A stretch of 38,519 bases of DNA from a virus (taxonomy: Duplodnaviria > Caudoviricetes). The notes under the pieces are model-generated. The model saw nothing but the letters and a program-made list of their open reading frames with translations. It did no database searches and was not told the DNA's origin. The translations under genes were made by a program, and so were the position numbers. The stretch covers positions 1-38,519 of the IMG/VR virus record IMGVR_UViG_3300028588_000050; one strand, given 5' to 3'. Each line of letters opens with the position of its first letter. Within the stretch, counting starts at the first letter, position 1. Shown here in pieces: positions 1 through 38,519 of this stretch.

Positions 1-57
1 AAATACCAAATCAACCCGGACCACGCAGCCGGATACCTCCGCCTCCATCGCGGGTGA
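1..57 (+). CDS. 3' end of an upstream gene (partial, ...KYQINPDHAAGYLRLHRG*)
   Basis: Frame 1 is open from base 1 to TGA at 55-57, followed by a promoter region. Confidence 0.35.
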   Translation, partial: KYQINPDHAAGYLRLHRG

Positions 58-83
58 GAAAAATGGGGGGGGGGAAATAGGCG

Positions 84-112
84 TTGACGAACGTTCGCAA
101 CGTTTATAGAAG
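84..112 (+). promoter_or_regulatory. Putative sigma70 promoter with operator-like repeat in the spacer
   Basis: TTGACG-17 nt-TAGAAG; spacer holds AACGTT-cgc-AACGTT (90-104). Confidence 0.55.
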
Positions 113-137
113 GGGGCATCAACTAGGGAGATGCGAG

Positions 138-326
138 ATGACCACCGACATGATGAACGCAATGGCAGCACGGGTTAAGGCAAAGCGTGAGGCTGCTGGG
201 CTCGGGCTTAACGTCCGGTTCGTGGGCCTTGATGGCCGGAACGACGAATATTCGTTTGCTACCCCCGAGAAGGCCAATGCGTTTCGCGCCAAGCTGGTTG
301 CTCAGGGTCGTGAGGTGATCGCGTGA
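138..326 (+). CDS. Hypothetical protein
   Basis: ATG at 138 after AGGGAG RBS; GTGA overlap with next gene. Confidence 0.8.
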   Translation: MTTDMMNAMAARVKAKREAAGLGLNVRFVGLDGRNDEYSFATPEKANAFRAKLVAQGREVIA

Positions 327-556
327 TCAAGAGAAACTGGAACGTTAGCCAAGAGCATAGTGAGGCGGCTGAAGGTTGCCTTGCTATCGCCAATTCAGTC
401 GGAATGTCCTTTGTGGAAGGTTCCGGAGGCTGGGACGATGAAATTGTAAAGCTTGCCGAGCAATGCTTTTTTGACAAAAGCGATATTAGGCAAAGGCCAT
501 TGAGGGTAGCGCGGGAAATAACTAGAATGCTCGATGATATGGTGAAGAACCCATGA
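323..556 (+). CDS. Hypothetical protein
   Basis: Coupled at both ends (GTGA and ATGA overlaps); GAGG RBS. Confidence 0.75.
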   Translation: MIKRNWNVSQEHSEAAEGCLAIANSVGMSFVEGSGGWDDEIVKLAEQCFFDKSDIRQRPLRVAREITRMLDDMVKNP

Positions 557-1125
557 GGGTCTTGGTAGCATGCGAGTATTCCGCCACGGTGCGGGATGCG
601 TTTCGCGCTCGGGGGCATGATGCTTGGTCGTGTGACCTGTTGCCGACTGAGGGTGATCCTAGGTGGCATTTTCAGGGTGACGTGCTGGGATATGCTGGAA
701 GCCCGCGCTGGGGCTGGGATTTGCTGATAGCTCATCCCCCCTGCACTGATCTTGCCGTCAGCGGTGCCCGTCACTTCGCAGAGAAGATTGCAGACGGGCG
801 TCAACAGCGGGCACTGGATTTTGTACAGGCTTTGATGGACGCACCCATCCCGCGCATTGCCCTCGAAAACCCCGTCTCGGTCATCAGCAGCAAGATCCGC
901 AAGCCAGACCAGATCATCCAGCCATGGCAGTTCGGGCATGGCGAGACCAAGGCGACGTGTCTGTGGCTGAAGAACCTGCCCAAGCTGGCTCCTACGGATA
1001 TTGTTGAGGGGCGTTCGGATCGCATTCACAAGATGCCACCGGGGCCAAACCGGTGGAAGGAGCGGTCTAGGACGTACCAAGGGATTGCGGACGCAATGGC
1101 AGCACAGTGGGGAGACTACGCATGA
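553..1125 (+). CDS. Short phage-type DNA cytosine-C5 methyltransferase
   Basis: N-terminal MRVLVACEYSATVRDAF SAM-binding region, catalytic HPPC (motif IV), ENP (motif VI), C-terminal RSRTYQGIADAMAAQW. Confidence 0.85.
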   Translation: MRVLVACEYSATVRDAFRARGHDAWSCDLLPTEGDPRWHFQGDVLGYAGSPRWGWDLLIAHPPCTDLAVSGARHFAEKIADGRQQRALDFVQALMDAPIPRIALENPVSVISSKIRKPDQIIQPWQFGHGETKATCLWLKNLPKLAPTDIVEGRSDRIHKMPPGPNRWKERSRTYQGIADAMAAQWGDYA

Positions 1126-1304
1126 CCGCCCAGACAACCACGCAGCGCACGGCCAAGCATCGGCTGGCGGTGAAGGAGAGAATGGCGCGGATGACGGAAG
1201 CGCTCACCGAGATTGCCGAGTGTCATCCTGGATGGATTGCGGACAACCCAGAATGGGCGATTGAGATTGCTCAGAAGGCCCTAGAGGGTTCCGCGACTAC
1301 CTAG
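1122..1304 (+). CDS. Hypothetical protein
   Basis: ATGA overlap with MTase stop; GGAG RBS. Confidence 0.7.
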   Translation: MTAQTTTQRTAKHRLAVKERMARMTEALTEIAECHPGWIADNPEWAIEIAQKALEGSATT

Positions 1305-1398
1305 AATGCCCGCAACCCTACTCAGCGGGGCTTAAAACCGGCCTAGCGGTATATCTAGGCCCCCAACCCGCCCGTATGTTCATGAATGGAGATGTGAG

Positions 1399-1557
1399 AT
1401 GAGCACGAAGGAAACTATACCTCTGACCATATACGGGCAGGATGGTAAGCTTGACACGCTGCGGGTGAAGGCCACGCGATCCAACAAGGATCTGGCTGAG
1501 TGGCTGCGTAAGTTCGATCGTTACGAGGGTGTTGGTATTCCCAAGCCTTTGCCATGA
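1399..1557 (+). CDS. Hypothetical 52-aa protein (MSTKETIPLTIYGQDGKLD...)
   Basis: Hand-translated; GGAGATGTGAG leader; ATGA overlap with next gene. Confidence 0.7.
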   Translation: MSTKETIPLTIYGQDGKLDTLRVKATRSNKDLAEWLRKFDRYEGVGIPKPLP

Positions 1558-1868
1558 CCCACACCCAAGCCGCCAACGACCGATACGCACAGCTCCTCGC
1601 GCTATCTCGCATGGGGGCCAACAGGGACGAAGCAGCGCGGTCGGTGGGTATGTCGCACAAGGGTATGGATGGACTGTTGCGGCGTAGGATGGGATCGGAT
1701 GCTTGGCCGGTTGACCCAGCAGGGCATGATCCAGAAAAAACATATTGCTTTAGAGGTCACGTTTTTGATCGCGTAAAGCCTACTGGCCAAATGGCTTGCA
1801 GGACTTGTGACCGGATGTACGCTGCTAAACGTCGGGACACACAAAAAATCCGGGGAGCGTCAGCTTAG
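1554..1868 (+). CDS. HTH protein with C-terminal CxxGH...CxxC zinc module
   Basis: RDEAARSVGMSHKGMDGLLRR helix-turn-helix; KTYCFRGHVF...ACRTC resembles the zinc module found on phage HNH proteins. Confidence 0.7.
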   Translation: MTHTQAANDRYAQLLALSRMGANRDEAARSVGMSHKGMDGLLRRRMGSDAWPVDPAGHDPEKTYCFRGHVFDRVKPTGQMACRTCDRMYAAKRRDTQKIRGASA

Positions 1869-1975
1869 GGAGAAGCCGCTCAACCCGGATCATTGGCGCC
1901 GTCGATGGAGATGAAACATCGCGACGCTGGACATATACCGTTGTTGGGTGTACGAACGCAATAGGGAGATTTGAG

Positions 1976-2167
1976 ATGGATGTTGACGCAGCAAACTTGG
2001 AAATTAGCACGGAACTCCGGCTCAAGCTGGAAGCCGCGATCGACAAGACCGAATACAAGTATTTTGGCGATTACGAATTTAGCGAGGAACAGCGCGCAGC
2101 CGTCGACCTGTTGGTGGAATTCGTGGCAGCGGTCTTGGTCACCTCTCCCGCTGTTAGGGAGATTTGA
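1976..2167 (+). CDS. Hypothetical protein
   Basis: AGGGAG RBS; directly precedes next ATG. Confidence 0.75.
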   Translation: MDVDAANLEISTELRLKLEAAIDKTEYKYFGDYEFSEEQRAAVDLLVEFVAAVLVTSPAVREI

Positions 2168-2168
2168 G

Positions 2169-2651
2169 ATGGAATTCGGACCTGAGATTAAAGTTGATGG
2201 GGTTATTCCTGAGTGGTTAAAGGATCATGAAATCGTGCCCATTCGCGATCACTACGCCACCAGGGGGCTATGGCAGGGAAATACCCCCGTTCGCGCCGAT
2301 GCCACTTACTGGCCATATATTCGCGCCATCCGTCTCCCCGCCAACCACCCCCACTACACTACCCCCACCCCAGATGAGCGGGCTGTGGCGCCTGAGTTGG
2401 CGGAGAGGATGCGGGCTTTGGTGATGGCGATGGCGAGCGAGCATCATGAGCGCCGTGGTGCTGATTACGCCGAAGCCCGCGCAATCGTTGCCGCTTTGGA
2501 GCCGGTGTATGGGGATTTGGTGGAAGCCAATCGGATCTGCGCAGACATAATCTGGACATGGACCAACCGTGAGAACATGTGCAAACAACTTGATGACGCC
2601 GTTCTAAAGGCCATCAAGCGCGGTCGCCAACTCGAAAAGGAGGGCAAGTGA
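2169..2651 (+). CDS. Hypothetical protein (MEFGPEIKVDG...)
   Basis: ATG at 2169 after AGGGAG RBS, inside ORF 1971..2651. Confidence 0.8.
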   Translation: MEFGPEIKVDGVIPEWLKDHEIVPIRDHYATRGLWQGNTPVRADATYWPYIRAIRLPANHPHYTTPTPDERAVAPELAERMRALVMAMASEHHERRGADYAEARAIVAALEPVYGDLVEANRICADIIWTWTNRENMCKQLDDAVLKAIKRGRQLEKEGK

Positions 2652-2767
2652 TGCTCAAGCGTGTTCTATTCATCGGCGTGCTCCTGCTGTGCGGCACCCC
2701 CGCCATCGCCAAGGATCGCGTCACTTGCGGGCGTGGTGGCTGTCATGAGGGGATTCGGCCGTGGTAG
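2651..2767 (+). CDS. 38-aa secreted peptide precursor (MLKRVLFIGVLLLCGTPAIA/KDRVTCGRGGCHEGIRPW)
   Basis: Hand-translated; GGAGG RBS 7 nt upstream; basic n-region, hydrophobic h-region, P-A-I-A signal peptidase I site. Confidence 0.75.
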   Translation: MLKRVLFIGVLLLCGTPAIAKDRVTCGRGGCHEGIRPW

Positions 2768-2836
2768 GCATGGGCGTCTTGTTGATCTGGTTCGGCGTAA
2801 AGAACCTTGTGTATTTCAACAGGCGTTACCGCCCAC

Positions 2837-2865
2837 TTGATGCTTCGGGCGTTTGGGGTTAAGTG
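2837..2865 (+). promoter_or_regulatory. Putative promoter of packaging operon
   Basis: TTGATG-17 nt-TAAGTG upstream of terS GAGG RBS. Confidence 0.35.
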
Positions 2866-2890
2866 ATCTTGTTCTCAACATTGAGGTGTT

Positions 2891-3175
2891 ATGGCGTTCG
2901 TTAAAGGACAATCAGGCAACCCAGGCGGGCGACCAAAGGCAGTAATGCCCGATGGTCGCACGTTGTCTGAGGCAGCTCGCGAGCATTCGCCGGAAGCATT
3001 GCGGGTGCTGGTGGATGCTCTTAGCAATCCAGATACAGCATTGGCAGCGGCCAAGGAAATACTTGATCGAGGTTTCGGGCGTCCGGCGCAAGCAGTCGAG
3101 ATCACTGGTGAAGATGGCGGTCCGGTTCAGGTCACGCGGATTGAGTTGGTGGCCCAGCCGATTAATAACGACTGA
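2891..3175 (+). CDS. terS: Terminase small subunit (DUF5681-like)
   Basis: FVKGQSGNPGGRPK N-terminus, EILDRGFGRP and EITGEDGGPV motifs; immediately upstream of terL. Confidence 0.85.
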   Translation: MAFVKGQSGNPGGRPKAVMPDGRTLSEAAREHSPEALRVLVDALSNPDTALAAAKEILDRGFGRPAQAVEITGEDGGPVQVTRIELVAQPINND

Positions 3176-3177
3176 AG

Positions 3178-4479
3178 ATGACAACTGCCCAAGTCATCTT
3201 GCCACCTAAGCTAATTCCGCTATTCAGCGGCCCCGCGCGCTATCGTGTGGCATATGGTGGGCGCGGCAGTTCCAAGACCGTCAGCTTTGCCAAGATGACA
3301 GCGGTCCGCGCGTTCATGTGGAGCGAGGCTGGTGAGCGTGGCGTAATAGTATGTGCGCGCGAATTCATGAACAGCCTAGACGATTCGTCTATGGCTGAAA
3401 TCAAAGCCGCTATTCGTTCAGAGCCGTGGCTGGATGCTGCTTTCGATATTGGCGAAAAGTACATTCGCACCAAGAACGGCTGCATCGAATACAAGTTCAG
3501 CGGCCTGGATCGTAACATCGAGAGCATTAAGTCGAAAGCCAAGATCAAGATCCTATGGGTGGACGAGGCCGAGCCCGTTTCGGAGCGTGCTTGGCGTATT
3601 GCTATCCCGTCCGTCCGTGAGCATGACTCAGAGATTTGGATTACTTACAATCCCGAGCGCGAGATTAGCGCGACGCATAAGCGTTTCCGCGAGAAGCCGC
3701 CGCATGATTGCAAGTCTGTCGAGATCAACTGGAAGGACAACCCGTTCTTCCCAGAGGTGCTGAACAAGGAGCGCCTAAGCGATCTAGAGAACCGACCAGA
3801 GAGCTATGAGCATATCTGGGAAGGCGGTTTCGTGCAGGCGCAGGAAGGGGCCTATTTCGCGCCTCATCTCCTGAAAGCTAGGCAGGAAGGCCGTATCGGC
3901 ATGGTAGCCGAAGACCCCAACCTCATCATTCGCCTGTTCGCAGACATCGGCGGCACGGGTGCCAAGGCGGATAACTTCGTGTTTTGGGCAGCGCAGTTCG
4001 TGGGCACGGAAATACGCTGGATCAACCACTACGAAAGCCAAGGTCAGCCTATCGGTGCGCACCTCGCCTGGATGCGCTCACAGGGCTACACAGAGGACCG
4101 CTGCAAGATCTGGCTACCTCACGACGGCGACACGCAGGAGAAGGTCATAGACACCTCTTACCGTCGCGCGTTCGAGGATGCGGGCTATCCGGTGGAGGTG
4201 GTGCCTAATCAGGGCAAGGGCGCCGCCATGCAGCGTGTTGAGCGTGGGCGCGTGTTGTTCAGTCGTATGCGGTTCGATGAGGTAAAGTGTGACGCCGGGT
4301 TAAAGGCGCTGGGCTGGTATCATGAGAAGCGGGATGACAAGAGGGGGATTGGGTTAGGGCCTGAGCACGACTTTTCGTCACATTCTGCCGACGCATGGGG
4401 CACGGGCTGTGTCGCCTACGAAGAACCACGCAAGACCGCGCCTATGGATCTTTCGCGTTTGAGAAGGGGAGTTGTTTGA
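3178..4479 (+). CDS. terL: Terminase large subunit (PBSX-type)
   Basis: Walker A YGGRGSSKT, Walker B WVDEAE, ITYNP motif, C-terminal RNase H-like nuclease (DIG...D, HSADA). Confidence 0.96.
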   Translation: MTTAQVILPPKLIPLFSGPARYRVAYGGRGSSKTVSFAKMTAVRAFMWSEAGERGVIVCAREFMNSLDDSSMAEIKAAIRSEPWLDAAFDIGEKYIRTKNGCIEYKFSGLDRNIESIKSKAKIKILWVDEAEPVSERAWRIAIPSVREHDSEIWITYNPEREISATHKRFREKPPHDCKSVEINWKDNPFFPEVLNKERLSDLENRPESYEHIWEGGFVQAQEGAYFAPHLLKARQEGRIGMVAEDPNLIIRLFADIGGTGAKADNFVFWAAQFVGTEIRWINHYESQGQPIGAHLAWMRSQGYTEDRCKIWLPHDGDTQEKVIDTSYRRAFEDAGYPVEVVPNQGKGAAMQRVERGRVLFSRMRFDEVKCDAGLKALGWYHEKRDDKRGIGLGPEHDFSSHSADAWGTGCVAYEEPRKTAPMDLSRLRRGVV

Positions 4480-4480
4480 G

Positions 4481-4663
4481 ATGGGTAGAATATTGGATGC
4501 TATTTTTGGCAAGAGATATGTTGTGGGTTGGCCTCGTGGGGTAAAGCCAGTTGTTACGGGGCTTGATAGAATCAAACGGGAAAATCCAGAAGTGTGGGAA
4601 GAAATACGACAAGAGCCCTGTGGTGTGGGTTTGGCTAGGCTGCGTGAGCTAGGTTTGCTGTAA
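4481..4663 (+). CDS. Hypothetical protein inserted between terL and portal
   Basis: GGGGAG RBS, ATG 1 nt after terL stop; lower GC than flanks. Confidence 0.65.
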   Translation: MGRILDAIFGKRYVVGWPRGVKPVVTGLDRIKRENPEVWEEIRQEPCGVGLARLRELGLL

Positions 4664-4729
4664 ACCCCAAGTAGATGGCTCGCCATCTTTATGCTAAACG
4701 GACAGTAACGCCCCCGGAGCCTGACGCCC

Positions 4730-6874
4730 ATGATCGACCCCACCACCATCCCAGACGGCCTGCTGTCCTACCTCCAGAGCGAGGAATCACGGTCTCACGA
4801 CGCATCGCTGAACGAGGACCGCAAGATCGCGCTGGACTTCTACCACGGGCGCCCGTTCGGTGATGAGATGGACGGACGTTCGCAGCTTGTGACGCGCGAC
4901 GTGGCCGAAGTGGTGGACGCCATGACGGTTGCGATCATGCGGACGGTGGTGTCGGACAAGGTGGTTGAGTTCGAGGCGCGGGAGATGATGGATCTGCCCG
5001 AGCAGACGCCGGAGCAGGATCCCGAGGCTTGGCGTCGTTCGGTGCAGGAGGCTTCCAAGCGTGCTCAGGACCGCGCACAGGACGCAACGGCGCTTGTGGC
5101 GTGGCAGTTCATGCGGGCGCAGTCGGGGTATCGTATCGCGCATGATTGCCTGAAGGCGGGGCTGCTGGAGAAGACCGGCGTGTTCAAGACGTGGGCCGAG
5201 CCTACGTTTGAGATGGTCGAGGGTGAGGCCACGGGGGCAGAGGTGGACGCCGATGAAACGATCGTTGCGTCTGAGCCGATTCCTGACACCGAATTCATGG
5301 GGCTGGACGGGATGCCGGACCAGCTTTACGCCGTCCGTCGCCGCGTACAGGGCAAGACCAAGTACCGCGACGAAGCAGTCCCCAACGAGGAATTCCGTTT
5401 CTCTCCCGAAGCGCGCGAGCTGGACGATGCCGCGTATATCCAGCATCGTACCCGTTGCACGCTGTCGGCGTTGATGAAGGACCACGGCATCACGCAGGCC
5501 GAAGCGGAGGTGCTGTGGGACGATAGCAACGACACGCAGAGCCTGTCGGATGCACGTGACGAGGGCCGGGAGCGCAAGGACAGCGAGACGTCCTATGGCC
5601 AAGGCATCAACCGGCAGGTGTGGCGCAAGGAAGAGTACACGCGCTGGGACATGGGCGACGGCAGCGACACGCTGATTTGTGTGCATCGCGTCGGCAATAC
5701 CGTGCTGTCCATTCAAGAGGTCGAGGAACAGCCGTTCGTCATCTGGTGCCCGTTCCCGATGCATCACCGCATCGTCGGGCAGTCGCTTGCTGACAAGACC
5801 ATGGACATTCAGCGGGTGCGGTCCGTGCTGCTGCGTCAGGCTATGGACGCGCTGTATTTCGCCAACGCGCCACGCCCTTACATCGACATGTCGCAGTGTG
5901 ACGAGAACACGATTGACGACGTGCTGTCGATCGTGCCGGGTTCGCCTATCCGTGGGCGTGGGCCTAACTCCGTGCAGTTCATGACGCAGCCGTTTGCGGC
6001 GCCGCATGCGTTTACCGCACTGGAGTTTATGACAGGTGAGCGTGAATCTAGGACCGGAGTTACCCGGCATAATCAAGGGCTTAACAGTGATACGTTGAAC
6101 TCGACTGCCACCGGCTACAAGATCCAGGTCGAGCAGGGCGCGCAGTGGGAGGAATACGTCGCGCGCAACTATGCCGAGGCGTTGGCGGAACTGTTCGAGA
6201 AGAAGCTGCGGCTGATGAAGCGTTACGGGGCGATCGAGCCTATCCGCACTGGTGGCGAGTTCAAGCAGATCGATGCGTCGTCGTTCGAGTCTGAGATGGA
6301 CATGACCATTCGCGTTGGGCTGGGCACGGGGCGCAAGGACGCTCGCTTGCAGGCGCGTATGTTCGTGCTGGAGCAGCAGAAGGAAGCCAAGATGGCCGGT
6401 TCGCCGCTGGTGGATGATGACAAGATCTACAACAGCATGGCGGGGATCATCACCGACAGCGCGTTGGGCGATCCGAATATGTATGTGAATGACCCGGCGC
6501 AGTCTGGTGTTGAGGCGCAGGGGGAGCAGAAGGATCCGGCCACGATCGAGGCTGAGGGCAAGGTTGCGATTGAGCAGCAGAAACTAGCGATGCAGAAGGA
6601 ATCCGCCGACGCTGCGGTGCAGTTGAAGCGTGACGAGGCTGCGGCAACGATTGATGCCATGCGCGAACGTCACCGGCTGGAAATGGACCAGAAGCGCGAG
6701 GCTGCACAGCTTGAAAGCGATCTGGCCTATGACAAGGCTGAAGCCGAGGTGGCGATTGCACGTTATCGGATCGACAAGGAGGCGGACGTCAAGGCTTATG
6801 CTGCCTCGTTCGCCGGTTCCAGCGATGACAATGACCTTGGTGTAAACCGTGAAGGCGGCGCACTCGACGCCTAG
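4730..6874 (+). CDS. Portal protein (P22-like, with C-terminal coiled-coil barrel)
   Basis: 714 aa after terL; ALDFYHG...GRSQLV.RDV.EVVD N-terminus, RESRTGVTR.NQG motif, long Q/E/K/A coiled-coil tail. Confidence 0.93.
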   Translation: MIDPTTIPDGLLSYLQSEESRSHDASLNEDRKIALDFYHGRPFGDEMDGRSQLVTRDVAEVVDAMTVAIMRTVVSDKVVEFEAREMMDLPEQTPEQDPEAWRRSVQEASKRAQDRAQDATALVAWQFMRAQSGYRIAHDCLKAGLLEKTGVFKTWAEPTFEMVEGEATGAEVDADETIVASEPIPDTEFMGLDGMPDQLYAVRRRVQGKTKYRDEAVPNEEFRFSPEARELDDAAYIQHRTRCTLSALMKDHGITQAEAEVLWDDSNDTQSLSDARDEGRERKDSETSYGQGINRQVWRKEEYTRWDMGDGSDTLICVHRVGNTVLSIQEVEEQPFVIWCPFPMHHRIVGQSLADKTMDIQRVRSVLLRQAMDALYFANAPRPYIDMSQCDENTIDDVLSIVPGSPIRGRGPNSVQFMTQPFAAPHAFTALEFMTGERESRTGVTRHNQGLNSDTLNSTATGYKIQVEQGAQWEEYVARNYAEALAELFEKKLRLMKRYGAIEPIRTGGEFKQIDASSFESEMDMTIRVGLGTGRKDARLQARMFVLEQQKEAKMAGSPLVDDDKIYNSMAGIITDSALGDPNMYVNDPAQSGVEAQGEQKDPATIEAEGKVAIEQQKLAMQKESADAAVQLKRDEAAATIDAMRERHRLEMDQKREAAQLESDLAYDKAEAEVAIARYRIDKEADVKAYAASFAGSSDDNDLGVNREGGALDA

Positions 6875-6880
6875 CAACCC

Positions 6881-6909
6881 TTGACAACCCCACCCAATAG
6901 GCGGACTAT
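6881..6909 (+). promoter_or_regulatory. Putative sigma70 promoter of inserted small genes
   Basis: TTGACA-17 nt-GACTAT just after portal stop. Confidence 0.55.
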
Positions 6910-6985
6910 CCATCCACGGCCTCTAACCTGAGAGGGGGTGATAGTTCGCCTAGGTGTGAGTGTTACCAGGATAAGGAGAACCGAG

Positions 6986-7132
6986 ATGATGACCGAAGAA
7001 ATGCAACTCCGCCAGTGGGCAGTCGCTACGGCGGTTGAGATGGGCGTATCGCTCGCGGATCTGTTCACCGAAGCCGATAAGCTGGTTGATTATGTTATGG
7101 GGCTTAGTACGGCTGGCCGTAACGACGATTGA
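6986..7132 (+). CDS. Hypothetical small helical protein (MMTEEMQLRQWAV...)
   Basis: AAGGAG RBS. Confidence 0.7.
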   Translation: MMTEEMQLRQWAVATAVEMGVSLADLFTEADKLVDYVMGLSTAGRNDD

Positions 7133-7149
7133 GACAGGGAGATGGTGAG

Positions 7150-7380
7150 ATGGCTAGTTTAATTGAACATTTTAAAGCTGCAATCGTGAGGGGTGATGTT
7201 GACCCTATGTCATGGGAGCGCACGACTTTTGCGGATCCAGTTGTTGAGGCCCTGTATCAAGCGGGAAAAGATAATTGCTTCGACGGCATGACCACGCTGG
7301 ACGCAATGTCCGACCCAGAGGAGATCGTTGCCATCGTTCGTGCCGCCATTGCTCAATACGCAGAAGACCTATCAGCATGA
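7150..7380 (+). CDS. Hypothetical protein
   Basis: AGGGAG RBS; ATGA overlap with next gene. Confidence 0.75.
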   Translation: MASLIEHFKAAIVRGDVDPMSWERTTFADPVVEALYQAGKDNCFDGMTTLDAMSDPEEIVAIVRAAIAQYAEDLSA

Positions 7381-7670
7381 CCATAGCCATCCCCGACCCG
7401 CAAGCCGCAGCCAACGCCATGAAGGTGCTTGCACCTGCGTTTGATGAGGTGGACGCGGCGTATCTACAGCAGCTTGCGCAAGTTGCCGCGACCGAGCCCT
7501 GGTCTACGGATAAGATCAAGGCCCTGTCGCGTGCTATGGAGGTGTCCAAGGGCGTTCGGGCGCACATCGCCGCTGTCATTGCTGGCGGCAACATCGCTGA
7601 GGCGCATGACAAGCACACGCGGCAGATCGAGAAGCTTTCGCCTGAGCGTCGGCGGATCTTGGGGCTGTGA
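7377..7670 (+). CDS. Hypothetical head-region protein
   Basis: ATG at 7377 overlapping upstream stop; GC3-rich codons like core genes; helical. Confidence 0.8.
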   Translation: MTIAIPDPQAAANAMKVLAPAFDEVDAAYLQQLAQVAATEPWSTDKIKALSRAMEVSKGVRAHIAAVIAGGNIAEAHDKHTRQIEKLSPERRRILGL

Positions 7671-7813
7671 ACTACGCCGAGGAATGCTACCAGCGCCTAC
7701 TAGCAGCACAAAAAGCCCCCCGCGACACCGTAGCCGACGCCGACGATAGCAAGGAGCGCCAGAGATTGGCGTTGAATGCTAAGATTTGGCGGCGGTTGCC
7801 TCGGGGGGCGTGA
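7667..7813 (+). CDS. Hypothetical 48-aa protein (MNYAEECYQRLL...)
   Basis: Hand-translated; GTGA overlap; fills the gap to the next RBS. Confidence 0.55.
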   Translation: MNYAEECYQRLLAAQKAPRDTVADADDSKERQRLALNAKIWRRLPRGA

Positions 7814-7830
7814 TTTTAGGGAGAAGTGAG

Positions 7831-8007
7831 ATGAGAGAATGTATTCGTAATTTCATCAGAAAACTTAAGCGCGAAGCATTCTCAGGGGATTTGCGCCTAA
7901 TACGGCCTGAGTTTCGTCACCTCTATCGCGGACATATGGGCAGCGTTGGAAACGCTCTGGGTTCTTTATTTCAAGCCTATGAGCGCGGACATCTCAAGAA
8001 GCGTTAG
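7831..8007 (+). CDS. Hypothetical basic protein
   Basis: AGGGAG RBS; followed by terminator. Confidence 0.65.
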   Translation: MRECIRNFIRKLKREAFSGDLRLIRPEFRHLYRGHMGSVGNALGSLFQAYERGHLKKR

Positions 8008-8037
8008 CCAACGGGTCACAATTCCTAGAAACTACCT

Positions 8038-8062
8038 AACCCGCTCCGGCGGGTTTTTCTTT
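8038..8062 (+). terminator. Rho-independent terminator
   Basis: AACCCGC-TCCG-GCGGGTT followed by TTTCTTT. Confidence 0.85.
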
Positions 8063-8139
8063 GCCCGCCGAATACCCGTTGCAGATTCCCAAACATTGGT
8101 GTAATTTCCTTATGTGCCCTGAAAGGGTGCGCCTCTGAG

Positions 8140-8592
8140 GTGAAGCTGGGCTGTATGACTAAATACGAAGCCAACAGGGCTTGGAAGTTAAAGAACCCAG
8201 AGAAGAATCGTGAGTCCGCCCGTCAGACGGGCATCAAGTCGCGCAAGGCTGACCCATCAATATCGCGTAACGCAAGCTACAGGTGGCGCGAGGCTAATAG
8301 GGAAAAGTCTCTGCTTAGCAAAAGGCTAAGCGAACAAAAGCGTAGAGCCCGCCGTCTCCAGACGGAGGATGGCTCCGTTTTACCGGAAGCTATTGATAAG
8401 CTGAAGGTGGCGCAGAAAAACACCTGCTGGTGGTGCACCAAGACACTCACTGACTACCACATAGATCACAGAATTCCGCTCTCTATGGGCGGCGCACATG
8501 CCATCTCCAATCTGGTTTTGGCGTGCCCTCCGTGCAATCTGCGGAGGGGAGCTTCCTTGCCATGGCAAGGCGAACACCCACGGCTCTTATGA
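8140..8592 (+). CDS. HNH endonuclease (start may be ATG 8155)
   Basis: CWWC...HIDHRIPLSMGGAHAISNLVLACPPCN; basic N-terminal arm; possible own promoter TTGCAG-17-TAATTT near 8079. Confidence 0.9.
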   Translation: MKLGCMTKYEANRAWKLKNPEKNRESARQTGIKSRKADPSISRNASYRWREANREKSLLSKRLSEQKRRARRLQTEDGSVLPEAIDKLKVAQKNTCWWCTKTLTDYHIDHRIPLSMGGAHAISNLVLACPPCNLRRGASLPWQGEHPRLL

Positions 8593-8614
8593 GCACTACA
8601 ATAGGAAAAGCCAG

Positions 8615-9583
8615 ATGACCCAGCTCGCAGATGATGCGGCAGTCGGAGGCGAACCTGTCGAACTGGCAGCGGACGCACCCGATACTAATAATGAACCCGC
8701 TGTTGACAATTTAGACAATTCATCGGATGATACCGTTGAGTTCAACATGTACCCGGATGACAAGCCCGCTGACGTAAGCGAGGACGAAGAACCCGGCGAA
8801 CAGCAGACGAACGAGGACGACGAACCCGCCGAGGTCATCGAAGCCCCTGCCAGTCTTAATGCGGACGAGAAAACGCAGTTTGCGCAGCTTGACCCCAAAG
8901 CCCAGCGCCTCCTTGCTGACGTAGAAGCCCGTCGAAACAGTCAAGTTACCGCAGCCACCACCAAGGCAGCTAACGCCCAGCGCGAAGCCGAAAGCCGCGC
9001 AGCAATGGCCGATGCCCAGGCGAAGGCGGTTTATAGCCAGCAGTTGCGGGCCGTTGTGGAAAGCATCAAGCTTCCCGATGCGCCTGACCCCCGCTTGGCG
9101 GCAACCGACCCAGCCTCCTATGTGGCGCAAAAAGCCCATTACGACGCTGCACAGGCTGAACTCTCGCAGTTCATGCAGGAAGTGGAGTCAATCGGTGGCG
9201 AGGCATCCAGCACTGTCGATCAGGCATTCGTAGATGCGCGCGACCGGGCCTTGATGGCTATCCCCGAGATCCAGAACGAGGAAACCCGCACCGGGTTTTT
9301 CGATAAGGCTTTCGAGGCGGCTGACAAGATTGGGCTGGATAGGTCGCAGATCGATCACGCTACGGCGGACGAGCTGAAGGCCCTTCGCACTATCTATGAC
9401 GACCAGCAGGACGCCAAGCTGTGGCGCGAACACAAGGCCGCTAAGGACGCTGCAAGGCGCAATCCCAATGGCCAGTTCAAGCCAACGCGGCAGCTTCCGC
9501 CGGTCACGATCAAACCGGGCACCTTGTCGAATCGACCGGCTCCGTCGACCGATCCCGTCAAGATGCTTTACCCCAACGACTGA
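8615..9583 (+). CDS. Capsid scaffolding protein
   Basis: Acidic disordered N-terminus then coiled coil; directly upstream of capsid gene; AGGA RBS. Confidence 0.8.
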   Translation: MTQLADDAAVGGEPVELAADAPDTNNEPAVDNLDNSSDDTVEFNMYPDDKPADVSEDEEPGEQQTNEDDEPAEVIEAPASLNADEKTQFAQLDPKAQRLLADVEARRNSQVTAATTKAANAQREAESRAAMADAQAKAVYSQQLRAVVESIKLPDAPDPRLAATDPASYVAQKAHYDAAQAELSQFMQEVESIGGEASSTVDQAFVDARDRALMAIPEIQNEETRTGFFDKAFEAADKIGLDRSQIDHATADELKALRTIYDDQQDAKLWREHKAAKDAARRNPNGQFKPTRQLPPVTIKPGTLSNRPAPSTDPVKMLYPND

Positions 9584-9596
9584 TTAGGAGGCCAGA

Positions 9597-10601
9597 GTGG
9601 CAACTATCGGCAATTCGTATCTTGATCTAATCGACCTCGCCAAGCGTACCGACAGCACCCGTGCCCTTGCACCGGTTATCGAGGCGCTTAACACCATCAA
9701 CCCGCTCATGCAGGACGCCTATACGGTCGAATGCAACCAGGGCACCAAGCACCTGACCACCACGCGCACCGGCCTGCCGCCTGTCACGTGGGGCAAGCTC
9801 TATCAGGGCATTCCGCAGAGCAAGTCCACCACGCAGCAGGTTGAAGACACGACCGGCTTTGTTGAGGGCCTGTCGTTCGTCGATAACCGCCTGCTCGAAA
9901 TCTCGAAGAACCCCGGTGCAGTCCGCATGTCGGAAGCGCAGCCGTTCCTTGAGTCGATCGCGCAGGAAGTCCAGACCAACTTCTTCTACAGCGACACGGC
10001 AACCACGCCGGAGCGTTTCAAGGGTCTGGGTGCGCGTTACAACACGCTCGCCAACTCGCAGGTCATCAATGGCGGCGGCACTGGCTCGGACAACATGTCG
10101 GTGTGGTTCGTCACCCACGGCGCAAACCAGACGCGTCTTATCTACCCTGAGGGCACGATGGGCGGCGTCTCGCGCAAGGACAAGGGCGAGCAGCGCGTTA
10201 CCGACGATATCGGCAATGCGTACTACGGCAAGGAAGAAGAGTTTCGCCAGCATGTCGGCGTCTCGGTTGGCGACTGGCGCTTTAACGCCCGTATCGCGAA
10301 CATCGACGTTTCCAACCTGCTCGCTGGCACGGTCGATCCCTACGCGCTGCTCTCGAAGGCCTATTGGGCGCTTCAGGGTCGTCGTAACGGCAAGATCCAG
10401 AACGGCGGCATGGTGTCGATGGGCAAGACGGTCATCTACGCAAACCGGGTGTTCTTGCAGGCTCTGGATGCTGCTACGACCAACGCGGATAAGGTTCAGC
10501 TTCGTCCTGATGAAGTCGCCGGGCAGGAGATCCTTGTGTATCGGAACATTCCGATTCGTGAGGTTGACGCATTAATCAACTCGGAGCAATTGGTGGGTTG
10601 A
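9597..10601 (+). CDS. Major capsid protein (BPP-1 Bbp17-like)
   Basis: 334 aa; RTGLP..TW..L..G...SKS, F.GL..RY, DWR..ARIANID and IPIR.VDAL motifs; AGGAGG RBS. Confidence 0.92.
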   Translation: MATIGNSYLDLIDLAKRTDSTRALAPVIEALNTINPLMQDAYTVECNQGTKHLTTTRTGLPPVTWGKLYQGIPQSKSTTQQVEDTTGFVEGLSFVDNRLLEISKNPGAVRMSEAQPFLESIAQEVQTNFFYSDTATTPERFKGLGARYNTLANSQVINGGGTGSDNMSVWFVTHGANQTRLIYPEGTMGGVSRKDKGEQRVTDDIGNAYYGKEEEFRQHVGVSVGDWRFNARIANIDVSNLLAGTVDPYALLSKAYWALQGRRNGKIQNGGMVSMGKTVIYANRVFLQALDAATTNADKVQLRPDEVAGQEILVYRNIPIREVDALINSEQLVG

Positions 10602-11148
10602 AGCGACTAGCAGGAGGGTTACTGTAGTATTCGTCTAATCTGGAGGCTAATTCGGTGGGAGTAATGCCAAGTTTCTTGATCCGCCCTTCTAGGGTATTGC
10701 ATGGCTGGCACAACGCTCCACGGGGCATCTTGCTGTCATGACAGTGGTCGCCAACCGGTTTAAGATCATCTGTGAATGCGCGCTTGCATATAGGGCAAAT
10801 ATTGTCTTGAAAATCTGCAAGCTCCTTGAGCAGTTTGTTGTTGATACCGGAGCGGCGCTCTCGCTGTTGGTCAAGGTACTCTTCCCACCCAGCAGGGTCG
10901 TTACGCTTCATAAAAGCGGCCTTGCGGGAGTTGCCGGGTTTAGCCGCCCGCTTCTCCCTAGCCCCAGCGGCCAAACGTTCTTTTACTTCAGGCCGCTGCC
11001 TGTACGCATCGACTCTCTCCTTAACCTCAGGGCGATTGTGATACTCGATCTTCTTATCGCGAATTGCAGCCTTGTTCTTTTGGTAGTAAGCTTTGCAATA
11101 CTCCAGATACTTTGCCCATTCTTCGGGCGTACAGTCGGATTTCTTCAT
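10576..11148 (-). CDS. Endonuclease VII-family (His-Me finger) homing endonuclease
   Basis: Q...CPIC...DHCH...RGALCQPCN..EG; basic N-terminal arm; antisense inside head operon. Confidence 0.88.
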   Translation of the reverse strand: MKKSDCTPEEWAKYLEYCKAYYQKNKAAIRDKKIEYHNRPEVKERVDAYRQRPEVKERLAAGAREKRAAKPGNSRKAAFMKRNDPAGWEEYLDQQRERRSGINNKLLKELADFQDNICPICKRAFTDDLKPVGDHCHDSKMPRGALCQPCNTLEGRIKKLGITPTELASRLDEYYSNPPASRFNPPIAPS

Positions 11149-11205
11149 AATGCCCTCTTGTGAGACCTACGCACTCATCGATATCCTAATAAAGGAAGAA
11201 GGACA

Positions 11206-11637
11206 ATGATTTTCTCGCGCGCACTCCTGTTCAGCGATGGGCAGGCAATCACCGCCACCACGGCATCCACGAACGTCATCGACCTTGGCGCAACCGGCAC
11301 TGTCAACGGCGCTTCGGCCCCGATGGTCCGTGAAATCGGCTTCGGCACGGATGCAGAGCTGTCGATCAGCGCTACGCAGTCGTTTAACAACCTGACTTCG
11401 ATGACCATCTCGGTTCAGGTAGACGACAACGCAGCGTTCACGTCGCCTACCACGGTCTCGACTTCGGCGGCTTACACGCTGGCACAGCTCGCGACGGGGG
11501 CGAAGTATCTGCTTCCTAGCCGCCTCCCTGCTGGCACCAACGAGCGCTACGTTCGTCTGTTCTACACCGTCACTGGCACCGCGCCCACGACCGGGCGTAT
11601 CACCGCAGGCGTCGTTGCCGCCCGCCAGTCGGCATAA
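11206..11637 (+). CDS. Capsid cement/decoration protein (Bbp16-like)
   Basis: LLFSDGQAITATTASTNVIDLG N-terminus and RYVRL.YTV.G...G.ITAG C-terminus. Confidence 0.88.
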   Translation: MIFSRALLFSDGQAITATTASTNVIDLGATGTVNGASAPMVREIGFGTDAELSISATQSFNNLTSMTISVQVDDNAAFTSPTTVSTSAAYTLAQLATGAKYLLPSRLPAGTNERYVRLFYTVTGTAPTTGRITAGVVAARQSA

Positions 11638-11649
11638 GGAGCCTATAAC

Positions 11650-11985
11650 ATGACGCAGTTCTATAAGGCTCCCCACGCCGTCCAGGCTGGTGGCATCATC
11701 TATGCGGCTGGCGAGCCGTTCATCTGGGAATCCCAGAAGGTCAAGGTCGACGGCAAGGAAGTCGACACCACCCCCGGCGAAAGCTGGGAGAAGGTGAAGG
11801 CCAAGGATGCGATGGTTATCGCAACCGCACAGGAGCAGATTCCTGATGACGCCGACCTTGACGCGCTGCCTGTGACGGCTCTCAAGGCCGTTGCGTATAT
11901 TCGGCGTGTTTCGGGTATTGCTGACCTGTCGGACGGCGACGCACTGAAGGCGGCTATTCGGGCGAGCTACGAACCGAAGCTGTAA
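11650..11985 (+). CDS. Hypothetical head-associated protein
   Basis: AAGGAG RBS; follows cement gene; C-terminal small helical domain. Confidence 0.8.
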   Translation: MTQFYKAPHAVQAGGIIYAAGEPFIWESQKVKVDGKEVDTTPGESWEKVKAKDAMVIATAQEQIPDDADLDALPVTALKAVAYIRRVSGIADLSDGDALKAAIRASYEPKL

Positions 11986-11997
11986 CGACTATTGACG

Positions 11998-12028
11998 GGG
12001 CCGGTCCTTCGGGGCTGGCCCTTTCTTT
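11998..12028 (+). terminator. Rho-independent terminator after capsid genes
   Basis: GGGCCGGTCC-TTCG-GGGCTGGCCC then TTTCTTT. Confidence 0.9.
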
Positions 12029-12042
12029 GTGAGGGTATGCGT

Positions 12043-12348
12043 ATGGACATGTTTGGTAAGTACAGCGAAACGCTGCCAATCTTAGACAGCGGCATGGTGT
12101 CACGCCTACAGATCGACAAGCGCGGGCGTATTATCGTCAGCAGTGGTGATGACAGCGTGATCTACACCACCGTTGTTGAGCTTGATACCAGCGGCGGCAT
12201 TGTCCCCGTCCATAAGGGCGTCACCAACACCTACGACCCTAGCGGCAACCTCCAGACGCAGACCGTCAAGAACGGTAGCACATGGATCCGCACGTTTACC
12301 TACACCAATGGCGAAGTGGTGTCTGACAGCGGTTGGGTTAAGCAGTAA
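12043..12348 (+). CDS. Hypothetical virion/fibre-associated protein
   Basis: GAGGG RBS; TAATG coupling to next gene; beta-rich. Confidence 0.75.
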   Translation: MDMFGKYSETLPILDSGMVSRLQIDKRGRIIVSSGDDSVIYTTVVELDTSGGIVPVHKGVTNTYDPSGNLQTQTVKNGSTWIRTFTYTNGEVVSDSGWVKQ

Positions 12349-12728
12349 TGGCCGATAGCCTTATCCAGCCGTTCCGCCGCAACCTTAACGTGAAACCTAT
12401 TATCGGCCCTGTCGGCTTGGTCGCGGTCCCTACAGAGGTCCTGCCGATGAATGGACAGGGAATTACCAGTTTCATCGTGCAGAACCCCAACCCGTTTCAC
12501 ATCTGGTTTGCTGGCTGGCGGGGTTCTGCTGGCGATATGCCGAATATCAAGGAAAACGGGCACTACATCCATCCGGGTGAGAAATATCTAGGCCGCACGC
12601 AGATGCCTCAGTGGGTTGCCGCTGTAGCTGACGACGAGCCGGGGTTTCCGATCCTGACGAGCGCTGGAGGTTGGCTGTATGAGGGCAAGCGCACGCGGTT
12701 CATTCTCATTTATGGCAGTGGTTCATAA
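12348..12728 (+). CDS. Hypothetical beta-rich protein
   Basis: TAATG coupling at both ends. Confidence 0.8.
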
Positions 12729-13315
12729 TGGGTACGAAAGTTCCGGGGTATCCTCTCAAGGGTGGCATGGGCGATGCAGGCGCGCAGGGTCCGATTGGAC
12801 CGGCTGGGCCTACGGGCGCAACTGGCGCTAAGGGGGATGTCGGCTCGCAGGGTGCTAAGGGCGAAATTGGCCCAACTGGTGCGGCGTCAACCGTAGCGGG
12901 TCCGCAGGGCATTCAGGGGATAAAGGGTGAAACCGGCGCAACCGGCGTCAAAGGTGATACGGGGGCAACCGGAGCTACCGGAGCGACTGGAACTCAAGGT
13001 ATCCAGGGCATCCAAGGCCCAGCAGGCACCCCAGCCCCCACTACGGGCCGCTTGGTATTCCTAGGCAACATCAACGTCACCGAAACGCTATTGATATCCC
13101 TCGCTGTAGGTATGAAGCGCAAGACGTTCCCACTGGCGGGCGTTGCGGCCACAGACATCTTAATCGCCATCCCCACCGCCGCGCCAACAACGGGCTGCGA
13201 AGTGGTCAACGCCTACCCTGCATCGGCGGGTAACGTAAGTATCGGATACTACACACCGTTGTTGGGCATTGGCGCGACCTATGCTATACCCCTTTCAGTT
13301 TTCAAGGTGACATAA
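12728..13315 (+). CDS. Collagen-like (Gly-X-Y) fibre protein
   Basis: Long GXY run ([20 protein letters not shown]...) followed by a beta-rich C-terminal domain. Confidence 0.88.
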
Positions 13316-13317
13316 CT

Positions 13318-16300
13318 ATGCAAGTGAAGCCCGTTAGCCCTCCCAATGGTAGCGAACTGCTTGTCCTGAATAAGGATGGCCGCACACTTTACGTCACGCG
13401 GCCCCAGGTTGTGGCTATTCTGGCTTCTACGGGCGTTCGTTCGCGGCCAATGCGGTCTGTTCTGACCACGCGCACGGGTTCCGAGACGTATCGGGCCATT
13501 CAGGGCGGCGTTCTGGTCGAATTCTCGCTTGCTGACTTCACGGCCTACCTCGCGGGCACTGCAACGCCCGATCCTGTGCCGTTCGGGCGCGGTCTGGACG
13601 TCTATAGCGGTACGGAGCGGTTTGTCGGGCGGCAGGGTACGGGGCTGATTGCTTCGGACATCATGCAGACTATGTATGTTCGGGGCTTGGGGGGCTCGCT
13701 GGCGGGGTTGGGTGGGGATATTCTTGAACTGCCCTGGATGCCGGGTAATGGGGTTACTCCGACGCCTACCCCCACGCCAACGCCCACTCCTACGCCGACA
13801 CCAACTCCCGGCGCGACTCTTGACGGCGCCGAGGAGGCGACGATTTCACCCGCCAATACGACGCTGCGATCGACGTATGACTTCACCAAGACGGGTACAG
13901 CCTACTCACTCACGAAGAACGCATACAACGGCAACGGCGTATATTGGCCCAACAAGCCACGCCCGTTGTTGATTCCGAACCCGGCCTATCCCGATCTGAA
14001 GATGAGCTACTATTCGCCGGATCACGGCGGAAGCGACAGCGGCATTTTTGTGGCTCTGGTCAACGGCGATCCAACCGTTCCTGCCAACTGGCGGACCTAC
14101 GACGATGCCAAGGCAAATACTGACTGGCTGTCGCATTTGTCGAATCTTCCCGCGGCAAACCCTATCTATATCGGGCCGCAGGCTGTCGGATCGGGCTATC
14201 AGATGGAAACCCCTTCCATCATCCCGTACAATGGTAAGTGGATCGTCCACTTCCAGATGACGGACATTCCTCTGGCTGCGAACCAGGGCACCGTCCGATC
14301 GATCACGTCGGATGGTTTTAACTTCACCTCGCAGGCTGTGCCGCTTCTCATTCCGACCACTTACACCGATGGCCACACAGGATACTTTACAGCCGGCGCT
14401 AACCCGTTCCCCGGCATCATCGACCCCAGCACCGGCGTAAAGGCATTGTACGCCGGGTGGTCGCTTCATGGCGGTGGGCAGCGTTCCACTCTCGCACTTT
14501 GGGCAACCGATAATCCTGAAACCGGCACGTGGCGCTTGGTGCAGACTTTCGGCAAGATCATGGGCCGCAACGCACTCGGCAGCGTCGGAAACTGGCTGTC
14601 GTTCGCATTTATCAACATGGATTGGGGATCGATCCGTCAAACACGACAGGGCTGGGCCTTTCTCACTGAAGCCGCGCAGCGCGGGGCTGGCGCGGCTGCA
14701 CGTCCAGGTAACATGTATGAAGTGCTCGTCGGTGATGATGGCCGCACCATGCTCGGTCAGCCGCAGCTTGTCATCGCGCGCGGCACCGGCATAGACGCTG
14801 GTGAAGTATCGCGCGGTGAAACGTTCGTGTTCGGTAACAAGCGGGGGTTCATCTATGAAGCCGCAGACAGCACGAATACGAAGGTCGCCGCGCTCGCTAC
14901 GTCGCCACTGCGCAGCCCTTCGAACACGTGGTTCGATGCCCTGACGCCAGCAATTCCTGCTACGTTCGCGACCAAGCAGGTCAATTTCCAGACCGCGACG
15001 GCTACCCCGTCCGGCTTTACGGCGGTTACGACGGGCGCCCCGGCTGTGTCTTACAGCGCGTCGGGCGCAGCGCTGACCCTGGCTCCCAACGACGCGTATT
15101 TCTTGTTCGAGAACGACGGCTTTGACCCGACGACGACGGACTACGTTGACATTTTCCTAGACGATTTCCGCACCACGGCGGGACCGTCCACGGCTGCGCG
15201 CATCCCTTACATCGGGTTCGCGACCAGCAAGACTGCCCGTAGCGCCATGACAGATGCGTTCTATCTGTCGAATGGTGAAGGCACGGCGGGCACGTTGTCT
15301 TACTCGTCACTGGTCGCGGGAACCGTAACCGGTCGCGCTTCCGATTATGTGTTCGGCATCGGTTATGGCGCTGGTACGGGGCAGACGATCGGGCCGAAGC
15401 ACAAGGGCATCCGCTGGTTCCCGAAGTCCAACGAGGCTTTCGTGCTTGAAGAGGGCGCGGAAGGCGAGCCGATCAAGACTAATACGATCAACTATCCTGC
15501 ATTGCTCGATAAGACGAAGCGGTATTACCCGTTCATCGGCTTTGTCAGCACCGGCACCACATCGGTTACTGAAACGATCCAGAAAATGATTGTGCGAGTT
15601 GCTGATACTGGTGGCGTGCCTGTCTCGCCCACACTTAGCAATCTGACGGTTTCGCCTACGTCGGCAACCCAGAATAGCGCGTGGACGGCAACGATCACGG
15701 GCAAGACAACCGGTTCGACTATCACGGCAACCTCGTCTGACGGCGCTACGCTGACCGTATCGGGCACCACTGTTTCCGGCACCTTCACGACATCGGGCAG
15801 CAAGACGGTTACGCTAACTGAGACGCTTACAGGCGCAACCAACAGCCCGCGCACAAGTACGGCAACGATCACTGTAGCTGCTGAGGTCACGCCACCAAGT
15901 GGTGATCCGGCTACGTATGGCACCCGCTCTGTCGCATCGAGCCCCAACAACCAAGCAAGCTACAGCCATACCGGGCTTGATATCGGTACGGCTGCGGCAA
16001 CCCGTCGCATCGTCTTGTTCGTCGGTGGTCGTGCAGCGGCAACCTCGCCTACGATTGGTGTCACCCTTACGCCAGCAGGCGGGTCCGCCATTACCATGAC
16101 CCAGGCAGGTATCAGCCGCTCGACCTTTGATAGCCCTGCTGAAACGACGCTGGTAATGTTTGTCGCCACTGTTCCAACTGGTACGACTGCTGATGTTGCG
16201 GTTACGGTGACGAATGGTCCTTGGGTTCGCGAAGGTCTTACGATTTTCCCGATCTATAACACGGCGTCTGTGACCCCGACGCAAGTGTCGGTTGCCTCCG

Positions 16301-16584
16301 CAAAGAATGACGTTGGCATGTCGACGACAATTGATAAGCTGGCAAAGGGTGTTGTTCTTGGTGGGGCAATTGTTTCCTCGTCCAGTTCGACCGTTGTCAC
16401 GTCGGCGGCTGAGAGCGGGACTGATAATGCGACCGCAGTTCCCGGCGTAACGGTTAGCCTTTCGAACCTCGCGGGCTCGCCGTCTACGTGGACCGGCCTT
16501 GCAAACGCGGCGTCGCCCACTGTGATCGAAAACACCGGTTCGGCTGGCGGTGCAATGATCCTCGCAACATGGGCAGCAGCATAA
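13318..16584 (+). CDS. Large multidomain fibre-like protein with PT linker and putative glycosidase-type beta-propeller
   Basis: 1088 aa; three N-terminal GSE/GTE repeats, (TP)9 linker, YYSPDHGG/ETPSII/GHTGYF region, Thr-rich Ig-like segment, C-terminal beta domain. Confidence 0.75.
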   Translation: MQVKPVSPPNGSELLVLNKDGRTLYVTRPQVVAILASTGVRSRPMRSVLTTRTGSETYRAIQGGVLVEFSLADFTAYLAGTATPDPVPFGRGLDVYSGTERFVGRQGTGLIASDIMQTMYVRGLGGSLAGLGGDILELPWMPGNGVTPTPTPTPTPTPTPTPTPGATLDGAEEATISPANTTLRSTYDFTKTGTAYSLTKNAYNGNGVYWPNKPRPLLIPNPAYPDLKMSYYSPDHGGSDSGIFVALVNGDPTVPANWRTYDDAKANTDWLSHLSNLPAANPIYIGPQAVGSGYQMETPSIIPYNGKWIVHFQMTDIPLAANQGTVRSITSDGFNFTSQAVPLLIPTTYTDGHTGYFTAGANPFPGIIDPSTGVKALYAGWSLHGGGQRSTLALWATDNPETGTWRLVQTFGKIMGRNALGSVGNWLSFAFINMDWGSIRQTRQGWAFLTEAAQRGAGAAARPGNMYEVLVGDDGRTMLGQPQLVIARGTGIDAGEVSRGETFVFGNKRGFIYEAADSTNTKVAALATSPLRSPSNTWFDALTPAIPATFATKQVNFQTATATPSGFTAVTTGAPAVSYSASGAALTLAPNDAYFLFENDGFDPTTTDYVDIFLDDFRTTAGPSTAARIPYIGFATSKTARSAMTDAFYLSNGEGTAGTLSYSSLVAGTVTGRASDYVFGIGYGAGTGQTIGPKHKGIRWFPKSNEAFVLEEGAEGEPIKTNTINYPALLDKTKRYYPFIGFVSTGTTSVTETIQKMIVRVADTGGVPVSPTLSNLTVSPTSATQNSAWTATITGKTTGSTITATSSDGATLTVSGTTVSGTFTTSGSKTVTLTETLTGATNSPRTSTATITVAAEVTPPSGDPATYGTRSVASSPNNQASYSHTGLDIGTAAATRRIVLFVGGRAAATSPTIGVTLTPAGGSAITMTQAGISRSTFDSPAETTLVMFVATVPTGTTADVAVTVTNGPWVREGLTIFPIYNTASVTPTQVSVASAKNDVGMSTTIDKLAKGVVLGGAIVSSSSSTVVTSAAESGTDNATAVPGVTVSLSNLAGSPSTWTGLANAASPTVIENTGSAGGAMILATWAAA
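13756..13809 (+). repeat. (Thr-Pro)9 linker repeat
   Basis: ACN-CCN codon repeat with varied third positions. Confidence 0.9.
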
Positions 16585-17807
16585 TGAGCAAGATCATTCT
16601 AACTATCCTCGCGCTGCTACTTCCCGCTTCGGCGGCGGCAGACCAAATCCGCATCGTTGGGGGCACTCCCGCCCCCACGATCGCGGTCAAAGATGGTGAC
16701 ACCCTGGTCACCAACAAGGCGCTGGTCGAGAACACAACCGCTGATGGCGTTCTAACCCGTCGCTACCCCGTCTGGATCGACCGCACGCGCCCTGCTGGCG
16801 ACAACGGGTTCCAGATCACGGCAGATGGGTTGCGGCTAGTTGGATTCGAACCGGGCAACGGCTATGTGTATGCCGTCGTCGGTGCGCCTGCCCGTCCGAA
16901 CGCCCTGCGATACGGCGTCAATCTGTCGGGCTGCGAGTTCGCGGCTGGTACGTCACTGTGCCCGACCCAAGCGGATATCGACACCTACATCGCTAAGGGC
17001 TTCACCCTGATCCGCCTGCCCGTGCAGGACAACCATCTGCGCGGCGACAACCTCGTCAAGATCGCTGCCATTGTGGCCTATGCACAGAGCAAGGGCGCAC
17101 AAGTCATCCTAGACCGGCACGATTACACGCGGCACTCAGCTGCGGATGCCTGGACGTTCTGGCGTCCGATCCTGCCCTCATTCTCGCCTGATACACTGAT
17201 CGAATTGTCCAATGAGCCCTACAAGGGCTATCCCCTTGGCTCAAACCCGTGGATGGTTTCGGCGCAGGACACCAAGGAGACCGTCGCGCTGTTCCGGGCG
17301 AATGGCATCATCAATTCGATCTTGTTTGGTTCGCCGGGATACAACGCGACGTTTCGTTTCCTGAAGTTCAAGGGAGTGCAGTTCCCGGCTGAAGGCATGG
17401 GTGATGCAATCTCACGCGTGGGCGGCATTAACGACCCTTTGAATAAGACCTATTTCAGTGGCCATCGCTATCTAGACAAGGATTCAAAAGGCGCGCTGTC
17501 GGTTTGCGTGGCCACTGGCGATGCGGGTATCGGCGCCTGGGCCGCTTCGCTGCGCAAATACAACATGAAGGCGTACTTTACTGAATTCGCTTTTGCCCGC
17601 CACAGTGGCATTCCCGCTTCCTGCGCGGCTGTCGGTGCTGCAATGATGGCTGCGGTCAAGGCTAACAGCGACGTGATCCTAGGCACTACTGCTTGGGGCG
17701 GCGGTCGCGCTTGGCCTGAAAAGTATGCGTTTAAGATCGAGCCGCTAAAAGGCACGTTTGCCACTGCACAGACTAACAGCTATACTGAGCAACTGTTAGG
17801 ACGCTAA
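16584..17807 (+). CDS. Glycoside hydrolase family 5 (endoglucanase/cellulase-like) with Sec signal peptide
   Basis: GVNLSGCEF, IRLP, ILDRHDY, NEP (acid/base), HRYLD.DS.G, TEF (nucleophile), AWGGG; N-terminus MSKIILTILALLLPASAAA/D; TAATG-coupled start. Confidence 0.88.
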   Translation: MSKIILTILALLLPASAAADQIRIVGGTPAPTIAVKDGDTLVTNKALVENTTADGVLTRRYPVWIDRTRPAGDNGFQITADGLRLVGFEPGNGYVYAVVGAPARPNALRYGVNLSGCEFAAGTSLCPTQADIDTYIAKGFTLIRLPVQDNHLRGDNLVKIAAIVAYAQSKGAQVILDRHDYTRHSAADAWTFWRPILPSFSPDTLIELSNEPYKGYPLGSNPWMVSAQDTKETVALFRANGIINSILFGSPGYNATFRFLKFKGVQFPAEGMGDAISRVGGINDPLNKTYFSGHRYLDKDSKGALSVCVATGDAGIGAWAASLRKYNMKAYFTEFAFARHSGIPASCAAVGAAMMAAVKANSDVILGTTAWGGGRAWPEKYAFKIEPLKGTFATAQTNSYTEQLLGR

Positions 17808-17811
17808 AACT

Positions 17812-18468
17812 ATGTCTATCGCAATCCCAACTTACGCACCTGGCGCCATCTCCAACTATTCGGAGTTGGTCGACGAAATCCGCGACATGATGGACGATGC
17901 GGACTATTCGCAGGAAGCGATTGACCGAGCATTGCGTAAGGCTGAGGCAGAGTTCAACCGCACTCTGCGGACGCCCGACATGGAAACGCGGCTAGTGTTC
18001 GACATTACGTCGGAACTGACGCAGTTGCCCGAAGATTTCCACGAGATGCGGTTTATCTTTGTGGAGTCGCAGCCCGACCGTGCGCTGGCGTCCATGTCCC
18101 CGGCTGGGATGTTATCGGCTTATGGTGGTGTGATGGGTTGTCCCCGCGCGTTTGCTATCGAGGGACGGATGTTGCGTGTCGGTCCGGTGGGCAACGTTAC
18201 GGTCGAGATGGTCTATTATCAGCGCGTGCCCGGTCTGTCGGATGCTACGGTGTCCAACTGGCTCCTTCGTAAGCACCCGGATCTGTATGTCGCTGGCGTG
18301 TTGTATCATCTGGCGCGTCGCGAGCGTGATGCTGACGGGATGGCGCAGGCTGCGCAGGAGGTGGCGACGTTGACGGACAGCATCCAGCGCAACGCCAATT
18401 CCACGCGCTGGGGTGCCGCTCCGTTGATTCCTACGGGGTTGCGGCAGATGGGTGGGACTAGGGTTTGA
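17812..18468 (+). CDS. Head-tail adaptor protein
   Basis: AEAEFNR.LR...ME, LP.DF.E.R and SNWLL.KHPDLY motifs; precedes nozzle gene. Confidence 0.8.
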   Translation: MSIAIPTYAPGAISNYSELVDEIRDMMDDADYSQEAIDRALRKAEAEFNRTLRTPDMETRLVFDITSELTQLPEDFHEMRFIFVESQPDRALASMSPAGMLSAYGGVMGCPRAFAIEGRMLRVGPVGNVTVEMVYYQRVPGLSDATVSNWLLRKHPDLYVAGVLYHLARRERDADGMAQAAQEVATLTDSIQRNANSTRWGAAPLIPTGLRQMGGTRV

Positions 18469-18469
18469 T

Positions 18470-18544
18470 GCTGCGGGCGGCTCTGATATATTACAGAGCA
18501 ACGCCGATCTGGTGGGTATCGGCAGGGTGCAGGACGCCCGCAGC
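18470..18544. other. Three-way-junction structured intergenic element
   Basis: Perfect helices 18470-79/18535-44, 18480-85/18494-99, 18503-08/18518-23. Confidence 0.6.
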
Positions 18545-18572
18545 CCTCGCAATCTGCAATAGTTAGGCTACC

Positions 18573-19991
18573 ATGTCAACCAAGCGCCTACCCTTTCCGC
18601 CGTACCTTCCCGACCAGCTCCCCCGTGGCGTTCTCACGGCAGCTATCAACGTCCTGCCAGCAGCAGACGGGTATCGACCGGTTCGCTCGCTCGCATCCAT
18701 ATCCGACCCGCTCCCTGCTACGTTCAAGGGTGGTTTTGCGGCCATCTCTACGGACGGCACGGCATTTCTTCTGGCGGGGTCTGCAAACGGCTTGCATCGC
18801 TACTCCGGTGGCGCATGGGACGATCTGCTGGTCGACATGTCCATCACCGATCGCTGGCGGTTCACGCAGTTCGGCAATTTCGTGGTGGCGGTCAACGCAG
18901 TCGAGACGAAGCAGGTCGATCTAAACGCTGGCACGGCTTCCACGCTAACCGGATGCCCTAGCGCTAACGGTGTGGCGGTCGTCGGGGATTACGTGGTCAT
19001 CACGCAGTCCGGTGGCGACAAGCTGCTGGTGTCGTGGTCAGGCTTCAACGATCACACGAAATGGACGCCGGGTGTTGACCAAGCCGGGTTCCAGCCGATG
19101 CTTACTGGCGGCGAAATCAAGGGCATTGCGGGCGGGGAATACGGTGTTATCCTCCAGCGGTTCCGCTTGGTGCGTATGGAGAGGACCGGAGATGCCACAG
19201 CCCCATTCTCATTCTCAGAAATCACGCCTAACTTCGGTTGCGCGTCCTCGGGTAGCATATCACAGGCAGGCCGCACCGTGTTCTTTCTTTCAGACCGTGG
19301 CTTCATGGCGCTGGAAGATGGGCAGGCGCTCAAACCACTAGGCAATGAGAAGTTCGACCAGACGTTCCGTGATTCCGTGGCGACTGAGGATTACGAAAAG
19401 ATCTGGAGCGCGATAGATCCGAAGCGCTCGCTGGTGATGTGGGGCGTTCCTGGCGTACCAGGGCGCATCTGGGTCTATAATTGGGTGCTAGACCGCGCTT
19501 CCACCATTGAAATCCCGTTTTCCGGCTTGTTCGCAGGCTATGAGAGCAGTGTATCGCTGGAGGAAGTCGCGATACTGTATCCCGACCTTGATACCATGCC
19601 GTATTCGCTCGACGACCCCCGGTTTCAGGGCGGGGATCCGCGCTTGTACGTTGTGGACCGTGAAAACCGCATTGGCGCGCTGTCTGGGCCTAACCTTCAG
19701 GCTACGTTGACGCTTGGGTGGACGGCTCTGGCTGACCCTATGGTGGCGCGTGTGCGGTCCGTTACGCCTATGTCGGATGCCACTACCGGCGTGACTATCC
19801 GCATCGACGCACGGCAGCGCATGGGGGACGCGCTGGGGATCGTTACGGAGTCGGGCATGCAACCTTCGGGTCGCGTGCCTATCCGCGCTCGGGGGAAATA
19901 TATGGCCGTGTCTATGATTGTGGCGGCTGGGGTGCGGTGGAGCTACGTACAGGGCGCGGACGTTGAATATAGCGAGGCGGGTGGGCGATGA
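18573..19991 (+). CDS. Tail nozzle/tubular protein (P22 gp10-like beta-propeller)
   Basis: 472 aa beta-rich; GC....SI......FFLSDRGF...DG motif; follows adaptor. Confidence 0.8.
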   Translation: MSTKRLPFPPYLPDQLPRGVLTAAINVLPAADGYRPVRSLASISDPLPATFKGGFAAISTDGTAFLLAGSANGLHRYSGGAWDDLLVDMSITDRWRFTQFGNFVVAVNAVETKQVDLNAGTASTLTGCPSANGVAVVGDYVVITQSGGDKLLVSWSGFNDHTKWTPGVDQAGFQPMLTGGEIKGIAGGEYGVILQRFRLVRMERTGDATAPFSFSEITPNFGCASSGSISQAGRTVFFLSDRGFMALEDGQALKPLGNEKFDQTFRDSVATEDYEKIWSAIDPKRSLVMWGVPGVPGRIWVYNWVLDRASTIEIPFSGLFAGYESSVSLEEVAILYPDLDTMPYSLDDPRFQGGDPRLYVVDRENRIGALSGPNLQATLTLGWTALADPMVARVRSVTPMSDATTGVTIRIDARQRMGDALGIVTESGMQPSGRVPIRARGKYMAVSMIVAAGVRWSYVQGADVEYSEAGGR

Positions 19992-20146
19992 GAAAGCCTA
20001 TTCCAGTAGATGGGAGGCGGCAAGATTGGCCGCGTCTTGTGGCGAACGGTATCAACGAACTTCAGAATCCCAAGATAGGCGAGGTCCGTTTTCTTGCGGG
20101 CGTGCTGCAATGGTGGGATGGCGAAACGTGGCAGAACGTGCCTTGA
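19988..20146 (+). CDS. Small tail-associated protein (MRKPIPVDGRRQDWPRLVANGINEL...)
   Basis: Hand-translated 52 aa; ATGA and TTGA overlaps; QWWDGETW motif. Confidence 0.7.
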   Translation: MRKPIPVDGRRQDWPRLVANGINELQNPKIGEVRFLAGVLQWWDGETWQNVP

Positions 20147-20505
20147 TCTTATCCTTTGAAGACCGCGCTCGCTTGACACCAGCAGCCGCTCGCGCGGGCT
20201 ATTCGTTGTCGGATCTTGAGCATAAACTAGCCACCGGCCACGCAATGCTTTGGCACGCTGGCGAAATGACCGTGACCAGCGAAGTAGACGAAGACGGCGT
20301 TTGCGACATTCGTTTAGGCGGCGGCAAGATGACGCGGCAGGCGTTGGCTGAATTGGAACGCGCGGTGCTTACATCGCCCTTTCATATTGACGTGAAATGT
20401 CTTAGACTGTGGGGACGAAAGGGCTGGCTTCGGCTGTTGCCCCACTGGACGTTTTGCGGTGTCGAGGACGGACTTGTGATTCTGGAGCTAAAGAATGAAA
20501 AGTAA
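20143..20505 (+). CDS. GNAT-like virion assembly protein
   Basis: TTG start overlapping upstream stop; GRKGWLRLL motif; position between nozzle and ejection genes. Confidence 0.65.
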   Translation: MILSFEDRARLTPAAARAGYSLSDLEHKLATGHAMLWHAGEMTVTSEVDEDGVCDIRLGGGKMTRQALAELERAVLTSPFHIDVKCLRLWGRKGWLRLLPHWTFCGVEDGLVILELKNEK

Positions 20506-21160
20506 GTCTAAGTCATCCACTAAGCCCGTGTATTCGGCTCAGGTAGAGGGCGCCGCCAACAACGTCACCAGCGCCTATAACGCTGCACAGCCGGGCATTA
20601 CGGCGACGGCTAACTCTCTGGCGAGCGCGGTTCCGGGGTTGATGGAGCAATATAACTCGGGAAATCCCGGCGTTCAGTCCGCCATGCAGTATAATCAGGA
20701 CGTCACGTCGGGCAAGTATCTGGACGCGGGCAACCCTTACCTACAGGGACAGATCGACCAGACTAACGCAGGCGTGCGCAATGGCCTTGCGTCGTCGCTG
20801 GGTACGCGGGGCCTGACTGGTGGCTCGGCATTTGGGGACATCATCTCCAGCAATCTTGCCAAGAACGAAAACAACCTGCGCTATACGGATTACACGAACG
20901 AGCGTAACCGGATGGACTCGGCTGCATCGGCGGCGGGCGGTATCTCTGCCGCACAGTACCAGCCGCTTTCGGTTATCCAGAGCATCCTCCAGTCTCAGCA
21001 GGCGCCCGTACAAGCAGCGGCAGGGGCCGGGTCGTCGATTGGTGGACTCCTTGGGTCTTATACAAATTCTACACAGACGCAGAATATGGGCCTTGGTCAG
21101 TTGGCTGCACAGCTTGGCGGTTCGGCGCTTAGTGCATGGGCAGGCGGGGGCTTTAAGTAA
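20495..21160 (+). CDS. DNA ejection (internal virion) protein, P22 gp7-like position
   Basis: KSKSKSST N-terminus, NPYL motif, A/G/S/Q-rich, hydrophobic Gly-rich C-terminus. Confidence 0.75.
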   Translation: MKSKSKSSTKPVYSAQVEGAANNVTSAYNAAQPGITATANSLASAVPGLMEQYNSGNPGVQSAMQYNQDVTSGKYLDAGNPYLQGQIDQTNAGVRNGLASSLGTRGLTGGSAFGDIISSNLAKNENNLRYTDYTNERNRMDSAASAAGGISAAQYQPLSVIQSILQSQQAPVQAAAGAGSSIGGLLGSYTNSTQTQNMGLGQLAAQLGGSALSAWAGGGFK

Positions 21161-21723
21161 TGATGGGCACGACGCAACGCGGCTTGTTCGGGGCTCCCAT
21201 GCTGACGGAAGCGCCACTAGCGCAGCCGATGCCCGCACCCGCCGTAGAAGCCTACAAGCGCCCGTCGACCGGACGCATGATTGCGGGCTCCATCGGTGAC
21301 GCGCTCCAGAACTGGAGCGGAGGGCGCGGCACGTTTTTGCCCGGTTTGCAGGCGCAGCAGGAGGCACAGCGTCAGGCGGCACAGTACCAGCAGCAGCGGG
21401 CGGACGAATACACGGATTGGGAACGCAAGCAGCAGTACGAAGCCGCGCACCCGACAGCAGCCAAGGACGACGCGTTTACGTCCACACTACGCAACGCTGG
21501 CATTGATCCAACGTCCCCACAGGCGCGTGCGCTCTACATGCAGCGCGCGCAAACACTCGCATCGCCCGCACCTAACTTCGTGTCGGACGGCGCTGGCGGC
21601 GGTCGCTGGGTTCAGCCTCCTGCACCCGGCATGGGCGCGGCCCCGGCTGCACCGGTTGGCAAGCTTACTCCGTTGGGCGGAGGTGCGCCCTCGCAAGGGG
21701 CGCGTACCTTTCCAGTCCGCTGA
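21160..21723 (+). CDS. Ejection/internal virion protein
   Basis: TAATG-coupled; IGDAL motif, Q-rich coil, P-rich tail. Confidence 0.75.
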   Translation: MMGTTQRGLFGAPMLTEAPLAQPMPAPAVEAYKRPSTGRMIAGSIGDALQNWSGGRGTFLPGLQAQQEAQRQAAQYQQQRADEYTDWERKQQYEAAHPTAAKDDAFTSTLRNAGIDPTSPQARALYMQRAQTLASPAPNFVSDGAGGGRWVQPPAPGMGAAPAAPVGKLTPLGGGAPSQGARTFPVR

Positions 21724-22072
21724 TATCCTGCCGCACTTGATCCAGCAGGAAAGCGGCGGACGCGTTGGCATTTCTGGCCCTCAGACGCAGTACGGACAGG
21801 CGCAGGGCATGACCCAAATGCTACCCGCTACAGCGCAGGGTGTCGCGAAGAAGCTTGGCGTTCCCTGGAGGCCGGATCTTATGTCGGGCAAATCCGAGGC
21901 GGCGGCGGCATACCAGAAGGCGCTTGGTCAGGGGTATCTTGAGGAATCCCTGAACGCTACCGGCAATGTCCGCGATGGGCTAATGCGATACCACGGAGGC
22001 CCGAACCGGCGTCTCTGGGGTCCAAAAACGAATTCTTACGCCGACAACATTCTTCGGCGCATGGGGGTATAA
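21683..22072 (+). CDS. Lytic transglycosylase (SLT) domain; start uncertain
   Basis: IQQESGG catalytic Glu, AQGMTQMLPATA, RYHGGP, TNSYA; no well-spaced start codon. Confidence 0.85.
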   Translation: MRPRKGRVPFQSADILPHLIQQESGGRVGISGPQTQYGQAQGMTQMLPATAQGVAKKLGVPWRPDLMSGKSEAAAAYQKALGQGYLEESLNATGNVRDGLMRYHGGPNRRLWGPKTNSYADNILRRMGV

Positions 22073-24726
22073 TGGCACAGCAGCAGGCACGCGACGAAGC
22101 CGGTAACATCTGGAACATCGACGAGGCGGGCAATCCTGTTTCGTTGGCGCAGGCGGCGCCCCAAGATGGTGAAGGCGTAGTCGCGCCTAACCCAGTGCAG
22201 GCACAACGGCAGGCGGTGGATCTTGGCGGCGCGCAGCTAGGCAACCAGCGAACCGCACAGCAGATTGCTATGGACGCTGTTAAGATGCAGAACGCTCCAC
22301 AGTTGAGCCAAGAAGAACTGCGCTCTATTCGATTGGACAATGCCAAGAAGGAAAAGGAGCTATCCAACCCGGCTGAAGCCAAGCAGACTCAGACGGACAG
22401 ACTTTCACGCTTGAAGCAGCTTGCAGGCGCGATCAACCGCACGCAGTCGCTTTATAACACTGGGATTGGCACGACCAAGGGCTTCCCTAGCGGTCTTCAG
22501 GATTATTTGCCTACTGACGCCAATGCGCGATTTGACGTGTCGGGCGCCGCATTGTCGCAGCAGGGGCTAGCGGCTTTCCGTGTTCCCGGTACTGGAACGG
22601 TTTCCGACCGTGACGCGATGATGTTCGACCGCGCTAACCTTCCTAGCGCCTCCACACGTGACGTTGCCGTTGACGAGCAGTTGCGTGGCATCCGTGCGCG
22701 TGTTGACGAAGAAATGCGGGCACTTGGCCAGCAGCCTGTCAACTGGCAGGCGTCGATTGATACTGACCCCGCGCAGGGCAATCAACAGATGCAGGGCGCT
22801 ATGACCGTACCCGGTGCTGGCACCACACCTCCCGGACAGACCCCGCAAGGGCCTGCTGGCTACGACGTTGGCGCCGTCGCGGGCGCTCCGTCTGGTGGCT
22901 CCGGTGGGGGTAACTTTGCCAGCGCAGCAGGCGTGGCGATGGCCAAGCGGCTGTCACAAGCTTACACTAAGGGCGCTCGAGTGCAGGAACTCAACCGCAT
23001 GCTTGCGGATAATGGGTTTCAGACTTTTTCGGATCCCAGCACGATTGAGGCAATCCAGAAGGGCGGTAGAATTAACTTCGCCCCTCCTGCTGCTGATGAC
23101 ACGCGAGGCGCGGTCGGGCGAGCAATGGGCGGGTTGGCGGACTCTGCTGGTGGCGCCTACGCTATCAGCGCTGCCGATGCCCTGACCGCTGGAACGCTCG
23201 ATAACATCGCAGGCGGACAGTCCGGGTTGGCAATGGAATACGCCCGTCAACAGTATCCCGGTGCGTCGCTGGCTGGCACGGCAACCGGTGGCGCCCTGGC
23301 TGCTGGCGCGACCGAACTTGGCCTTGGCGCTTTGGGTGCTCGCGCTGGCATTGCCGCCCTTGCCCCTCGTGCCGTTAACGGTGTGATGAAGGCGGCTCCC
23401 GCCGTAGCCCGTGGCGGTGACGCTCTTTACGGTGCTGCATATGGTGCGGGATCGGCGGACGGTCCCGATCAAAGCCGTTTGCTTGGTGCAGCACTTGGAG
23501 GCACTGGTAGCCTTGTCGGAGGCATGGCGGGGCGTCAGGCTTTCCGCACGGGCGCTGGCATTGTCGGTGGCATTCGCAACGCAGATGTGCAGTTGCTTCG
23601 CCAAAAGGGCGTACCAATGACGGTGGGCCAGTCGCTCAGTCAGTCCGGTCCACTTGGCGCAGCCATTAAGACGGCTGAAGACCTGACCACCAGCATCCCC
23701 GGCGCTGGTAGCGTTACGGCCTCCACCCGCGACAATAGCCTACGCGGATTCAATCGCGCCATGATGAATGACGGCGTTGCACCCCTTCGCCAGCAGACCA
23801 ACCCGCTTGGGGTGTCGATCAACGGCATTGGCGCGGATGGTGTTGAAGCGGTTCGCTCTGCCCGCACGATGGGCTATGACAACGCTGTTGCCGGTCGCTC
23901 TGCAATGGAAGACGCGCAGTATCTTGCCGACTATAATCAGTCGCTTGGCGCGGCTGGATCGATCCCGAACACCGGACCTATGGTGCAGGGTGAAATCGGC
24001 GCAGCGGTTCCGGGATACTTCAACAACGGCGTGATGAGCGGCGAAAACGCACAAGCCGCAATTCGCGAGCTGAAGGGCTTGCGCCGCGCACGTGAGGAAG
24101 ACCCGTTGGGCTATCGCACCGGGCAGGCTGTGAAGGGTGCGGAGAATGCCATCACGGGCATGTTCGACCGTCAGGTTCCGGGGTTCTCGAATGATCTGGC
24201 ACAGGCCAACGCTGTCCAGACCAATCTCAAGACAATTGAGGATGCTGTCGGTCGCGCGGTTAATCAGGATGGAGTTGTTACGCCTGCGCAGCTAAACATG
24301 GCTTCGCGCAAGTCTGCCAACTTCCTGACCGGCGATGGCGCAACTCGTAATCGCCCGTTTTACGACCTTGCTACGGCTGCTCAAAAGATCCTGCCGAGTA
24401 AGACTGCCGACAGTGGCACTAGCCAGCGTTTGGCTATGCAAGGTGCAGTCGGCACGCTCGGCTTGGGCGCTGCTGGCGGTACTGGTTATGCCGGTGGGGG
24501 CAAGGAAGGTGCAACGACTGGCGTGGGCCGTGCTTTGGCTTTGGCGGGCCTGTTGGCGGCTGGCGGCACTAAGCCTGTCCAGCGCGCTCTAACGGCTGGT
24601 TTGCTCGATCGTCCTGACATGCTTATCCGCGCTGGTAACGGTATAGCGAACAGGGCGCGCATTGGCGGACTTTTCGGCGCACCAATGCTCGCATCCGGGG
24701 CTAATTATCTGGGAGCGCCGCAATGA
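22072..24726 (+). CDS. Large ejection (DNA transfer) protein
   Basis: 884 aa A/G-rich with hydrophobic Gly-Ala segments, DSGT.QR motif; last of ejection cluster. Confidence 0.8.
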   Translation: MAQQQARDEAGNIWNIDEAGNPVSLAQAAPQDGEGVVAPNPVQAQRQAVDLGGAQLGNQRTAQQIAMDAVKMQNAPQLSQEELRSIRLDNAKKEKELSNPAEAKQTQTDRLSRLKQLAGAINRTQSLYNTGIGTTKGFPSGLQDYLPTDANARFDVSGAALSQQGLAAFRVPGTGTVSDRDAMMFDRANLPSASTRDVAVDEQLRGIRARVDEEMRALGQQPVNWQASIDTDPAQGNQQMQGAMTVPGAGTTPPGQTPQGPAGYDVGAVAGAPSGGSGGGNFASAAGVAMAKRLSQAYTKGARVQELNRMLADNGFQTFSDPSTIEAIQKGGRINFAPPAADDTRGAVGRAMGGLADSAGGAYAISAADALTAGTLDNIAGGQSGLAMEYARQQYPGASLAGTATGGALAAGATELGLGALGARAGIAALAPRAVNGVMKAAPAVARGGDALYGAAYGAGSADGPDQSRLLGAALGGTGSLVGGMAGRQAFRTGAGIVGGIRNADVQLLRQKGVPMTVGQSLSQSGPLGAAIKTAEDLTTSIPGAGSVTASTRDNSLRGFNRAMMNDGVAPLRQQTNPLGVSINGIGADGVEAVRSARTMGYDNAVAGRSAMEDAQYLADYNQSLGAAGSIPNTGPMVQGEIGAAVPGYFNNGVMSGENAQAAIRELKGLRRAREEDPLGYRTGQAVKGAENAITGMFDRQVPGFSNDLAQANAVQTNLKTIEDAVGRAVNQDGVVTPAQLNMASRKSANFLTGDGATRNRPFYDLATAAQKILPSKTADSGTSQRLAMQGAVGTLGLGAAGGTGYAGGGKEGATTGVGRALALAGLLAAGGTKPVQRALTAGLLDRPDMLIRAGNGIANRARIGGLFGAPMLASGANYLGAPQ

Positions 24727-24801
24727 GCGGACCTTCCATTGATGCCAAGCCTCGAAGATAATGCCTTTCAGCATAATACCTAATATGATGCCCCAACTCA
24801 T
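24589..24801 (-). CDS. Putative small membrane protein, antisense/convergent to ejection gene (MSWGIILGIMLKGIIFEAWHQWK...)
   Basis: N-terminal hydrophobic helix in AT-rich gap; GCTATACC -10-like box 7 nt upstream of ATG. Confidence 0.45.
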   Translation of the reverse strand: MSWGIILGIMLKGIIFEAWHQWKVRSLRRSQIISPGCEHWCAEKSANARPVRYTVTSADKHVRTIEQTSR

Positions 24802-24836
24802 GAGGCATGGTATAGCAGAATACAGGAGTAAGTAAC

Positions 24837-25169
24837 ATGCCATCTGCTACTGAATTCTCGACTACGCCATCTGTCAACGTAACCATCGGCGGGATCAATG
24901 TAGGCGAGGGCTGTTCACCGACAGGCATCAACGATGCAATTCGTTATATCGCAGCCGTCAGTCGCGACACTTACGACCGCATCCCGGCATCGGGTGGCTT
25001 CGTACCTACAACTGGCGGATCCTTCACCGGCGACATCTTCCGCGCGACCCGTGGCGCGTATCTGCATCATGCAGGCGCCGCGCAGACTGACGGGCGCGTG
25101 ATCTTCCTTCCCGAAGGCTCGGCACGTCCTGCTGGGTCTGAAGGCCTGCTTGTGTTCTACTACGTCTAA
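24837..25169 (+). CDS. Tail-associated protein
   Basis: AGGAG RBS; IGGINVGEGCSP.GINDAIR N-terminus of the type seen on alphaproteobacterial podophage tail proteins. Confidence 0.75.
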   Translation: MPSATEFSTTPSVNVTIGGINVGEGCSPTGINDAIRYIAAVSRDTYDRIPASGGFVPTTGGSFTGDIFRATRGAYLHHAGAAQTDGRVIFLPEGSARPAGSEGLLVFYYV

Positions 25170-25612
25170 TGGATGCTTTTATCTCTGGAGCGTGGCGGAC
25201 AGTCAGGCGGGGCGAAGTCACGATTGGCGGCGCTCCCCGCGTTATAACCCGTGGCGAGGTGTATCGCAGCGGGACTTGGCGAGAGGCCGCGTCGTTTATC
25301 CCGCCGCTGTCGCTTAATGTGTCTCCGGCCTATGTCTCGGGGATCGCGGTAACGCCCAAGCCCACCACGCGCACGATCTACACTAACTATGCCACAGCAA
25401 CGCCGGTAGGTGGGCGCGGACCGTATTCCTATTCTTGGGTAGTGGGCGGCGCATCTGCTGAAACGCCTAGCAATGCAACTACTCGGATCTTCTTCAGCCT
25501 TGGTCCCAACCAAGAAAAAACCGGCATTGCGACGGTGACTTGTACGGACAGCGCTGGTACAACAGCAAGCGCACAGGTCGAATATTACCTTTCAAATGAA
25601 AGTAACCAGTGA
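25169..25612 (+). CDS. Tail-associated protein with Ig-like domain
   Basis: TAATG-coupled; GG.GPYSYSW and TVTCTDSAG Ig-like motifs. Confidence 0.75.
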   Translation: MDAFISGAWRTVRRGEVTIGGAPRVITRGEVYRSGTWREAASFIPPLSLNVSPAYVSGIAVTPKPTTRTIYTNYATATPVGGRGPYSYSWVVGGASAETPSNATTRIFFSLGPNQEKTGIATVTCTDSAGTTASAQVEYYLSNESNQ

Positions 25613-27471
25613 TGCACCATTTCTTCGAAGCCATCACGAACACGGCAGGCGATAGCCTAATCGGGTATTTTGGCCGTGTCATCAATCGCACGACGCAAAA
25701 CACTGTCACGCTGTCGTCGGATGAAAACGGCACGCCGATTGTTGTCGTCTCTGGCGTCGAGAACATGGCCAAAACCGATGAAAATGGTAATCTTAGCTTA
25801 TATGTAGAACCCGGCACCTATCACCTCGATATCTACGCACCGAACACCACGTCGCGATTGTATCAGGTTCGCGACGTTGCGATGAATTCGACGAAGGGGG
25901 ATCCGGGGCCTCCGGGTGAGCAGGGTGAAACCGGCGCAGATGGTGAAGGTTTAGCGGAGGTCATGGCGCCTACGGGTGCGGCCTTGGTTGGCGCTAGACA
26001 GTCCTCATTGGAGCCAGCCGATCAGAAGCAGGCAGATATCAACGCGGAAACCGTGTCTGTCATGCGGTATATTCCCATTGCCGAACGTGCTGCAATTCGC
26101 GCAGGCACTTCGACCTACGATTGCACGGCGGCGTTCAATCTAGCTACCAGTGCGGCGACTGCGCCATACGTCAGCAACAACAACGCCATTTTTCGAAACG
26201 TCATTATCCCGAACGGGCGGTATGTCATCAATGGCACTGTCTACGTTCGACGGGCACAGTCTCTTATCGGTCAGTCATATTCCGGCGTTGTTATCGACCT
26301 TCAGGGTAACCCTGGTACGGCTTTCAAGCTTGGTCAGGCCGCTGGGGGTGTGGATCTTGGCGGATACGGTGTCACCGTCCAGAACATTCTCACCTACGGC
26401 GGTGCTGCAAGTTTTCCTGTGTTCGATGCATCCTCCCCTGATAGCTGGAAGATCATCAGTTGCATGATTACCGAAGCAGGCATTGGTATTCGCGCGGGCG
26501 GCACGGATGGCAAGATCGTTGACTGCATCATTGACGGCGGTTTGACGGGGATCGATTTTATCGCGACCTCCCCATTCAAGTGCCACGGCATCATCTGCAC
26601 GCTCAACAAGTTCTTTAATCCAGTAAACGCAATCCGTGTTCGTGATGGTGCGGCTGATTTGTTGATTACCGGAAATCTTATTCAGTTTGCGGAGGTGTCG
26701 TCGCTGGAGGTTGCAGGAAACAACATTCGCAACATTCAGTTTACGAATAATCTTGTCGTGGCCAATGGCCAGTTTGAAAGCCATCTAGGCGGTGTTTTCC
26801 TTAACAATTGCCCCGCCGCAGACCTTATCGTTTCCGAAAATAACTTCCGCAACCTCAAGGGTCTGGCGCTCTCTTACGGCGGCGGCTTGGGCATTAAACT
26901 TGCCTTTACCGGGAACAAGGTGGACGGAAACCGCAGCGAGGGCGTTTACGATCAGTCGACGACTGCTGGTGGTCTTGAGGTTTCCAACATGGACGCCGTG
27001 GTTTCCGGCAACGTGTTCCGCAACCTTCGCGGGCCTACCGTGTTCTGCGCACCTTCTACGGCTACCAATGTGCGACTTATCGGCAATACCTTTGCGGGCA
27101 ATACCGGCGGGTCCACTGAGGTCCAGCTCATAGGTTCTAACGGCTCGACAACCGTTACCGTGGATCCGAGCAATTATTCCGATCGGGCAATCATTCCGGC
27201 GCAGTCTGGGATCGCCGTGCAAGCCCGCAACGTAGCGCGTGGTCGGGCAACTCTGGTGGGTGGACAGGTTGTTATTGCTGAACCGCTTACCCGCACTTCT
27301 AGTCGGGTTCTGGTCCAGAGATACGCTGATGGCGGAACGGTCGCGGCATCCTACAGCGTCAGTCGCAACGCTGGCACCGGGTTCACTATCCAGGCGAAAG
27401 ATGGCGCTGGTGCAAATCAGGCGTTGGACACTTCGACGGTAGACTGGAGCATGGATTTAATTGGCTTGTGA
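25609..27471 (+). CDS. Tailspike with right-handed beta-helix (pectate lyase-like depolymerase)
   Basis: N-terminal attachment domain, short GXY, DCTAAFN.A...IPNGRY start of beta-helix, repeated I.GN.F turns. Confidence 0.88.
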   Translation: MMHHFFEAITNTAGDSLIGYFGRVINRTTQNTVTLSSDENGTPIVVVSGVENMAKTDENGNLSLYVEPGTYHLDIYAPNTTSRLYQVRDVAMNSTKGDPGPPGEQGETGADGEGLAEVMAPTGAALVGARQSSLEPADQKQADINAETVSVMRYIPIAERAAIRAGTSTYDCTAAFNLATSAATAPYVSNNNAIFRNVIIPNGRYVINGTVYVRRAQSLIGQSYSGVVIDLQGNPGTAFKLGQAAGGVDLGGYGVTVQNILTYGGAASFPVFDASSPDSWKIISCMITEAGIGIRAGGTDGKIVDCIIDGGLTGIDFIATSPFKCHGIICTLNKFFNPVNAIRVRDGAADLLITGNLIQFAEVSSLEVAGNNIRNIQFTNNLVVANGQFESHLGGVFLNNCPAADLIVSENNFRNLKGLALSYGGGLGIKLAFTGNKVDGNRSEGVYDQSTTAGGLEVSNMDAVVSGNVFRNLRGPTVFCAPSTATNVRLIGNTFAGNTGGSTEVQLIGSNGSTTVTVDPSNYSDRAIIPAQSGIAVQARNVARGRATLVGGQVVIAEPLTRTSSRVLVQRYADGGTVAASYSVSRNAGTGFTIQAKDGAGANQALDTSTVDWSMDLIGL

Positions 27472-27509
27472 TGCTAATGTTCGCTAGTTCATAAACGGAG
27501 TACACTACC

Positions 27510-27620
27510 ATGGCCGACAAACCGAATAAGCCGAAACCGGCGCCCAAGCCGAAGCCGTCGCCAGCGCGGACCCAGCGCAGCGGGAACAATGGACCGCCGC
27601 CACCAGTGCCGGGTAACTGA
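27510..27620 (+). CDS. 36-aa Pro/Lys-rich peptide (MADKPNKPKPAPKPKPSPARTQRSGNNGPPPPVPGN)
   Basis: Hand-translated; GGAG RBS; fills gap between tailspike and membrane protein gene. Confidence 0.7.
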   Translation: MADKPNKPKPAPKPKPSPARTQRSGNNGPPPPVPGN

Positions 27621-27624
27621 CTTT

Positions 27625-28089
27625 ATGTGGCCGTTCTTTGCCTCTTTAATCGCTCTGGTCGGACTTTCCGCGATAGCACGCGATGTTCGCATAGCAGGAA
27701 CGGCTGCAATCCTGCTCGTCAATTGGGCTCTGTGCACGGCAGTAGTGCAGCAGACCGGAGACGCGTATCCGTGGACATGGTTTTTCGCCGTGGATTATCT
27801 GTCCGCGTTTATCGTTCTGGCATTCTTCGGCAAGCCAAACATATGGCAGGGCATGGTTGGCACCATTTACGCGGCCCAACTCATTTGCCATGCAGCGCGA
27901 GGGCTTTACTTAAACAGCGCAGCCGGCCTCTACTACGGTTACTATTTCCTGAAATGGGCGTCATGGGCGCAGCTCGCGGTGGTTGCCGTCTGGGGCATCT
28001 ATGAACTTGCTCATCGTAGCGGGATGTTTGCTCGCAGCCCATCATCTGTTGAGGCTGGCAATGCCCGCTTTGATCGATCGCGTTCTTAG
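27625..28089 (+). CDS. Polytopic membrane protein (about 5 TM)
   Basis: ATG 4 nt after peptide stop; successive hydrophobic helices, several with embedded polar residues (N, D, Q/H, Q). Confidence 0.8.
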   Translation: MWPFFASLIALVGLSAIARDVRIAGTAAILLVNWALCTAVVQQTGDAYPWTWFFAVDYLSAFIVLAFFGKPNIWQGMVGTIYAAQLICHAARGLYLNSAAGLYYGYYFLKWASWAQLAVVAVWGIYELAHRSGMFARSPSSVEAGNARFDRSRS

Positions 28090-28101
28090 GATGTTGCGTT
28101 C

Positions 28102-28560
28102 ATGACTCCTGAAAATATTGTAACGGCTGCTGTGGATGCCACGGGCGCCCTCAAAACCGAAGCTGGAGGCACGATCGCAAAAGGGGTTTGGTCCCTCGTG
28201 GTAGTTGTCTCCCTAGCCGTGCTTGCGTTCCTGCCAAAGTGGCGGGTTCTTGGTATTGGTCAGCGAAAAGACGACATTGACCGGCTTATGGCCCGAGTTG
28301 AGGGTCTTGAGAACGACATCGTTAATGAGCGCAAGGATCGCGCGCAGGAAGTTTCTGTCGAGCGCACAGCGCGGGTCAAATCGCAGTTGCAGATGAGCTA
28401 CCTTGTCGCGGCCTTTGGCATGGTCAGTGCTGAACTAGAGCGACAAGACGAGGGCAACGTTGTCATTAGGCAGGCTCGTCAGATGATTGCCCGCGCGACG
28501 CATGAAGACGATCCTTTTGGCGATCTGGTTTCTAACCTTGACCACATTAAGGACGTGTAA
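28102..28560 (+). CDS. Single-TM coiled-coil protein, holin/antiholin-like
   Basis: One TM helix then coiled coil; directly upstream of endolysin. Confidence 0.65.
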   Translation: MTPENIVTAAVDATGALKTEAGGTIAKGVWSLVVVVSLAVLAFLPKWRVLGIGQRKDDIDRLMARVEGLENDIVNERKDRAQEVSVERTARVKSQLQMSYLVAAFGMVSAELERQDEGNVVIRQARQMIARATHEDDPFGDLVSNLDHIKDV

Positions 28561-28562
28561 AA

Positions 28563-29159
28563 ATGACTCGTCTGGAACTATTCGCAGCAATCCGACCCTT
28601 CGCACCAGATGGTCGGTTTTTGCCTAGCCATGTACAGGTGATTGATGCCCTTGCAGATTCATTCGGGATTCCCAGCGCCGTAGCGGATAAGCCCAAGGCA
28701 TCTGAAATTCCCGACGACTACTGGCCGATGCTGTCCAAGATTGAAAGCGCGGACCGTCCCTACGTCAAGGCTGCAACATCCAGCGGTTCAGGGCTATACC
28801 AGTTCCTGAAGGCTACATGGATAGGCGAAGGCGGGCAGTGGGGCAACGATGCCTCGCAAGCCTTCGGTGGCCTCAAGCCGTCCTATGCGGAGCAGTTGGC
28901 ACGCGCCAAGACCTTCACCGAGAAGAACGCCGCATATCTGAAGTCGAAGGGCATCCCGATCAACAAGGCATCGCTCTACGCTGCGCACTTCTTTGGCGCT
29001 GGTATGGCCGTCAAGGTGATCGGTGCCGACGTAAAAGATCGTGCGGATCTTATCGCTGGCAAGGGTCCGACCGATGCCAACCCTTCGATCCTGCGCGGTA
29101 AAACCGTGGGCGAGTTCCTGACGTGGCTTAACAAGAAAACAGGAAGTTGGGCACGATGA
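28563..29159 (+). CDS. Endolysin (lysozyme-like/transglycosylase fold)
   Basis: KIES catalytic Glu, SSGSGLYQF..ATW, LYAAHFFG, ANP motifs; in lysis cassette. Confidence 0.85.
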   Translation: MTRLELFAAIRPFAPDGRFLPSHVQVIDALADSFGIPSAVADKPKASEIPDDYWPMLSKIESADRPYVKAATSSGSGLYQFLKATWIGEGGQWGNDASQAFGGLKPSYAEQLARAKTFTEKNAAYLKSKGIPINKASLYAAHFFGAGMAVKVIGADVKDRADLIAGKGPTDANPSILRGKTVGEFLTWLNKKTGSWAR

Positions 29160-29554
29160 ACGACGAGCCGCACATCCCTTATTTCAACATGGGGCCATGG
29201 CCGATCTATGTCGGCTTCAGCGATGACCCCATCGCCTTTGCGAAGGAGATGGAACGGATGAATATGGAGGGTATCAACTTCGTAAATCCTGGCGCTAACG
29301 CGACATGCCATGCCTTTGAGAAGGATGGCTCACGAACCTGCATCATCACGCTTGCTAAATCCAAGGGTAAGTCTCGCGAGATGGTGGCGGCACTGATCGC
29401 CCATGAGGCCGTACACGTCGCGCAGGAGCTTTGGGACGGTATTGGCGAGGATAGACCTGGCCGGGAAGCAGAGGCCTATCTGGTGCAGATGATAACACAA
29501 TGCTGCCTGCAAGAGGCATGGAAGACTAATCGAGTCCGGAGGTTTGAACCATGA
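29156..29554 (+). CDS. HExxH-motif (zincin-like) hypothetical protein
   Basis: IAHEAVH...EAEAY; ATGA overlaps at both ends. Confidence 0.75.
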   Translation: MNDEPHIPYFNMGPWPIYVGFSDDPIAFAKEMERMNMEGINFVNPGANATCHAFEKDGSRTCIITLAKSKGKSREMVAALIAHEAVHVAQELWDGIGEDRPGREAEAYLVQMITQCCLQEAWKTNRVRRFEP

Positions 29555-29892
29555 CCGGCAAAACACAGCAGTTCCTAGCCTTCATCATCGTGGTATTCGC
29601 CATGCTGATTGTCTCCGTCATGCCCATGGCGGCGTCATGGCAGCTTGGCGTGTCGCTTCCCGACGGCCTGCTGGCGGTGGCTGACAAGTCGACCGCCGCA
29701 TTCGGTACGCTGCTGGGCACGATCGGCGCTTTGCTGTTTCGCCAGTCAGCCGCCGACGAAGAGGCTACCCGCAACACTGGTGAAGCCTTCAAGGCGATTA
29801 CAGCGGCGCAAAACTCCACACCCCCAGGCGCCCAGGACGTGCGAGTGGTAAATGAGTCTGACCAGCCCGTACCAACGGAGCAGCAGCCATGA
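29551..29892 (+). CDS. Putative holin (2 TM)
   Basis: Two hydrophobic helices and polar C-tail; between endolysin and spanins. Confidence 0.65.
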   Translation: MTGKTQQFLAFIIVVFAMLIVSVMPMAASWQLGVSLPDGLLAVADKSTAAFGTLLGTIGALLFRQSAADEEATRNTGEAFKAITAAQNSTPPGAQDVRVVNESDQPVPTEQQP

Positions 29893-30275
29893 TCGGCCTA
29901 ATCATCCCCCTAGTCCTCCGCGCAGGCGTGCCCCAGCGGTTCGCGCGCATAGCCGCGTGGATTGCAGCGGCTGCGATTGTCCTGCTGCTGTGCTGGGCTG
30001 CTGTGGCGATGTTTCGTGAGTGGATCGCGACGGGTAAAGAGGAAGCGGTCTCGCTTAACCAGAAAGATGTGACGATCGAAGCGGCGAACCTCGTCATCAA
30101 TGCGAGCAGCGCGGCAACCGCAAACCAGATGGAGCGCGATGACGCGTTCGCCAATGACCAGCAGGAGCTACGGTATGGGTCCGACACAAAGAGCAACACT
30201 AACAGCGTTGGCCCTGGCACCTCTGCTGTTCTCGACCGCATGCGCAAGCAACAAGCAGCCGGTCGTCGTAATTAA
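29889..30275 (+). CDS. Inner-membrane spanin (Rz-like)
   Basis: N-terminal TM then helical periplasmic domain; overlaps lipoprotein gene. Confidence 0.8.
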   Translation: MIGLIIPLVLRAGVPQRFARIAAWIAAAAIVLLLCWAAVAMFREWIATGKEEAVSLNQKDVTIEAANLVINASSAATANQMERDDAFANDQQELRYGSDTKSNTNSVGPGTSAVLDRMRKQQAAGRRN

Positions 30276-30444
30276 AGTCCCGCCCGCTGAACGCCTGACC
30301 TGTAAAGCAGAACCGGACGCACCAGCCATTGCGACCGATGCGTCCGTGTCACGATTTATTGTAGACCTTGCGGAGTCCGGGCAGTCGTGCCGGTCCGCGC
30401 TTGGCTGGATCCGCGATTGGTCAAAAGGTGTTAGCAAGCCCTAA
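30175..30444 (+). CDS. Outer-membrane spanin lipoprotein (Rz1-like)
   Basis: AGGAG RBS; lipobox-like FSTAC; PP..L.C..EP and C...L motifs; +1 frame overlap with Rz. Confidence 0.82.
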   Translation: MGPTQRATLTALALAPLLFSTACASNKQPVVVIKVPPAERLTCKAEPDAPAIATDASVSRFIVDLAESGQSCRSALGWIRDWSKGVSKP

Positions 30445-30686
30445 GATACCTCCTGCTCTCTACCCAGCAACGTCGTATTCAAAGCAAACGCAGCCTTAGC
30501 GTCCGGCTGCTCCTCCCATATCTCAGCAATCCAGCGGTCCAAGTCTCGTTTATATACGGGCATGTCGGGGGACATATCGTGGATCCGTGCCACTATGGCC
30601 TGAAATAGCCCCCGATAAGGCGCCTGAAGAGCCTCCGCGTGGTGATACGTTGGGATATGGGCGCATTGCTCGCAAGGCAGGCTCAC
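30441..30686 (-). CDS. Hypothetical protein (MSLPCEQCAH...)
   Basis: GTG at 30686 overlapping upstream TGA; GGAGG RBS; last gene of leftward operon. Confidence 0.65.
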   Translation of the reverse strand: MSLPCEQCAHIPTYHHAEALQAPYRGLFQAIVARIHDMSPDMPVYKRDLDRWIAEIWEEQPDAKAAFALNTTLLGREQEVS

Positions 30687-31099
30687 AGCTTCCTCCTCCG
30701 CATAACACCACCAATACCGCCAAACCCAAAAATCATCAGCGCCCACTTGGAGGGCTCTGGAACGGGACTGACGGTTACAGGCGTGCCGACCGGCGGTAAG
30801 GCTCCTACGCCGCCAATGTTGCCGCCCCCCACGCCAATAAACCCACCCGGCCCGCCACCGCCCGCAAAACCACCGCCTCCAGGGGCGCACTCAGCGGTTG
30901 CGATGGCTGCAATGGGGAGGTCTGTGGCCGGGATAGGCTTACGGACCTCCGCAACGTACTTACGGGCCGGTTTAGGGTGTATCCGCTCCACAACCCGGTT
31001 TATCTGCTTGTGGCTCTTATGTGTCACCACAGCCGTCGTTGGCAGTGCCGCCGCGATGCACAGGTATTTTATGCCCTTGTAGGTTAGGAGGGTTTTCAT
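30683..31099 (-). CDS. PEPxxWA-CTERM exosortase-sorted surface protein
   Basis: C-terminus VPEPSKWALMIFGFGGIGGVMRRRKL; N-terminal signal-like segment; Gly-rich linker; ATGA-coupled. Confidence 0.9.
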   Translation of the reverse strand: MKTLLTYKGIKYLCIAAALPTTAVVTHKSHKQINRVVERIHPKPARKYVAEVRKPIPATDLPIAAIATAECAPGGGGFAGGGGPGGFIGVGGGNIGGVGALPPVGTPVTVSPVPEPSKWALMIFGFGGIGGVMRRRKL

Positions 31100-31488
31100 G
31101 TTCGGGGTTCCTGCGACAAGAGGCGGATGGCGGCGCGACGATGAGCAGCGAAGGCTTGGACTCCTACACAGTCGCCGCGAGTAGGCTCGGTTATCATGCG
31201 CCAACCCATGCTGCCGGGCTCGTGGTCTTCCAACCGCGCGAATGCCTCCCTATCCATCTGTAAAACCCCTGCTTCATCCGCATAGGACCGCGCTGGGGGT
31301 GTGGTGCGGGTGTTCCAAGCGGCGATGGCAGCGGATGGGGGAATATAGCTGCAATGCGGGCCCACGCATTTCGAGTTCATGCAAGAGATCATCATGCCAT
31401 CATTGGACGTGCCTGATACTTCGGTGATTGGATCACCACCACAGAACGGACACGGCAGAAGCGCCATCCCTCCGACAGCCCCGCTCAT
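31096..31488 (-). CDS. Lar-family (restriction alleviation-like) zinc-finger protein
   Basis: LLPCPFCGG...C....C...AIAAWNTR signature. Confidence 0.8.
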   Translation of the reverse strand: MSGAVGGMALLPCPFCGGDPITEVSGTSNDGMMISCMNSKCVGPHCSYIPPSAAIAAWNTRTTPPARSYADEAGVLQMDREAFARLEDHEPGSMGWRMITEPTRGDCVGVQAFAAHRRAAIRLLSQEPRT

Positions 31489-32729
31489 GATGCCTTCACC
31501 TGTGCGAGGGCGAGGGCGGCGAGGATGGCGGTTGCATCGTCGTAACAGCTTTGAACATCGGGATAGCCGCCTGTCTTCGCCAAACTCCACTGGTAGCTAT
31601 CGTTGCAGGAATAGTCGGACGGATGGCGGCGAAGATACAGAGCCCGCGCAATCGCTTCCCGTTGCTCCCCGTCCTGCGCAGTTGCAGATTGAGTGGCGAT
31701 CGCGGCGCGGAGAATGTCGGCAAGCCACGACGGTCCGCTCTGTTCCGCGACATCCAATGCTGTTTTTGCAGCCTCCCGCAAGTCCACCGATAGGGTGGGA
31801 GGCGTCGGGGTGGCGGCGATGGCGGCGCGGGCCATCTTGCGGAAGTTTTCGGCATCGTTTGACCCGTCTAGATCAGCCCACGCGATGAAGCCGTTTTGGT
31901 CTGCGAGCGAACCGCCTGCTTCGTAAATCGCCTTGGCCACGCGATCTACCGCCTCCCCCTCCTGCGACGTTGCGGGCTGGGTAGCGAGGGCGGCGATCGT
32001 GTCAGCGGCCTCGGTGCAGATTGCGTGGTGCACACCGTCACCCCATTCATCAGTAGGACGATAGGTGCGAAGGCGGTCTGCCAGAGCAAGCGCTTCACGA
32101 CACTGCGTCATAACTGCCGCCACCCTAGCGCAATCATCGGCGTGCAATACCGCCGTGGTCTCGTGCAACGTGTCGTGCGCCAGTTTCAACGCGTCATACA
32201 CCCCTAGCTCCACCTCTCCCGCCTGATTGGTCGCGGGTACAGGTTCGGGAGATGCGGCGAGCGATTGACGGTAGGCGTCTAGGCAGATGATCGCGTCGAT
32301 GAGAAACTGGCGATCCACCAACTGATGGATCACGCCATCCTTATCAGGCGCATTCCAGCGGATGGTTCGGCGCTCCTCAAGCCGCTCGATCAGTTTGCCG
32401 ATCATATCGATACGCTGAGCGATGAACTCTGTTGGCTCTGCACTCGCGGATGATACAGAGGCGAGGCGGTGCTTATCAAGGCCAGCGATTGCCGCGCGCA
32501 TCACGTCGCGAGCCGTCTGGTGGATCGTGTCGCCGTCCGCCATCGGCAACCAGCAATAGACCCTCGCCCCGCCGGGGACGTAGGCGCCCAACGCCGCGTC
32601 AATAGCGTCTTCCGTCACTGCCTCACGCTCGGGCCATGTGAATGACGGCGAACCGCGCTCGATCGCGTAGATGTTGTTCCGGTCCTCCTGCGCAACCGTC
32701 ACCGCTTGCGGGTCTGTCGTATCACTCAT
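31485..32729 (-). CDS. Mosaic multi-module hypothetical protein
   Basis: ATG 32729 with AAGGGAG RBS; short helical modules joined by repeated A/T/Q/P linkers. Confidence 0.8.
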   Translation of the reverse strand: MSDTTDPQAVTVAQEDRNNIYAIERGSPSFTWPEREAVTEDAIDAALGAYVPGGARVYCWLPMADGDTIHQTARDVMRAAIAGLDKHRLASVSSASAEPTEFIAQRIDMIGKLIERLEERRTIRWNAPDKDGVIHQLVDRQFLIDAIICLDAYRQSLAASPEPVPATNQAGEVELGVYDALKLAHDTLHETTAVLHADDCARVAAVMTQCREALALADRLRTYRPTDEWGDGVHHAICTEAADTIAALATQPATSQEGEAVDRVAKAIYEAGGSLADQNGFIAWADLDGSNDAENFRKMARAAIAATPTPPTLSVDLREAAKTALDVAEQSGPSWLADILRAAIATQSATAQDGEQREAIARALYLRRHPSDYSCNDSYQWSLAKTGGYPDVQSCYDDATAILAALALAQVKAS

Positions 32730-32742
32730 CTCATCATCTCCC

Positions 32743-32943
32743 TTAAACCGCATTAGCCAACGCCTGCGCGTCAACATAAGCCTGCGCGATGATATACACG
32801 CAGGCGACGAAAGCAATCATTCCCACCCACAGGGCGAGGGATACGTACCAGGGTTCGGAAGCAGGCGTGATTGGAGCCTGCGAACGTTCCCGCTGCCAGT
32901 CATTCATTGGCATAGGCGTGGGCGTCTTGGTAAAGAGTCTCAT
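32743..32943 (-). CDS. Small single-TM membrane protein
   Basis: WYVSLALWVGMIAFVACVYIIA helix; ATGA-coupled. Confidence 0.75.
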   Translation of the reverse strand: MRLFTKTPTPMPMNDWQRERSQAPITPASEPWYVSLALWVGMIAFVACVYIIAQAYVDAQALANAV

Positions 32944-33188
32944 GCCACGGTGTCCTTGATGAAGCGTCCCTTGGCGTCACGGTTACGGATCTTGGTGAAG
33001 GGGGCTAGGCGGGCGCGGAGGTCGTGCGACTCCTGAAACAGATCGTTGCACCGATTTTTCAATTCACGGATCCTGACAGTCGCGCGGCTCATGGTGACAC
33101 CAACGCTCGTCAATCTGTGCATCAACCCCGCAATCTCCGCATCCTTCTCCGCTACGATGCGGTTGTGCTTTGCCGTGGATATCAACAT
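32940..33188 (-). CDS. Coiled-coil protein with C-terminal RDAKGRF motif
   Basis: GGAG RBS; heptad pattern; RD.KGRF tail. Confidence 0.78.
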   Translation of the reverse strand: MLISTAKHNRIVAEKDAEIAGLMHRLTSVGVTMSRATVRIRELKNRCNDLFQESHDLRARLAPFTKIRNRDAKGRFIKDTVA

Positions 33189-33325
33189 GTCACCATCTCC
33201 ATTCGTTTTGCATCATCCCAACCCCCAAACCATGAAGCCCTAGACGGCCCTGCGAGGCGATAAGGGTTCTGTGCCCGCGTCCGGTTGCGCTGGTAGTCCG
33301 TGGCGCCGATCTGACGGGGGGTCAT
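33182..33325 (-). CDS. Rmf-like small protein (MTPRQIGATDYQRNRTRAQNPYRLAGPSRASWFWGWDDAKRMEMVTC)
   Basis: Hand-translated 47 aa; TAATG-coupled; G...R...NPY...R..W..GW..A pattern matches RMF CPY...W..GW..A. Confidence 0.7.
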   Translation of the reverse strand: MTPRQIGATDYQRNRTRAQNPYRLAGPSRASWFGGWDDAKRMEMVTC

Positions 33326-33579
33326 TAAAGTGGCCAGCCGTGATAGGGCGCGGCACGGAACAAGTCGGCGGTGTGGTTCTCGCCCACAGCCTCGTTGCCC
33401 AGCTCAACCGCCTGCGCCTCAAGATCGTCCAGCGCAAAGTCAATCGCGTTGGTGGCGTCGCACGTGAAGTTCCCAAAATCCTTCGCGCTGACAATCTCGC
33501 GGATAATCCGAAGCTGCTTCGTTAGCGGCGCGTCCTTGATGGCGCGGGTCATGGCGTCGTAGTCGTGGGTATGGGTCAA
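33325..33579 (-). CDS. Hypothetical protein
   Basis: TTG start with GGGAG RBS; coupled at both ends. Confidence 0.75.
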   Translation of the reverse strand: MTHTHDYDAMTRAIKDAPLTKQLRIIREIVSAKDFGNFTCDATNAIDFALDDLEAQAVELGNEAVGENHTADLFRAAPYHGWPL

Positions 33580-33731
33580 CGGATTTCTCCCGACCGAATG
33601 TATTCCTCGTAAACCTTAGCCACCATCAAAACTTCTTGACGGTTTAGCGAGTAACCACCCCCCTTAAAGTTTTGCACAGCAAACCTGCTGGCTGCGTTTA
33701 TGGCGCTTGCCCTAATCTCTGTATCCGTCAT
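33576..33731 (-). CDS. Hypothetical small helical protein (MTDTEIRASAINAA...)
   Basis: AAGGGAG RBS; first gene after leftward promoter. Confidence 0.7.
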   Translation of the reverse strand: MTDTEIRASAINAASRFAVQNFKGGGYSLNRQEVLMVAKVYEEYIRSGEIR

Positions 33732-33762
33732 CTCAGCGGCTCCCTTGCTGTCTGTGAGGGGA

Positions 33763-33825
33763 TGTATGCGCCTCTGAAAAAATAAACGCAAGCCCCTTGC
33801 GTCAAAAAAACTGACGGCGTAGGAG
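33763..33825. promoter_or_regulatory. Back-to-back divergent promoters with operator-like palindrome
   Basis: Leftward TTGCGT(33791-86)-17-CATACA; rightward TTGCGT(33797-802)-17-TAGGAG; CGTCA-N7-TGACG over the rightward spacer. Confidence 0.7.
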
Positions 33826-33830
33826 GAGGC

Positions 33831-34040
33831 ATGGACAAGCAAACTCATCCCGACGCCGCAGCCATTGATCGCCTGGGTTTCCCACGCATCAAGGCACATT
33901 TCAACATCAGCCGTCAGGCTTTCCATTATTGGAGGCAAAACGGGGTGCCTAATATGCACCGCAACACACTGGTGATGGTGGCTCGGATACACGGCGTGCC
34001 CATGCCTGAGATGGATCTAGATAGAGGACGGAAAGCATGA
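33831..34040 (+). CDS. Cro-like HTH regulator
   Basis: IDRLG...IKAHFNISRQAFHYWRQNGVP pattern; first gene right of the divergence. Confidence 0.8.
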   Translation: MDKQTHPDAAAIDRLGFPRIKAHFNISRQAFHYWRQNGVPNMHRNTLVMVARIHGVPMPEMDLDRGRKA

Positions 34041-34219
34041 CCACAGGATGCAATAACTGGCGCGGGCATAGGTGGACACGGTGGGGTGCACCCGAACGCC
34101 GTCAGAGTTTGAAGCGTGAAGACGCTTGGGAATTTACGCAAAAGCGTGAATGCGATCGCTGTGGCATGGTTCAGTATTTCAGCGTCCCTCGGCTTTTCAA
34201 TGAGGACAGCGGCCAATGA
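34037..34219 (+). CDS. Small zinc-ribbon protein
   Basis: C....GH.W...CDRCG; ATGA-coupled. Confidence 0.7.
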   Translation: MTTGCNNWRGHRWTRWGAPERRQSLKREDAWEFTQKRECDRCGMVQYFSVPRLFNEDSGQ

Positions 34220-34518
34220 CCCCCCAACCCAACCACTACGCAATCTACACGGGCGGTTTTAAGCCTGTGGTAGTGCGCGTGCTGGGCATCGCTGGAGACA
34301 TCGCCACGATACAGGAGGGCACACACCACCAGCTACGAGCACAGCTTTGCGATATCGTCGCGTATGGCCCCCTACAGGCGCCCCTAGAGGCCGCTGTGGC
34401 CAAGATGATGAAGGTTCGAGCGCAGGGTGACAGGATGCGCGCAAAGGCCCGTAACTGGGTCAAGGATGAGAATGATCGGATTGCCCGCGAAGCTATGGAG
34501 ATGGATGATGTCGGATGA
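34216..34518 (+). CDS. Hypothetical protein
   Basis: ATGA-coupled; GAGG RBS. Confidence 0.75.
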   Translation: MTPQPNHYAIYTGGFKPVVVRVLGIAGDIATIQEGTHHQLRAQLCDIVAYGPLQAPLEAAVAKMMKVRAQGDRMRAKARNWVKDENDRIAREAMEMDDVG

Positions 34519-34798
34519 ATTTAAGGTTGGGGATATTGTTATCTGCACTGGAGGCACGGGGCTTCGTGTCAAAATAGGTACCATAGACCGCGTTACGTTT
34601 GTCGATTGGTATGATGCAAAGCATAGTGATGATGGCGAGGCTGGCGTGGGAATTGATCTTCTAAATAACTCCGCCCAGGCGCATGGTGCCGAATCTTGGT
34701 GCAGTAACGCATTTCGCTTGCTCCCCAAAGCCGACGACACCTTCATCAACCAGATGCGCTCACTGAAGCCAGCCAAGGAGATGACCAATGTTCGATAA
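34508..34798 (+). CDS. Hypothetical SH3-like protein (MSDEFKVGDIVIC...)
   Basis: GGAG RBS; FKVGD.V start typical of small phage beta-barrels. Confidence 0.75.
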   Translation: MSDEFKVGDIVICTGGTGLRVKIGTIDRVTFVDWYDAKHSDDGEAGVGIDLLNNSAQAHGAESWCSNAFRLLPKADDTFINQMRSLKPAKEMTNVR

Positions 34799-34931
34799 CC
34801 CCTATTTCTACATTGCCGCCGTCATCGGCGTGGTTGCCGCCATCGCGGCGCTCATCGTGAAGTTCATTCCCGATGGCTATGAAAACGAGAGCGGTTTTCA
34901 TTATGGCCGTGAAGATGGAGATGAGATGTGA
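34788..34931 (+). CDS. 47-aa single-TM protein with P.GYE.E.GFHYG motif
   Basis: Hand-translated MFDNPYFYIAAVIGVVAAIAALIVKFIPDGYENESGFHYGREDGDEM; AAGGAG RBS; GTGA overlap. Confidence 0.75.
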   Translation: MFDNPYFYIAAVIGVVAAIAALIVKFIPDGYENESGFHYGREDGDEM

Positions 34932-35689
34932 CCCCCCTGAAAAACCCCCTCCCCGCCGACTTCCGCGAACACCTCCACAACACGGTTCCCGCACAGATGG
35001 AGATGTACGGCGTCGGAAGGCACACGATTATGCGGTGGCGTCGTATGTCGGGCGTGTCGGTCCACCAGCGCGCGTGGACTGAGGAAGCGCTGGCCACCCT
35101 TAAAGAGATGGTCGAGCAGGGTCACTCCTACGACGTGATCGCGAAGAAGATGGGCATCGGTCGCAAGCGTGTCTGTAACGCCGTCGATCGCAACCGGTTC
35201 AGCAAAGGCACACCGCAAAGCCGTCGCATGCCGATGAAGCCTATCCCCGATGACTTCGTGGAGATGTGGACAGACAACCCGCTGTCGTTCCTGGCCAAGC
35301 ATTACGGCGTCAGTGCCAAGACAATGCGGCGTTGGGTTGCTGCCAAGGGTCTGAAGCGCCCTGCTCGTGGCCAGATCGCCCGTGCCGTAGACTTCGAGCG
35401 TAAGGCACCTGAGAAACCCCAAAAGTTCAACCGCGACCGCTACAAGACTGCCGTGTCGGATATCAGCGCGGGCCGTGATACGTCGCCAGAGGGTGAGGCG
35501 CAGGCGTTCTTGCAGAAAGAAGGCTACCGCCCGGTATGCCGCTGCAATGCCGAGCGCGTACCTACCCAGGGTGGCCGCTTCTGGATCTGTGGCAACGTCC
35601 ACGGCGTCCTGACCGATGCGCAGTTGGTCGAGCGCGTTACGGAGATTCGGGAGCGGCGGGAGCGGATGGCGGCGAGGTGGGCGGCTTAG
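34928..35689 (+). CDS. Multi-HTH regulator with GcrA-like domain
   Basis: WTEEALATLKEMVEQGHSYDVIAKKMG resembles GcrA N-terminus; flanked by two P.P.DF...YGV...T..RW repeats. Confidence 0.75.
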   Translation: MTPLKNPLPADFREHLHNTVPAQMEMYGVGRHTIMRWRRMSGVSVHQRAWTEEALATLKEMVEQGHSYDVIAKKMGIGRKRVCNAVDRNRFSKGTPQSRRMPMKPIPDDFVEMWTDNPLSFLAKHYGVSAKTMRRWVAAKGLKRPARGQIARAVDFERKAPEKPQKFNRDRYKTAVSDISAGRDTSPEGEAQAFLQKEGYRPVCRCNAERVPTQGGRFWICGNVHGVLTDAQLVERVTEIRERRERMAARWAA

Positions 35690-35710
35690 GACTGGCAGCG
35701 ACGAGATTGA

Positions 35711-35850
35711 TAAAGGGGCTGGGTAAAACCGGCCCTTTTTTTATGATTGTGGCGGGCGACCGAGAAAAGCCCAATCCAAACCCGCCACTATCGATACCCG
35801 GCGATCAACTCGGGTAGCCTAGCAAGCTAGGACTTCAAGCGCCTTTCGGC
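35711..35850 (-). ncRNA. Candidate structured small RNA (about 110-140 nt)
   Basis: Own leftward promoter; four consecutive hairpins with GAAA and CUUG tetraloops and G-U pairs that only work on the minus strand; no useful ORF. Confidence 0.65.
35712..35742 (+). terminator. Rho-independent terminator
   Basis: GGGGCTGG-GTAAAA-CCGGCCCT then T-run. Confidence 0.8.
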
Positions 35851-35856
35851 ATCGCT

Positions 35857-35920
35857 GTTATAGCTTTTATCGCAGCGCGTCGCAAACCGCGTTGACATTC
35901 GCCGCTATGGCGACTAAATC
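35857..35920. promoter_or_regulatory. Back-to-back divergent sigma70 promoters
   Basis: Leftward TTGCGA(35885-80)-17-TATAAC(35862-57); rightward TTGACA(35892-97)-17-TAAATC(35915-20). Confidence 0.75.
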
Positions 35921-35946
35921 TATGGTTCCTGAGATGAGGAACGGAT

Positions 35947-36198
35947 ATGACAGCACCGCACAACATAAAGCAGCTCAGTCGCGACGATTTTATGACGTGG
36001 CTGGAAGCTAGAGGCGCGACACTTTCGGACTTGACTAACCCTTACGAGGTGGTCCGATATCGCATGTGGACCCCAGCTGATAAGTCGCGGCCATCGACCC
36101 ACATCATTTACAAGCGCGGCAATGGTAGCCTGACCTATCAGGGTATGACACGCCAGCATTACGAATCGTTTTGCGCCGACAAGAATCGGGGGCTGTGA
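35947..36198 (+). CDS. Hypothetical protein
   Basis: GAGGA RBS; TNPYEVVRY motif; coupled to exonuclease. Confidence 0.8.
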   Translation: MTAPHNIKQLSRDDFMTWLEARGATLSDLTNPYEVVRYRMWTPADKSRPSTHIIYKRGNGSLTYQGMTRQHYESFCADKNRGL

Positions 36199-36914
36199 TG
36201 ACAGCAGCATTCACCACATTCAGCCCGCCGGGTAAGCCGCACATCGTTTGCCATGCCGAATATGAGCAGGGCAGCGAGGCGTGGCTCCAGGCTCGGTGCG
36301 GGCTTCTGACGGCCAGCGAGGTTAAGCTGATCGTCACGGAAAAGACGATGAAAGCCGCGAGCAACGATAAGGAACGCGCGCACCTGTATGAGCTACTGGC
36401 CCAGCGCGTGAACAAATATGTCGAGCCGCATTTCTTCAGCTTCGACATGGAGCGCGGCCATTCGGACGAGGTCGAGGCGCGCATCGTCTATGATGCCAAC
36501 TACGCCGAAACCAGCACCGACATCGCGTTCATGACGAATAACCGGTGGGGCTTCACGCTGGGTTATTCACCGGATGGGCTAGTAGGCGACGACGGAGCAA
36601 TCGAGTGCAAGAGCCGCCGCCAGAAGTTCCAGATGCAGACTATCCTAGAGGGCATCGTGCCATCGGAATACGCGATGCAGTTGCAGACTGGCTTGCTGGT
36701 TAGCGAGCGTGAGTGGATCGACTTCGTTTCGTACAGTGGTGGCATGCCGATGTACGTGCAGCGGGTCTATCCCGATGATGTCGTGCGCGAGGCCATCATA
36801 AACATTGCTGGCGGATTCGAAGCCCGCATTGCTGATGCGCTGGCGAAATACAACGAATCCGCCAAGAAATTCATCCCAACCGAACGCAAGATTGAACAGG
36901 AGATGTTCGCTTAG
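36198..36914 (+). CDS. YqaJ/lambda-exonuclease family protein
   Basis: QGSEAWLQAR.G.LTAS, MERG...E..AR, GYSPDGLV, IECKS, Y..QLQ..L motifs. Confidence 0.93.
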   Translation: MTAAFTTFSPPGKPHIVCHAEYEQGSEAWLQARCGLLTASEVKLIVTEKTMKAASNDKERAHLYELLAQRVNKYVEPHFFSFDMERGHSDEVEARIVYDANYAETSTDIAFMTNNRWGFTLGYSPDGLVGDDGAIECKSRRQKFQMQTILEGIVPSEYAMQLQTGLLVSEREWIDFVSYSGGMPMYVQRVYPDDVVREAIINIAGGFEARIADALAKYNESAKKFIPTERKIEQEMFA

Positions 36915-36923
36915 CAGATACCC

Positions 36924-36964
36924 ACTTAATTAGTGTTGCTATCTCTAATTAAGTCGTGCATAAT
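36924..36964 (+). promoter_or_regulatory. Promoter of HNH gene overlapped by perfect inverted repeat
   Basis: TTGCTA(36936-41)-17-CATAAT; ACTTAATTAG(36924-33)/CTAATTAAGT(36945-54). Confidence 0.65.
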
Positions 36965-37028
36965 CGGTAGCGAGGCGGCGGACTTCCCGGAACGCCGGCC
37001 TCGCACCTAACGGCATAAGGAGGCCGCT

Positions 37029-37595
37029 TTGACCGGAATACATGACGAAGAAGAGATTTGGAAGACGGCGGTGGGTTTCCCTCATTACGCTGTTTCCAAC
37101 CTGGGTCGCGTGAAGCGCGTTAAACCAGACGCATACGGTAGGACGCTGGCTGTTATCCTGAAGCCGGTGGCGCGTCCGGACGGTTACATCGCTTACAGCA
37201 TGCACAACGAGGGCGTGCAGAAAGTCCGGCTCGGCCATCGCTTAGTGTGTGAAGCATTCCACGGCCCACAGCCCAAGGGCAAGCCGCACGCCTGCCACAA
37301 CGATGGCGACAAGGCAAATAACAAGGCGGACAATGTTCGATGGGATAGCCCAGTTGGCAACAACAATGACAAAATCGAACACGGAACTCTTGCTAAGGGC
37401 GATAAGCATTCCGCCGTTTATGACGGTAGTTACCTACCAAGAGGTTCTGGCCATAAGATGGCAAAGCTAGATGAGAATGATGTTATTGCTATTCGCGCTG
37501 ACACCCGAAGCACTGGTCAAATTGGTATAGCCTATGGTGTCAGCCAGTCTTTAATATCCATGATTAAGACTCGTAAAATTTGGAAGCACATTTAA
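37029..37595 (+). CDS. NUMOD4-HNH homing endonuclease
   Basis: EIWK...GF..YAVSNLGRVK (NUMOD4), HRLVCEAF.G, H.DGDK.NN...N..W, C-terminal HTH ending WKHI. Confidence 0.92.
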   Translation: MTGIHDEEEIWKTAVGFPHYAVSNLGRVKRVKPDAYGRTLAVILKPVARPDGYIAYSMHNEGVQKVRLGHRLVCEAFHGPQPKGKPHACHNDGDKANNKADNVRWDSPVGNNNDKIEHGTLAKGDKHSAVYDGSYLPRGSGHKMAKLDENDVIAIRADTRSTGQIGIAYGVSQSLISMIKTRKIWKHI

Positions 37596-37606
37596 GGAGA
37601 TGAACG

Positions 37607-38197
37607 ATGAATATGCTTGATACTATCGTCCCAAAATCCGAGCAAGTGAACGCGGACGACTTGATCGGACAGACCATGACTATTCTTATCCGCGAGGTTA
37701 AGTTTCATCATGGCTCGGAGCAGCCTGTCTCGATCTACTTCGACGGCAGCGACAAAGCCTATCGCCCAGGAAAGTCGATGTGCCGCGTTTTGGTGCATGC
37801 ATGGGGGCCTGATGCCAACGCCTACGTGGGGCGCTCGCTGAAGCTGTATCGCGATCCGACAATTCGCTTCGGCAAGGATGAAGTGGGCGGCATCCGTATT
37901 TCGCATATGTCGCACATCGACGGACCCATCAAAATGGCCCTCACAGCCACGCGCGGCAGCCGTAAGGCATATCAGGTCCAGCCGCTTGAGGTCGAGCGTC
38001 AGGTGCCGTCTGCGGAGGCTTTGACCCTGGACGCAGCCCGCACGCTGGTAGAGCAGGCTCCCGACATGGCAGCACTCGAACAGGTGTGGAAGCGTAAGGC
38101 AATGGCGCCGTTCCGTGATGAGCTTGGCGATGCGCTTGCATTTCGTAAGTCGGAGTTGACCGTACCACAGGCTGATGATGGGGAGGCTGGGGAATGA
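37607..38197 (+). CDS. Conserved exonuclease-partner protein (putative ssDNA-binding/annealing)
   Basis: I.PKS.Q.NADDL, P.KSM.RVL..AWG, L.RDP...FG...VGGIRISH.SHID motifs; acidic tail; recombinase position. Confidence 0.7.
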   Translation: MNMLDTIVPKSEQVNADDLIGQTMTILIREVKFHHGSEQPVSIYFDGSDKAYRPGKSMCRVLVHAWGPDANAYVGRSLKLYRDPTIRFGKDEVGGIRISHMSHIDGPIKMALTATRGSRKAYQVQPLEVERQVPSAEALTLDAARTLVEQAPDMAALEQVWKRKAMAPFRDELGDALAFRKSELTVPQADDGEAGE

Positions 38198-38370
38198 TCG
38201 ATTGGGGCATGGGCGCGCAGGGATGGGCTAGCAAGGAGCTAGAGGAAGCCTATCAGATCCTGTGGCAGTTGCGCCAGAAGCAGACTGCGAACGACGTTAT
38301 AAAGGCGCTTGCTGAGGCGATGGATGCGGTCGAGCGCGTGGACGACGAACTTACGGACGTGATCTTGTGA
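38194..38370 (+). CDS. Hypothetical 58-aa helical protein
   Basis: Hand-translated MIDWGMGAQGW...; ATGA and GTGA overlaps. Confidence 0.65.
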   Translation: MIDWGMGAQGWASKELEEAYQILWQLRQKQTANDVIKALAEAMDAVERVDDELTDVIL

Positions 38371-38519
38371 CTGACCGCGACATCATCGCAGCACTAGGCG
38401 GCTGCGCATCCGTAGGCCGCGACCTGAACCGCACAACCAAGAGCGTCTACCACTGGACCACGCGCGGCATCTCGTGGCCGTGGCGCGCTCGGGTTGCTGC
38501 GTTGGCACAGTCGCGCGGG
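38367..38519 (+). CDS. Second Cro-like HTH protein (partial, runs off the window)
   Basis: MTDRDIIAALGGCASVGRDLNRTTKSVYHWTTRGISWPWRARV...; II..LGG...V......V..W..RGI pattern. Confidence 0.75.
   Translation, partial: MTDRDIIAALGGCASVGRDLNRTTKSVYHWTTRGISWPWRARVAALAQSRG

Follow-up and report, generated by a model that had tools for sequence, protein, structure and literature searches.

AgrB is a membrane peptidase with conserved catalytic Cys and His residues, and the AgrD precursor carries a conserved ring-forming Cys (or Ser) and has its C-terminal tail removed. Propeptides of the arbitrium/RRNPP type begin with an N-terminal export signal. Lysis inhibition in T4 involves the T holin and the RI antiholin, with superinfection as the cue in T-even phages, and lasso peptides have an Asp or Glu at core positions 7-9 together with maturation genes. 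Among phages, phiCDHM1 carries agr3 (PMC3901668), and peptide messaging between phages has been described for temperate phages of Gram-positive hosts (PMC13389391). Here we report a short peptide gene followed by a gene for a five-helix membrane protein, a combination that comparison at the level of sequence confirms as a real, conserved two-gene phage module. The pair appears to be undescribed: a literature search, with most subscription journals outside its reach, found no description of it, and whichever mechanism holds, its membrane protein represents an unnamed family that comprises 332 or more clusters (E ≤ 0.001 in a profile search, with clustering at 50% identity).

The window, the whole stretch of DNA that was analysed, is an entire virus record of 38,519 bases; a contig from run X1, which may be the source sample, spans the stretch with 0 differences. 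Terminase, portal, scaffold, head, tail and ejection genes are present, and a PHROGs scan of 53 further window ORFs matched neither an integrase nor a repressor; the virus looks like a virulent podovirus-like phage. Its host is likely a sphingomonad, since among the relatives of the membrane protein one carries a Sphingomonas name and another lies in a Sphingopyxis phage.

The pair lies between a gene for a 620-aa tailspike-like protein and the lysis genes, on the plus strand. The peptide gene (27510..27620) encodes 36 residues, MADKPNKPKPAPKPKPSPARTQRSGNNGPPPPVPGN, comprising a 23-aa Pro/Lys leader and a 13-aa conserved core that runs from S24 to the C-terminus (27579..27617) and was delimited by sequence comparison. 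A GGAG ribosome-binding site (27497..27500) stands 9 nt ahead of its ATG, and 4 nt separate its stop codon from the start of the 154-aa membrane protein ORF (27625..28089). The 36-aa ORF, its GGAG site, the 4-nt gap and the membrane protein ORF agree with a preliminary description of the locus, but the promoter proposed there fared less well. The promoter-like site (27461..27490) shows TTG-N19-GCTA spacing, which fits an alphaproteobacterial sigma-70 consensus, and the genome has 4 sites of this kind, this one included; however, it was absent from the list returned by a generic promoter scan of the window, and a strict match upstream of the peptide occurred in 1 of 17 loci and is not conserved. 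The peptide itself is wholly hydrophilic (maximum Kyte-Doolittle value over 11 aa, -1.09), with no hydrophobic export signal and no Cys. A lasso peptide was considered and rejected, as the window core has no Asp or Glu at positions 7-9 and the ORFs scanned include no maturation genes. Scanning viral contigs with the leader pattern gave 0 matches. In run X2, a second contig has the same leader DNA and then diverges, its loose end reading STQR and then SGGH in the peptide frame (30 letters, one contig). No RNA holder was found among those listed.

A peptide upstream of the membrane protein is the rule among its relatives, contrary to the refuting outcome named in the preliminary description, homologues with no such peptide. 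Seventeen loci were reached through the membrane protein (the window, L001-L006, L009, L030, VSN-002, phiCbK, BL57, BL10, BL9, SC, C2 and RW; the duplicates L007, L008, L011 and L012, L010 with no upstream DNA, and the false match L016 were left out), and 16 of them have a short ORF ending in the core upstream, 2-10 nt away in 15. The seventeenth, VSN-002, has a 28-aa Pro-rich ORF that has no core and is unannotated, so the partner peptide ORF can escape annotation. In L030 the cored ORF lies 634 nt upstream, with an opposite-strand HNH endonuclease gene in between; because the two genes are split yet both intact, this arrangement suggests that the pair acts in trans. The L030 junction also holds a PAS-only gene. 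Over a set of 19 loci examined, a cored ORF was present in 18, and in 17 of these it lay -4 to 10 nt from the membrane gene. A core-ending short ORF stood within -10 to +15 nt upstream of 10 of 12 family ORFs vs. 8 of 424 control ORFs; six of the eight were the same peptides met through overlapping frames, which leaves a background of 2/418, a comparison generous to pairing because the motif was derived from the positives. The carriers range from small podoviruses to mid-sized and jumbo phages of alphaproteobacterial hosts.

The pairing could also be approached from the peptide. A scan of viral contigs for DSGxxxPPPP (42 of 64 parts covered, and 40 of the 120 loci with no more than 300 nt of flank) gave 120 matches, 6 with a family gene directly downstream, and added three new membrane-gene loci (L110, L120 and L125); the family gene is otherwise rare in the viral-contig collection scanned (6 loci). 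With R[ST]GG[ND]DKPP, all five matches end a short ORF that is followed by a family-like gene, as judged with a broad profile that includes Caulobacter rows: two correspond to CcrSC and CcrBL9, L191 is a new locus, and a single new sequence accounts for both L194 and L195. Two other core patterns recovered known loci only (3/10 and 2/28). The patterns alone are unspecific, with no family gene downstream in 114/120, 26/28 and 7/10 matches. The sole locus from a single scan of cellular genomes, L016 (Myxococcus), proved to be a false match to a short non-gene frame. Similar-looking hypothetical proteins with five TM segments may nevertheless occur on sphingomonad and caulobacter chromosomes.

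Across loci the peptides measure 36 to 86 aa, and the division into a leader and a distinct core noted earlier for the window is borne out. Leaders are unrelated between loci (Pro/Lys-rich, acidic or helical), and the ending is common to them: a core of the form [S/T]-[G/V]-x-x-x-[P/K] with a Pro-rich tail, in clade-specific versions such as SGNNG, SGPTS and SGGxDKP, the shortest being 9 residues (L194). The core is preceded by D, E, R or L, with R, E and D already found among close kin. Thirteen of 16 peptides have no Cys, and none of the small-phage peptides tabulated has a hydrophobic signal stretch. In five loci the first 8 core residues are identical despite differing codons; over the 10 pairs these eight codons differ at 36 positions, all silent, in loci that were picked for their identical core. 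Four loci encode membrane proteins with 61-75% identity to that of the window; in all four the core is identical at 7/7 positions, vs. 1/12 for the last 12 leader residues. Core identity also tracks membrane-protein identity (rho 0.56, 0/5000 permutations, 16 loci), the co-variation of peptide and membrane protein for which the preliminary description proposed to test, although such a correlation is equally expected from shared descent within clades. Judged by codons and identities, these comparisons show the core to be under selection and co-inherited with the membrane protein.

The peptide might instead be a cis-acting leader, with ribosomes pausing at its Gly/Pro-rich end, in an EF-P-sensitive or arrest-like manner, and so setting translation of the membrane gene and the lysis genes that follow. 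The conserved part is indeed the last 9-23 codons, with a stop that abuts the next start, and in arrest peptides the C-terminal core tolerates differing N-termini (PMC12992588). However, our cores contain no RAPP/RGPP motif, and the Arg-to-Ala variants of that study lose arrest (PMC12992588). A need for EF-P had been expected from the PPPP run of the window peptide; a PPP run is present in 11 of 16 tabulated peptides but missing from the other 5, and from L194, so a need for EF-P does not hold throughout the family. Moreover, L030 keeps its peptide 634 nt away, and a cis signal would explain neither why unrelated phages tie the peptide to a single membrane family nor why the two co-vary. We regard a leader peptide as decidedly unlikely.

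We also examined the membrane protein, for which five helices had been proposed. AlphaFold2, with an alignment of 149 rows, gave a five-helix model with a mean pLDDT of 92.9 (helices at 2-17, 21-44, 50-66, 73-94 and 99-131). This alignment consists of 140 of the 150 listed matches, the query and 8 earlier matches, the family profile having been built from 22 relatives and searched against 1.84 billion representatives. The intramembrane polar residues noted earlier correspond to N33, D57, Q85/H89 and Q116, and in the 149 sequences they are conserved to differing degrees (D57 100%, Q116 98%, H89 97%, N33 90%, Q85 55%); L109 (89%), W34 (87%), Y82 (85%), Y105 (82%) and W50 (80%) are also well conserved. 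Individual members lack the His, the Asn or the Gln. Loop 1, loop 3 and the C-terminal tail average 1.9, 1.4 and 3.6 Lys plus Arg per sequence, vs. 0.1 and 0.6 for loops 2 and 4, and the topology predicted from these loop charges is N-out/C-in. Together with the helix limits, this orientation would place D57, H89, W50 and Y105 in the outer half of the membrane.

The family is otherwise unnamed. Neither window protein of the pair matched a Pfam, PHROG or NCBIfam family, and no PHROGs, Pfam, NCBIfam or PADLOC family was matched by more than one of the 149 members. A sequence search of the PDB gave best values of only E 3 and 6, Foldseek found nothing in the PDB at E ≤ 0.001 with the membrane model, and the best VIA match (Z 10.4, rmsd 3.4, 113 aligned) lay among generic helical bundles. 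The ESM Atlas returned only unnamed, mostly viral clusters and no named match, and plasmid searches gave no match. Among predicted viral structures, the model matched a protein of an uncultured phage (E 1.1e-4) and a 166-aa protein of phiCbK (TM 0.71, E 0.04); the profile search independently picked phiCbK gp289, also 166 aa (E 0.005 in the phiCbK genome), and a CcrBL9 member (E 1.6e-7). For one Caulobacter-type member, a profile-profile test (hhalign) gave a weak probability of 5%. This branch is distant and its sequence link weak, its homology resting on the fold, the Asp/His pattern and the shared peptide. The profile matched nothing in CcrColossus or in PEi21, a phage of Edwardsiella, at E ≤ 1. 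Two Staphylococcus records (E 2) were too weak to be taken as relatives, and the match in inovirus SMA7 fell inside its Zot gene with no profile match.

Physical contact between the core and the membrane protein is probable, with the core as a ligand, a substrate or an inhibitor. If it is a substrate, the membrane protein could be a dedicated processor and exporter resembling AgrB with AgrD, which would cut before Ser/Thr-Gly by means of its Asp, His and Gln; the core would then leave intact infected cells, and a host or phage receptor elsewhere would read the signal. The sharp start of conservation at S/T-G after free leaders, the invariant Asp with its near-invariant His and the tight gene spacing all suit a processor, a peptide with no signal sequence would need a dedicated export route, and AgrB/D/C borne by a phage offers a precedent (PMC3901668). 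Yet neither the membrane protein (C88 is conserved in 23% of the 149 only) nor the peptides have a conserved Cys, closely related peptides differ in the residue ahead of the core, the His is replaced in L110, and no kinase gene was found among the window ORFs scanned (Pfam, PHROGs, NCBIfam) and no separate receptor gene among the 53 further ORFs (PHROGs). Both the cleavage and the export from intact cells seem unlikely to us on this balance. Complex prediction for residues 1-135 of the membrane protein with the peptide (score 0.01, mark 0.32) is, by the terms of the tool, evidence neither way.

The peptide might also act without leaving the cell, as an antitoxin- or antiholin-like inhibitor that stays unprocessed in the cytoplasm; the membrane protein would then be an ion-leaking lysis trigger or exclusion factor, kept closed until the inhibitor has been broken down. 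Such a role would make export and uptake unnecessary, and it is in keeping with the peptide-first gene order, the tight spacing, the polar residues along the helices and the place of the pair ahead of holin-like genes. However, the best-conserved residues are predicted to lie in the outer half, away from a cytoplasmic peptide, no PADLOC family was matched by more than 1 of the 149 members, and the genes are uncoupled in L030. An inhibitor is thus an unlikely reading as well.

The genes that follow the pair in the window are on the same strand. A protein with one TM segment and a cytoplasmic tail (28102..28560) comes directly after it, and its close relatives come after the membrane gene in L001-L003; the holin-like label given to it earlier reflects only its position and its single TM segment, with no family match, and the endolysin proposed there is assigned from a PHROG match and its position. 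This likely endolysin is transglycosylase-like (28563..29159; phrog_4067, E 8.3e-12, Pfam below cut-off). The cassette continues with a soluble protein that has no TM segment (29147..29554; phrog_882, E 9.5e-12), a second holin candidate with N-terminal hydrophobic segment(s) and no family match (29551..29892), a likely inner-membrane spanin assigned by position and one TM segment (29889..30275) and an overlapping spanin of the Rz-like/LysC kind (30100..30444; phrog_456, E 1.5e-8, PF23793 below cut-off).

A place at the head of the lysis cassette, as first described, holds for the window and many other loci but not for phiCbK. An endolysin gene lies one to four genes downstream of the pair in the window, L001-L006, L155 and VSN-002, and its type varies: GH108 (L001, L006), phage lysozyme (L002, L004, L005), GH19 (L155), M15 peptidase (VSN-002) and transglycosylase-like (window). 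By eye, the L003 endolysin resembles that of L001, and L194 has a GH19-like gene. In L030 and L191, one-TM holin-like genes come next, with no endolysin in the flanking DNA covered, and in RW a small coil-plus-TM gene comes next, with an M15 peptidase about 2.2 kb further. In the Caulobacter jumbo phage phiCbK, however, the pair (gp288/gp289) is about 109 kb from the lysis genes gp104-107, and the 9 kb around the pair in CcrBL9 are annotated with hypothetical genes only and no lysis gene. Since endolysin families swap beside the pair and some placements are away from lysis genes (phiCbK, CcrBL9), the pair is, by its genomic distribution, a mobile unit that is usually, though not always, in the lysis operon.

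Alternatively, the pair may have nothing to do with lysis and serve host takeover, superinfection exclusion or anti-defence, having been gained at an accessory-gene site at the tail/lysis junction. The non-lysis placements in phiCbK-like and Bertelyvirus phages would be explained in this way, as would the acquisition of the HNH and PAS-only genes by the same junction in L030. On the other hand, the position at the cassette head is kept across at least 5 endolysin families, and Caulobacter-type cores occur there too (L191, L194), which makes an accessory pair of this kind decidedly unlikely.

Our preferred reading, to which we give a probability of roughly one in three, is that the core is a ligand that lysis sets free and that neighbouring infected cells detect with their membrane protein so as to tune the timing of their own lysis. 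With no export signal, the peptide would stay cytoplasmic until the host bursts, and the membrane barrier would keep a cell's own peptide off its own receptor. Host proteases could remove the free leader, the core being protected by its prolines; such loose trimming fits better than a dedicated protease, because the residue before the core varies among close kin. On reaching the periplasm of neighbouring infected cells, the core might bind an outward-half polar pocket formed by P49/W50, D57, H89 and Y105, with N33, Q85 and Q116 deeper, and the bound membrane protein might act on the holin or on the membrane potential. The simplest outcome would be that lysis is delayed when kin phages have just burst nearby cells, although the direction (delay or trigger) is a guess. 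We favour a released ligand because there is no export signal, no separate receptor was found in the ORFs scanned, the pre-core residue is loose and the predicted outer-half polar pocket is conserved. The pairing, the selection on the core, the hint of trans action in L030 and the constancy of the module while the endolysin changes count in its favour too. Against it, the membrane protein lacks a signalling domain, no downstream partner was found, and a peptide of 9-13 residues would have to get through the outer membrane of the neighbouring cell by a putative route. The placements in phiCbK and CcrBL9 away from annotated lysis genes speak against a tuning of lysis, and the coreless peptide of VSN-002, the loss of the His, the Asn or the Gln from individual members and the weak sequence link to the Caulobacter-type branch also count against the proposal. 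If a released ligand is correct, viruses could adjust when their host bursts. The active core would be a peptide of 9-16 residues that can be synthesised, and phiCbK, a classic laboratory phage, carries the pair, which makes the proposal directly testable.

Finally, we compared the module with the described systems it most resembles. Like agrD and agrB, it sets a short precursor gene beside a gene for a small polytopic membrane protein, but it lacks a conserved Cys for a thiolactone and an AgrC kinase, its hosts are Gram-negative, and its core is C-terminal and Pro-rich, with conservation running to the C-terminal Pro tract. None of the 149 members matched an AgrB family in Pfam or NCBIfam; Ser-based chemistry would still be compatible with the pair, Ser/Thr being conserved. 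As with AimP and AimR of arbitrium, the C-terminal part of a phage peptide varies between phage groups together with its partner (PMC13389391). However, our peptide has no signal peptide, and arbitrium/RRNPP systems have an adjacent cytoplasmic TPR receptor and a lysis-lysogeny switch, whereas the neighbour here is a five-helix membrane protein rather than a cytoplasmic DNA-binding receptor; the window phage has no integrase or repressor match in the 53 ORFs, and arbitrium is described in Gram-positive Bacillales. T4 lysis inhibition is similar in that a virulent phage could hold back lysis when a cue on the periplasmic side signals other phage nearby, but the cue proposed here is a dedicated peptide, neither gene matches a T4 family, and no holin or antiholin family in PHROGs or Pfam was matched by the 149 members. 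The RAPP/RGPP arrest peptides (ApdP, ApdA, ApcA and SecM) share an upstream ORF, a Pro-containing C-terminal core and a variable N-terminus (PMC12992588); our cores differ in having no Arg before (A/G)PP and no constant PPP, and the pair survives separation and is bound to one membrane family. Judged by its sequences, the module falls outside agr, arbitrium, the RAPP arrest peptides and the known holin families. It is a doubtful idea that it represents a third kind of phage-to-phage communication, in which virulent phages of Gram-negative alphaproteobacteria would release a kin-specific, proline-armoured peptide at bursting and detect it in neighbouring infected cells with five-helix receptors of a new family to reset the timing of lysis, the clade-specific cores serving as private dialects.

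In the Caulobacter phage BL57 (locus L018, 500-790), the leader of the peptide gene appears to be frame-shifted relative to its counterparts in the Caulobacter phages BL10 and phiCbK, with the core end intact. Either this shift stems from an error in sequencing, or it indicates that the leader is not required. Sphingopyxis phage VSN-002 carries an unannotated, Pro/Thr-rich ORF of 28 aa (L017, 3774-3860), whose stop codon shares nucleotides with the start of the membrane gene of the family; DKP is present in this ORF and the Ser/Thr-Gly core is absent. Three related phages (loci L001, L003 and L009) share a DNA element, GCGCGCTGGCGCT...CCAGCATG, located 15-45 nt 5' of the peptide start, and this element is possibly a late promoter or operator.

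Downstream of the membrane gene, three viral loci (L004, 3402-3689; L005, 3456-3731; and L155) possess a second small multi-TM gene of about 90-95 aa, flanked by the five-helix gene on one side and the holin-like gene on the other. A Pfam scan of its product identified no family above cut-off, and we regard it as a candidate output partner. In another locus (L030, 3447-4505), the genes that follow the membrane gene are two small ones, each encoding a protein with one TM segment, and a third that encodes only a PAS domain (PF00989, Pfam E 1e-13); the surroundings look like a lysis region.

The window also encodes two homing endonucleases of the HNH/endonuclease VII type (8140-8592 and 37029-37595). 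Between its endolysin and spanins lies a gene for a soluble phrog_882 protein (29147-29554) with an HExxH-like motif. Peptidase-type Pfam matches to this protein were weak, every one below cut-off, and it could be a metallopeptidase. Finally, a gene on the minus strand (30683-31204), oriented toward the end of the lysis cassette, encodes a PEPxxWA-CTERM protein (NF035944, above cut-off; PF07589) that contains a Gly/Pro-rich linker and is a predicted phage-carried substrate of the host exosortase.
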